Assembly (NCBI GenBank): GCA_039794085.1 | Contig: JBDIWC010000003.1 | Location: forward strand, 1-64,000 | Reading direction: 5' to 3' | Source of the DNA: Gemmatimonadales bacterium | GTDB lineage: Bacteria > Gemmatimonadota > Gemmatimonadetes > Gemmatimonadales > GWC2-71-9 | Length of the DNA: 64,000 nt | Shown: positions 1 to 64,000 of the stretch, in pieces | Position numbering within the stretch: the first letter of the stretch is position 1 | How the letters are laid out: each line of letters begins with the position of its first letter | Made by a program: the position numbers and the translations under genes | Notes under the pieces: model-generated | What the model was told of the DNA's origin: nothing | The model's input: only the letters and a program-made list of their open reading frames with translations | The model's database searches: none

Positions 1-119
1 CATCCGATCCTTGAAGGAACTACTGTACGCCGTCATCATTCGGTCACCTCGTCGCCCCCAGCGGTGAGCACCTCACCCCGTCACAGAAGGTGACGGGCGA
101 TGCGACAACTATCCTGACA
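1..119 (-). mobile_element. Left end of a probable IS3-family insertion sequence; OrfA N-terminus runs off the window start
   Basis: Minus strand begins TGTCAGGATAGTTGTCGCA at 119, a TG-start terminal repeat typical of IS3. RBS GAGGTG is followed by ATG at 39, giving MMTAYSSSFKDRM, which resembles the IS3 OrfA HTH start (YSxxFKxxM). Only 13 codons are visible. Confidence 0.55.
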
Positions 120-357
120 CAGGGGGATATATAGGGAGGCCATCTCCGAGACGGATATGCAAGGACTGATCCGATTCTATGAGTCGGACCTGGGTCAACG
201 TGTCCTGGTAAAACTTCCCAGCCTTCTCAATAGAGCCAGCGGCGTCGTGGCGGATCGACTCCGGCGTCATCTTCCGGAGTTCATGGCGGAGTTGAGAGTG
301 GTCGCGCGAGATTCTCTTTAGGTCCTCCATGGGAGATCTTCTTTCGGTATCGAGCAT
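109..357 (-). pseudogene. Hypothetical ORF apparently truncated by the IS end
   Basis: 82-aa ORF whose last codons and stop (VSG*) are supplied by the putative IS terminal repeat. No recognisable domain. Confidence 0.3.
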
Positions 358-414
358 GGTCGCCGGGCACGCGTGATCCGAGTGGTAGTAAAGCTACCCC
401 GGTGTGGTGGCAGA

Positions 415-1512
415 ATGTGGTCACTTGGCTGCATGGTGGTGCTCACGGCCTCGGCAGGATGTGAGGGCCACGGTCGGGAGGACACGGGTGTACCCGGACC
501 TGAACTGACACCTGTGTATACGGTGACGCTGCAGGAGACCGACTCGCTCTTCCTCGCGAATCCACGTGGGATGGCGGTTGATGCCCGCGGGCGCCTCTAC
601 GTGGGTGATGCCTTTCACCGGCGGGTCGTCCGGTTCAGCCGCTCGGGGGCACTCGACCGGGTCTTCGGGCGGCATGGCCGGGGGCCGGGAGAGTTCGTGG
701 CACCTGCCACCATCTTTTTCCCTGACGATACAACCGTTGCCATCGGCGACGCCAATCTCTTCCGGATCGCCTTGTTTCACTCCGAGACCGGGGCCGTGTT
801 TCGCACCGTGCCGATGTCGGGGCATGTGCGCAGTGCCCGGGTCGTAGGCGACCACATCTGGCTCGGTGCGCTCAATGTGACGGACGGTCTTGCCGTGACT
901 CGATGGGACTACCGCCGGGACGCGATCGAGCGCCTGGTGCCGCTCCCGGATTTCATGAGGGAGGGTACGCCGGTGGCGGGTATCTTTGACGGTGTAAGCC
1001 TTGCATCCCTGAATGACGGGAACATGCTCGTCGGGATCATGGCCCTGCCAGTCCTGCTCACAGTGACGACGGAAGGCCATGTATTGGACTCGGTGCGCGT
1101 TCCCGCCGTGCGAAGGCGCGGCGTCCCGGACGACCTTGCGCGCCGGCTGGAGGAAAGCGGCTCCTTCGAAGAGATGTTCCGGCTCGCCAGCTACCTGTTC
1201 CACCTTGGTGCTCGGCACGATGGTTCAGTCGCCGTGATCTATTACGATCAGGAGTACAAGAACAACGCGATCTCCGCGAAGGCGTACGTGTCCGTGCTTT
1301 CGGCTGATCAGTCTCGGGTGTGCGCCGACGCCCCGGTCCCCGCGAGTGGGGAGATACAGCTACAGACGGCCTTCATGGGAGACACCCTGGTGGTACTCGA
1401 CCAGAAACCGGTGGGGGAAGACCGCCTTGTGACAACCGTTACCGGGTATCTGATCGATACCGAGCGCTGCGACTGGCTTCCCACCACGCGCTCCGCAGCG
1501 GCCACCCAATGA
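415..1512 (+). CDS. 6-bladed beta-propeller (NHL-like) lipoprotein
   Basis: Signal peptide with lipobox-like SAGC; NHL-type PRGMAVDARGRLYVGD and FGRHGRGPGEF motifs. Start could be 373. Confidence 0.75.
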   Translation: MWSLGCMVVLTASAGCEGHGREDTGVPGPELTPVYTVTLQETDSLFLANPRGMAVDARGRLYVGDAFHRRVVRFSRSGALDRVFGRHGRGPGEFVAPATIFFPDDTTVAIGDANLFRIALFHSETGAVFRTVPMSGHVRSARVVGDHIWLGALNVTDGLAVTRWDYRRDAIERLVPLPDFMREGTPVAGIFDGVSLASLNDGNMLVGIMALPVLLTVTTEGHVLDSVRVPAVRRRGVPDDLARRLEESGSFEEMFRLASYLFHLGARHDGSVAVIYYDQEYKNNAISAKAYVSVLSADQSRVCADAPVPASGEIQLQTAFMGDTLVVLDQKPVGEDRLVTTVTGYLIDTERCDWLPTTRSAAATQ

Positions 1513-1638
1513 GGTAGATGGATCGAAGCGACACCCAGCGTCGCCGAGGCCCAGATGTTCCCCGAGCGGCGGGGAATAGGCGGGAGGGGCTGCTCGAGAA
1601 CGGCCCCTAGCCTGCCTGACATCCGATGCCAGCCGCCG

Positions 1639-2181
1639 TCAGATCGGCCGGAACAGGTTCTCCAGATCGATCACCAGGGCCTCGCCCGCTCCGGAGGGAT
1701 GCCAACGGACCGCCGTGCGCTCGACGGTGGGGGTGACGACCTCCGGGGTCCAGACCTCCACCACCTTCCGGTCGGCGTCCACCAGCCAGTAGAGCGGGAC
1801 GCCCACGTCCTGGTAGAGCCGTCGCTTGGTGACGCGGTCCTGGTGGGCGCTGGAGGGGCTCACCACTTCGACCACCAGCAGGAGAGTCTTGACGCTGTCC
1901 CACGAGAGCGTGCGGGCTTCGGTCCGATCCGCCACGAGCAGGTCGGGAATCACCAGCGTGTCATCCGACCAGGAGATGTCACCCCCCGTGGCCCCGACTC
2001 CCACCGGGTACCGTTCGAGATAACCGGCGATGGCATGGGCCAGCCGGAAGAGCACGAACTGGTGCCAGGCCCGCGGCGCAGGGGTCACCAAAAGCTCCCC
2101 GTGCACGGTCTCGTACCGGTTGCCGTCCTCCGGCAGGTCCAGGACCATCGCCGCGGTATAGTAGGAAAGAGACATGCCCAT
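1639..2181 (-). CDS. Uma2-family (DUF820) putative endonuclease
   Basis: RYETVHGELLVTPAP, IPDLLV, LLVVEVVSPSS, DRVTKRRLYQDVGVPLYWLVD motifs. Confidence 0.9.
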   Translation of the reverse strand: MGMSLSYYTAAMVLDLPEDGNRYETVHGELLVTPAPRAWHQFVLFRLAHAIAGYLERYPVGVGATGGDISWSDDTLVIPDLLVADRTEARTLSWDSVKTLLLVVEVVSPSSAHQDRVTKRRLYQDVGVPLYWLVDADRKVVEVWTPEVVTPTVERTAVRWHPSGAGEALVIDLENLFRPI

Positions 2182-2432
2182 AGTATCGGCTCGGCGAATG
2201 GGGGTTGGCAAGACATCTCCGCACGATGTCCAGGCTGCCATCCGCGGTGGTAACCCGATTCGCGCAGGGAAGGCTCTTTCGACGCGGGTCGCCACCACAC
2301 CGAAACAGGCGCCCGGGCCGGGCCAACGGGTCCTTCGTGGTGAGGGCCGTTCGCGAACGGCCCGTACAGACCGCCTGACATCCGATGCCAGCCGCTGCGC
2401 GGGGAGTGCTGCGCGTTGCCCCTGACCCCGCC

Positions 2433-2498
2433 TCAGATCGGCCGGAACAGATTCTCCAGGTCGATCACCAGGGCCTCGCCCGCCCCGGAGGGATGCCA
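2433..2498 (-). pseudogene. Remnant 3' end of a third Uma2 paralog
   Basis: Near-identical copy of 1639-1704 (WHPSGAGEALVIDLENLFRPI*) with 3 synonymous differences. The downstream block (about 1614-1636) is repeated at about 2373-2395. Confidence 0.75.
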
Positions 2499-2528
2499 GG
2501 GATACGTCGCGGGCTCGATGGTCGGAGA

Positions 2529-3089
2529 TCAGACTGGGGAGAACAGCATCTCCATCTCCAACGCAAACGAGGTTCGGGTACCTGCGGGATGCCAGCGGAG
2601 GACGTCCTCAACCTCCACCGGTTTTTTGGCACCGGGCGTCCAGCTCTCCACTGTGCGCCCGATCGGATCGACCACCCAGTAGAGCGGAACCCCCGCTTCC
2701 TGGTACAACCGTCGCTTGGCTCCCCGGTCTCCCCGGTGGCTTCCGGGTGAGAGCACCTCCGCCACCAGCAGGAGGGTCTGCACCCGCCGCCAGTCGAGCG
2801 TTCTCATCTCGTCCCGGGGCGCCACGAAGACGTCGGGTTGGACCAGGGAGTCGGGCCCCCAGGAGATGTCGGCGGGGAGCGCGAGGACCATGCCCACCGG
2901 TTCCGTGGCGAGATACCGCTTGAGTGCATCCGCCAGCCGGTCCACCACGATCTGATGCCAGAGCGAGGGCGCCGGAGTCACGACGAGTTCCCCGTGGGCC
3001 GTTTCGTACCGGCACCCATCCGGGGGGAGACCAAGGACCATCTCGGCGGTCCAGAACTCGGGGAGCGGGGACAGGACAGGCATACCCAT
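2529..3089 (-). CDS. Uma2-family putative endonuclease (second copy)
   Basis: RYETAHGELVVTPAP, VQPDVFV, LLVAEVLSPGS, KRRLYQEAGVPLYWVVDP motifs. Confidence 0.9.
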   Translation of the reverse strand: MGMPVLSPLPEFWTAEMVLGLPPDGCRYETAHGELVVTPAPSLWHQIVVDRLADALKRYLATEPVGMVLALPADISWGPDSLVQPDVFVAPRDEMRTLDWRRVQTLLLVAEVLSPGSHRGDRGAKRRLYQEAGVPLYWVVDPIGRTVESWTPGAKKPVEVEDVLRWHPAGTRTSFALEMEMLFSPV

Positions 3090-3283
3090 ACGTTCGTCTC
3101 GGCGGTGGAGGTTGCGCAAGGGGGGTGGGGTGGGTGTTGGGTGCCGGGTGTTGGGGGTTGGTGAGCAGGATGGCGGGGCATTCTCAAGAATCGCCCGGGA
3201 TCGTCCGGATCCGATCGCCGTTTCGGCTCACCGATGACCCGGAAAACGCGTTGTCATGGAACGCGGAAACCGGCTTGTGTATC

Positions 3284-3328
3284 GGACAACTCGACCAACT
3301 TGACCAACTTGGCCGCCGACACTATCTT
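3284..3328 (+). promoter_or_regulatory. Sigma70 promoter overlapped by 9-bp-period direct repeats (probable TA operator)
   Basis: TTGACC(3300)-N17-TATCTT(3323); repeats GGACAACT/GACCAACT/GACCAACT at 3284, 3293 and 3302. Confidence 0.6.
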
Positions 3329-3352
3329 CCCGAAAGAACGGAGGCGTCCATC

Positions 3353-3610
3353 ATGAAGAAGCGTGTGGTGCGGGAATCAGTGAACCTCTACGAGGCCAAG
3401 ACACATCTCAGCGCCCTGGTGGATCGGGCCGCGGCGGGCGAGGAAATTGTCATTGCCAAGGCGGGACGGCCCAAGGCGCTGCTGGTGCCGCTCGCGGACC
3501 CTGGAGTGCGCCGAGTGTCGGGTCGGGGCCGGGGCCGGTGGCGGGTGGCACGGGACTTCGACGCGCCGTTGCCCCGGGACATTCTCGACCGGTTCGAGGG
3601 ACGGGAGTGA
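3353..3610 (+). CDS. Phd/YefM-family antitoxin
   Basis: VNLYEAKTHLSALVDRAAAGEEIVIAKAGRP signature; RBS GGAGG; GTGA overlap with the PIN gene. Confidence 0.9.
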   Translation: MKKRVVRESVNLYEAKTHLSALVDRAAAGEEIVIAKAGRPKALLVPLADPGVRRVSGRGRGRWRVARDFDAPLPRDILDRFEGRE

Positions 3611-3978
3611 ACCTCCTCCTGGATACCCATGTGCTCATCTGGTGGGACGAGGGAGCCCGGCTCTCCCGCGACGCCCGATCCGGCATCCGGCACGCGGATC
3701 AGGTGTTCGTGAGCGCTGTTTCCGCCTGGGAAGTGGCCATCAAGACGACGCTCGGCAAGCTCCGGCCCAGCCGTACGGTGGCGGAAGCGGTGGATGAGTC
3801 GGGGTTTGAGGAACTCCCCGTGTCGTTTGCGCATGCGGACCTGCTCGCCACGCTTCCGCCGCATCACCGGGATCCATTCGATCGGATGCTGGTGGCACAG
3901 GCCCGATGCGAAGGGCTCGTCCTGGTGACGCGGGATCCTGTTTTCCAATGCTACGGCCTTCCGGTGTTGAAGGCCTGA
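3607..3978 (+). CDS. vapC: VapC-family PIN-domain toxin
   Basis: LLLDTHVLIW, SAVSAWEVAIK, HHRDPFDRMLVAQA and LVTRD PIN motifs. Confidence 0.9.
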   Translation: MNLLLDTHVLIWWDEGARLSRDARSGIRHADQVFVSAVSAWEVAIKTTLGKLRPSRTVAEAVDESGFEELPVSFAHADLLATLPPHHRDPFDRMLVAQARCEGLVLVTRDPVFQCYGLPVLKA

Positions 3979-3993
3979 CGGCGACTATATCCC

Positions 3994-4072
3994 CAGGGCG
4001 GCCCAAGGGCGGCCCACGGGCCGCCCCTACCGCCTGCCGCCTACCGCCTACCGTCCACCGCCGCCCCACCGT
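3994..4072. repeat. REP-like palindrome plus CCGCCTA-type heptamer run
   Basis: gggcggccc..gggccgccc hairpin followed by ctaccgc repeats. A related inverted structure occurs at about 19735-19780. Confidence 0.5.
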
Positions 4073-4120
4073 ACAATTCCAAGGGCTCCCGTTCCGGTTC
4101 ACCCTCAACCCGGTTTCCTC

Positions 4121-6388
4121 ATGCGTCTCTCGCTCCGCCCGATCCCCTTTCTCCTTGCCCTGGTTGGCATTGTCCTGCCGGCCCAGGCCCAGCAGCCCGA
4201 TCCCTCCCTCCTCACCGTGGAGCGGATCTTCGGCTCGGCCGACTTCCGGGGCGAGTTCTTTGGGCCGGCCCGCTGGCTCGATGGCGGGGCGGCCTACACC
4301 ACCCTGGAACGGGCCGTTGACGGACGGGGCCGGGATCTGGTTCGCTACGAGACCGAGCGGGGAACCCGGACCATTCTGGTGGCGGCGAGCGCCCTGGTTC
4401 CCCCCGGCGCCGAGGAGCCCCTCGCCATCGAGGACTACGCCTGGTCTCCGGCGGGAGACAAGCTCCTGGTCTATACCAACAGCGAGCAGGTCTGGCGCGC
4501 CAACACCCGCGGCGACTACTGGGTGCTCGACCGTGCGAGCGGTTCCCTCCGAAAACTGGGTGGGCCCGACGCCGCTCCCTCCACCCTGATGTTCGCCAAG
4601 TTCTCGCCGGACGGAAACCGGGTCGGGTACGTGCGCGAACACGACCTCCATGTCGAGGATCTGGAGACGGGTGCCATCACCCGTCTCACGAGGAATGGCT
4701 CCCGTACCCTGATCAACGGCACCTTCGACTGGGTCTACGAGGAGGAGTTCGGCCTGCGGGACGGGTGGCGCTGGAGCCCCGACGGCCGGACTATCGCCTT
4801 CTGGCAGCTCGACGCCACCGGTGTGCGCGACTTCCACATGATCCGCACCACCGATTCGCTCTACTCCACCGTGGTGCCGGTGCAGTACCCCAAGGCGGGG
4901 GAAGCCAATTCTGCCGCCCGCGTGGGTGTCATTCCGGCCACCGGCGGAGAGATCCGCTGGTTTGCTCTCCCCGGCGATCCCCGCAACACCTACCCGGCCC
5001 GGATGGAGTGGGCCGCCAACTCGGACGAGGTGGTGATCCAGTACCTCAATCGGCTCCAGAACCGTCTCCAGCTCCTCCTCGGCGACGCCCGCACCGGGGC
5101 GGTCCGGCCCATTCTCGTGGAGGAGGACAGCGCCTGGGTGGACGTGGTGGACGACATGGTCTGGATGGAGAACGGCCAGGCCTTCACCTGGGTCAGCGAA
5201 CGGGATGGATGGAACCACCTCTACCTGGTGAGCCGCGACGGGACGTCGGTGCGGCTCCTCACCCCGGGCGACTTCGACGTCCTCAACGTGCTCTCGATAG
5301 ACACCCGGGGCGGATACGTGTACTACATTGCCTCGCCCGACCAGCCGGCCCAGCGGTACCTCTACCGGGCCCGCCTCGACGGGAAGGGGAGTCCCGAGCG
5401 GCTTTCCCCCCTGGATGCGGCGGGGAGCCACGGCTATACCATCTCTCCCGATGCCCGGTGGGCCTTCCACACGATGTCGGCCTTCGGGCTTCCTCCAGCC
5501 ATCGACCTGGTCCGGTTGCCCGACCACCGGCCCGTGCGGGTCCTTGCCGCCAACACGGCGCTTCGGCAGAGGATGGAGGGACTCCGCCGCGGTCCCGTCT
5601 CCTTCGAAACCATTGACGCGGACAACGGGGAACGGCTCCAGGCCTGGGTCATGAAGCCGGCGGACTTCGACTCCACTCGGCGGTATCCTGTCCTTTTCTA
5701 TGTCTATGGCGGCCCGGGAAGCCAGACCGTGCTCGACAGCTGGGGCGGGAGCCGATACCTGTGGCACCTGATGCTCACCCAGAAGGGGTACGTGGTGGCG
5801 AGCATCGACAACCGGGGCACCGGCGCTCGCGGGAGTGCCTTCCGGAAGGTCACCTACGGCCGGCTCGGCGTGGTGGAGACCGAGGATCAGATCGCCGCGG
5901 CCCGGGCGTTTGCCCGGCGGCCCTGGGTGGATCCCGCGCGACTCGGCATCTGGGGATGGAGCTACGGCGGGTTCATGACCCTCAACAGTCTCTTCCAGGG
6001 GAACGATGTGTATCGGATGGGGATCGCCGTGGCGCCGGTCACCCACTGGCAATACTACGACAACATCTACACCGAGCGGTACAACGGCTTGCCCCAGCAG
6101 AATCGCGAGGGGTACGACACCGGTTCCCCCTTGTCGTATGTCTCGGGCCTCACGGGCGATCTTCTGCTCGTGCATGGAACGGGAGACGACAATGTCCACT
6201 ATCAGAACTCCGAGGCGCTCATCAATGCGCTGGTGGCGGCCAACAAACCGTTTGATTTCATGAGCTATCCCAACCGGAACCACAGCATCTCCGGAGGCAC
6301 CACGTCGGTGCATCTCTTCTCGACCATGACCCGTTATCTGGATGAGCATCTACTCCGACCTGTTCGGGAGGCATCGTTGACCCCCTGA
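4121..6388 (+). CDS. S9B dipeptidyl-peptidase IV-like serine peptidase, secreted
   Basis: Signal peptide; DPPIV_N motif DWVYEEE; catalytic GWSYGG, HGTGDDNVH and RNHSI. Confidence 0.95.
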   Translation: MRLSLRPIPFLLALVGIVLPAQAQQPDPSLLTVERIFGSADFRGEFFGPARWLDGGAAYTTLERAVDGRGRDLVRYETERGTRTILVAASALVPPGAEEPLAIEDYAWSPAGDKLLVYTNSEQVWRANTRGDYWVLDRASGSLRKLGGPDAAPSTLMFAKFSPDGNRVGYVREHDLHVEDLETGAITRLTRNGSRTLINGTFDWVYEEEFGLRDGWRWSPDGRTIAFWQLDATGVRDFHMIRTTDSLYSTVVPVQYPKAGEANSAARVGVIPATGGEIRWFALPGDPRNTYPARMEWAANSDEVVIQYLNRLQNRLQLLLGDARTGAVRPILVEEDSAWVDVVDDMVWMENGQAFTWVSERDGWNHLYLVSRDGTSVRLLTPGDFDVLNVLSIDTRGGYVYYIASPDQPAQRYLYRARLDGKGSPERLSPLDAAGSHGYTISPDARWAFHTMSAFGLPPAIDLVRLPDHRPVRVLAANTALRQRMEGLRRGPVSFETIDADNGERLQAWVMKPADFDSTRRYPVLFYVYGGPGSQTVLDSWGGSRYLWHLMLTQKGYVVASIDNRGTGARGSAFRKVTYGRLGVVETEDQIAAARAFARRPWVDPARLGIWGWSYGGFMTLNSLFQGNDVYRMGIAVAPVTHWQYYDNIYTERYNGLPQQNREGYDTGSPLSYVSGLTGDLLLVHGTGDDNVHYQNSEALINALVAANKPFDFMSYPNRNHSISGGTTSVHLFSTMTRYLDEHLLRPVREASLTP

Positions 6389-6421
6389 GGTCGGGATCCA
6401 CCTCAACCCGGGAGGCACACC

Positions 6422-6637
6422 ATGCAGTACGAAGCGATCGTGGAATTGCTCGACTGGGCGGGAGGGCATGAGCAGGCGGTGCGGATCACCACGTCCGACC
6501 ACAACACGGTCCAGGGGATTCCCACCAGCGTCGACACCCATGTGGCGGCGCACGAGGTCTACATCCGTCCCCTGGGAATCGAGGATACCGAAATCGCCGT
6601 TTCCCTCGGTGCCATCGAGTCGGTCGAGTTGGCCTAG
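6422..6637 (+). CDS. Hypothetical 71-aa protein, possibly Sm/LSm-like fold
   Basis: RBS GGAGG; N-terminal helix followed by beta-strand pattern (VRITT..VQG....VD...VYI...IAVSLGAIESVEL). Confidence 0.6.
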   Translation: MQYEAIVELLDWAGGHEQAVRITTSDHNTVQGIPTSVDTHVAAHEVYIRPLGIEDTEIAVSLGAIESVELA

Positions 6638-6659
6638 GGTTGCGCGAAACGTTGCGAGC

Positions 6660-6686
6660 TGAAACATTTCACCGGCCCGCTCCGTA
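6660..6686 (+). promoter_or_regulatory. Putative ECF-sigma promoter for the small-protein/pspA cluster
   Basis: TGAAAC(6660)-N17-CGTA(6683), close to the SigW-type TGAAAC-N16-CGTA consensus, about 28 nt before the first start codon. Confidence 0.45.
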
Positions 6687-6713
6687 CCGGCTGAGGTAAC
6701 CTGGAGGGTGCTC

Positions 6714-6980
6714 GTGGACAGACAGACGCTCGCGGTGATGATCCCTGTGCTCGCGGTGTTTTTCACCGGGCTCGTGGCGTTGTCTCGCACGGCCATCGGG
6801 AAGGCGCTGGCCCGGCGGATCGGGGGCGAGACCGGCGCCCACCTCGATGAGCATCGGCTGGCGGTCCTGGAGGATGACATGGAGCGGCTCCGGCAGGAGT
6901 TGATGGAGACGCAGGAGCGGCTCGATTTTGCCGAACGGCTCCTGGCGGCGCCGGCCCGAGGAGGGAGTGGAGAGGAGTGA
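6714..6980 (+). CDS. PspB-like single-TM coiled-coil protein, paralog 1
   Basis: TM helix, AIGKALARRI, coiled coil ending QERLDFAERLL. RBS spacing favours GTG at 6714 over 6708. Confidence 0.8.
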   Translation: MDRQTLAVMIPVLAVFFTGLVALSRTAIGKALARRIGGETGAHLDEHRLAVLEDDMERLRQELMETQERLDFAERLLAAPARGGSGEE

Positions 6981-7019
6981 GAAGCGAGAGAATGCGCTAC
7001 GCCGGGGAGGGCGTCCGAG

Positions 7020-7295
7020 ATGGGTGAGCTGGTGCCGATCTTCGGGATGATGACCGGAATCGTCATGATGACGGTCCTCGGCATCACCATCGTGAAGGTG
7101 TTGAACGGGCCGGTGGGGAAGGCCCTGGCGAAGCGCATGGGGTACGGCGGCGAGGGAGAGGAACCCTCCCCTGAAACCGAGGCGTTGTTGGAGCGGCTCG
7201 AGTCGGTGGAACACCGGCTCGTCGAGACCGAAGAGCGCCTGGAGTTCACCGAGCGGTTGCTCAGTGATCCCGCCCGGCGAGGGGACGGGACCTAG
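7020..7295 (+). CDS. PspB-like single-TM coiled-coil protein, paralog 2
   Basis: TM helix, PVGKALAKRM, EERLEFTERLL. Confidence 0.8.
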   Translation: MGELVPIFGMMTGIVMMTVLGITIVKVLNGPVGKALAKRMGYGGEGEEPSPETEALLERLESVEHRLVETEERLEFTERLLSDPARRGDGT

Positions 7296-7298
7296 CAG

Positions 7299-7538
7299 AT
7301 GGAAGACATCCTCGCCATTACGTTCCTGTTCGGTGGTGGCACGCTGGCGGCGATCTCGTTCAGCCCCATCGGCCGGGCGATCGCCGACCGCATCCGGGGG
7401 AGAAAGGGTCCGGAAGGGCCGGACCAGGCGCTCCTGGACGAGGTGGAACGGCTGAGAGTGGAATTGACCGAGGTTCAGGAGCGTCTGGACTTTGCCGAGC
7501 GGCTGCTGGCGCCGCGAGGAGTGAGTGGAGAGGAGTGA
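7299..7538 (+). CDS. PspB-like single-TM coiled-coil protein, paralog 3
   Basis: TM with FGGG, PIGRAIADRI, QERLDFAERLL. Confidence 0.8.
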   Translation: MEDILAITFLFGGGTLAAISFSPIGRAIADRIRGRKGPEGPDQALLDEVERLRVELTEVQERLDFAERLLAPRGVSGEE

Positions 7539-7636
7539 AACCGCGAGGAGTGAGTGAAGAGGAGTGAGAAGTGAGATAGCACGAGACGTTCGCCGTGCGT
7601 GGAATTGCTCCCCAACCGGAACCAAGGTGGCTGGTT

Positions 7637-7879
7637 ATGGAAGGCGTGCTCGCAATCATCTTCATCTTCGGCGGCGGAACGCTGTTCCTGCTGTCGGTGA
7701 GCCCTGTCGGGAAGGCCTTTGCCGAGCGGTTGCGGGGACATCCCTCCGCGACGCAGGATCCGGAGATTCTCGACGAGCTGCACCAGCTCCGCCAAGACGT
7801 TGCTGAACTTCAGGAACGGGTGGATTTCGCGGAGCGGTTGCTCTCCGACGGACGGCGGGAAGTAGGAAGTAGGGAGTAG
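7637..7879 (+). CDS. PspB-like single-TM coiled-coil protein, paralog 4
   Basis: TM with FGGG, PVGKAFAERL, QERVDFAERLL. Confidence 0.8.
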   Translation: MEGVLAIIFIFGGGTLFLLSVSPVGKAFAERLRGHPSATQDPEILDELHQLRQDVAELQERVDFAERLLSDGRREVGSRE

Positions 7880-7909
7880 GGAATAGGGAGTAGGGAATAG
7901 GGAATAGGG
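7856..7909 (+). repeat. GGGA(A/G)TA heptamer tandem repeat
   Basis: About 7 units of ggaagta/gggagta/gggaata overlapping the stop of paralog 4. Confidence 0.8.
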
Positions 7910-7937
7910 AGGACGGAATGGGGATTGCAGACGGAAC

Positions 7938-7963
7938 GTCACCCCGGCGAATGCCGGGGTCCA
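7938..7963 (+). repeat. REP-like palindrome GTCACCCCGGCGAATGCCGGGGTCCA
   Basis: Same family as the copies at 11181, 11363, 11534 and 17082, and the degenerate inverted copy at about 18065. Confidence 0.8.
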
Positions 7964-8012
7964 GCGGTGGGGGGCGCACCGATGGACAAACAGCCTGGGA
8001 GGACACACCACG

Positions 8013-8387
8013 ATGGCACCAATGGAGATGGCCGCAGGGATGCTGATCCAGGTTCCAGCTCCGCCGCTGCCGCCGGAGGTGGTGGTCCTCCCCGGTGGCC
8101 CCCCCGAGGAAGTGATCCTGTTCGTGAGCTTGGCTGTGTTGGCCGCGGGGTTCTTCCTCCTGCGCCCTCTCTTCCGCGCCTGGGCTCGGCGCATCGAAGG
8201 CGGGGCGACCTCCCCCGAGCTGGTGGCGGACGTCGAGCAGTTGCGGGAGCGACTGCAGGACGTGGATCTGCTGTACCAGCGGATTGGGGAGCTGGAGGAG
8301 CGAGTGGACTTTGCCGAGCGGTTGTTGACCCACGGAGGGACCGCGGCCCCAGAGACGGCCTCTCTCACCCCCGATTCCGCGGCATGA
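8013..8387 (+). CDS. PspB-like coiled-coil membrane protein, paralog 5 (Pro-rich N-terminus)
   Basis: Pro-rich leader, TM helix, PLFRAWARRI, EERVDFAERLL; RBS GGAGGA. Confidence 0.8.
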   Translation: MAPMEMAAGMLIQVPAPPLPPEVVVLPGGPPEEVILFVSLAVLAAGFFLLRPLFRAWARRIEGGATSPELVADVEQLRERLQDVDLLYQRIGELEERVDFAERLLTHGGTAAPETASLTPDSAA

Positions 8388-8752
8388 GCTGGAAACTCGG
8401 GCTCGACGGCTGGGATGTCGCCCTCCATGTCGTGGTGACGGGCGCCTTGGCCGCCGCGATTGGGGAGATGGTGCGGGGACCTGACGCCGATTGGATGGTG
8501 TCGCTCGTGATCGGCATGTCCGGGGTGGTCTTTGGCATCCGGCGGCGGCGGGCACTCCGGCGGGCTCCCCCCGAACTGGTGGCTGGCGAACTGGACCGGT
8601 CCCGTCTCGATGACCTGGAGGATCGGGTCCTTGTCTGCGAACAGGTCGTGGCCCGGCTGGCGGAACTGGAGGAGAGGCTTGACTTTGCGGAGCGACTTCT
8701 CACCCAGTCCTCCCGGGCGGAAAGGATCGAGCTCCCCGAGGGGGACCGGTAG
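8384..8752 (+). CDS. PspB-like coiled-coil membrane protein, paralog 6 (two hydrophobic segments)
   Basis: ATGA overlap with paralog 5; MSWKLGLDGWDVALH..., two hydrophobic segments, EERLDFAERLL. Confidence 0.8.
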   Translation: MSWKLGLDGWDVALHVVVTGALAAAIGEMVRGPDADWMVSLVIGMSGVVFGIRRRRALRRAPPELVAGELDRSRLDDLEDRVLVCEQVVARLAELEERLDFAERLLTQSSRAERIELPEGDR

Positions 8753-8827
8753 CACGCACCACCGTCAGGGAGTATAGATTTCAGGCTTGAACCGCGGTTC
8801 GGCGTCGGCCGCAGAAGGGATCCGGGC

Positions 8828-9223
8828 ATGGTCACGCAAGACGACATCCAGTCGTTCATCGATCGCCTCGACAGCGGGGTGATGACCACCGAGGAGGTGG
8901 AACCGGGCCTGTGGGTAGCACGGACCACGGATGGGGCCGAGCTGGTGGTGAACTACGCTCCCCCGGTGGTGATCCTCCGAGTGCGCGTCATGGAGAGCCC
9001 CGAGGACGGCGAGAAGCGCGCCGATCTCTTCCGGCACCTCCTGGAGCTGAACGCCCGCGACCTGGTGCATGGCTCCTATGGACTGGAGGGCAACGAGGTC
9101 GTCCTCACGGACACCCTGGATCTGGCCGATCTCGACTTCAGCGAATTCCAGGCAAGTTTCGACTCGATCACGCTGGCCCTCGCCTCCCATCTCGGGGCGC
9201 TGGCGACATACCGCGAAAGGTAA
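8828..9223 (+). CDS. YbjN/CesT-type chaperone-fold protein
   Basis: Small acidic protein with LFRHLLELNA..HGSYGLEG..VVL and a C-terminal amphipathic helix; 4 nt upstream of pspA. Confidence 0.7.
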   Translation: MVTQDDIQSFIDRLDSGVMTTEEVEPGLWVARTTDGAELVVNYAPPVVILRVRVMESPEDGEKRADLFRHLLELNARDLVHGSYGLEGNEVVLTDTLDLADLDFSEFQASFDSITLALASHLGALATYRER

Positions 9224-9227
9224 GGCC

Positions 9228-10019
9228 ATGGGACTCTGGGACCGTTTCACCACGATGTTCAGGTCCAACATCAATGATCTGATTTCGCGGGCCGAGAACC
9301 CCGAGAAGATGCTGAACCAGCTGATTCTCGACATGAAGTCGCAGCTCGCCAAGGCCAAGCAGCAGGCCGCCTCGGCGATCGCCGACGAGAAGAAGCTCCA
9401 CGCCGACGCCGAGGCGATGAAGAAGTCCGCCGAGGAGTGGGAACGGCGGGCCATGCTCGCGGTGCAGGAGGGCCGGGACGACCTCGCCACCCAGGCGCTC
9501 ATGCGCTACAACGAGAGCCTCCAGGGCGCCCAGCAACTGCACGAAACCTGGGTCAAGCACAAGGCCGACACCGAACAGCTCAAGACCTCCCTCAAGGCGC
9601 TGCACGACAAGATCGAGGAGGCGAAGCGAAAGAAGAACATTCTCGTGGCCCGCGCCAAGCGCGCCGAGGCCCAGCAGCGCATCCACGAGACCATGGCGGG
9701 GATGTCCGACAAGAGCGCCTTCGAGTCGTTCGAGCGGATGGCGGAACGGATCGAGGACGTGGAGCGGAAGGCCCTCGCCGCCGCCGAACTCCAGGAGGAG
9801 TTCCAGGGCGACGATCTGATGAAGCAGTTCGAGTCGCTCGAATACAAAGGAAGCGCCGATCAACAGCTTTTGGCCCTCAAGGCCCGCATGGGTCTCCTGG
9901 GAGAGGGGGAGAAGGCCGAAACCCGTCAGCTCCAGGCCGGCGACGATGACACCGGCGACGCCGAAATCATCGAGGACGACGGGGGAGACAACCCGCCCGG
10001 CCACGGGAAGTCTTCCTGA
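9228..10019 (+). CDS. pspA: PspA/IM30 (bacterial ESCRT-III) family protein
   Basis: MGLWDRFTTMFRSNINDLISRAENPEKMLNQLILDM, WERRAMLAVQEGRDDLA and FERMAERIE signatures. Confidence 0.93.
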   Translation: MGLWDRFTTMFRSNINDLISRAENPEKMLNQLILDMKSQLAKAKQQAASAIADEKKLHADAEAMKKSAEEWERRAMLAVQEGRDDLATQALMRYNESLQGAQQLHETWVKHKADTEQLKTSLKALHDKIEEAKRKKNILVARAKRAEAQQRIHETMAGMSDKSAFESFERMAERIEDVERKALAAAELQEEFQGDDLMKQFESLEYKGSADQQLLALKARMGLLGEGEKAETRQLQAGDDDTGDAEIIEDDGGDNPPGHGKSS

Positions 10020-10026
10020 GGGAGAC

Positions 10027-10055
10027 GGGCTCGCCAACCGGCGGGCCCTTTCTCT
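10027..10055 (+). terminator. Rho-independent terminator after pspA
   Basis: GGGCTCGCC-AACC-GGCGGGCCC stem-loop followed by TTTCTCT. Confidence 0.65.
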
Positions 10056-10091
10056 ACCTTCAAACTTCCAACTTCAAACTTCGAACTTCCC

Positions 10092-11153
10092 ATGCCCCGG
10101 TTTCTGATTCTGGCTGACGGCGACTTCGCGCCGATGACCTCGAAGACCGCCAACTCGGTCATCCGCTACCGGCCCGGCGGTGTCGCGGCGGTGCTCGACC
10201 GGTCGCGCGCAGGTCAAACGGCGCAGGCGGTGCTTGGGTTCGGGGGAGACATTCCGGTCGTGGCGTCGGTGCGGGAAGGTCTGGCCCTCGGAGCCGATGC
10301 GGTGATGATCGGGATCGCCCCGATCGGGGGGCGCCTCCCCGAGACCTGGCGCGACTGGCTCCTCGAGGCCCTGGAGGGAGGGTGCGATCTCTGGAGTGGT
10401 CTCCACACCTTCCTGGCCGACGATCCCCGCCTCGCCACCCGGGCCCGGGAACTGGGGCGGACCATCCACGATCTCCGGCGCCCGCCCGCCAACCTCCCGG
10501 TCGGTTCGGGCAAGGCGCGGGAGGTGGGACCGTTCGTGCTCCTGACGGTGGGGACCGACTGCAACGTCGGCAAGATGACGGCCCAGCTCCAGCTCACCGC
10601 GGCGTTGAATGCGCGCGGGGTGCGAACCCGGTTCGTTCCCACCGGGCAGACCGGAATCCTGATCGAGGGGTGGGGCATCGGCGTGGACGCCGTCGTGGCC
10701 GACTTCATCGCCGGTGCCGCGGAGCAACTGGTGCTGGAGGGGGCACGAGATGCGGACATCGTGATGGTGGAGGGGCAGGGGAGCATCAACCACCCCGGCT
10801 ACTCCGGTGTCACCCTGGGTCTGCTGCACGGGGCGTGTCCCGATGCCCTGATCCTCTGTCATCAGGCGGGCCGCCGGTTCATCGGCGAGTATCGCACTGC
10901 GGAGGCCACGCGGATCCCTCCGCTCACCGACTATGTCCGTGCCTATGAGCTGATGGGCTCCATGGTCCATCCGACGAAGGTGATCGGCGTCTGCCTCAAC
11001 ACGGTCGGGATGACCGACGAGGAGGCAGCACGGGAGTGTGAGGCAGCTCGGCGGGAGACGGGGTTGCCGGCCACCGATCCGGTGCGGGATCCGAAGGATG
11101 AGTCTCTGGTGGAGGCGATCCTGCGGGCCCGCGCGGAGTATCTCGTCCGGTAA
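10092..11153 (+). CDS. DUF1611-family P-loop protein (DgcN-like)
   Basis: SKTANSVIRY, TVGTDCNVGKMTA, PTGQTGILI, VEGQGSINHPGYSGVTLGLLHG. Confidence 0.88.
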   Translation: MPRFLILADGDFAPMTSKTANSVIRYRPGGVAAVLDRSRAGQTAQAVLGFGGDIPVVASVREGLALGADAVMIGIAPIGGRLPETWRDWLLEALEGGCDLWSGLHTFLADDPRLATRARELGRTIHDLRRPPANLPVGSGKAREVGPFVLLTVGTDCNVGKMTAQLQLTAALNARGVRTRFVPTGQTGILIEGWGIGVDAVVADFIAGAAEQLVLEGARDADIVMVEGQGSINHPGYSGVTLGLLHGACPDALILCHQAGRRFIGEYRTAEATRIPPLTDYVRAYELMGSMVHPTKVIGVCLNTVGMTDEEAARECEAARRETGLPATDPVRDPKDESLVEAILRARAEYLVR

Positions 11154-11180
11154 TTCGTCACCTCGAACGAGCATCGGAAC

Positions 11181-11560
11181 GTCACCCCGGCGCACGCCGG
11201 GGTCCATGGCCGAGCATGCAGAGACTCAACGCGAAGGCACGAAGAACGCAAAGGGGCGTAAAGGGCTCACACGAGGGCACGAAGAACACGAAGGGGTGTA
11301 AGCGGCTCACGCGAAGACGCGAAGACGCGAAGGAAAGCGGGATCCTGAGCGTATGTCGGAGTGTCACCCCGGCGCACGCCGGGGTCCATGGGCGGACATG
11401 CAAAGACTCAACGCGAAGGCGTGAAGAACACGAAGGGTGTAAGAAACTCGCACGAAGACACGAAGGGAGTTAAGGGCACACGCGAAGTCGCGAAGACGCG
11501 AAGGAAGGCGGGATCGTGAACGTATGTCGGAGCGTCATCCCGGCGAACGCCGGGGTCCAG
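11181..11560 (+). repeat. Tandem composite repeat (about 170-180 bp unit) containing three REP-like palindromes
   Basis: GTCA(C/T)CCCGGCG(C/A)ACGCCGGGGTCCA at 11181, 11363 and 11534. Intervening segments are homologous (ctcaacgcgaagg..aagggtgtaag..cgcgaagacgcgaagg..cgtatgtcggag). Confidence 0.85.
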
Positions 11561-11680
11561 TGACCGCCCATCTTGGCGGACTCGGGCCGAAGGCACGCCG
11601 ACCACCAGGGGGTATCCCGTGGGGTATCCCCCCTGGTATTCCCCCTCCTATTCCCTACACCCGACTCCCTACTCCCTGCT

Positions 11681-11829
<149 letters not shown>

Positions 11830-12917
11830 TGTTGGGTCGGTTTCTTTACCCTGTTCGCCAATCCGGTCTCCTCTCAGAACCCGAAAGGCAGCGTCACTCA
11901 CCGAGCCAGCGCAAGACTCGACGTTACGACAGCCTTCGAGCTTGGGGACTCCTTAGTGCTGCAAGGCACTCCATCGCAGCCGCTGTTCTCGATCTCGGAT
12001 CCACTCTTCGTGCATGGGCGGCTCTATGTGACCGACTTTATCGGCAACAAGGTGCTTGAGTTCGATCGAAGTGGCAGGCTGATTCGAACAGTGGGTCAAA
12101 AGGGCACTGGGCCGGGGGAATTCCAGATGCCGTACGGAGTCGCGACCGATAATACAGGCCGGATTTATGTAAACGACCGGGGGAACGCACGCGTTCAGGT
12201 CTTCGACGCCGACTTGCGCCACATAGCGATCTACAAGGTAGGCGGTCAACAAGAGCAAATATTCATCCGCAACGAGGGCCCGACCGTGCATGTCCTTGCC
12301 CAAGGGGTCACGCGATGTGATGGTCCTGCGGGATGCCTTCTAACGGATATAACCTTGAGCGACAAGGGTATGACCGTGAGTGACAATCGGACATATTCAT
12401 TCGTACCGGTTGACGCGGCACCAGTGGTATTCACTTGGCGAGCTACCGTCGCGCCTGACGGAGTGGTCTATATCGCCAATGTATTCGGTGATTCGGTCGC
12501 GACCTACTCCCTGACGGGTCAGCGCTTGGGCGCCTTTCCGCTGCGATCACCGTCCCGGTCGATCCCACCGGGGCTTCAGGCGTCCGCATCGAGCGCCGAA
12601 CTGGGAGTGCTCATGCATCGGCTCAGGGACGAGCGGTATACGCGCCTGAGTAGTCTCGTCGTGGCTGACAGCATCGTCTTCGTGCAGTACGAGCGAGTCA
12701 ATCCCTCGGCGGGTGAGTCACCCGGGCTCCTGGATATTTTCACGCCAACCGGTTGCCTGCTGTACGCGGCAGTGCCGACGCCCGGGCGCCTGACGGCGAA
12801 CGGAGGAAGCCTACACTTTGTGAGCCGACAGGAGGGGGGCTACGGGAGAGTAGTCATCGTCCCCCTGCGACTGAAGAAGGCACTCCCTCTCACCTCCTGC
12901 CCTGTGGGTGGCATTGG

Positions 12918-13534
12918 ATGAAGCTCACACGCTTCGTAGCTGTGGTTTGCGCACTGGCGGCCGTGCTTCTGGTATGGAATGCAAGGTCGAACGCACCAAT
13001 GTTGGCGGCGCTACGGAGTCACCCGGCTGGTGACGATGTGGACGGGGGAAGCCGAAAACCGTCAAACGTCGTTGTCCCGCGAGTGGCCTTGCCGATGCTG
13101 TTGAATGCTCCTGACGAGGCCGACTTGCCGTTCATGCTGCCGCACGGTTCATCACGCAAAACAACCCTAGTGATCGCGGTGTCCTATGCCGATTGTTATG
13201 GAAAGTTGGCGGACGTTGCCTTCTGGTCCGAGATCCAGGAGCGCTACGGGAGTAACGTCGATGTCACCGGGGTAGCTTCCGGTGGGACGGTTGAGATGTT
13301 GCAGTACTTGCTCACTCAGCAGGGCGTCCGGATTCCCGTCGTTTACGATTCGGCGGGGTGGTCAGGGATGCGATCTTGCAGGGCGGGTACTTGACACCAG
13401 CGATGGTGCTTCTCGATGGCGTCGGCACCGTTGTTCATGTCGAGGAGTCTCGAGCAGGGAATGCACAGCTCCAAGCGGAGTACCTGATGAAACTGGACCA
13501 ACTCGTTGAAGTTCCCCGCGCTCGGCCCTGGTGA
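12918..13534 (+). pseudogene. Thioredoxin-fold (TlpA/Prx-like) membrane-anchored protein with a frameshift at about 13358
   Basis: ATGA-coupled to the propeller gene. N-terminal TM, ...IPVVYDSAG; the homologous continuation VVRDAILQGGYLTPAMVLLDGVGTVVH...* is in the -1 frame after a G4 run and ends at TGA 13532-13534. Confidence 0.65.
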
Positions 13535-13560
13535 GGTACGTGAAGGCACAGGTATAGCGC

Positions 13561-14241
13561 ATGCACTCACCAAGGAGGGGCGTCACTGTGAGGCCCGCTT
13601 TCCAGAACGCTTTAGGGCTCGTGTTCGCGATATGCGCCGTTGCCATCACGGTGAGTGTCGTGCACCGGGAAGTCACGAATCGATCTACGGCAGACGCCCA
13701 GAAATCGCGGCGCGTCAGCGACTGGAGGCGTGCCGAAGGCGGCGGGCAGATCCTTGGTGACGAGGGAGCGTCCCTACGCATCGTCGAGGTTTCCGACTTC
13801 CAGTGTCCATTTTGTCGCGCCGTCCAAGGGGCCGTGGCGAGGCTCCACGCCCGATACGGTCCACGGGTCGCGGTGGTGTACCGGCACTTTCCACTTCCGC
13901 AGAACCCGGAAGCTTTCGCTGCAGCGAATGCGTCCGAGTGCGCGGATGGGCAGGGCCGGTTCGCCGAGTATCATGATGCACTGTTCGCGAACCCCGATTC
14001 GATCCGAGGGAAACGCTGGATATCCCTGGCCACGATTGCAGGCGTACAGGATACGGGGAGCTTCGCGCGGTGTGTGCGGGAAGAACGTTTTCATGAACGT
14101 GTCGCTGCTGATGCTCGCCTTGGACGGGAACTTGGCGTGCCCGGCACGCCCACCTTTATCTTTCGGGATCGCATGGTGAGCGGTGCTCCCGGCCTTGACG
14201 AGATTCAGTCATGGTTGGACTCCGCGATAGCTGCCAAGTGA
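13561..14241 (+). CDS. DsbA-family thiol-disulfide oxidoreductase
   Basis: N-terminal TM, EVSDFQCPFC, YRHFPL and GVPGTPTF motifs. Confidence 0.9.
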   Translation: MHSPRRGVTVRPAFQNALGLVFAICAVAITVSVVHREVTNRSTADAQKSRRVSDWRRAEGGGQILGDEGASLRIVEVSDFQCPFCRAVQGAVARLHARYGPRVAVVYRHFPLPQNPEAFAAANASECADGQGRFAEYHDALFANPDSIRGKRWISLATIAGVQDTGSFARCVREERFHERVAADARLGRELGVPGTPTFIFRDRMVSGAPGLDEIQSWLDSAIAAK

Positions 14242-14464
14242 TACCCACACCACCTGCCCATGCTGGGCCAGCGGTGCCCTCGTGCCCGCAGGCGCTGCTA
14301 CCATGCCGTCACCCTTGGTGAGCGCCGTTCCTCGTACCCCCACTTGTCAGGTCGCGCCCTGGCCTTTTGCGTGTATCGGTTGCATGGTCAGGCGCGCCGT
14401 GCGTAACTTATTGCCTGCTCGTCGGGCATCAAGGAACGCGAACGGACTCCGTAGGAGTCGAATA

Positions 14465-15580
14465 ATGAAACGCTACAGCGGGATTCTGCAGGCGTTCATG
14501 TTCATGACCTTTCCGTGGGTAGTGGGTGGGTGCAAAGGGGCGGAGCGTAGTGGGAAGGGTATGGAGGGCCCTCTGGAGCAGTGGCACGTGCAGGAGATCC
14601 TGCGGATCGGTGACTTGGAGGGAACTGGTCCTACTGTGTTCTCTCAAATCGGACCCATTGGGGTCGGCACCAGCGGATCCGTGCACATCTTCGATGCCCA
14701 AGCGGGTGAACTTCGGGTGTTTGACAGTGTTGGTCACTTTGTCCGGGCGACAGGGCGATCCGGGGCCGGCCCGGGTGAGTTTGGGCGTGCTGTCGGGATG
14801 GCCTTCGGCCCTGACGGAATAGTGCGCATCGTTGATCCGGCCAACAGCCGATACCTGGATATTCGGCGCGACGGAACGACTCACTCGCTGCGACGACCGG
14901 TCTCGATGTACCAACTGCCCTGGTTGGGCGGATTCGACCGAAATGGCCGTTTCTATGATCAGGCGACCCAGAGCGAGAGTGGAGCCACTGTGGATGTTCT
15001 GCTCGCCGTGGGTGATGACGGTCAGGTCACCGAATCGTTCCCTCTTCCCTCGGACTCGATCTCGGCGCCGCGAATGGGATCCCTTACGTTTCCGCTCCCG
15101 TTCGCCCCGCGCATCCTGCGTGCGTGGGACCCCAACGGCGCTATCTGGCAGGCGGTCTCTTCCACCTACCGGATCGCGCGTGTCTCGCCGGGGGGTGACA
15201 CCAGTCTGGTGGTGACGAAGCAGGTCCGGAGTGTTGAGCTCAGCAACAGCCAGCGAGACTCGGTCGACGCCCACATTCGGAGTCTTCGTGACCAGTTCGG
15301 CGTCGCCGTGTCCGCGGAGATGCGTCCTGCCGACGTGCCGCCCCTGCGTTGGTTCGTGCTGGACGACCACGATAACCTGTGGGTGTGTGCGACCGCTGCG
15401 GACCCCTGCCAGACCCTCGATGTGTTCGATCGCACGGGAGCGCTCATTGCCAGCGTGTCGGTTCCTGTTGCGATTCTCGATGATCCGCTCCCTGTGATTC
15501 GGGATGACCGCTTGTATGCGGCGATATTGGGGGCCCACGATGAGCCGCAACTGTTCATCGGGCGAGTTGTTCGGGAGTAG
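14465..15580 (+). CDS. 6-bladed beta-propeller lipoprotein
   Basis: RBS AGGAG; signal with VGGC lipobox-like Cys; EILRIG..EG and TGRSGAGPGEF. Confidence 0.8.
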   Translation: MKRYSGILQAFMFMTFPWVVGGCKGAERSGKGMEGPLEQWHVQEILRIGDLEGTGPTVFSQIGPIGVGTSGSVHIFDAQAGELRVFDSVGHFVRATGRSGAGPGEFGRAVGMAFGPDGIVRIVDPANSRYLDIRRDGTTHSLRRPVSMYQLPWLGGFDRNGRFYDQATQSESGATVDVLLAVGDDGQVTESFPLPSDSISAPRMGSLTFPLPFAPRILRAWDPNGAIWQAVSSTYRIARVSPGGDTSLVVTKQVRSVELSNSQRDSVDAHIRSLRDQFGVAVSAEMRPADVPPLRWFVLDDHDNLWVCATAADPCQTLDVFDRTGALIASVSVPVAILDDPLPVIRDDRLYAAILGAHDEPQLFIGRVVRE

Positions 15581-15584
15581 ACAA

Positions 15585-15770
15585 ACCCGGGCGGAAGCTC
15601 GGGCTCGGCGCCTTCGGCGACGGGTCCCGAAGGACGCCAAGGCCCATTCCGAAGCAGGGTCATCCCGAGCCGCAGGCGAGGAGCCTGCCCCGAGCTTGCG
15701 AGGGGATCTGAGGAGGGAGGTCGAGGTGACCTCACCGATTCCCGAGTTGAGGCCCGAGCTCGGCAGCTGT
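15585..15770. repeat. Intergenic cluster of palindromic REP/BIME-like elements
   Basis: cccgggc..gctcggg hairpin and a gtcatcccgagc..gcgagg..gatc motif. Confidence 0.45.
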
Positions 15771-15848
15771 TGCGAAGGCGCACCCGGCGGGGAGGGTGCT
15801 ACTATTCCCTACTCCCTACTCCCAATTCCCCACTGCGGAGCGCGTGAC

Positions 15849-16985
15849 ATGAAGTGGAGAAAGTGGGAAGGGAACGCGAGGTTGTGCCATGGCCTCATCC
15901 CTCTCCTGGTCGGCGTCACGATCGGATGTGTGGCTGAACGAACCCCGGCCTCGGACGCTGTGAGTGATGTGCGGGCCACGGGGCGGGTTGAAGCCAGTGA
16001 CACACCGCCGTTGACGCTCCCCGGAACGGCCCCCGATGGAACACCACTCCTGTCCATTCCCGTCCACGCGACGCGGCTCCCCCACGGCGACATCATCGTG
16101 GCCGACCGGGGCGCCAAGGCCCTCGTCCTCTTCGACTCCACCGGCAGGTGGCTCCGTGAGGTAGGCCGGGAGGGAGGGGGTCCGGGCGAGTTCCGCATGG
16201 TCCTTCGGGTGAGTCGCTGTGGCGGAAATTCTCTGCTGACCTTCGACAGGAGCCAGCAGCGGCTCACCCGATTCGATATCACGCGGACACCAGTCCGCAC
16301 GATCGCGGTCCCGAAGGCCTTCGGGATGGAATGTTCACGGGGGGGAATCGCCGCCGGAACCGATCTTGTGGGACTGGGCTTCCCCTCGGCGGATGGCCCC
16401 ATGATGACCGCCCAGATCAGGATCCTCGACGCAGCGGGAGACAGCATCGGGCACATCGCGTCCGTCGACATGGGCCAGAACCGCCCCATGGCAGCCATCA
16501 CCACGATCGCCATGGGCGCCGATCGGCTCTATGTGGGCACCGGATCCCGCACCGAGGTGAATGTGTATGACCTCTCGGGTCGTCCGTTGGCTCCGATTCT
16601 GCTCGATCGGCAGCCCCGTGCCTCCACTCCGGGCCATTATGACGCCGCCATCCAGAAAATGCTTCGCCCGGTCAACGACCAAGCGTCGAAGGACTTCTAT
16701 CTGAAAACCATCGAGGGAATCCCGAGGCCGGAATGGTTACCCTTCTATACCAGGATCCTGACCGACCCGTCGGGCAACATCTGGCTCGTGACCTCGGTGC
16801 CCGGCGATGGGCACACCGCGCTGGCGGCGCTCCGGCCGGACGGGATGGAGATCGGCACCCTGACCCTCCCGGTCGAAATGGAGGTGTGGGAGGTGGGGGA
16901 TGACCATGTGCTCGGCGTCGTGGACGCAGGAAGCGGAGAGCGGGCGGTGGTGCTGTACCGATTCCGGGTCCGCCCGGAGGGGTAA
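15849..16985 (+). CDS. 6-bladed beta-propeller lipoprotein
   Basis: Signal with TIGC Cys; IIVADRG, VGREGGGPGEF and C-terminal DPSGNIWL...VVLYRF. Confidence 0.8.
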   Translation: MKWRKWEGNARLCHGLIPLLVGVTIGCVAERTPASDAVSDVRATGRVEASDTPPLTLPGTAPDGTPLLSIPVHATRLPHGDIIVADRGAKALVLFDSTGRWLREVGREGGGPGEFRMVLRVSRCGGNSLLTFDRSQQRLTRFDITRTPVRTIAVPKAFGMECSRGGIAAGTDLVGLGFPSADGPMMTAQIRILDAAGDSIGHIASVDMGQNRPMAAITTIAMGADRLYVGTGSRTEVNVYDLSGRPLAPILLDRQPRASTPGHYDAAIQKMLRPVNDQASKDFYLKTIEGIPRPEWLPFYTRILTDPSGNIWLVTSVPGDGHTALAALRPDGMEIGTLTLPVEMEVWEVGDDHVLGVVDAGSGERAVVLYRFRVRPEG

Positions 16986-16989
16986 TCTC

Positions 16990-17235
16990 GGGACTCACAC
17001 GAAGGCACGAAGGGTGTAAGGGGCTCACGCGAAGACGCGAAGGCGCGAAGGAACGAGGGATCCGGAGTGTATGTCGGGAGCGTCACCCCGGCGAACGCCG
17101 GGGTCCATGATCGGAGTAAACGTCGATTCAATGCAATGGCGGGAAGAACGCGGAGGGTGCAGAACACGCACACGAAGACACGAAGGCACGAAGGGTGTAA
17201 GGGGCTCACGCGAAGACTTGAAGGCGCGAAAGGAA
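16990..17235 (+). repeat. Further copy of the composite REP repeat unit
   Basis: ctcacacgaaggcacgaagggtgtaaggggctcacgcgaagacgcgaagg..gtatgtcgggagc followed by the REP palindrome at 17082; matches the 11181-11560 units. Confidence 0.8.
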
Positions 17236-17445
17236 ATGAGTCAAACGGTGGGGTGAGGGAAGGGGGCTTCGTGTTCTTCGTGCCTTCGTGTGCCCCCCAT
17301 TCTGCGTTGGCGGGGCCGGGGGTTTCCGCGTTCTCCGCACCTCCGTGTGCAACGGCAAAAGCGTGTGGAACTTGGCAACCGCCACCCCATGCGGCCATCT
17401 TTCCCTCCTTCCGTCCGTTTCCCGCCCCTTCTCCGATCCGGTGCC

Positions 17446-17964
17446 ATGAAGCTGTCCGTCCTCACCCGCAAGCTCCACTACTGGGCTTCCGCAATCATCA
17501 CGCTCCCGGTCCTGGTCATCCTGTGCACCGGGCTCCTCCTGCAGCTCAAAAAGGAGGTGGCGTGGATCCAGCCGGTGGAACACCGGGGAACCGGTACCGT
17601 TCCCTCCCTCGGGTTCGACGAGTTGCTCGGCATCGTCCGCGGCATCCCGGAGACCGAGGTGGCCACCTGGGACGACATTCACCGCCTCGATGTCCGTCCC
17701 GACCGCGGCATCATCAAGGTCACGGCCAGGAACAACTGGGAGGTCCAGGTGGACGCCGCGCTGGGGACGGTGCTGCAGGTGGCCTATCGCCGATCCGACC
17801 TCATTGAATCTCTCCACGACGGCTCGTGGTTCCATGAGGCGGCGAAACTCTGGATCTTCCTCCCCTCGGGGGCGCTGCTGCTGTTTCTGCTGGTGACGGG
17901 GATCTACCTCTTCGCCATACCCCTTTTGGCCAAGAGACGTCGGCGTCTGAACAATGCCCGGTGA
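17446..17964 (+). CDS. PepSY-associated TM-helix domain protein
   Basis: RKLHYW..TGLLLQLKKE, EVQVDAALGTVLQVAYRRSDLIESLHDGSWF. Confidence 0.85.
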   Translation: MKLSVLTRKLHYWASAIITLPVLVILCTGLLLQLKKEVAWIQPVEHRGTGTVPSLGFDELLGIVRGIPETEVATWDDIHRLDVRPDRGIIKVTARNNWEVQVDAALGTVLQVAYRRSDLIESLHDGSWFHEAAKLWIFLPSGALLLFLLVTGIYLFAIPLLAKRRRRLNNAR

Positions 17965-18028
17965 TCAATGAACAATGCCCGGTGATCAATGAACAATGAA
18001 CAATGAACAATGAACAATGAACAATGAA
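17949..18028 (+). repeat. AATGAAC heptamer / 21-nt tandem repeat
   Basis: Two gaacaatgcccggtgatcaat units, then an aatgaac run; overlaps the PepSY stop. Confidence 0.8.
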
Positions 18029-18189
18029 GAGAACTCCCTGCTCGATTGACTTCGTTTCGACCGGGGACCCCACTTTCTCCGGGGTGACGTTCCCGGCATG
18101 CTCGCGACCCCGAAGTCCTTCGTGTCTTCGTGTCTTCGTGTGAGTCCTCGCATGCATGACCATGGACACCGGCTCTTGCCGGAGTCGCC

Positions 18190-19722
18190 TCACTGCAAAT
18201 GGCGCTCGACGAACTCCGCGCCCCGTTCCCCGATCATCATTGATGGCGCATTGGTGTGGGCGCTCGGGATCTCCGGCATGATCGACGCATCCGCCACGTA
18301 GAGCCGGTCCACCCCGCGCACCCGGAGCTCCGGGTCCACCACGGCCATCGGATCGCTCGCGGACCCCATCGGGCAGGTGCCCACCGGGTGATAGAGACTC
18401 TGCGCATGCGTCCGGAGGTGCGCCAGCAGGCCGGCCTCATCGGCTGCTACCGGGCCGGGGAAGACTTCCTCCCCGCGCCAGGGAGCGAACGCCTCGTGCG
18501 CACCGAGCCGGCGGACCAGCTCGAGGCCCGCCAGGAGCTGCTCCGCGTCGCGACCGGTGGTAAGACAGGCGGGGTCGATGTGCGGGGCCGCCAGGGGGTC
18601 GGGGGACGTGAGCGTGATCCGGCCTCGGCTCTCCGGGTGCAGCAGAACCGCCCCCATGGTGTAGTGGTGTCCGGGCCGCCGATCGAAGCCGTGGTTGGCA
18701 AACCAGACCGGACCCAGGATCAGCTCGAGCATCGGCCGAGGATCGGGGGACTTGTCGTCGGGGAGGAAGGCCGCCGCTTCGGCCACGGGTGACGTGAGGG
18801 GACCCCGCCGGAAGAGGAGCCACCGGAGAAGATTCAGAAAGGTATCCGCCCCATCGAGGGTGACCTTGCGTGTCGCCCGCCAGGAAACGCCGACACTCAG
18901 GTGATCCTGGAGATTCCGTCCCACGCCGGGAAGGTCTCTGGTGACGGGGATGCCGAGTGCGTGGAGATCCTCGCCCGGACCGATTCCGGACAGGAGGAGC
19001 ACCTGGGGGGAGTTGATCGCCCCTCCCGCCAGGATCACGGCACCTCGCGCGTGGAGAGTGCTCACCTCACCGTCCGTCACCACCTCCACCCCGGTGGCGT
19101 GGCCCTGGTCCACGATCACCCGCCTCACCATGGTGTCGAGCCGGAGGGAGAGCCCGGGGGGCATGTTCCCCTGGAGGTAGGCGCGCGATGCGCTCCACCG
19201 CCGGCCCTGGTGCATCGTGGTGCGGAAGAGGCCACACTCCCTTCCCGCCGGGCCGGAGAGTCTCTTCTGAAGCGGGATACCGTGGGCCATCGCGGCATCG
19301 AGAAAGGCGAGACTGATCGGGTTCGGCGAGATCTGCGGCTCGATGCGGAGCGGCAAACGCCGGAACACCGGTTCCACGTCCTCCCAGGCCCACCCGGGGT
19401 TTCCGAGTGCCGCCCACCCGTCGTAGTCGGCGGGGTGCCCCTCGGTGTAGAGCATGGCGTTGATCGAACTGGTGCCTCCCAGCACCTTGCCGCGGGGCCA
19501 GAAGAGCCGGCGGTTGTCGAGACCGGGCTGCGGCACCGTCTCCCACGCCCAATCCACCGGCGTCCGGAAGAGCTTGGAGAAGGCGGCGGGAATCTGGAGC
19601 AGAAGGCGCCGGTCCTCCCCTCCGGCCTCGATGAGGAGAACGGTGTGGCCCCGTTCGGCCAGTCGAGCCGCGATGGCGCAGCCCGCCGAGCCCGCGCCGA
19701 CGACGATGATGTCGGTGGTCAC
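18190..19722 (-). CDS. GMC-family FAD oxidoreductase (choline dehydrogenase-like)
   Basis: VGAGSAGC, RGKVLGGTSSINAMLY, GAINSPQVLLLSGIG, YHPVGTC and ADASIMP..HTNAP. Confidence 0.92.
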   Translation of the reverse strand: MTTDIIVVGAGSAGCAIAARLAERGHTVLLIEAGGEDRRLLLQIPAAFSKLFRTPVDWAWETVPQPGLDNRRLFWPRGKVLGGTSSINAMLYTEGHPADYDGWAALGNPGWAWEDVEPVFRRLPLRIEPQISPNPISLAFLDAAMAHGIPLQKRLSGPAGRECGLFRTTMHQGRRWSASRAYLQGNMPPGLSLRLDTMVRRVIVDQGHATGVEVVTDGEVSTLHARGAVILAGGAINSPQVLLLSGIGPGEDLHALGIPVTRDLPGVGRNLQDHLSVGVSWRATRKVTLDGADTFLNLLRWLLFRRGPLTSPVAEAAAFLPDDKSPDPRPMLELILGPVWFANHGFDRRPGHHYTMGAVLLHPESRGRITLTSPDPLAAPHIDPACLTTGRDAEQLLAGLELVRRLGAHEAFAPWRGEEVFPGPVAADEAGLLAHLRTHAQSLYHPVGTCPMGSASDPMAVVDPELRVRGVDRLYVADASIMPEIPSAHTNAPSMMIGERGAEFVERHLQ

Positions 19723-19792
19723 GGGACGTAGTCTATAGGCGGTAGGAGGTAGGCGGTAGGGGCGCCCCGTGGGGCGCCCTTGACCGCGATGG

Positions 19793-19948
19793 TCATCCGG
19801 GCGGTGGCGGATCGTCGTCGTGCAGGGCCCGAATGGCCGGCGTGGTCAGGTCGTCGAATTCCCCGCGACGCGCCGCCCAGACGAAGGCCGCGATCGCCGC
19901 ACCCACCAAGAGCAGCGCCAGGGGGAGCACGAGAAAGAGGACGCTCAC
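19793..19948 (-). CDS. ccoS: cbb3 oxidase maturation protein CcoS (not in the ORF track)
   Basis: MSVLFLVLPLALLLVGAAIAAFVWAARRGEFDDLTTPAIRALHDD with the (F)xW...GxFDDL motif; GTGA-coupled to ccoI. Confidence 0.9.
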   Translation of the reverse strand: MSVLFLVLPLALLLVGAAIAAFVWAARRGEFDDLTTPAIRALHDDDPPPPG

Positions 19949-22398
19949 GGGTGTTCCCCCGCCTCGAAGCTCCGGCTCCGCCAGGAGTGCACGATCACGG
20001 TCAGGGAGCTCACGGGCATGAGGATGGCCGCCACGAGCGGATGCAGGAGACCGGCCATCGCGAGCCCGGCTCCCGCGACGTTGTAGAGCAGGGAAAAGAC
20101 CACGTTCTGCTTGATGGTGGAGAGGGTGCGACGGGCGCCCGCCATGAGGGGTACCAGGCTCCCCACCCCCGGCGTCGAGAGGTAGACGTCCGCCACGGCC
20201 ATGCTCGCCTCGGCGCCCCCATGCACGGCGATGCCCACGGTGGCCCGTGCCATGGCCGCGGCGTCGTTCACCCCGTCTCCCACCATCACGGTTGGTCTCG
20301 CCTGGGAGACCGCCACGCGTTCGGCCTTGGCCTCCGGGGTCTGCTCCGCGTGGATCGCCTCCTCCGCCAGCCCGAGCGCGCGCCCCACGGAAGTCGCCAC
20401 GGCCTGCTCATCGCCGGTGAGGAGGTGCACGGACCAGCCCTCGTTCCGGAGCCGGGACACGACCCCCCCCGCTTCGGGGCGCACCGGGTCGCCGAAACGA
20501 GCTTCCCCGACGATGACTCCATCCACGGCCACCAGCACCGGAGTGAGATGGGCGCTCTCTCCGTCGGCCAGGTGAGGCGTGACGTCAAGTCGGCACCCGA
20601 TCCAGGACGGGGATCCCACCATCACCTCGTGACCCTCGACGCGGCCCGCCACGCCGCCGCCGAGCACATGGTCCACATCGTCCGCCTGGGGCACGGGGAT
20701 CCCCGGCCAGGCCTCACGGAAGCCCGCAGCCACCGGGTGCGTCGCCTCCCCCTCCAGAGACAGAATCCATGGTCGCACCCCGTCGGGGCCGGTCCAGGCC
20801 AGGAGCCGGAGTTGGCCGGCCGTGAGGGTCCCCGTCTTGTCGAGGAAAAGGGTTCCTCCCGCCGCACCGCGACCGAGAACCTCCAAGGCATCGCCGCCCT
20901 TGATGAGGATCCCGGCCCCCGCGGCGCGCCCGATGGCGACCGACACGGCGAGCGGTGTGGCGAGGGCCAGGGCGCAGGGACAGGTGACGATGAGCAGCGC
21001 GATGGCGTGATCGATCGCGACACTCGGCGACGTGGACCACCAGAGGCCCGCCGTGACGACCGCGAGCAGGAGCACCACGGCCACGAACGTCCCCGCCAGC
21101 CGGTGCGCCAGATCCACCACCGGCGCGCGTCGCGCGGCGCTGTCGGCCACCTCACGGAGCATGCGCCCCACCCGGCTCGTCTCCCCCGTCTGCTCCACCC
21201 GCAGCCGCAGGGGCGCGGAGAGGTTCACCGTGCCGGCCCAGGCCGGGTCGCCGGGCCCCACCGGAACCGGGCGCGACTCTCCCGAGAGGAGGGCCAGGTT
21301 GAGCGCCGAGGTCCCCGCACTCACGATTCCATCCGCCGCCACTGTTTCGCCCGGGTACACCACGATCGTCATGCCGGGAAGGAGTGCCTCGGCGGGGATC
21401 TCGCGGACGTCGTCTCCGTCCACCATCCGGGCCGTTGACGGAGCGATGGCGTGAAGGAGTTCGGCGCTGTCCGCCGCGGCACGCTGGGCCCGCTGCTGGA
21501 GGAAGCGACCGACCAGGAGGAGGAAGATGAGGGTCGCCACGCCGTCAAAGTAGACCGGCCCGCTGTCGGTGACGGTGTTCCAGAGCCCTCGGCTGTAACC
21601 CGCTGTGAGGGCCAGCGCGATCGGCACGTCCATGTGGAGGGTTCGGCCGCGCAGGGCCGCGAGAGCGCCGCGGAAGAAGACCCGGCCCGGCCAGAGCAGC
21701 GCCGGGGTGGTGACGAGGAGGCTGACCCAGCGGAAATAGCGGGTGAACACCGGGTCCATGTCGCCGAACCACCCACTGTAGAGCGCCAGTGCGAGCAACA
21801 TCACGTTGGCTGCCAGGGCGCCCGCCACCCCGATCCGCACGATCATCTCCCGATCCTCCCGTCGCCGAACCGTCTCGGCCCTGATCCCGCGGAACGGATG
21901 GGGCGGATAGCCCAGCGTGTCGAGCCACCGGGCGATCGCGGAGAGGGCCACCGCGGAGGGATCCCAGGTGACCGTGGCCCGGGATCGCGTGAGGTTCACC
22001 TCGGCCCGGAGCACTCCGGGCAGGGTACGGGGAATCCGTTCCACCAGCCAGACACAGGCGGAGCAGTGGATCCCTTCGAGGTAGAGGTCGACCTCGCGGC
22101 TCCCGTCCGGAAGAACCCGGACGTACAGCTCGGTGAAGGTATCGTGGTCGTACTCCTCGTAGCGGCGGCCGGTGGAGGTGACGGCGATCTCCCGGCGCTC
22201 GGGGAGGTTGTAGTACCCCGTGAGTCCATGGTCCTGGAGTATCTGCCAGACGGCATGGCACCCGGCACAGCAGAACTGCTCCTCCCGGGCACGATCGCGG
22301 ATGCCCCGAGGGACGGGAAGCAGGCAGTGGGCACAACGCGCCTCAGGATCCGCGGACAGGGCTCCGCGGGCGGGAGCGAGGGTGTCAATGGCCGACAT
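19945..22398 (-). CDS. ccoI: CcoI/FixI Cu-translocating P1B ATPase
   Basis: N-terminal CAHC..FCCAGC, HMA IHCSAC, CPC, DKTGT, GDGVND and YN/MPVSS motifs. Confidence 0.9.
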   Translation of the reverse strand: MSAIDTLAPARGALSADPEARCAHCLLPVPRGIRDRAREEQFCCAGCHAVWQILQDHGLTGYYNLPERREIAVTSTGRRYEEYDHDTFTELYVRVLPDGSREVDLYLEGIHCSACVWLVERIPRTLPGVLRAEVNLTRSRATVTWDPSAVALSAIARWLDTLGYPPHPFRGIRAETVRRREDREMIVRIGVAGALAANVMLLALALYSGWFGDMDPVFTRYFRWVSLLVTTPALLWPGRVFFRGALAALRGRTLHMDVPIALALTAGYSRGLWNTVTDSGPVYFDGVATLIFLLLVGRFLQQRAQRAAADSAELLHAIAPSTARMVDGDDVREIPAEALLPGMTIVVYPGETVAADGIVSAGTSALNLALLSGESRPVPVGPGDPAWAGTVNLSAPLRLRVEQTGETSRVGRMLREVADSAARRAPVVDLAHRLAGTFVAVVLLLAVVTAGLWWSTSPSVAIDHAIALLIVTCPCALALATPLAVSVAIGRAAGAGILIKGGDALEVLGRGAAGGTLFLDKTGTLTAGQLRLLAWTGPDGVRPWILSLEGEATHPVAAGFREAWPGIPVPQADDVDHVLGGGVAGRVEGHEVMVGSPSWIGCRLDVTPHLADGESAHLTPVLVAVDGVIVGEARFGDPVRPEAGGVVSRLRNEGWSVHLLTGDEQAVATSVGRALGLAEEAIHAEQTPEAKAERVAVSQARPTVMVGDGVNDAAAMARATVGIAVHGGAEASMAVADVYLSTPGVGSLVPLMAGARRTLSTIKQNVVFSLLYNVAGAGLAMAGLLHPLVAAILMPVSSLTVIVHSWRSRSFEAGEHP

Positions 22399-23086
22399 GA
22401 GCCGTGGGCGCCAGGAGATCGGGAGAATGGAGGCGGGCCCGTCCGGTGAGGGTCCAGAGGCCGAGGAGGACGAGCACCGTGGCGCTCACGACCGGGAGAC
22501 GCCGGCGCAGCGGGCCGAGTGTCCGGCCCGCCGCCAGTCCGAGAGCGGTGAGCATTGGCAGGGTGCCGATCCAGAAGGTGACCATGACGAGGGTACCGCC
22601 GAGAGCCGATCCGGTGCCGGCGGCGAGGGCCACGAAGGCGTAGAGCCATCCACAGGGGAGCAGCGTCGTCACGAGGCCAAGTCCAAGGGCACGAAGCAGG
22701 GGAGGATGACTCTGGAGACTCGCCACCGCCGCGGACAGGGCCCGGCGCAGGGATCCGGGGACGGCCGGTGCGGGAGACCGGAGTCCCAACGCGGCCGCGA
22801 GGGTCACCGATCCCCAGAGCACCATCAGGACGCCCGCGGCGAGTGTCGCCACCCGCGGGACGCCCGCCATCGTGCCGGCCCGGTCGAGTCCCGCTCCGGC
22901 CAGACCCGCGACAAGCCCCAGAGAGAGATAGGAGATCAGGCGCCCGCCGTTGTATGCGACGTGGGCCCAGGGATGGCGGGGCCCCTGTGCGCTGGCATAG
23001 AGACAGACGAACGGACCGCACATCCCCGCGCAGTGAAGACTCCCGAGGAGCGACGCCACGAACACGGGGACGAGCACCTCGATCAT
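22385..23086 (-). CDS. Sulfite exporter TauE/SafE (DsbD_2) family protein of the cco cluster
   Basis: GSLHCAGMCG, YNGGRLISY, LLPCGWLY and FWIGTLP. Confidence 0.88.
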   Translation of the reverse strand: MIEVLVPVFVASLLGSLHCAGMCGPFVCLYASAQGPRHPWAHVAYNGGRLISYLSLGLVAGLAGAGLDRAGTMAGVPRVATLAAGVLMVLWGSVTLAAALGLRSPAPAVPGSLRRALSAAVASLQSHPPLLRALGLGLVTTLLPCGWLYAFVALAAGTGSALGGTLVMVTFWIGTLPMLTALGLAAGRTLGPLRRRLPVVSATVLVLLGLWTLTGRARLHSPDLLAPTAHVGH

Positions 23087-23583
23087 GGCGTCGGGTTGTG
23101 GGCAGGAGAGGCCGTGTCGAGGCGGAGCGTGCGCCGGAAGTGATCCCGGCCCCGGATGGCCGTCACCCGGACCTCCCAGAGCCCGGTGCGGGACGAGGGC
23201 AGCATACTCTCCCAGGTGCCCGGCGAGGTGGACCGCAACGTGTCCGACAGGACCCGGGATCCGCGGGCGTTGTGGCTCGCCTCGACGGAGACAGTGGCTC
23301 CCTGCACCGGCGTGCCCTCCGCAGTGTGGAGGTGCACGGCAAGGTGGAGAGTCTCCGTCGCAGGCATCGGTGCGAGGGAGGCATTCACGGTCCACCCCAG
23401 GGCGTCGCTGCGGGCGTCGAGCGCCCGGGTGGAGTCCCAGGCCACCGCCTTGGCGTAGTAGTCGGGCTCCACGGCGAAGGAGGCGTCGCCGCGGGCGAGC
23501 CGGAACACCAGGAGATTTGCTCCCATCGTGAGTCCGAGGACAAGTGCCATGGCCCAGGGCCAGAGGCGTCCATCACGGATCAT
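23083..23583 (-). CDS. ccoH: FixH/CcoH-family protein
   Basis: WPW followed by a TM helix, VEPDYYAKAVAWD and LGW; located between ccoG and the TauE gene. Confidence 0.8.
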   Translation of the reverse strand: MIRDGRLWPWAMALVLGLTMGANLLVFRLARGDASFAVEPDYYAKAVAWDSTRALDARSDALGWTVNASLAPMPATETLHLAVHLHTAEGTPVQGATVSVEASHNARGSRVLSDTLRSTSPGTWESMLPSSRTGLWEVRVTAIRGRDHFRRTLRLDTASPAHNPTP

Positions 23584-25000
23584 GGTCGGCCGATCCCGGC
23601 CCGACGAGCCGGTAGTGGAGGGTGTCGCGGAAGGCGAGTCCGTCATCGAGAAGGAAGGTGGCCTGATACTCTCCCCGATGGAACCGGTCGGCGGGAACGA
23701 CCACAAAGAGGCTCGATTCCTCGGTGGCTCCAGGGGCCACGGGCATCGGGTTGCGGGGCGCGATGAGCCGAAGCGGTTCGCCCTCGCTCACCGTGATGCG
23801 GTAGGCCCGCTCCTCGGAGCCGCGGTTGGTGATCTTGAGACGGATCTGATTGACCACGGCCCCATTCGGATCCCGCGTGAAGGGGGCCCCCTGTCCCCGA
23901 AGAAGAGTCACATCGGTATCGGCCTTGGTCTCCAGGTTCCAGACGAGGAGACTCACCGACAGGAGAAGAACCATCGGATAGAGTACCACACGGGGCCGGA
24001 GCAGTCGGCGGCGGATGCCGGCCAGGGAGTCCTGGGAGGTGTACCGGATGAGCCCGCGGGGAGTCCCCACCTGGTCCATGATCGCGTCGCAGGCATCGGC
24101 GCACTGGGTGCAGTGGATGCACTCCATCTGCAACCCGTCCCGGATATCGATGCCGGTGGGGCAGGTGAGAACGCAGGCGCCGCAGTCGATGCAATCGCCG
24201 GCTCCCTCCGGCCGGTGGCGGCCCCGCTGCCGCGGCTCGCCCCGGGTCGGGTCGTACCCCACGATGAGCGACTGGCGGTCGAGAAGCACCGACTGGAGGC
24301 GGCCATAGGGACAGGCCACGATGCAGGTCTGCTCGCGGAACCAGGTGAAATCGGCGAAGATGGCCCCGGTGGTTCCGGCCATGACCAGGAACGAGGTCGG
24401 GTGCTCCAGCGGTGACCGGCGGACCCAGACGACGAGCTGCTCGATCCCGACGAAGTAGGCGAGGAACGTGTGGGCCAGGAAGAGTGCGAGGACAAAGTAC
24501 ACACCGTATTTGAGGAGGCGGCGGGGGTGCAGGTGCGCGTGCTCCCGGTCGAGGCGAAGCGAGCCACTCCGTCCTCCCTCGAGCCACCGTTCAATCGGGC
24601 GGAACAGAAACTCCATGTAGACGGTCTGGGGGCAGGCCCATCCGCACCAGACCCTCCCCAGCAACGCGGTGAGGAGGAAGATGGTGATGGCGATGCTCAC
24701 CATCAGCAGCATCAGCAACAGCGTGTCGGTCGGCAGGAAGGTGTAACCGAAGAGGGTGAATTGGCGACGGGGCAGGTCCAGGAGGACGAGCGGCTTGCCC
24801 CCCATCCGCAGATAGGGGATGGCAAAGAAGACCACCATCAACCCGTACGCGAGCCACCGCCGCGCATGCCAGAACCGCCCCGGGCTCGGCTTGGGGCGGA
24901 TCCACCGGCGGGAGCCATCCTCGTTGAGTGTCGAGAGCACCCGCAGGGGAGCGGACCGCCGTCCCGCTCCGGGAGCGGCGGTCTCGGAGGAACCGCTCAT
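23573..25000 (-). CDS. ccoG: Cytochrome c oxidase accessory protein CcoG (4Fe-4S)
   Basis: GRVWCGWACPQTV, REQTCIVACPYGR, CIDCGACVLTCPTGIDIR and ECIHCTQCADAC. Confidence 0.95.
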   Translation of the reverse strand: MSGSSETAAPGAGRRSAPLRVLSTLNEDGSRRWIRPKPSPGRFWHARRWLAYGLMVVFFAIPYLRMGGKPLVLLDLPRRQFTLFGYTFLPTDTLLLMLLMVSIAITIFLLTALLGRVWCGWACPQTVYMEFLFRPIERWLEGGRSGSLRLDREHAHLHPRRLLKYGVYFVLALFLAHTFLAYFVGIEQLVVWVRRSPLEHPTSFLVMAGTTGAIFADFTWFREQTCIVACPYGRLQSVLLDRQSLIVGYDPTRGEPRQRGRHRPEGAGDCIDCGACVLTCPTGIDIRDGLQMECIHCTQCADACDAIMDQVGTPRGLIRYTSQDSLAGIRRRLLRPRVVLYPMVLLLSVSLLVWNLETKADTDVTLLRGQGAPFTRDPNGAVVNQIRLKITNRGSEERAYRITVSEGEPLRLIAPRNPMPVAPGATEESSLFVVVPADRFHRGEYQATFLLDDGLAFRDTLHYRLVGPGSADHDP

Positions 25001-25004
25001 CGGG

Positions 25005-25628
25005 TCATCCCGGTCCCGGCGTGGCGACGGAATCCGTGGCCGGGTGAGCCACCGTGCCTTCCGGTGCCTTGGGAGCGGCCGGCGTGGTGCCGCGCAGTGT
25101 GATCACGTAGGCCACCACCGCGTTCAGGTCGCCGGGATCGAGCATCCGTCCCCACGCCGGCATCCCCTTTTCGAGGACCCCCTCCACCACGGTATGGTGG
25201 ATCTCGAGGGGTGTTCCTCCATGGATCCAGGAGTCATCGGTCAGATTGGGACCGATCACGCCGCCGCCGTCGGCGCCATGACAGGAGACGCACATCTGGC
25301 CATAGGTGGTCCTGCCGCGGGCGACCACCTCCTCGTCACGGACGAGAGCGAGGAGGGTGCCCTCGGACATGCCCGGGGTGTCCGCGGCGAGGGCGGCGGC
25401 CCGCGTCTCCGCGGCGGTGACCTCCGCCTCGTAGTGGGCCAGCCGTCCATCCCCGATGCCGATGCCGGGGACGTTGAACCAGTAGAGGACGGAATACACG
25501 ATCGACGCGTGGAAGATCCAGAGCCACCAGCGCGGCATCGGGTTGTCGTACTCGTGGATGCCGTCGTACTCGTGGTCGAGAAGGAGGGGGTCACGGCCCT
25601 CCGGCGGAGTGGAAGGAGTGGAACTCAT
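25005..25628 (-). CDS. ccoP: cbb3 oxidase subunit III (monoheme CcoP)
   Basis: DHEYDGIHEYDNPMPRWW, CVSCH, GPNLTD and GMPAW. Confidence 0.92.
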   Translation of the reverse strand: MSSTPSTPPEGRDPLLLDHEYDGIHEYDNPMPRWWLWIFHASIVYSVLYWFNVPGIGIGDGRLAHYEAEVTAAETRAAALAADTPGMSEGTLLALVRDEEVVARGRTTYGQMCVSCHGADGGGVIGPNLTDDSWIHGGTPLEIHHTVVEGVLEKGMPAWGRMLDPGDLNAVVAYVITLRGTTPAAPKAPEGTVAHPATDSVATPGPG

Positions 25629-25828
25629 GGGGTATCTCCGGTGCGCTCGCGGGGAGTCACGGGATGGTCGTCGTCGAGGGGGATGCGGCTGGCACGGTCA
25701 TATTCGCGGCGCCGGCTCGGGGCCAGGACCGCGATCACGATCGCCCCGAAGGCGAGGAGGAAGAGGATGAGGGCGGCTTGGGCCCACCCGGCCAGTCCGG
25801 CTGCCGCCATGATGTCGGAGAGTCTCAT
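25625..25828 (-). CDS. ccoQ: cbb3 oxidase subunit CcoQ
   Basis: Single TM, then YDRASRIPLDDD; located between ccoNO and ccoP. Confidence 0.85.
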   Translation of the reverse strand: MRLSDIMAAAGLAGWAQAALILFLLAFGAIVIAVLAPSRRREYDRASRIPLDDDHPVTPRERTGDTP

Positions 25829-25829
25829 C

Positions 25830-28025
25830 TCAGGGCGCTCCCGCCGGGGCTGTCGCGGGCGCCGGGGCGATGCGGCGGATGTCGGTCCCCAGTCGCTGGA
25901 GGTAGGCCACCATCGCCACGATCTCCTTGGTCTCCAGACCGGGCGGCCCTCCCTGCGCCTCGATGGAGGCCGCAAGAATCCGGGCCTGCTCCCGCGCCAG
26001 GGCGGGAGCGCGGGTCAGGGCGTCTCCGTAGGGAACGCCGAGCATGGCCATGGCGTCCACCCGGCGCTGGATGCCGTCAAAGTCGAGATCGGCGGTGAGC
26101 ATCCAGGGATAGGCTGGCATGATCGAGTTGGGGGTGATGGCCCGGGGGTCTTCCAGGTGGCGCACATGCCAGAGGTCCGGGAACCGTCCCCCCTCCCGCG
26201 CGAGATCGGGACCGATCCGGCGCGATCCCCAGAGGAAGGGGTGATCATAGACCGACTCGCCCGGCTTCGAGTACTCGCCGTAGCGCTCAGTCTCGTGCCG
26301 GAGCGGGCGGATCATCTGGGAGTGGCAGTTGAAGCATCCCTCCCGGATATAGAGATCCCGTCCGGCGAGTTCCAGCGGAGTGTAGGGCTGGACCGACGCG
26401 ATGGTCGGCACGTTGCTTCGGATCAGGAAGGTGGGAATGATCTCGAACAGGGAGGCCACCAGGACGGCCACGGTCACCATCACGGTGAAGGTGACGGGAA
26501 GGCGCTCCCAGGTACGGTGCCACGCCGCATCCGCGAACCGGCCCCAGAGACTCCGCGCCGGTGCCAGGGCCGGAACCGGCGCCGCCAGGGGAACCAGCCG
26601 GGGTGCCTGGACGGTTGGTTCCGCCAGCGTGGCCGGGCGGCTCCGCCAGGTCATGAGGATGTTGTACCCGAAGATCAGCATCCCGAGGATGTAGAGCGAG
26701 CCGCCGATCACCCGGAGCCAGTACATCGGGAGGAGCCGCAGCACGGTTTCGACGAAGTCAGGATACTGCAATCGCCCGGTCTCATCAAACGCGCGCCACA
26801 TGAGACCCTGGGTCAGGCCGGCGCTGTAGATCGCCGTCACGTACAGCAGGATGCCCAGGGTGGCCAGCCAGAAGTGGACTTCGGCCAGTCGCACGCTGTG
26901 CAGCCTGGTCTGGTACAACCGGGGCAGAAGCCAGTACACCATGCCGAAGGTGAGGAGCCCGTTCCACCCGAGGGCCCCGGTATGCACGTGGGCGATGATC
27001 CAGTCGGTGTAGTGCGCCAGGGCATTCACGCTCTTCACCGAGAGCATGGGGCCCTCGAACGTGGACATGCCATACGCTGTGACGGCCACCACGAAGAACT
27101 TGAGCACCGGGTCCTCGGCCACCTTCCGCCAGGCGCCCCGCAGGGTCAGCAGCCCGTTGATCATGCCGCCCCACGAGGGCATCCAGAGCATCACCGAAAA
27201 GAGCATGCCCAGCGTCGACGCCCATTCCGGCAGGGCGGTGTAGTGGAGATGATGCGGGCCGGCCCAGATGTAGAGGAAGACCAGGGACCAGAAATGGAGG
27301 ATCGACAGGCGATAGCTGAACACCGGGCGATTGGCCGCCTTCGGCAGGAAGTAGTACATCAGGCCGAGAAACGGCGTGGTCAGAAAGAAGGCGACCGCAT
27401 TGTGGCCGTACCACCACTGCATGAAGGCGTCCTGCACGCCGGCGTAGAGCGAGTAGCTCTTGAACCACCCCGCCGGGATCGAGAGATTGTTGAAGATGTG
27501 CAGAACGGCGACGGTGACGATGCTCGCGATGTAGAACCAGAGGGTCACATACAGATGCCGCTCGCGCCGTCGGGCGATGGTCCCGAAGAAATTCACCGCG
27601 AAGGCCACCCAGACCACGGCGATCGCGATGTCGATCGGCCATTCGAGTTCGGCGTACTCCTTCGCCTGCGTGAACCCGAGCGGCAGGGTGAGCGCCGCGG
27701 CGACGATGATCAGTTGCCATCCCCAGAAGTGGAACGCGCTGAGACGGTCACTGTACATCCGCGCCTTCAGGAGCCGCTGGGTCGAGTAGTAGGCGCCGGT
27801 GAAGAACGCGTTCCCCGCGAAGGCGAAGATGACGGCGTTTGTGTGAAGCGGCCGGAGCCGTCCGAACGAGAGCCAGGCGATGTCGAGGTTGAAGGCCGGG
27901 TTGGCAAGCTGGAGGGCGATCAGGAGCCCGACCAGCATGCCCACCAGTCCCCAGACGAACGTGGCGAGCATGAATTTCCGGACAATCGCATCGTCGTACG
28001 AAAAGGTCTCGAGGTGCGGATTCAT
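25830..28025 (-). CDS. ccoN: cbb3 oxidase fused subunit I/II (CcoN-CcoO)
   Basis: RLRPLHTN, WWYGHNAV, WAGPHHLHY and HVH, then the CcoO part YIREGCFNCHSQMIRP...WGSRRIGPDLAR. Confidence 0.96.
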   Translation of the reverse strand: MNPHLETFSYDDAIVRKFMLATFVWGLVGMLVGLLIALQLANPAFNLDIAWLSFGRLRPLHTNAVIFAFAGNAFFTGAYYSTQRLLKARMYSDRLSAFHFWGWQLIIVAAALTLPLGFTQAKEYAELEWPIDIAIAVVWVAFAVNFFGTIARRRERHLYVTLWFYIASIVTVAVLHIFNNLSIPAGWFKSYSLYAGVQDAFMQWWYGHNAVAFFLTTPFLGLMYYFLPKAANRPVFSYRLSILHFWSLVFLYIWAGPHHLHYTALPEWASTLGMLFSVMLWMPSWGGMINGLLTLRGAWRKVAEDPVLKFFVVAVTAYGMSTFEGPMLSVKSVNALAHYTDWIIAHVHTGALGWNGLLTFGMVYWLLPRLYQTRLHSVRLAEVHFWLATLGILLYVTAIYSAGLTQGLMWRAFDETGRLQYPDFVETVLRLLPMYWLRVIGGSLYILGMLIFGYNILMTWRSRPATLAEPTVQAPRLVPLAAPVPALAPARSLWGRFADAAWHRTWERLPVTFTVMVTVAVLVASLFEIIPTFLIRSNVPTIASVQPYTPLELAGRDLYIREGCFNCHSQMIRPLRHETERYGEYSKPGESVYDHPFLWGSRRIGPDLAREGGRFPDLWHVRHLEDPRAITPNSIMPAYPWMLTADLDFDGIQRRVDAMAMLGVPYGDALTRAPALAREQARILAASIEAQGGPPGLETKEIVAMVAYLQRLGTDIRRIAPAPATAPAGAP

Positions 28026-28097
28026 GAAGACTCCAGAAGGGGACCCGGGGCGGCCAGCGCGAACGCGGCGGAAAAATGACCACGAAGCATGAGAAAG

Positions 28098-29960
28098 TCA
28101 TTCACGAGGCGTGAAGATTTCTTGTGGATCGGGCAGGGCCGTCCGCAGAGCGTTCAGGATGACGGCCACATCCACCGCCTCCTGCAGGAGGGCGCCCACC
28201 GTCGGCGTGATGCCTCCCGCCGCGGCCACGATCATGGCCGACACGCTGAGCCCCACGCCGGTCCAGAGGCTCTGCCGGGCGATGCGGAGCGTGCGACGGC
28301 CGATCTGCAGCGCCTCGGGAATGCGGCGCAAATCGTCGCTCAGGAGGACGATGTCGGCGGCTTCCGCGCTGATGCCACCGCCGTGGGAGGTGATCGCCAT
28401 CCCCACCGAGGCGGTGCTGAGGGCCGGGGCGTCGTTGGTACCGTCCCCCACCATCAGGACCGTGGCTCCCCCCTCTTCCAGTGTACGGATGGCATCGACC
28501 TTGTCTCCCGGAAGCAGGTTCCCCCGGGCGTCCCGGATGTCGAGCTCCCGGGCGACGTGCGCCACGGCGGCACCGTCGTCTCCGGAGAGGAGCACGATCC
28601 GGGTGATGCCGAGTGACCGCAGAGCGGCGAGACTTGCCCGGGTGTCATCACGAACCCGATCGGCGAAGCCGAGGTGGCCGGCAAAGATGCCGTCCACCAG
28701 GACCACCGCGTGGAGCCCGGCTCCCGTGGGCCGGGCAAGCTCAAGGGAGGGAAGGAGGGCGTTCGGCTCCAGCGACGCCGCAAGCCCGGGAGATCCGACC
28801 AGGACCCGATGATCCCGGACCACGCCGCGCACCCCCTGGCCCGGGAACTCCTCGATCCCGCGCGCCCCTTCGGCCGGGAGTCCCCGGGCCGCGGCCGCCC
28901 GCTCGACGCTGCGAGCCAGGGGGTGACCCGATCCCCGCTCCACCGCGGCTGCGAGAGCCAGGAGGGACGTCTCGGTCCACGGCGGCACCGGGTGCACCAG
29001 GTGAACATCGGGTTGGCCGATCGTGACCGTGCCCGTCTTGTCGAGAACTACGGTGTCGACCCGGGCCAACTGCTCCAGGGCCGCGCCGTGCCGGATGATG
29101 ATCTGCCGGCGGGCGGCGCGGTTGACCCCACCCAGGATGGCCACCGGCGTCGCGAGCAGCATGGGGCAGGGAGTGGCCACCACCAGCACCGCCAGCACCC
29201 GCACCGGGTCGTGACTGAGGAACCACGCCACGACGCACACACCCAGGGTAAGGGGAGTGAACCAGAGGGCGTACCGGTCCGCGATGCGCTGGAACGGTGC
29301 CTTGCTTTCCTGGGCATGACGCACCAGATCCACGATGCGCGCGTAGAGACTCTCGGAGGCCGGAGCGGTGGACCGGAGCCAGATCGCCCCCGACAGGTTC
29401 ACACTCCCGCTCGCCAGCAGAGTCCCCTCCACGGCGGTGACCGGGATGGGTTCGCCGGTGAGCCGAGCCGTGTCCACCGTGGAGTGGCCCTCCTCGACTC
29501 GCCCGTTGCAGGGAACCATCTCCCCGGGTCTCACGAGCAGCCGATCCCCGGGCCGGATCCGGGCCACCGGAATGTCCTCGATCCCGTCTCCCCGATCCCG
29601 ATGAGCGATCTGGGGGGCATCCGCCTCCAGGGCTCGCACCGCGGCGGAGGCCCTGCCGATGGCGAAGGCCTCCAGGCCCTCGCCCCCGGTCTGCATCAGG
29701 ACGATGACGAGGCCGGCGAGCGGCTGGTCGAGGAGGATGGCGCCGAGGATGGCGAGGGCGGCGACGAGATCGGCCTTCCACTGACCCCGAAACACACCCC
29801 TCAGCGTGCGCCACAGAAGAGGGAACCCCAGAATCCAGAGGGCCCCGCGCCAGATCGCGGGGGACCACGCGGCCGTGTCGGGATGGAGCCGGGCGAGGAG
29901 GCCGAGCGTGAGGGCCAGCAGCGCGAGGGCGGGAAAGGTCGCCGCCCGCGCCGGGCGCAT
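28098..29960 (-). CDS. Heavy-metal P1B ATPase (P1B-5-like)
   Basis: TGE, ATPCPMLLATP, DKTGT, HP, GDGTND and QEAVD; no N-terminal metal-binding domain. Confidence 0.88.
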   Translation of the reverse strand: MRPARAATFPALALLALTLGLLARLHPDTAAWSPAIWRGALWILGFPLLWRTLRGVFRGQWKADLVAALAILGAILLDQPLAGLVIVLMQTGGEGLEAFAIGRASAAVRALEADAPQIAHRDRGDGIEDIPVARIRPGDRLLVRPGEMVPCNGRVEEGHSTVDTARLTGEPIPVTAVEGTLLASGSVNLSGAIWLRSTAPASESLYARIVDLVRHAQESKAPFQRIADRYALWFTPLTLGVCVVAWFLSHDPVRVLAVLVVATPCPMLLATPVAILGGVNRAARRQIIIRHGAALEQLARVDTVVLDKTGTVTIGQPDVHLVHPVPPWTETSLLALAAAVERGSGHPLARSVERAAAARGLPAEGARGIEEFPGQGVRGVVRDHRVLVGSPGLAASLEPNALLPSLELARPTGAGLHAVVLVDGIFAGHLGFADRVRDDTRASLAALRSLGITRIVLLSGDDGAAVAHVARELDIRDARGNLLPGDKVDAIRTLEEGGATVLMVGDGTNDAPALSTASVGMAITSHGGGISAEAADIVLLSDDLRRIPEALQIGRRTLRIARQSLWTGVGLSVSAMIVAAAGGITPTVGALLQEAVDVAVILNALRTALPDPQEIFTPRE

Positions 29961-30653
29961 TCAATGACTCCCGGTCGTTCCGTTGGTCTTGCGGAGCGCA
30001 AACCCGACCCCGCGCACGGTCTCGATCCCCTCGGCCGCGGTCATCGACCGGAGTTTGCGCCGGAGGTTCCCGATGTGCACATCGACCACGTTGCTCTCCG
30101 GATCGAAGTGCATGTCCCACACCTTTTCCAGGAGGATGGTGCGTCGCACCACCTCCTCGGGGTGGAGGAGAAAATACTCCAGGAGCTGGAACTCCTTGGC
30201 GGTCAGGTCGAGCGGCTCGTCACCCACGGTGGCCGCATGCCGCAGTCGATCCATGGCGATGCCCCCGAAACGGAGGATCTCCATCCGCTCGGCCCCGCCC
30301 CGCCGGGAGAGGGCGCGCATCCGAGCCAGCAGTTCCTCGAACTGGAAGGGCTTGGAGAGATAGTCGTCGGCGCCGGCATCGAGACCGCGAACCACATCCT
30401 CCACGGCGTCCCGGGAGGTGAGCATGAGGATCGGGGTGCTCCGCCCCTCCCGCCGCAACTCCATGGCCACCTGGAAGCCGTTCTTCTTGGGGAGCATGAC
30501 GTCCAGCAGGATCACGTCATACTGGTACACATGCGCCATGAGGGAGGCTTCTTCGCCATCGGAAGCCACATCCACCACGTACCCCTCCTCCTTGAGCCCC
30601 AGTTCGATGAACCCTGCCACCTTCCGGTCATCCTCGACGACGAGCACTTTCAT
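29961..30653 (-). CDS. OmpR-family response regulator
   Basis: VVEDD, LDVMLP, GADDYLSKPF and winged-helix NVVDVHIGNLRRKL...TVRGVGF. Confidence 0.95.
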   Translation of the reverse strand: MKVLVVEDDRKVAGFIELGLKEEGYVVDVASDGEEASLMAHVYQYDVILLDVMLPKKNGFQVAMELRREGRSTPILMLTSRDAVEDVVRGLDAGADDYLSKPFQFEELLARMRALSRRGGAERMEILRFGGIAMDRLRHAATVGDEPLDLTAKEFQLLEYFLLHPEEVVRRTILLEKVWDMHFDPESNVVDVHIGNLRRKLRSMTAAEGIETVRGVGFALRKTNGTTGSH

Positions 30654-30730
30654 GATGCCTCCCTGAGGTCTCCTCCCTCAACGATACCCTGTGCCGCTGA
30701 ACATGGGAAGAAAACTTCATGAAGACAAAT

Positions 30731-31969
30731 TCACGGACACGTGTGTGGCAGCTCCAGCCGAAGCCGCCCTCCTCCCTCGGGATGGGATTCCGCCGAGAGT
30801 TCCCCGCCCAGGAGTCTCGCCAGGCGGCGGGAGAGGGGAAGGCCCAGCCCCGTCCCGCTTCGCTCTTCGCCGGCGGTGGTCTCATACACGTCGAAAACGC
30901 GCTCGAGCTGGTCGGGCGGTATCCCGGGACCGCTGTCATCCACCAGGATGACGACCCGGTTGTGCTCGGGGCGGGCGCTGAGCTGGATCCGGCCACCCGC
31001 CGGGGTGTGCCGGATCGCGTTCCGGAGGAGGTTGAGAAGGATCTGGAGGACCCGGCTGGCATCGGTTCGGCAGTTGGTGAGATCGGTCGTCACGATCGTG
31101 TGCAGCGTGAGTTGCTTGGCTTCCATTTCGGGAAGAACCCGCGCAGCCGCTTGATCGAGCAGAGTGCGGCAATGGACTTCCCGGATCACCGGGCGGAGGC
31201 GGTCCTCGTCGAGTCGGCTCAGGTCGAGCAGGTCGTTGATGAGTGCGGTGGCCGCCTGGGCCGAATCGAGGACCTCGTAAGCCGCCCGGGACGGAGGAGG
31301 GTGTCCCTCCTTGCGGCGTACCAGGATCTCGGCCCACCCATAGACCGCCGCGAGAGCATTCCGGAGCTCATGGTTCACCATGGCGAAGAACCGCTCGCGG
31401 GTCCGGTGAAGCTGCTGCACCTCGGCGATCAGGCGGGCGCTCTCCCCATGGAGGCGGGCATTCTCGATCGCGGCCGCGGCCTGATGGGCCAGCAGCACGA
31501 CGAGATGCTCGTCTTCTTCGCTGAACTCGGGTGCCCCGATGCGGTCTGTGAGGTAGAGATTGCCCAGGACTGCCACCCGGCCCATCACGGGAACTCCGAG
31601 GAAGGACTGCATCGGGGGATGATGCGGGGGAAAGCCGCTCGACTCGGGGTGGCCGTCCAGCCGAGCCAGGCGAAGGGGCTTGGGGTCGCGAATGAGAACG
31701 CCGAGGAGTCCCCTGCCTCGGGGGAGGGACCCGATCCGGTCGCGGGTGTCGGGGTCGAGTCCCGCGGAGTAGAACGCCTCGAGGGTCACATGATCGGGGC
31801 TCAGGACCCCGAAGGCGGCGTACCGGGCCCCGATCAGTTCCCGGGCCAGGTCGGTGACCCGCTGCAGGACGCCCTCCAGGGAGGTTTCCCGGGTGAGAGT
31901 CGTGCTCTCCGCAAGGAGCCGTTCCAGGCGCATAGACAGGGTCGGCTGGGAGACAGGTGTGTCGCTCAC
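30731..31969 (-). CDS. Cytoplasmic GAF-HisKA-HATPase kinase with a DosS/DosT-like GAF domain
   Basis: ARYAAFGV, PLRL..L..HPESSGFPPHHPPMQSFLGVPV...GNLYLTD; HELRNAL H-box, N/G1/G2 boxes; no TM helix. Confidence 0.88.
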   Translation of the reverse strand: MSDTPVSQPTLSMRLERLLAESTTLTRETSLEGVLQRVTDLARELIGARYAAFGVLSPDHVTLEAFYSAGLDPDTRDRIGSLPRGRGLLGVLIRDPKPLRLARLDGHPESSGFPPHHPPMQSFLGVPVMGRVAVLGNLYLTDRIGAPEFSEEDEHLVVLLAHQAAAAIENARLHGESARLIAEVQQLHRTRERFFAMVNHELRNALAAVYGWAEILVRRKEGHPPPSRAAYEVLDSAQAATALINDLLDLSRLDEDRLRPVIREVHCRTLLDQAAARVLPEMEAKQLTLHTIVTTDLTNCRTDASRVLQILLNLLRNAIRHTPAGGRIQLSARPEHNRVVILVDDSGPGIPPDQLERVFDVYETTAGEERSGTGLGLPLSRRLARLLGGELSAESHPEGGGRLRLELPHTCP

Positions 31970-31987
31970 GAGTGGATCCTAACGAAT

Positions 31988-32014
31988 CTTCTGGAATTCT
32001 TCATCTTTGGTTCA
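31988..32014 (+). promoter_or_regulatory. 11-bp-period direct repeats (putative OmpR-family box)
   Basis: CTTCT(31988), CTTCA(31999) and GTTCA(32010) in the kinase/USP divergent intergenic region. Confidence 0.5.
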
Positions 32015-32038
32015 CCTCCCCCCCCCTACCGTCCACCC

Positions 32039-32803
32039 ATGACACGGAGACAAATCCTGGCTGCCACCGAGGGGTCGCTCACCGGGCAGCATGCCGTCGC
32101 CATCGCCCGGCGTCTCTCCGCCGACCTGGGGGCCTCCCTGGACGTGCTCCGGGTGGTCCACGGAACCGACTCTCCCGACAGAGATTCCGATGGAACCCAC
32201 CTGCGGACGGGGATTCCCGGTATCGAGATCGTCCGGCGGGCGGAGGAGATCGGCGCGGAACTCCTGGTGCTCGGGCGATTTCTCCGCGGCTCGGTCACGC
32301 ACCCCCGTCTGGGGCTCACCGCCGACGCGGTGGTTCGGCGCAGTCCGATTCCGTGCCTGTTCATCCCGGAAAACCAGGATCATTTCGCCCGGGTCTTCGC
32401 GGCGGTGGACGGGACCGAGAGGGGCCTCAGGGTCCTGGAGGAGGCCCGTCAGGTTTTGAGCTGGACCGACGCGCCCCGGTTGTGTGCGGTGACCGTCGAA
32501 CCGCGGCATGGTCCGGAGCCTGTCGCGGGGGTGGCCGTGGTGGCCCCCCCGTCGGCCCGGGAGGCCCGGGTGCGGAGCTGGATGCACCATCATCGGGGCA
32601 ACGGTGAGGTGGCGCGGGTGGATCTGGTGGTGCTCTCGGGGGATCCGGTCTCCAGCATCCTTCATGAGATCACGCATCCTGAGGATACTCTTCTGGTGGT
32701 GGGGAATCACCGGGGCGGTCCCGCCGGGGTCGTGACGTCCACCGGTGTCGGGCGGGCCCTGCTCTATACCGCACCGTGTGCGGTGCTGACAGTTCCCCTC
32801 TGA
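32039..32803 (+). CDS. Universal stress protein (tandem USP domains)
   Basis: ILAATEGS, LLVLG..LGLTADAVVRRSPIPCL, AAVDGT and LLVVGNH..GVGRALLYTAPCAVLTVP. Confidence 0.85.
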   Translation: MTRRQILAATEGSLTGQHAVAIARRLSADLGASLDVLRVVHGTDSPDRDSDGTHLRTGIPGIEIVRRAEEIGAELLVLGRFLRGSVTHPRLGLTADAVVRRSPIPCLFIPENQDHFARVFAAVDGTERGLRVLEEARQVLSWTDAPRLCAVTVEPRHGPEPVAGVAVVAPPSAREARVRSWMHHHRGNGEVARVDLVVLSGDPVSSILHEITHPEDTLLVVGNHRGGPAGVVTSTGVGRALLYTAPCAVLTVPL

Positions 32804-32819
32804 CTCGGTGGGGGTACCC

Positions 32820-33017
32820 ATGAAGAACAATGTCGGCAGGATCGACCGGATTGTCCGGCTGGCCGGGGGGATCATGCTGCTCGGCCTGTATGGAGCACTC
32901 GACCCGCCCTGGAAATACGCCACCCTCCTCGGGCTGGTTCTGGTGGGAACGGCGCTCTCGGGTACCTGTCCCCTGTACCAGATTTTCGGCATCAGCACCT
33001 GCGGCCGCCGGACCTGA
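32820..33017 (+). CDS. DUF2892 (YgaP-like) inner-membrane protein
   Basis: MKNNVGRIDRIVRL...GTCPLYQIFGISTC. Confidence 0.9.
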   Translation: MKNNVGRIDRIVRLAGGIMLLGLYGALDPPWKYATLLGLVLVGTALSGTCPLYQIFGISTCGRRT

Positions 33018-33048
33018 TCGTCCGCGCCCGGCGGGTTGGCGGGGCGGG

Positions 33049-33447
33049 TCACCGTGCCTGGGCCAGAACCCGGGCGGCATCGCTGCGCGAGATGACCCCG
33101 AGGAGTTCGCCATCGAGCACGACGAAGAGCCGGTGCACGTCGGCGTAGAGCATCTGGCGCGCCGCCTCCTTGACCGTCTCCCCGGGATCGATGGTGAGAG
33201 GGTCGGGTGTCATCAGATCGGACACCGCTGTATCGCGAAAGAGCACCTCCCGCCCCTCTGAGCTGTCGTGTTCGGCCTCCGCCACGAGAAGGTCGGTGGC
33301 CGAGATCGCTCCGATCATCGTACCATGCCGGTTGACGACGGGAGCACCACTCACGTGGGCATCCGCCAGGATGGCGACCACCTCGCCGACGGTGGCGTCC
33401 TCCCACACGGTCACAACGTCCTTCTGCATCACATCGGCGACACGCAT
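33049..33447 (-). CDS. CBS-pair domain protein
   Basis: VADVMQKDVVTV, SGAPVV..GAIS..DL, VSDLMT and HRLFVV..LLGVISRSD. Confidence 0.9.
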   Translation of the reverse strand: MRVADVMQKDVVTVWEDATVGEVVAILADAHVSGAPVVNRHGTMIGAISATDLLVAEAEHDSSEGREVLFRDTAVSDLMTPDPLTIDPGETVKEAARQMLYADVHRLFVVLDGELLGVISRSDAARVLAQAR

Positions 33448-33514
33448 GGCTCCTCCGGGGTGACAGTCCAGGGGCAGTGAAAGTCCCACCGCATCCATGG
33501 TACCCCGTGCGCGA

Positions 33515-33541
33515 TGAAGGAGGGGTGAAGGGATCGTGAAG
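33515..33541 (-). promoter_or_regulatory. Three perfect CTTCA repeats at 11-bp period (putative OmpR-family box)
   Basis: Plus-strand TGAAG at 33515, 33526 and 33537, upstream of the CBS gene. Confidence 0.55.
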
Positions 33542-33544
33542 TCC

Positions 33545-33772
33545 ATGAAGAAAGCCCCGGGTTTCCATTGGGAGAACCTCGACGTCTCTCTCGATGGGGA
33601 ATTCCTCACGCTGTCGGGGAACCGCGAGACTCCGGGCCGTTTTGCCCGCACGGTGCGCCTCCCCGGCGGGGTGGATCCGGCCCGGGTGGATGCGCGGTAT
33701 CAGGACGGCGTCCTCACCGTCGCGCTGGCGAAGTCGACCCCGGCGACCACGACCCGGATTTCCATCAACTGA
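33545..33772 (+). pseudogene. Truncated Hsp20/alpha-crystallin protein
   Basis: PG...LDVSLDGEFLTLSGNRE..GRFARTVRLP..VD..VDARYQDGVLTVALAK..ISI; lacks the N-terminal arm and the dimer loop. Confidence 0.65.
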
Positions 33773-33780
33773 GAGAGGGC

Positions 33781-33838
33781 GGGGTCAGGTCTTGTTTCGT
33801 GCATGGCCGAGACGATGCACAACGCAAGACCTGACCCC
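33781..33838. repeat. Long palindrome GGGGTCAGGTCTTG...CAAGACCTGACCCC
   Basis: 14-bp perfect arms with an inner TGCA pairing; further tgacccc copies up to about 33863. Confidence 0.7.
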
Positions 33839-33960
33839 TAGGGTGACCCCAGGGTTTGACCCCGGCGTCCTCAGGGTATCCGGGACTTCCGGCCGCCGTT
33901 GACGCCCACGCCGGCCCGGCAGTAGGTTGACCCTCGCCGAGCCCTCTTCCGGAGCAGGAC

Positions 33961-34872
33961 GTGGTCCACATTTCCCTGACATCTATGGCCCCGCAGGTCC
34001 TGCAGGAGGTGGCCGACGCGCTCCGGCTCGACCTGGAAACCATCCTCCCCAAAGTCCTGCAGGTCCTGGTCATCTGGGTCCTTGCCTGGGTGGGACAGCG
34101 GGTCGTCACGGTTGTGGCTCGGCGGATCGTGGCCGCCGTCGACGATGGCGACGATTCGGTGTTGAGTGCCCGCGAACAGAGGGGCCGGACCATTGCGCAG
34201 CTGCTCCGCAGCGTCGGGTGGATCGTCATCCTGGTGACCGCCCTCCTGCTGACCGCCAACGTATTCATCGACATCACGCCGCTCCTGGCGGGAGCCGGCA
34301 TTCTCGGGCTCGCCGTTTCGTTCGGGGCCCAGAGCCTGGTCAAGGACGTCATTGCCGGCTTCTTCATTCTCCTCGAGAACACGATCGCCGTCGGCGATGT
34401 GGTGGAGATCGCCGGGGTGGCGGGAGGCGTGGAACGGATGACCATGCGCGTGGTGGTTCTCCGGGACCTGCACGGGGTGGTGCACACGATTCCGAATGGC
34501 CAGATCGGTGTCGTGAGCAACCGGACCCGGGGCTGGTCCCGTGCGGTGATCGAGATCGGGGTGGCGTACCAGAGCGATCTGGACCGCGTCCTGGAGGTCT
34601 TCCGGGACGAGGCCCGCCGGTTCGCCGAGAATCCCGCCTGGCGGGATCGCCTGGACGGAGAGCCCGAGGTGGCCGGGGTCGAGAGCCTGGCCGACAGCGC
34701 GGTGGTGATTCGCACCCTGATCCGGACCCTCCCGGGCAAACAGTGGGAGGCGGCCCGCGATTTCCGGCGGCGGATGAAGAACCGGCTCGATCAGGAGGGG
34801 ATCGAGATCCCCTTCCCCCAGCGGACCGTGCGCGTCCTCCATTCCGATCGTCCCGCCCCGGACCCCGCATGA
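33961..34872 (+). CDS. MscS-family mechanosensitive channel
   Basis: LLAGAGILGLAVSFGAQSLVKDVIAGFFIL, VGDVVEI and GIEIPFPQR. Confidence 0.92.
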   Translation: MVHISLTSMAPQVLQEVADALRLDLETILPKVLQVLVIWVLAWVGQRVVTVVARRIVAAVDDGDDSVLSAREQRGRTIAQLLRSVGWIVILVTALLLTANVFIDITPLLAGAGILGLAVSFGAQSLVKDVIAGFFILLENTIAVGDVVEIAGVAGGVERMTMRVVVLRDLHGVVHTIPNGQIGVVSNRTRGWSRAVIEIGVAYQSDLDRVLEVFRDEARRFAENPAWRDRLDGEPEVAGVESLADSAVVIRTLIRTLPGKQWEAARDFRRRMKNRLDQEGIEIPFPQRTVRVLHSDRPAPDPA

Positions 34873-36380
34873 GTCTCCAGCTCTACAACACCCTGACCCG
34901 GTCGGTCGAACCCTTCCAGCCCGCCTCTCCTCCCCGGGTCACGCTCTACAGTTGCGGACCGACGGTCTGGAACGTGGCACACATCGGAAATTTCCGGACC
35001 TTCCTCCTGGTGGACCTGCTCCGCCGGTGGCTCGAATCCAGCGGGTACGACGTGTTCCACATCATGAACCTGACCGACGTGGACGACAGGATCATGGCGG
35101 AGGCCGGGAAGAGAAACATCACGATAGGTGATTTCACGGAACCCTTCGTGCAGGCGTTCGTGGAGGACCGGGATTGGCTCCGGATCCGCCCGGCGCACAG
35201 CGAGCCCCGCGCCACCGCGTTCATCCCCGCCATGATCCGCCTGGTCTCCGGGCTGCTGGAGCGCGGGGTGGCGTATCGGGCGGAGGATGGGTCCGTCTAC
35301 TTTTCCATCGCCCGGTTTCCGGCCTATGGACGCCTGGTCCGGCTCGACCCCGAGTCCCTGCGCACGGGCGGAAGCGAGCGGGCCCTGGCCGATGACGACG
35401 CCAAGGAATCCGCCCGGGACTTCGTGCTGTGGAAGGCCGTCCGCCCGGAGGACGAGGCGGTGGGAGCAGCGTGGGATGCCCCCTTCGGCCGCGGCAGGCC
35501 CGGATGGCATCTCGAGTGCTCGGCCATGGCGCTGGATATCGTGGGGGAACGATTCGGGGTGACGGAACTCGACATCCACGCCGGAGGGGTGGATCTGATC
35601 TTCCCTCACCATGAGGACGAGATCGCCCAGGCGTGCGCCTGGACCGGCCAGGACCTCTTTGCGCGGTACTGGGTGCATGGTGAGTTCCTGAACGTGCGCG
35701 GCGAGAAGATGTCGAAGCGGTTTGGCAACACCACCACGGTCCGGGACCTCCGGGAGGATGGCTGGGGCCCCGCGGAGATCCGTTACCTGATGACCCAGGC
35801 GCATTACCGCCAGAAGCTCGACCTGACCGACGATGCCCTCTCCGCCGCCCGCGCCGCCACCCACCGGCTCGGGGATTTCACCATCCGCCTGCGGGACGCT
35901 CCCGACGGCGCCGCCCCGGAACTTCATTCGGCCGCGGGGAGGCTCCGGGAGGCGGTTCAGGTGGCCATGGATGACGACCTGGACGCCCCTCGGGCGATGG
36001 GGGCGGTGTTCGAATTTCTGCGGGAAGCGAATCGGCTCCTCGATGCGGGCTCTCCGGTGGACGCGGAGGCCCGGGCCGTGTGGACCGGTACCATGGCGCT
36101 CTTCGACGTCCTTCCTGGTGCGTCGGGCACGGCGGATGTGCGCTTGGCACTGAACGCCCGGGTGGCTGCGACGGGCGCGGAGGTGTCCTTCACGGAGGAT
36201 GTCCCGGAGGACCCGGCGCAGCTCGTGTCCTGGGCGGAGCATTGGGGCTACCGCCGCCTCAAGGCCAAGGGGGCACGGAATTACGGGGAGGCGGACCGGA
36301 TTCGGGATCTGCTGCGGGAGGCGGGATTCGAGATCCGGGATCGGAAGGATGGTCAGGTGGAGCTGGTCAGACGATCCTGA
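34869..36380 (+). CDS. cysS: Cysteine--tRNA ligase
   Basis: CGPTV..HIGN, DFVLWK, GRPGWHLECSAM, HAGGVDLIFPHH and KMSK. Confidence 0.97.
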   Translation: MSLQLYNTLTRSVEPFQPASPPRVTLYSCGPTVWNVAHIGNFRTFLLVDLLRRWLESSGYDVFHIMNLTDVDDRIMAEAGKRNITIGDFTEPFVQAFVEDRDWLRIRPAHSEPRATAFIPAMIRLVSGLLERGVAYRAEDGSVYFSIARFPAYGRLVRLDPESLRTGGSERALADDDAKESARDFVLWKAVRPEDEAVGAAWDAPFGRGRPGWHLECSAMALDIVGERFGVTELDIHAGGVDLIFPHHEDEIAQACAWTGQDLFARYWVHGEFLNVRGEKMSKRFGNTTTVRDLREDGWGPAEIRYLMTQAHYRQKLDLTDDALSAARAATHRLGDFTIRLRDAPDGAAPELHSAAGRLREAVQVAMDDDLDAPRAMGAVFEFLREANRLLDAGSPVDAEARAVWTGTMALFDVLPGASGTADVRLALNARVAATGAEVSFTEDVPEDPAQLVSWAEHWGYRRLKAKGARNYGEADRIRDLLREAGFEIRDRKDGQVELVRRS

Positions 36381-36499
36381 TCCCTTCGAGGTTCCTCCGC
36401 TGATTGTATCAGTGATGAGATGTGCTTCGTCCGGTGCGACTGCTCGATCTGGAGAGGGGATTGGGACCAGGCGCCCCGGGGTACGGTAAGTGGCACCCG

Positions 36500-36528
36500 T
36501 TGACGCACGTGCCAGACCCCCGTATAAT
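36500..36528 (+). promoter_or_regulatory. Sigma70 promoter of the tRNA-tuf operon
   Basis: TTGACG-N17-TATAAT. Confidence 0.85.
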
Positions 36529-36565
36529 GTGGGTCTGTCTTTTTTTGGGGGTATGTGTCAGACGC

Positions 36566-36642
36566 GCTGACGTAGCTCAATATGGTAGAGCAGCTGATTT
36601 GTAATCAGCAGGTTAAGGGTTCGAGTCCCTTCGTCAGCTCCA
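36566..36642 (+). tRNA. tRNA-Thr(TGT)
   Basis: Cloverleaf; anticodon loop TTTGTAA; GGTTCGAGTCC T-arm; encoded CCA. Confidence 0.95.
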
Positions 36643-36680
36643 GTGGGTCGAATCATGGTGGGATGGGTGACGGTGCACAA

Positions 36681-36764
36681 GGTGGGGTGACCGAGTGGCT
36701 AATGGTAGCAGACTGTAAATCTGCCGGGCTCTGCCCTACGTAGGTTCGAATCCTACCCCCACCA
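36681..36764 (+). tRNA. tRNA-Tyr(GTA)
   Basis: GCAGA-CTGTAAA-TCTGC anticodon arm; long variable arm. Confidence 0.95.
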
Positions 36765-36831
36765 CTCAGGGCGAACTGGCCGGGGGTCGATGGCGTGTGA
36801 CCGGGTCGGCGCCGGCGGGAAAAAAACGGGC

Positions 36832-36904
36832 GCGGGTGTAGCTCAGTTGGTAGAGCATCAGCCTTCCAAGCTGAGGGTCGCGGGTTCGAGTCCCGTCGCC
36901 CGCT
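36832..36904 (+). tRNA. tRNA-Gly(TCC)
   Basis: TCAGC-CTTCCAA-GCTGA anticodon arm. Confidence 0.95.
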
Positions 36905-36919
36905 CTGGGGTACGGTTCG

Positions 36920-36992
36920 GCTCGTGTAGCTCAGTTGGTAGAGCACATCCTTGGTAAGGATGAGGTCACCGGTTCGATCCCGGTCGCGAGCT
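36920..36992 (+). tRNA. tRNA-Thr(GGT)
   Basis: CATCC-TTGGTAA-GGATG anticodon arm. Confidence 0.95.
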
Positions 36993-37096
36993 CTGACATG
37001 ATGTACTGGAGATCCCGTCGCCGGCGGGATCCGCGTCTCCACCACGCCGGGTGGACACCGCGACGTTCACGCCTCGACCATGAGGAAACGAGCACG

Positions 37097-38299
<1,203 letters not shown>

Positions 38300-38326
38300 T
38301 CCGGTCCGACTGGAGAGGGGCGTTCC

Positions 38327-38479
38327 ATGCCGCGCGACAAGATCATCCTGGAGTGCACCGACTGCAAGAGCCGGAACTACTTCACGGACAAGAACAAGCG
38401 ACTGCATCCGGAGCGGGTGGAGTGGAAGAAATTCTGCCCCCGCTGCAACCGGCATTTGCCGCACAAGGAGTCGAAGTAG
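38327..38479 (+). CDS. rpmG: 50S ribosomal protein L33 (Zn-ribbon form; not in the ORF track)
   Basis: [50 protein letters not shown]. Confidence 0.95.
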
Positions 38480-38481
38480 CC

Positions 38482-38724
38482 ATGGCCGAGATCGAATCGG
38501 CCCCGCCCTCCGGCGGTGTGGCGGGCGCTCTGGTGGGTACCCGGAACTTTCTCGTGGCCGCCCAGGCGGAAATGAAGAAGGTCACCTGGCCCACCCGGGA
38601 CGAGCTGGTCAAGGCGACCCGGATGATCGTGATCTTCTCGGTGGCCCTGGGCATCACGATCGGCCTGGTGGACCTGGTGCTGCAGTTGATCTTCGTCACC
38701 GGCATCGCGTCCCTGGCCCGGTGA
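38482..38724 (+). CDS. secE: Preprotein translocase SecE
   Basis: EMKKVTWPTRDEL followed by a TM helix. Confidence 0.93.
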   Translation: MAEIESAPPSGGVAGALVGTRNFLVAAQAEMKKVTWPTRDELVKATRMIVIFSVALGITIGLVDLVLQLIFVTGIASLAR

Positions 38725-38728
38725 GACG

Positions 38729-39271
38729 ATGGAGTATCGCTGGTACGCCATCCAGACCACGTCCGGGCATGAGAACAAGGTGAAGGCCCTGTTGCTGAAG
38801 CGGATCGCCGAAGACCCGCGGGCCCCGGAGGAGAAGCTGGTGCGTCAGGCCCTGGTCCCGACCCAGACATCGGTCGAGATCAAGGCGGGCAAGAAGGTGG
38901 AGGTGGAGCGCAAGCTCTACCCCGGGTACGTGCTCATCGAATCCGGGATGAGCCAGGAAGCCCAGCATCTGGTCAACAGCGTGCAGGGCGTGATCAAGTT
39001 CGTGGGGACCGGCCGGCTCCCGCAGCCCCTCCGGCCCGACGAGGTCAACCGGCTGCTCGGCGTGGTCGAGGAGTCGGCGGAGGCCGGCCCGAAGGAGGAG
39101 ATCCCGTTCCTGGTCGGTCAGGCGGTGGAGATCACCGAAGGGCCGTTCTCCGATTTCAACGGAACGGTCGAGGAAGTGGTGCCGGACAAGGGGAAGGTGA
39201 AAGTCTCGGTGAGCCTCTTCGGACGGCCCACCACCGTGGAGCTGGATTATCTCCAACTCCGGGGACACTGA
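38729..39271 (+). CDS. nusG: Transcription factor NusG
   Basis: WYAIQTTSGHENKV, YPGYVL and KOW motif GPFSDFNG..VSLFGRPT. Confidence 0.97.
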   Translation: MEYRWYAIQTTSGHENKVKALLLKRIAEDPRAPEEKLVRQALVPTQTSVEIKAGKKVEVERKLYPGYVLIESGMSQEAQHLVNSVQGVIKFVGTGRLPQPLRPDEVNRLLGVVEESAEAGPKEEIPFLVGQAVEITEGPFSDFNGTVEEVVPDKGKVKVSVSLFGRPTTVELDYLQLRGH

Positions 39272-39417
39272 GGACGAAAAACTCGAGGTCAGACCCCGCG
39301 TGGGGTCGTGACCCCCGGCCCGAGCCAACCGGCTCGCAGGGCGGGCCCGCGACCGCGCGGGTGATCGCGGCAGACGGCGTCGTCCTGGTGACGGCCCGGA
39401 CACCAGATTGAGGAGAG

Positions 39418-39843
39418 ATGGCAAAAAAGATCATGGCCATGGTCAAGCTCCAGTGTCCCGCTGGAGCGGCCAACCCCGCACCGCCGGTCGGTACCGCTCT
39501 CGGGCCGCACGGCGTGAACATCATGGACTTCTGCAAGCAGTTCAACGCCCGGACCCAGTCCCAATCGGGCATGGTGATCCCGGTGGTGGTGACCATCTAC
39601 GCCGACCGGACCTTCACCTTCATCACCAAGACGCCGCCCGCGGCGAACCTCCTGCTCAAGGAGACGGGGATCGCGAAGGGGAGCGGCGTCCCCAACCGGA
39701 CCAAGATTGGTCAGGTGACCCGAGCCCAGGTCCGGAAGATCGCCGAGATCAAGATGGTGGATCTCAACGCCGCCGACCTCGACGGCGCGATGAAGATGAT
39801 CGCCGGAACCGCGCGGTCGATGGGGATGGAGGTCGTCGACTGA
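39418..39843 (+). CDS. rplK: 50S ribosomal protein L11
   Basis: [26 protein letters not shown]. Confidence 0.98.
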
Positions 39844-40532
39844 TGCCGGTCCATGGAAAGAGATTTCAGGCGGCGGCCGGGAAGGTGGACCGCAAGCGGG
39901 ACTACCCGATTTCCGACGCCGTGGCGCTGGTCAAGGCCAATGCCTTTGCCAAGTTCGATGAAACCGTCGACGCCGCCGTCCGTCTGGGTGTGGATCCGCG
40001 GCACGCCGACCAGGTGGTGCGCGGAACCGTGGTGCTGCCGCACGGAACCGGCAAGTCCGTCCGCGTGCTGGTCGTGACCCAGGGTGAGCGCGTGGCCGAG
40101 GCCGAAGCGGCCGGCGCCGATTTTGTCGGCCTGGAGTTTCTCCAGAAGCTCAAGGACGGCTGGCTCGAGTGCGATGTCATCGTGGCGACACCGGACGTGA
40201 TGGGGCAGCTCGGGCAGCTGGGCCGCATCCTCGGTCCCCGCGGACTGATGCCCAACCCGAAGGCGGGCACCGTGACGATGGATGTGGCGCGGGCGGTGAA
40301 GGAAATCAAGGCGGGCAAGATCGAGTTTCGGGTGGACAAGACCGGCAACGTGCATGCGCCAATCGGCAAGGTCTCGTTCAGCACGGAGCAGCTCACGGAG
40401 AATCTCTCCGCGTTCCTCGACACCATCGTGCGCGCCAAGCCCTCGGCGGCCAAGGGCACTTACCTCCGGACCGCCACCATTTCGAGCACGATGGGGCCGG
40501 GCGTCCGGCTTGACACAGCGGGGTACCGATGA
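39843..40532 (+). CDS. rplA: 50S ribosomal protein L1
   Basis: KFDETVD, LPHGTGK and [11 protein letters not shown]. Confidence 0.98.
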
Positions 40533-41023
40533 GCACTAAGGCCGAACGTCAGGCAACGGTGGACACGCTGGCCGACCGGCTGGACACGTCCCCGAACATC
40601 TACGTCACCGATTTCACCGGCCTGGACGTGGGGAAGATGACCACGCTCCGTCGCCGGTTGCGGGAGGCGGGCGCCGGGTTCGTGGTGGTGAAGAACACCC
40701 TGGCCCGGCGGGCGCTGGCCTCGCGGCAGATCAGCGCGTTCGACGACCAACTGACCGGCCCGGTGGGTCTGGTCCTGGCCGGAACGGATCCGCTCCCGGC
40801 GGCGAAGGTCATCGGCGATTTTGCACGAGAGTTTTCCAAGCCGACGGTGAAGGTCGGCCTGGTGGACGGGAAGGCGGTCGAGGCGGCCTACGTGGCGCGG
40901 CTCGGCACCCTCCCGTCGCGTGAGGTCCTCCTGGCGCAGGTCGCCGGGTCGCTCAACGGCATCCTGTACCAGATGGTCAGCGTCCTCGAGGCGCTTCGCG
41001 AGCAGCGTCAGGCGGAATCTTAA
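40529..41023 (+). CDS. rplJ: 50S ribosomal protein L10
   Basis: DFTGL, LRRRLR, VVKNTL and [10 protein letters not shown]. Confidence 0.96.
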
Positions 41024-41046
41024 CCGTACGGAGAAGGAACACGACG

Positions 41047-41430
41047 ATGGCGAACAGCACACTCAGCAACGACGAGATCCTCGAAGCGATCGGCGGCAAG
41101 ACGGTGGTCGAGCTGGCCGAGCTCATCGATGCCTTCAAGGAAAAGTTCAACGTGACCGTCATGGCGGCGGCGCCCGCGGCTGGCGGGGGCGGAGCCGCTC
41201 CGGCGGCGGTGGAGGAGCAGACCGAGTTTGCGGTCATCCTCAAGGAGGGTGGCGCCAAGAAGATCCAGGTGATCAAGGTGGTGCGGGAGCTGACCAGCCT
41301 GGGTCTGAAGGAGGCCAAGGACCTGGTGGATGGCGCCCCGAAGACGGTGAAGGAAGGCGTCTCCAAGGCCGAGGCGGAAGAGATCAAGAAGAAGCTGGAA
41401 GACCAGGGCGCGGTCGTCGAGCTGAAGTAG
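41047..41430 (+). CDS. rplL: 50S ribosomal protein L7/L12
   Basis: [30 protein letters not shown]. Confidence 0.98.
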
Positions 41431-41606
41431 GTCCAGGGAATGCGACCCGGTCATTCGGACCGGGCCGCCCCGGGCCCGACTTCAGTGAGGCGACATGCGA
41501 TTGACGGCGAATCCGACAACCCCTGATGATGGACACGCCCCGCGGCACCCCCGGCATCGGCCGGGTGGTCCGCGCGGGGCCCTTTGTGCTGCCCCGAGAG
41601 TGAGCC

Positions 41607-46079
<4,473 letters not shown>

Positions 46080-46084
46080 CGTCG

Positions 46085-50620
<4,536 letters not shown>

Positions 50621-50662
50621 GTCGTGGGGGGCACGTTCCTGAATGACGGCTGAGGATGGGGG

Positions 50663-50693
50663 CGGGGCACTCCGACGAGGGGTGCCCCGTTTC
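50663..50693 (+). terminator. Rho-independent terminator after rpoC
   Basis: CGGGGCACTCC-GACGA-GGGGTGCCCCG stem-loop followed by TTT. Confidence 0.65.
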
Positions 50694-50951
50694 CGTTCGG
50701 GAGCATCGGGAACCGGGCCGGTGATGTGGCGTACACAGAGTGACCTCCGAAGCCCGGAAGCGATCCGATTCGGATGAATGGGGAGGTCCGGATCGGGATC
50801 GGGGACGTTTCCCCCGGAGCGGCGCTGGTCGCCCGTTTCCTCAACAGAGGCGGACTCTGGCGCGTAAATGCCCTGAGCAGTTGAACTTCAGATGGCCCCG
50901 TGCCGGCGGACGTTCCCTGGCCCGGTTTGACCGCCGTGTCCCTGAGGAACG

Positions 50952-52064
50952 ATGACGATGCCACTTCCCCCCCGTGCTCTTCGCTGGCCCCCGGTTTCCG
51001 CCGGGGCCCTGGTCCTTGCGTCGCTCGCGGGGTGTTCCTCGGGCAGCGCAGCGGGCACGGGGCAGGGTCCCCGCGGCAACCTCCCGGTGTCGGTGATCCA
51101 GGTGGAGAGGCAGGATCTGACCCGGGAGGTGGTGCTGGCGGGGTCGGTGGAACCGGTGCGTTCAATCGAGGTCAACAGCCGGGCCGCGGGAACGGTCCTC
51201 ACGGTTCGGGTTCAGGAAGGGGATCGGGTCCGCCAGGGACAGCTCATGCTGGAGCTGGATGCCCGGGAAACCGCGGCCCAATTGGAGCGCGCCCGGGCGG
51301 TGCTGGCCAATGCGGAGGCGGCCTTTCGGCGGAGCGAAGAGATGCATCGCGCGGCCATCATCACGAGCGCGGAGTTCGAACAGGCCCGCGCCACCTTTCA
51401 GACCGCCGGGAGCGACGTGAACCTGTGGGAAACCCGCCTCGATTTCACCCGGGTCCGGGCGCCGAGTGCCGGAGTGGTGACGGCCAAGCTGATCGAGGCG
51501 GGGAGTGCCGTCAATCCGAACCAGCGGCTGTTCGACATCGCGGATGATGCTCTGATGGTCGTGCGGGTGCAGATGTCCGAACTGGATGTCGTGCATGTCC
51601 AGGAGCGCGATGTCGTGCGCGTGACTCTCGACGCCCACCCGGACGCGGTGTTGCGGGGGTCGGTGCGCCGCATTTTCCCGAGTGCCGATCCCACCACGCG
51701 GTTGCTCCCGGTGGAGGTGGCCCTGCATGAGCCTCCTCCGGGCGTGACGGTGCGGCCGGGATACCTGGCCCGAGTCCACCTCACCCTTGATTCGCGGCCC
51801 GGGGTTCTGGTCATCCCCGCCGCGGCGGTGGGTGCGAGCACGACCGGACCGTTCGCCTATCTGGTGGAGGCCGACACCTTGGTGCGGCGCCCGATCACGG
51901 TCGGGCTCACGTCGAGCGGGATGGTGGAGGTGGTCACGGGGCTCGAACCCGGCGCGCTGGTGGTGACCTCGGGTCACCTGGGGCTGCGCGCGGGTGTGAC
52001 AGTCCGCATCATGAATCGCGCCGCGCTGTCCCCGGATGGCGGAGAGGAGATCCGGAACCCATGA
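50952..52064 (+). CDS. RND efflux periplasmic adaptor (MFP) lipoprotein
   Basis: LAGC lipobox; lipoyl halves VQEGDRVRQGQ and VRAPSAGVV; PGYLARV. Confidence 0.92.
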   Translation: MTMPLPPRALRWPPVSAGALVLASLAGCSSGSAAGTGQGPRGNLPVSVIQVERQDLTREVVLAGSVEPVRSIEVNSRAAGTVLTVRVQEGDRVRQGQLMLELDARETAAQLERARAVLANAEAAFRRSEEMHRAAIITSAEFEQARATFQTAGSDVNLWETRLDFTRVRAPSAGVVTAKLIEAGSAVNPNQRLFDIADDALMVVRVQMSELDVVHVQERDVVRVTLDAHPDAVLRGSVRRIFPSADPTTRLLPVEVALHEPPPGVTVRPGYLARVHLTLDSRPGVLVIPAAAVGASTTGPFAYLVEADTLVRRPITVGLTSSGMVEVVTGLEPGALVVTSGHLGLRAGVTVRIMNRAALSPDGGEEIRNP

Positions 52065-55000
52065 GTCGCTTCTCGATCCCGAGTTTTTCGATTCGTCGGC
52101 CCATTGGCACGGTGGCCCTGACGACTGTTGTGGTGGTGCTGGGGCTCTATTACGGACGTCAGCTTCCCATTGATCTTCTGCCCCAGATCGTCTATCCGCA
52201 GGTGCGGGCCAGTGTGCGGTATCCGGGGGTGGCGCCGGAGGTCATGGAAGAGCAGGTCACCAAGATCCTGGAAACCTCGCTCTCCACGACCGAGAATCTG
52301 ATCCGTCTCGAATCGGAAACCTCCGAGGGGCAGTCAAGCGTCAATCTGTACTTCCGCTACGGCACCGACATGAACTTCGCGCTGCAGGACGCGTCGAAGA
52401 ATCTGGACCGGGCCCGGGCCCGCCTCCCGGAGGAGGCCGAGCCCCCCTCGATCTTCAAGTTCGACCCGTCCCAGTCGCCGGTGTACGAGGTGGGACTGAG
52501 CTCGGAGAGCTGGAACCTGATCGATTTGCGGCGATGGGTGGACCTCCAACTTCTGCCCCAGCTCCTGACGGTGGATGGCGTCGCCTCGGTGGACGTGTCC
52601 GGGGGGCTCACCCGCGAGGTCCAGGTGATTCTGAACCAGGAGCGATTGCGCTCGTACGGGATGACCGTGAACGAGATTCTCACCGCGCTGCGGAACGAGA
52701 ACCAGGATATCGCGGCGGGCAACCTCACCTCCGACGAGTTCGAGATCATCGGCAAGACCGACGGGAAGTTCCGGACCGTCGATGACATTCGGAATGTCCT
52801 CCTGGCGGTGCCTGGAACCTCGCAGCGCGTGCCCCTCACCGAGGTTGCCTCCGTGGCCGACACCAACCGGGAGCAGCGACTCTGGGCCCGGCTGAACGGG
52901 GTCCCCGCCGTGAAGCTGTCGGTGCGCAAGCTCCCCGAGGCCAACACCGTCGCGGTGGCGGAGGGGGTTGCCTCCCGCTTCGCGCAGCTGGGTCAGGCCC
53001 GGTTCATCCCGCCCGAGATCAACTACCGGGTCGTGGCCGATCAGTCCTTCTTCGTCAAGAGCGCCCTGTCGAGCGTTCAAGGGGCGGCCCTCGCCGGTGC
53101 CGCCCTGGCGATGGTGGTGGTTTTTCTTTTCTTCGGGAGCCTGCGCAAGACCTTCATCATCGGACTGTCGATTCCGATCGCCGTCCTCGCGACCCTGGCC
53201 CTGATGGGATGGGCCGGGCTGACCCTCAACATCATGACGCTCGGGGGTCTCGCCCTCGGCGTGGGGCTCCTGCTCGACAGTGGCATCGTGATGCTGGAGA
53301 ACATCTTCCGCCTGCGATCGAAGGGGCTCGATGCCGAGGCGGCAGCGCACGAGGGATCGGCCGAGGTCACCAGCGCCGTCGTGGCCTCCACGGTGACGAA
53401 CCTGGCGGCCGTCGTTCCCTTCCTCCTGATCTCGGGGCTGGCGGCGCTCATTTTCCGCGAGCTGATCCTCACTATCACCCTGTCGATGGTGGGAGCCTTG
53501 CTCACGGCCCTCAGTCTGGTGCCGATGCTGACCGCCCAGCTCGCCAAGATCCGCTGGGAGAGCAACCTGGCGAACTGGCGGCCCATTCGTGCCTTCAATG
53601 CCGCGGTCGGCCGATCGACCGACATCTATCGGCGATTGGCCCGATGGACGCTGACCCATCGTCTCGTGGTGGTCGGAGGGTCGTTCGGCGTCCTTTTCCT
53701 GGTCCTGCTTGCCGTCCGTGGCCTGCCCAATGAATTCCTGCCCGTCGTGGATGATGGCGCGGTCTCGGTGAACGTGAACATGCCACCCGGAACCCCGCCG
53801 GACCGGACTAACACCATTGTGCAACAGATGGAGGAGATGGTGCGCGCCCGGCCATTCGTCCAGGATATTTTCGCCACAGCGGGGGGGTTCTTCTTCGGGG
53901 GATCGACCGCCGAAAGCGGGGGGCGCGGGTCGGTGAGCATTCAGCTCACGCCCGCGAGCGAACGGCGCGGCATGCCGGCGTCCCAATGGGTGGCTGACCT
54001 GCAGGAGGAGATCAACACGCTGGGCGTTCCCGGAGCGCGCATCGGAGTGCGCCCGCCCCGCATTCGGGGTCTTCGCACCAACATCTCCGGATCCGACGTG
54101 GCGATCGCGGTGCAGGGGGATGACCTGATTCTGCTGCAACAGATCGCGAACGACGTCCTGAACACGATCAAGGGGATCCCGGGATTGGAAGGCCTGCAGC
54201 TCTCCGCCGAGGATGCGAGCCCCCAGCTCTCGATCCGGGTGGACCGGGAGCGGATCGCCGATCTGGGACTTCGCCCCGCGGATGTGGGACAGAGCGTGCG
54301 CACCGCCCTCGAAGGAGCGACCCCCACCCGATTCACCGACGGGACCTTCGAATACGATGTACGGGTGCGGCTGCCCCGCGAGCAGTTCCAGAGCGCGGAG
54401 GACCTGGGCACCATCGCCCTGTTCGGCGGGCGCGACCAGGCGATCTACCTGCGGGATGTCGCCACGATCCGCTTCGGGTCGGGACCGAGCCGGATCACCC
54501 GGGAAAACCAGAACCGGCTGATCCGGGTCACCGGTGATGTGAACCGCTCCCAGGCCACGGTGAGCCAGGTCAACGCCGAGATTCACGACCGGCTCGCCTC
54601 CCTCGACCTGCCCACCGGCTTTGCGTTGATCTATGGCGGAGAGGAAGAGGCGATCAAGGAGAACAACCGGAACCTGGCCATCGTCATCGGCATGGCGATC
54701 TTCCTGGTGTTTGTCGTGCTGACGGTGCAGTACGAGAGTCTCGCCAATCCCCTGGTCATCATGGTGTCGATTCCCCTCGCCCTGATCGGAGTGGGAGCCG
54801 GTCTGATGATCTCCGGAACGCCTCTCAGCGCGCCGGTGCTTCTGGGGGTGATCCTGCTGGCGGGGATCGTGGTCAACAACGCGATCCTGCTCGTGGAGTA
54901 CGTGGAGATCGGGCGACGGGATGGGTTGTCCATCGAGGAGGCCATCATCGAGGCGGGGGTGATCCGGCTCCGCCCCATTCTCATGACAACCCTCACCACC

Positions 55001-55261
55001 GTGCTCGGCATGCTCCCCCTGGCGCTCGGGATCGGCGAAGGTACCGAGCTCATGCAGCCGCTTGCCGTGGCGGTGGTGGGAGGGCTGACCGTTTCCACCT
55101 TCCTCACCCTCCTCATCATCCCCTCGATCTATCTGATGGTGGCCCGGGCGGCGTCCTGGCTGGGGCACTTCCTCACGGGGGCCCCCCGGACCGAGGAGCA
55201 TCCGGCCGGGCCCCGCACGGGGCCGGTGGAGGGACTCCCGGGAACGGCATCGACTCACTAG
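52061..55261 (+). CDS. RND efflux permease (AcrB/MdtB-like)
   Basis: IRRP, YPGVAPE, GLLLDSGIVMLENI, GIVVNNAILLV and RLRPILMT. Confidence 0.95.
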   Translation: MSRFSIPSFSIRRPIGTVALTTVVVVLGLYYGRQLPIDLLPQIVYPQVRASVRYPGVAPEVMEEQVTKILETSLSTTENLIRLESETSEGQSSVNLYFRYGTDMNFALQDASKNLDRARARLPEEAEPPSIFKFDPSQSPVYEVGLSSESWNLIDLRRWVDLQLLPQLLTVDGVASVDVSGGLTREVQVILNQERLRSYGMTVNEILTALRNENQDIAAGNLTSDEFEIIGKTDGKFRTVDDIRNVLLAVPGTSQRVPLTEVASVADTNREQRLWARLNGVPAVKLSVRKLPEANTVAVAEGVASRFAQLGQARFIPPEINYRVVADQSFFVKSALSSVQGAALAGAALAMVVVFLFFGSLRKTFIIGLSIPIAVLATLALMGWAGLTLNIMTLGGLALGVGLLLDSGIVMLENIFRLRSKGLDAEAAAHEGSAEVTSAVVASTVTNLAAVVPFLLISGLAALIFRELILTITLSMVGALLTALSLVPMLTAQLAKIRWESNLANWRPIRAFNAAVGRSTDIYRRLARWTLTHRLVVVGGSFGVLFLVLLAVRGLPNEFLPVVDDGAVSVNVNMPPGTPPDRTNTIVQQMEEMVRARPFVQDIFATAGGFFFGGSTAESGGRGSVSIQLTPASERRGMPASQWVADLQEEINTLGVPGARIGVRPPRIRGLRTNISGSDVAIAVQGDDLILLQQIANDVLNTIKGIPGLEGLQLSAEDASPQLSIRVDRERIADLGLRPADVGQSVRTALEGATPTRFTDGTFEYDVRVRLPREQFQSAEDLGTIALFGGRDQAIYLRDVATIRFGSGPSRITRENQNRLIRVTGDVNRSQATVSQVNAEIHDRLASLDLPTGFALIYGGEEEAIKENNRNLAIVIGMAIFLVFVVLTVQYESLANPLVIMVSIPLALIGVGAGLMISGTPLSAPVLLGVILLAGIVVNNAILLVEYVEIGRRDGLSIEEAIIEAGVIRLRPILMTTLTTVLGMLPLALGIGEGTELMQPLAVAVVGGLTVSTFLTLLIIPSIYLMVARAASWLGHFLTGAPRTEEHPAGPRTGPVEGLPGTASTH

Positions 55262-55345
55262 CCTGCCCAGGGGCTGTGACTGCGCGGGAGATCAGGGCAT
55301 CGGTATATTCACCGGCGCCCTGATTTCCCGTCTGGAGCCCGTCTC

Positions 55346-55924
55346 ATGATCATTCCGTCCGGAGCGTCACACCGCTGGATCGTTCCCGCCACGGTGGTCT
55401 TCGCCCTCCTGCTGCTGTCCCATGCCGCGGGGGCGATCGTGTCCGCTGTCCTGCCCTCGCAGGTGGATGATGTCCGCTGGCGTTTCGGGGCGTTCGGCAT
55501 CGCCGCGGGCCAGCTCCTTCCTCTCCTGGCGGCACTGATTCTGGGGATGGTCCTGGCGGGGGGGCAGGAGTGGCGTCGCACGCTCCGGACGCTCGCGATT
55601 CTGGCCCTGGCCGGGTTCCTGATCCTGTCGGCGGGAGCCATCAACTTCGGGTTGGATGCCCTGACCCTGTACCGGGAGGTGGCCCTCTCCGCCCGCCCGG
55701 GTTTCATCCTCGCCGTGCTGCGGGTGGCACTCGTGTCCCTGGTGGCGGGGGTCCTGCTCCTGGTGCTCGGGGTCGGGGGATGGCGGGGGAGTCGCCGCAC
55801 GGGACGCCTGAGGGAGACGTCCCCACCGGTCGTCCTCCGATCGGCGGAAACAGCGCCGGGGCTCCGGCCCGCGAGTGCACCGTCCGCCAGGGATGGTGGA
55901 GAGGCGCGCCCCGACCGGGAGTGA
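55346..55924 (+). CDS. Hypothetical 4-TM membrane protein
   Basis: Four hydrophobic helices and a WRFGAFG motif. Confidence 0.7.
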   Translation: MIIPSGASHRWIVPATVVFALLLLSHAAGAIVSAVLPSQVDDVRWRFGAFGIAAGQLLPLLAALILGMVLAGGQEWRRTLRTLAILALAGFLILSAGAINFGLDALTLYREVALSARPGFILAVLRVALVSLVAGVLLLVLGVGGWRGSRRTGRLRETSPPVVLRSAETAPGLRPASAPSARDGGEARPDRE

Positions 55925-55949
55925 TTGGTCGGGCCCCTCCCCTCCCCCC

Positions 55950-55994
55950 ACTTCCTTCAAACTTCGAACTTCGAACTTCGAACTTCGAACTTCC
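55950..55994 (+). repeat. ACTTCGA heptamer repeat
   Basis: About 5 units between convergent genes; same family at 10058-10090. Confidence 0.75.
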
Positions 55995-58168
55995 TACCGG
56001 TTCTCGGTCCGGGGTGTGGGGACCAGGGTCCGCGGGACCGTCCCGACCCGGCGTCCCCGGCGGTCCACCACCCAGATCGGCTCGCTGAACGGCACCATGC
56101 GATACTCCACACCGCGCGTGATGCCGAACCGCAGCAGCGCCTCGCCGAAGGTGAAGGGATCGGAGAGGGCGTCGTCCACGATGTATCCCATGTCGGCGAG
56201 CGAGGCGGTCGTGATGGCGCTCAGGAAGTTCTGGGCGTCATTGAATCCGGTCATCAGTTCGTTGTCGTACGTCGACTCCCGCCAGTGCCCGTCCCGGGTG
56301 CCCGGCCCGCCGGCGTTTTCCACCGGGACGACCTCGCCGGCGAAGGTGGCGCCGGGGGCCAGAGATCCCCAATGTGCGGCGGTCGCGCGCGGGCCGACAA
56401 AGAAGGGACCGGTTCCGCCCGCCCCCACGAGAAGGTCGAAGAAGCTCCAGAGGCTTCCGATGCCGAGGACATGTCCCATTTCGTGCAGCACCACGTCCCG
56501 CAGGGTTCCATTCGCCTCGAGGTTGGCGAGATCCGCCACATCGAAGCGCATGCGTCCCAGAACCGGAAGGGCTCTCCCCGGACCGGGATCGTCGATGTCC
56601 CGGATGGCACAGGGTCCCGCGCTCCCGAGGATACCTCCCACCCCGTCAATGCTGGTGAGCTCGGCGAAGATGACCACATCGTCGATGGTTTCGAAGATGG
56701 CGGGGCAGGCACCGAAGGTCCCATCCTGAGGGGTGATCTGGACGTCGGGAAGATCACCCAGGATCAACTCCGACCACCGGGCCGCCGCCAGGTCGAAGGC
56801 CGCCCGCTGGGCCGGAGTGGGCGCGGTGCCGACGAAGCGGAGGTCGATCTGAAAGGCCCCCGCAGGAGGGGATGTGGCCGTTCCCGCGACACTGGCCGTG
56901 GGGAGCCCCTCGACCGTGGCGCTCAGAGTTTGAGGGCCCGGGGTCATTCCGAGGCGCCAGGCGAGAGGGGCCACCAGCCCGTTGAAGTCACTGACCCGGA
57001 TCGCTCCCCCGACTGCTCCTCCGTCGGAGGCGGCGAAGGTGACGGCAATTCCCGCCACGGGATCTCCCTTGTCGTCCGCCAACCGGAATACCGGCTGGTT
57101 CGGGAGGTAGTTGCCCCGGATTCCGCTGAACGGATCACCGGGCATCGGAACGATGCTGGTCGGCACGGCTGCGACGGAGGTAGCCTGGAAGACCACATCG
57201 GGTGCGCCGAAGGTGCTGGCGGTGAGTGTATTCGGTCCCGGGGCGAGCCCCACAATCCAGGCGGTCGGACTGGCCCTGCCGGTGGCGTCGGTGGTGGTGG
57301 TGGCGCCCTGAACCGCTCCCCCGCCCGAGGTGATCGTGAAGGTGACCGGAACTCCGGGCTGGGGCTGGCCCGTGCTGTCCCGGGCCTCCACGGTGGGGGC
57401 AACCGGGACCAGGGTTCCGGCGTTGACACTGGCGATGTTGCCCGCGACCGGAAGGAAGGAGGCGGGCGGGATCGGGTTCGCAATGGCGATGAACACCGCG
57501 GGGTTGGCGCCGGCGACGCGGGCCTCGACCGTCTGGAACCCGGGGAGGAGCCCCAGGGTCCACCCGCCCAGAGCAGCGCGACCCTCGGCATCGGACACCT
57601 GGGTGGCGCCGGTGAGGCTCCCGCCTCCCTGGACCACGACGAAGGTGACGGTCTGAGAGGCGACCGGGTTGCCAAAGGCATCGTTGACCCGCGCTACCAG
57701 GGTTGCCGGGAGGGGTTTGCCGATCGTCTCAGTCTGGTTGCTGCCCGAGACTGGTACCACGCTGGCTGCCGGCCCGGGCACGGCTGTGGCGGTGAAGACG
57801 GAGGGGGCCACCCCGACGACTGTGGCCGAGAGTGTCTGAGTGCCTGTGGTAGGTCCCAGACGCCACGTCGTGGTGGCGATACCGGTGGTGGAGGTCACGA
57901 CGGTGGCGGGAGTGGCGCTTCCTCCTGCCGTGGCGGAAAAGGTGACTGTGGCGCCCGCCATCGGGCTGCTCCCGCTCAGCACCGTGATCGTAATGGGTGT
58001 GGGGAGGTCGAGCCCGACGGTCCCGGTCTGTCCATCGCCCGATCCCTTGGTGATGTTGGAGGCCCGGGGGGGCCCGGACATTCCCCCTCCTCCGCACGAG
58101 ACCAGTGCGAGGGACATCAGGAGGGGGAGGAGCGCAGGTGTGCCGGGCATCCGGGGACCGGAGGTCAT
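55994..58168 (-). CDS. Lipoprotein with Ig-like (Big) repeats and a leishmanolysin-like (M8) zinc metallopeptidase domain
   Basis: LVSC lipobox; about four Ig-like repeats (VTF...G.A...W.LG...G.QT); HEMGHVLGIG, GHWRE and ELMTG. Confidence 0.82.
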   Translation of the reverse strand: MTSGPRMPGTPALLPLLMSLALVSCGGGGMSGPPRASNITKGSGDGQTGTVGLDLPTPITITVLSGSSPMAGATVTFSATAGGSATPATVVTSTTGIATTTWRLGPTTGTQTLSATVVGVAPSVFTATAVPGPAASVVPVSGSNQTETIGKPLPATLVARVNDAFGNPVASQTVTFVVVQGGGSLTGATQVSDAEGRAALGGWTLGLLPGFQTVEARVAGANPAVFIAIANPIPPASFLPVAGNIASVNAGTLVPVAPTVEARDSTGQPQPGVPVTFTITSGGGAVQGATTTTDATGRASPTAWIVGLAPGPNTLTASTFGAPDVVFQATSVAAVPTSIVPMPGDPFSGIRGNYLPNQPVFRLADDKGDPVAGIAVTFAASDGGAVGGAIRVSDFNGLVAPLAWRLGMTPGPQTLSATVEGLPTASVAGTATSPPAGAFQIDLRFVGTAPTPAQRAAFDLAAARWSELILGDLPDVQITPQDGTFGACPAIFETIDDVVIFAELTSIDGVGGILGSAGPCAIRDIDDPGPGRALPVLGRMRFDVADLANLEANGTLRDVVLHEMGHVLGIGSLWSFFDLLVGAGGTGPFFVGPRATAAHWGSLAPGATFAGEVVPVENAGGPGTRDGHWRESTYDNELMTGFNDAQNFLSAITTASLADMGYIVDDALSDPFTFGEALLRFGITRGVEYRMVPFSEPIWVVDRRGRRVGTVPRTLVPTPRTENR

Positions 58169-58308
58169 GGTATCTCGTCGGGCGAGGGTCAGGTCCCACC
58201 AGACCGCGTTGGGTGGGTCAGGGGCATGATTTGGGACGAAAACTGCCTTGGAGCGCGGGTTTCGGCAATGCCCCAGGCCTTGCCCTCCCGTCCCGTGGAG
58301 GTGGAGGG

Positions 58309-58337
58309 TTGACCGTGAACCGGCACGGTGCTATTCT
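58309..58337 (+). promoter_or_regulatory. Sigma70 promoter of the str operon
   Basis: TTGACC-N17-TATTCT with an extended -10 TG. Confidence 0.7.
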
Positions 58338-58427
58338 CCTTGTCTCCCTCGGATCCGGGCTTCAGTGCTGAAGCCCGGCCGGTGGGGCGAGAACGACGAA
58401 CCAGGTTTTCACGGAACTCAAGGATCG

Positions 58428-58823
58428 ATGCCAACGATCAACCAGCTCGTCCGGCACGGGCGCAAGTCAGTTGCGGCCAAGGACAAGGCGCCGGCACTCA
58501 AGAAGAATCCGCAGAAGCGCGGGGTGTGTACCCGGGTGTACACGACCACGCCCAAGAAGCCGAATTCGGCGCTCCGGAAGGTGGCGCGTGTCCGGCTGAC
58601 CAATGGATTCGAAGTGACCGCGTACATTCCGGGCGAGGGGCACAATCTCCAGGAGCACTCGATCGTCCTGATTCGCGGGGGCCGGGTGAAGGACCTCCCC
58701 GGAGTTCGGTATCATATCGTGCGGGGCAGCCTTGATTCCGCGGGCGTGAACGGGCGGATGCAGAGCCGGTCGAAGTACGGGGCCAAGTTGCCGAAGGAAG
58801 CGACCAAGGGAGGGAAGAAGTGA
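58428..58823 (+). CDS. rpsL: 30S ribosomal protein S12
   Basis: [22 protein letters not shown] and [10 protein letters not shown]. Confidence 0.99.
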
Positions 58824-59290
58824 GCCGCCGGAGCCGAGCCGTCAAGCGCCCGGTCCCACCCGATCCGCGCTATGACAGCCAGACGGTGTCGAAGTTCGTC
58901 CGGGCCCTGATGTACGACGGGAACAAGGGACTCGCCGAGGGGATCTTTTACGGCGCCATGGACATGATCGAGGAACGCACCGGGCAGCCGGGGGTGACGG
59001 TGTTCAAGCAGGCGATCTCCAACGCCAAGCCGGCGCTGGAGGTCAAGAGCCGCCGGGTGGGTGGTGCGTCGTTGCAGGTGCCGGTGGAAGTGCGCCCGGA
59101 GCGGCGGACGGCGCTCGCGATGCGGTGGCTGATTTCCTACGCCCGGTCCCGCTCGGAAAAGACCATGGCCGATCGCCTGGCCGCCGAACTGATTCTCGCG
59201 TCCAAGGGCGAGGGGAACACGATCAAGAAGAAGGATGACACGCACCGGATGGCAGAAGCCAATCGGGCGTTTGCACACTATCGCTGGTAG
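58820..59290 (+). CDS. rpsG: 30S ribosomal protein S7
   Basis: [10 protein letters not shown] and [15 protein letters not shown]. Confidence 0.98.
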
Positions 59291-59495
59291 GGAGTAACCG
59301 CCGGGCGGGTGGCCGGCGCTGCTGACATCGGGCCACGTGACGGGCAGTTCCGCCACCTCTGGTCTTTCGCCACAACGCGTGGGGTTCGAGGGCCCCCGTC
59401 TCGGGCAGAATGTCCGGACGTGCGCGGAGCGATACCACCGGAGGTTCTCCGGGTTCGGTCGCCCCGCTTTTTCGTTGCACTGGACTTGAGGAATC

Positions 59496-61592
59496 ATGGG
59501 ACGCACGCATCCGCTGGAACGCTATCGTAACATCGGCATCATGGCCCACATTGATGCCGGGAAGACGACCACAACCGAGCGGATCCTGTACTACACGGGG
59601 AAGAACTACAAGATCGGTGAAGTTCACGACGGCGCGGCCACCATGGACTGGATGGAGCAGGAGCAGGAGCGGGGCATCACGATCACCTCGGCGGCAACCA
59701 CCTGCTTTTGGAGCCGAGATGGGGTCGAGTATCGGATCAACATCATCGACACGCCGGGGCACGTGGACTTCACGGTCGAGGTCGAGCGCTCCCTCCGCGT
59801 ACTCGACGGCGCGGTGACGCTTCTCGACTCGGTGGCTGGCGTGGAGCCCCAGACCGAAACGGTCTGGCGTCAGGCGGACCGCTACGGGGTTCCTCGCATC
59901 ATCTTTGCCAACAAGATGGACCGGGTCGGCGCCAATTTTGATCGATGTGTGACCATGATCCGGGACCGGCTCACCAAGCGGGCCTTCCCGATCCAGCTTC
60001 CCCTGGGATCGGGGGAGCTCTTCACCGGACACATCGACGTGCTCAACCGGGTGGAGCGGGTGTTCGACGACGCCAACATGGGCAAGAACTTCACGGAGAT
60101 GCCGGTGGCCGAGGCGTTCCGGGAGCAGGTGGAAACCGCCCGGCGCGAGGTGATCGAGGCGGCCGTGGAGTTCGACGAGGAGTTGATGGAGAAGTACCTG
60201 GCCGGCCAGGATCTGAGCGCGGCCGAGATTCGGCGGGCCATCCGGAAGGCCACCGTGGCGGGCGGGATCGTTCCGGTGCTCTGCGGTGCGTCCTTCAAGA
60301 ATAAGGGGGTGCAGGCGCTCCTCGATGCGGTGGTGGACTACCTCCCGAGTCCGCTGGACATCCCGCCCGTGACCGGGCATCTCCCCCTGAAAGACGAGAC
60401 CAAGGTGGAGCGGAGTGCTGATGACACGGCGCCCTTCGCCGCCCTGGCCTTCAAGATCGCCACTGATCCCTACGTGGGTCGCCTCACCTTCTTCCGGGTG
60501 TACTCCGGATCGTTCAAGGCGGGCAGCTACGTCTACAACAGCACCAAGGACAAGCGGGAACGGGTGGGCCGGCTGCTGCAGATGCACGCCAACAAGCGGG
60601 ACGAGATCGACGAGGTGATGGCGGGGGACATCGGCGCGGCTATCGGCCTGCGCGAGGCCCGCACCGGGGACACCCTCTGCGATGAGGATCATCCGGTCAT
60701 CCTCGAGGCGATGCGGTTCCCGAACCCGGTCATCGACGTCGCGATCGAACCGAAATCGAAGGCCGACCAGGACAAGCTGGCCATCGCCCTGCAGAAGCTC
60801 GCCGAGGAAGATCCGACGTTCCGGGTGCGTTCCGACGCCGAGACCGGGCAGACGATCATTGCCGGTATGGGGGAACTCCATCTGGAGATCCTGGTCGACC
60901 GGATGAAGCGCGAGTTCAAGGTTGAGGCCAACGTCGGCCGTCCGCAGGTGGCCTTCCGCGAGACGATTCGCCAGAAGGTGGTGGACGTGGAGGGGAAGTT
61001 CATCCGCCAGTCCGGCGGCAAGGGACAGTACGGCCACGTGGTCATCACGCTGGAGCCGGCCGAACAGGGCACCGGGTTCCACTTCGAGGACAAGATCGTG
61101 GGCGGGGTGATCCCGCGGGAGTTCATCAAGCCGGTCGAGGCGGGGATGCGCGAGGCCCTGGAGTCGGGCGTGCTCGCCGGATATCCCATGGTGGACGTGA
61201 AGGCCTCGCTGACCTACGGCAGCTATCACGACGTGGACAGCTCCGAAATGGCGTTCAAGATCGCCGGGTCGATGGCCATCAAGGAGGCGGCGCGCCGGGC
61301 CAAGCCGGTCCTGCTGGAGCCGGTCATGGAGGTCGAGGTCGTGGCCCCTTCCGAGTTCCTGGGCGACGTCATGGGGGACCTCTCCGGACGCCGGGGCAAG
61401 ATCGGGGGCATGACCCAGCGGGGCGAGGCCCAGGTGGTGGCCGCCGACGTGCCTCTCGCCGAGATGTTCGGCTACTCCACCACCCTGCGCAGCATGACCC
61501 AGGGGCGGGCGGTGTACTCGATGCAGTTCGCGTATTACGACGAGGTCCCCAAGCAGGTGGCCGAAGAGATCATCGCCAAGGCGGCCAAGTAG
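59496..61592 (+). CDS. fusA: Elongation factor G
   Basis: [24 protein letters not shown] and YHDVDSSE. Confidence 0.99.
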
Positions 61593-61649
61593 GCCGTCGG
61601 GGCATCACGCACCAGCTCACGCACCGGAAACCGACACAGGACATCAGTC

Positions 61650-62852
<1,203 letters not shown>

Positions 62853-62880
62853 TCCGGTCCGTTTTGACGATGAGGCAGGT

Positions 62881-63189
62881 ATGAGCGAACGCATTCGAAT
62901 CCGGCTCAAGGCTTTCGACCACGTGGTCCTGGACCAGGCGGCGGCGGACATCGTCCGCACCGTCGAGAAGACGGGAGCCCAGGTGTCCGGGCCGATCCCC
63001 CTTCCGGTCAAGACCGAACGGTGGACGGTGTTGCGGAGCCCGCATGTCGACAAGAAGAGCCGGGAACAGTTCGAGCTGCGGACCCACAAGCGCCTGCTCG
63101 AAATCAATGAGTCCCGTCCCCAGACCATGGACGCCCTGACCAAGCTTGATCTGCCGGCCGGGGTGGACGTGGAGATCAAGGTCCAATAG
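62881..63189 (+). CDS. rpsJ: 30S ribosomal protein S10
   Basis: [16 protein letters not shown] and [12 protein letters not shown]. Confidence 0.98.
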
Positions 63190-63191
63190 CA

Positions 63192-63815
63192 ATGAGCACA
63201 GGACTGATCGGCCGCAAGCTCGGGATGACTCGGGTGTTCAGCGAGGATGGCAATGCCGTCCCCGTCACCGTCATCGAGGCCGGACCGTGCCGGGTGGTGC
63301 AGGTCCAGGAATCACGCCTCCAGCTCGGCTTCGGCGCCAAGCGCGCCACGCGCCAGACCAAGGCGGAACTCGGCCATGCCCGGAAGGCCGGCCTCGACGC
63401 CGCACCTCAGGTGCTCCGGAGCTTCCCGTCGCCCGCCGACGGCCTCACCGCGGGCGACACCGTGACGGTCTCGATCTTCGAGCCCGGCGAACGGGTGAAG
63501 GTCACCGGCACGAGCAAGGGCCGCGGGTTCCAGGGCGTGGTGCACCGGCACGGATTCGGCGGCGGCCCCGGAAGCCATGGCAACACGCGGCACCGGAAGC
63601 CCGGATCCATCGGACCGGGCACTAACCCGTCCCGGGTCATCAAGGGAAAGAAGATGCCGGGGCATCAGGGCGCGGCCCGGCACACCGAGCTCGGCCTCGT
63701 GGTCGTGCGGGTGGACGCCGAGCGCAATCTGCTCTTCATCCGGGGCGCGATTCCCGGGGCCCGGAACGGCATCGTGACCGTGGCCAAACAGGGAGGAAAG
63801 AGCCGTCATGCTTGA
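63192..63815 (+). CDS. rplC: 50S ribosomal protein L3
   Basis: [17 protein letters not shown] and KGKKMPGH. Confidence 0.98.
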
Positions 63816-64000
63816 GGCGAGGCATTACAGCGCAACGGGAGGCACCCGCGACGCGGGGTTCGCGCTTCCGTCCGATTATTTCGATGGCACCGTGAACACC
63901 GCCGTCCTGCACCAGGCCATCAAGACCTTCCTGGGCAACCAGCGACAGGGCACCGCGTCCACGAAGACGCGGAGCCACATCTCCGGCGGCAATCAGAAAC
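63808..64000 (+). CDS. rplD: 50S ribosomal protein L4 (partial, runs off the window end)
   Basis: MLEARHYS...LHQAIKTFLGNQRQGTASTKTRSHISGG. Confidence 0.93.
   Translation, partial: MLEARHYSATGGTRDAGFALPSDYFDGTVNTAVLHQAIKTFLGNQRQGTASTKTRSHISGGNQK

Follow-up and report, generated by a model that had tools for sequence, protein, structure and literature searches.

Known PspA partners and operons

The targeting of bacterial ESCRT-III to damaged membrane is known in few model species, and the partners differ in each. In the proteobacterial pspFABC system, PspB (PF06667/TIGR02976) is a protein of about 75-90 aa with an N-terminal TM anchor and a cytoplasmic coil, and its gene is part of the pspA operon; PspB duplicates within an operon are on record (PMC11237479). 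The PspA homologs of B. subtilis (pspA-ydjGHI and LiaI-LiaH) and Mycobacterium (Rv2743c-Rv2744c) are likewise described as co-encoded with anchoring or recruiting membrane proteins, with pspA-ydjGHI under the control of sigmaW (PMC8581546, PMC7619361). A PspA-recruiting role is attributed to PspBC, LiaI, YdjH and Rv2743c (PMC7619361, PMC8581546, PMC5596341). Finally, in the CesT/Tir-PspA dyad the cesT-pspA pair forms the operon core (Ravi et al. 2024, PMC11237479). The partners given there are band-7/flotillin, AAA+ ATPase, YqiJ/YuaF and polyamine genes; an array of small TM-coil proteins is absent from that paper's section on the dyads, and Gemmatimonad terms have 0 occurrences in its main text and one supplement.

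The locus described here lies in the window, i.e. the whole stretch of 64,000 nucleotides from a Gemmatimonadales genome that was analysed. As in the dyad operons, a PF22550 gene directly precedes pspA (by 4 nt). Upstream of this pair stand six genes whose products share with PspB the size, the N-terminal TM anchor, the cytoplasmic coil, the setting beside pspA and a weak sequence resemblance within the coil. E. coli PspB lacks two features of the family, the invariant FxERLL end and the PxGxAxAxR helix. In contrast to pspFABC, 1-14 diverged copies are found upstream of pspA, with an ECF-type motif, no PspF-level match and PspC not found. The ydjGHI, LiaI and Rv2743c systems combine several unrelated partners, whereas a single family has been multiplied here. 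The six genes are read, with moderate confidence, as old paralogs of a Gemmatimonadetes family, set between the ECF motif and cesT-pspA and encoding candidate membrane partners of PspA.

Architecture of the locus

The following features can be distinguished (window positions):

6660..6686, + strand: ECF (sigmaW-like) promoter motif TGAAAC-N17-CGTA, 27 nt upstream of paralog 1
6714..6980, + strand: paralog 1, 88 aa; a single TM helix, then an amphipathic helix and an acidic coil with the tail ERLDFAERLL
7020..7295, + strand: paralog 2, 91 aa; tail ERLEFTERLL
7299..7538, + strand: paralog 3, 79 aa; TM of FGGG type
7637..7879, + strand: paralog 4, 80 aa; TM of FGGG type, top PspB score among the six
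8013..8387, + strand: paralog 5, 124 aa; TM helix preceded by an N-terminal extension rich in proline
8384..8752, + strand: paralog 6, 122 aa; two probable TM segments, without the PxGxA helix
8828..9223, + strand: CesT/Tir-like (YbjN-like) gene, chaperone fold, 131 aa; PF22550 CesT_Tir_1 E 1.1e-26, PF10722 YbjN E 8.9e-6
9228..10019, + strand: pspA (PspA/IM30, bacterial ESCRT-III), 263 aa; PF04012 E 3.1e-48
10027..10056, + strand: terminator-like hairpin (10027-10048) and T-rich tail; weak, 2 sites in the scan vs 2.0 expected in shuffles

The eight co-oriented ORFs reported in the preliminary description (six paralogs, CesT-like gene and pspA) were all recovered on the + strand, and the identity of the last two is borne out by their PF22550, PF10722 and PF04012 matches. 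The terminator that it placed after pspA fares less well: the hairpin is present, yet the scan yields no more sites than the shuffles. The intergenic gaps are, in order, 39, 3, 98, 133, -4, 75 and 4 nt, the start of paralog 6 overlapping the stop of paralog 5, and GC3 of the eight ORFs ranges from 0.74 to 0.89. A whole-genome search returned one match for pspA, a single-copy gene, the product of which is 30% identical to E. coli PspA.

The six paralogs

Pairwise identity among the paralogs is 32-56% over aligned columns, and the ER(L/V)(D/E)F(A/T)ERLL tail occurs in all six. The 150 tail codon pairs comprise 55 identical, 77 synonymous and 18 non-synonymous ones. Because synonymous pairs prevail, the constraint acts on the protein and not on the DNA, as had been proposed. 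Conservation, GC3 and the codon pattern together rule out a DNA repeat or chance ORFs. None of the six proteins matches a Pfam or NCBIfam family above its curated cut-off, and the family is without a name.

In the AlphaFold2 model of paralog 4 (pLDDT 90), helices span residues 2-21, 23-32 and 42-77. Together with hydrophobicity and charge, this model agrees with a PspB-like layout, in which an N-terminal TM helix leads into a helical domain on the cytoplasmic side; the cytoplasmic C-terminus is deduced via the positive-inside rule. The predicted chain thus runs from a TM helix through a short membrane-side amphipathic helix into a long coil, whose ERhDFxERLL end would be cytoplasmic. In paralog 6 the first segment alone passes the hydrophobicity threshold. 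Fold searches with paralog 4 gave nothing specific: Foldseek returned no match, and VIA-align nothing beyond generic coils, with Z values of at most 5.5. No solved structure of a PspB relative was found.

The tail columns E60, R61, D63, F64, E66, R67 and L69 are 92-99% conserved among the aligned array proteins, which, judged from the alignment, exceeds the needs of a plain coil. Immediately N-terminal of the tail, 232 of 481 proteins carry the RhxxhE trimer motif (as defined in PMC12159747).

A sensor role was initially suggested for the variable membrane ends. Subtypes that differ in their TM and N-terminal ends are kept across genera, paralog 1 forming a subtype clade of its own across three genera-level relatives. 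Four of the six paralogs have fewer than ~10 residues ahead of the TM helix and almost lack an outside segment, which leaves little room for divergent sensor ends.

Linkage to pspA across genomes

The genome survey revealed a tight linkage in f1 and f3, two Gemmatimonadales families. The array, of 1-9 copies, lies directly upstream of pspA in 29 of the 30 genomes with a located pspA, and in the sole exception the locus is interrupted by a contig end. Among 80 GTDB loci chosen by family match, 66 continue to pspA and the other 14 stop at contig ends; the largest array there holds up to 14 copies. Over distinct loci (61 of them chosen by family match), the array adjoins pspA in 90/91, despite changing cesT and upstream genes. 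The cesT gene is present in 63 of these 91 loci and absent from 28. Since the array persists where cesT is missing, pspA is its constant neighbour.

A single divergent copy, homologous to the array family (hhalign 97.4%), adjoins cesT-pspA in 8/20 genomes of other orders (f5 1/1, f6 6/6, f8 1/1). No family copy is adjacent to pspA in the directly inspected loci of f2 (8/8) and f7 (11/11), two other families of the class, or of f4 (1/1), and all three keep the cesT-pspA pair with no array in front of it. Outside f1/f3, the main profile links a copy to pspA in 3 of 44 genomes carrying both, a figure that the divergent copies raise. The preliminary description would have been contradicted by homologs that are usually unlinked to pspA; this is the situation in f2 and f7 and the opposite of that in f1/f3. 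Natural contrasts are thus at hand in related lineages, which have no copy, a single one or many next to the same pspA.

Promoter motif and regulation

Of 110 distinct upstream regions, 79 contain the GAAAC-N17-CGTA pattern (for the sigmaW consensus, see PMC5758882); 20 dinucleotide shuffles gave a mean of 1.8 and at most 4. In loci that lack the array, the motif directly precedes cesT, at 55-104 nt upstream in 6/6 f2 loci with cesT and without an array. As the motif stands ahead of the array, or ahead of cesT when the array is missing, the array is likely inside the pspA transcript, and we infer co-transcription of both from this promoter position. One RNA run (contigs alone) is uninformative here, its depth being flat at ~16 across genes and spacers alike. 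The only hit of a sigma-70 promoter scan was a weak site within paralog 1.

The source genome has an ECF gene resembling that of SigW, and next after it comes an anti-sigma-like ORF with a zinc motif. Regulation looks ECF-sigma driven rather than PspF-relayed, and a PspF-mediated transcriptional relay at the array locus is unlikely. Away from pspA, the same motif also stands upstream of a three-copy array that leads up to a tricorn-like protease gene, of kinase-regulator operons, and of 7 out of 20 f2-type long genes.

Comparison with PspB, PspC and PspF

The best PspB score among the paralogs is that of paralog 4 (TIGR02976, E 1.8e-4, 21.7 bits vs a cut-off of 51.7). Over 201 genomes of the phylum, the PF06667 cut-off is reached in none; the best score, of an array gene, is 22.3 vs 25.6 bits. 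PspB (TIGR02976) is nonetheless the most frequent weak match of the family (16/150 members at E<0.01, with the unrelated GspM at 10/150), and four of the eight PspB-model matches in the source genome are family members. The top match there is the coil of a protein kinase, so PspB-model scores can stem from the heptad pattern. Two hhalign comparisons of the family with a shallow 25-row enterobacterial PspB alignment (Neff 1.5) yielded 16% and 53%; the PspB hits gathered for alignment were 82-100% identical to E. coli. The register of the tail relative to PspB differs by one heptad between two methods. Scored with the family profile, E. coli PspB reaches 11 bits, and 9 of 500 block shuffles score as high; when this profile was run against E. 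coli, pspB was absent from the 4 matches (7 candidates scored; a weak test). For two distant members the nearest named Atlas cluster is PspB (0.80 and 0.79, leads only). A kinship with PspB is therefore no more than suggestive: the weak matches recur, but all of them stay below the curated cut-offs and the register is ambiguous.

The absence of pspC and pspF was first noted for the window. In the source genome (94.7% complete), PspC was not found (0 PF04024 matches), and 0/13 AAA+ activators exceed the TIGR02974 (PspF) cut-off. This cut-off is 444 bits, and an unlinked activator without a receiver attains 194. In place of the sigma54 promoter of pspFABC, the conserved upstream motif is of ECF type. 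PF04024 matches occur in 15 of 72 f1 genomes. Only one of 12 inspected pspC loci adjoins a family gene, in an f2 genome where pspC lies directly before a long member.

Family copies away from pspA

The family is large, with 2291 clusters at 50% identity, and the source genome holds five further copies outside the array. The tail is also attached to a TM2 domain (60/72 f1 genomes), occurs between bshC-like and murJ-like genes and within an f2 kinase-regulator operon, and recurs in the second, three-copy array ahead of the tricorn-like protease. Given this use away from pspA, PspA need not be the tail's partner. Neither the five further copies nor the ECF-type motif appeared in the preliminary description.

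Candidate function

The array is likely an expanded, unnamed set of candidate PspA membrane partners; relatives in f2 and f7 keep pspA without an adjacent copy. In the mechanism that we propose, a sigmaW-like ECF factor, freed from its zinc anti-sigma by membrane stress, would transcribe array, cesT and pspA as a single message. In the inner membrane, the paralogs would assemble with their own kind or with one another, likely via their common cytoplasmic coil, and the invariant tail would offer a shared surface for recruiting or positioning PspA polymers. With the expansion in copy number, the choice of membrane sites or of oligomer types may then become wider. A very large unnamed family with one invariant helix is thereby put forward as a concrete candidate PspA partner, and the locus gives an annotation for a prominent gene family in an abundant, little-studied phylum.

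It is possible, if rather doubtful, that the proteins are instead PspA-independent membrane-stress effectors that share the ECF regulon and operon with pspA, their tail being a self-assembly surface or the site of another conserved partner. Such effectors would account for the scattered copies unlinked to pspA in f2 and f7, for the promoter motif ahead of non-pspA loci and long f2-type genes, and for the trimer motif directly before the tail; in Yersinia, PspBC are described to guard against secretins without PspA (PMC5596341). The near-constant adjacency of array and pspA (in a set partly chosen by family match) argues against them, as does the single-copy state of the other orders, which occupies the same position.

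The original proposal, in which true PspB homologs have been multiplied to sense distinct envelope stresses and relay each to PspA, appears improbable. No member reaches the PspB cut-off, hhalign gives at most 53% against its shallow alignment, PspC is scarce, the activators all fall under the PspF cut-off, the promoter motif is of ECF type, and four of the six proteins almost lack an outside segment. These points outweigh the PspB-like size and layout, the recurrent weak matches, the subtypes with distinct ends and the one pspC gene next to a long member. Least credible of all is a role of the tail as a helix bound by the CesT-like chaperone, be it as a client or for docking, with the chaperone in turn forming the link to PspA. 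The frequent presence of cesT in array loci and the eight single-copy loci in which the gene ends within ~16 nt of the cesT start would fit it, but over a quarter of the arrays do without cesT, and cesT-pspA pairs occur without an array.

Beyond the favoured reading of the six genes as PspA membrane partners, a broader one is conceivable, though unlikely: ERhDFxERLL could be a portable ESCRT-III docking helix, grafted onto membrane modules of many kinds (one or two TM segments, a TM2 domain, an extended coil outside the cytoplasm) to give up to ~20 adaptors per genome. If so, hetero-oligomer mixes would form a combinatorial adaptor set for one PspA polymer, a bacterial counterpart of the diversity of eukaryotic ESCRT-III targeting adaptors. 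A search for long fusions, covering lengths of 239-2000 aa, gave four hits. These cases (one of them a tail-CesT join) are each confined to a single contig, resemble frameshifted read-throughs and were set aside.

The array and its proteins

Six consecutive co-oriented small ORFs with a common tail precede a CesT/YbjN-like gene and pspA, as the preliminary description had proposed. The locus is laid out as follows:

4121-6388: DPP IV/S9 peptidase, an ordinary upstream neighbour of the array
6422-6637, + strand: unannotated 71-aa ORF, before the promoter motif
6660-6686: promoter motif TGAAAC-N17-CGTA, upstream of paralog 1
6714-8752, + strand: six co-oriented ORFs (paralogs 1-6; 88, 91, 79, 80, 124 and 122 aa)
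8828-9223: CesT/YbjN-like gene (cesT; PF22550, E 1e-26 in a Pfam profile search)
9228-10019: pspA, encoding PspA/IM30 (PF04012, E 3e-48, likewise)
10092-11153: DUF1611 protein, an ordinary downstream neighbour

The six paralogs share 32-56% pairwise identity, and their scores stay below every Pfam and NCBIfam cut-off. Each of them ends in ER(L/V)(D/E)F(A/T)ERLL. The tail codons indeed differ synonymously between copies, with 77 synonymous and 18 non-synonymous differences in 150 codon pairs.

The AlphaFold2 model of paralog 4 (150 sequences, pLDDT 90) contains helices at residues 2-21, 23-32 and 42-77. The predicted layout is a TM helix, a conserved proline, a short amphipathic helix, a variable linker and a coil. 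By the positive-inside rule, the basic residues that trail the TM helix, together with an acidic coil, suggest a cytoplasmic C-terminus for the paralogs. Paralogs 1-4 have next to no residues ahead of the TM helix, paralog 5 carries a proline-rich extension, and paralog 6 probably has two TM segments. When array proteins are aligned, conservation is 92-99% at tail columns E60, R61, D63, F64, E66, R67 and L69. The trimer motif RhxxhE (as defined in PMC12159747) stands ahead of the tail in four of the six paralogs and in 232 of 481 distinct proteins (those, out of 523, in which the tail was found).

Distribution and linkage to pspA

A profile built from the six paralogs retrieves 2291 clusters at 50% identity, and nearly every named relative in which family members were found belongs to Gemmatimonadales or Gemmatimonadota. 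Of 151 genomes sampled from the phylum, 126 have matches, with 4-20 per genome in the source genome's own family (f1). The anticipated linkage to pspA holds for f1 and a second Gemmatimonadales family, f3. There, pspA is located in 30 of 32 sampled genomes and 1-9 copies lie directly upstream in 29 of these 30, the sole exception being a locus broken off by a contig end. Among 80 GTDB loci picked by similarity to paralog 4, 66 continue to pspA and 14 stop at contig ends. At 91 distinct pspA-bearing loci (after removal of 5 duplicates), 0-14 copies are counted, some counts including frameshift-split pieces, and cesT is present in 63. In other orders, a single divergent gene adjoins cesT-pspA in 8 of 20 loci, these eight being in f5, f6 and f8. 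Homology of this gene to the array family is supported by hhalign (97.4%), and its relatives bear no Pfam label among the 120 hits listed.

In a FastTree of 159 proteins (midpoint-rooted, with weak support on deep branches), window paralogs 1, 2, 3/4, 5 and 6 cluster with counterparts from other genera and not with each other; from this grouping, the array subtypes are judged to be old.

Promoter motif and candidate regulator

Of 110 distinct arrays, 79 have the pattern G(A/G/T)AAC-N16-18-CGT(A/C/T) in the 200 nt ahead of them, versus 1.8 in shuffles; the motif agrees with a sigmaW-type consensus (PMC5758882). Where the upstream site is missing, the motif lies within or behind the array in 9 of 14 cases, 136-761 nt ahead of pspA, so that some of the array genes there may have a transcript of their own. 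In one RNA run, in the form of contigs, depth is flat at about 16 across both genes and spacers. In array-less f2 loci, the motif is found 55-104 nt ahead of cesT in all six that contain this gene and is absent from the two that do not. A second TGAAAC is nested in the spacer of many loci (upstream regions L006, L007, L011, L026, L028, L055 and others) and GACAC substitutes for GAAAC in about nine; these variants possibly reflect an operator or the use of another sigma factor.

The best ECF match of the source genome is SigW-like, under the equivalog cut-off, with a zinc-motif anti-sigma-like ORF directly after it. This locus is a candidate regulator of the array operon. In B. subtilis, pspA-ydjGHI is under sigmaW (PMC8581546). 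The window was reported to lack pspC and pspF; in the 94.7%-complete source genome, PspC is not found and no protein attains the cut-off for PspF. Two regulator-like loci of this genome are:

G000:C6:85742-89120 (source genome): SigW-like ECF sigma, zinc-motif anti-sigma-like ORF, bactofilin-like membrane protein and a further envelope protein
G000:C81:120-1106 (L204, source genome): receiver-less sigma54-type activator of 328 aa, PspF-sized, with no linkage to pspA and a score far under that required for PspF

Relation to PspB and proposed function

The paralogs had been proposed to be PspB-like adaptors. They resemble PspB in layout and position, but the likeness falls short of establishing family membership: no PspB cut-off is reached, and the alignment register moves by one heptad between methods. 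In favour of kinship, TIGR02976 (PspB) comes up most often among weak matches (16 of 150 members), half of the eight PspB-model hits in the source genome are family members, and an array gene gives the best PF06667 hit over 201 genomes. PspB is also the label of the nearest named Atlas clusters (leads only). Against it, GspM is hit by 10 of 150 members, hhalign with a shallow PspB alignment gives 16% and 53%, and the score of E. coli PspB is equalled by 9 of 500 block shuffles.

The array is real and apparently undescribed in print. No literature that combines Gemmatimonadota, envelope stress and PspA was found in a search largely limited to non-subscription papers, and no Gemmatimonas phage-shock paper retrieved concerns the locus by title or opening of the abstract. 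Two Psp surveys do not mention Gemmatimonads in their main texts (PMC11237479, also one supplement; PMC9239133); their web app and other data tables may bear on this. The array is probably a variant of the PspA-plus-membrane-partner systems, which in other bacteria involve PspBC, LiaI, YdjH and Rv2743c (PMC7619361, PMC8581546, PMC5596341). By analogy with these, we slightly favour a scheme in which an ECF envelope-stress response would drive co-expression of the paralogs with PspA, the paralogs would oligomerize through the coil, and the invariant tail would be offered to PspA as a putative contact.

The main rival, an effector family that acts independently of PspA and has a regulon in common with pspA, is considered rather unlikely. 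The near-constant adjacency in f1 and f3 is not shared by f2, f7 and f4, where pspA lacks a neighbouring copy (8/8, 11/11 and 1/1 loci) and the genomes carry family members elsewhere. These loci speak against a fixed partnership. An f2-type query gives 1-9 matches in 27 of 31 f2 genomes, with none near pspA in the 17 with comparable positions. Family genes also turn up in other settings, for which gene names are read off the sequences: an f2 kinase-regulator operon, a neighbourhood of bshC-like and murJ-like genes that recurs throughout the class, and an array of three copies ahead of a tricorn-like protease. The source genome has five copies beyond the array, one after a padR gene and one on a TM2 domain (L177), and its own histidine kinase/NtrC-type regulator operon (contig C58) lacks a family-gene insert. 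Individual loci are:

L145 (G076:C72): second three-copy array, with the tricorn-like protease gene where pspA would be and the same promoter motif in front
L154-L159 (f2): one or two family genes between histidine kinase and NtrC-type regulator; 4 of the 6 loci are preceded by the same promoter motif
G000:C63:165-539 (L177): TM2 domain (PF05154, E 2e-19) fused to the ERhDFxERLL tail of the array proteins; 60 of 72 f1 genomes have a full-length match
L171:1456-2438 (G077, f2): stand-alone pspC directly ahead of a 229-aa member whose long coil precedes its TM helix; long members of this kind occur widely in f2, and no family gene adjoins pspC at 11 other pspC loci

Neighbouring elements

The 71-aa ORF has no Pfam or NCBIfam match. 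Its predicted structure (pLDDT 95) resembles Hfq/Sm folds (Foldseek probability 1.0, TM 0.72-0.77, 11-22% identity), and 60 distinct loci retain it a short way upstream of their array. Short repeats of low complexity or palindromic form lie in the spacers at 7540-7580, 7880-7965 and 10057-10091; depth spikes and joints show that they also occur at other places in related DNA.
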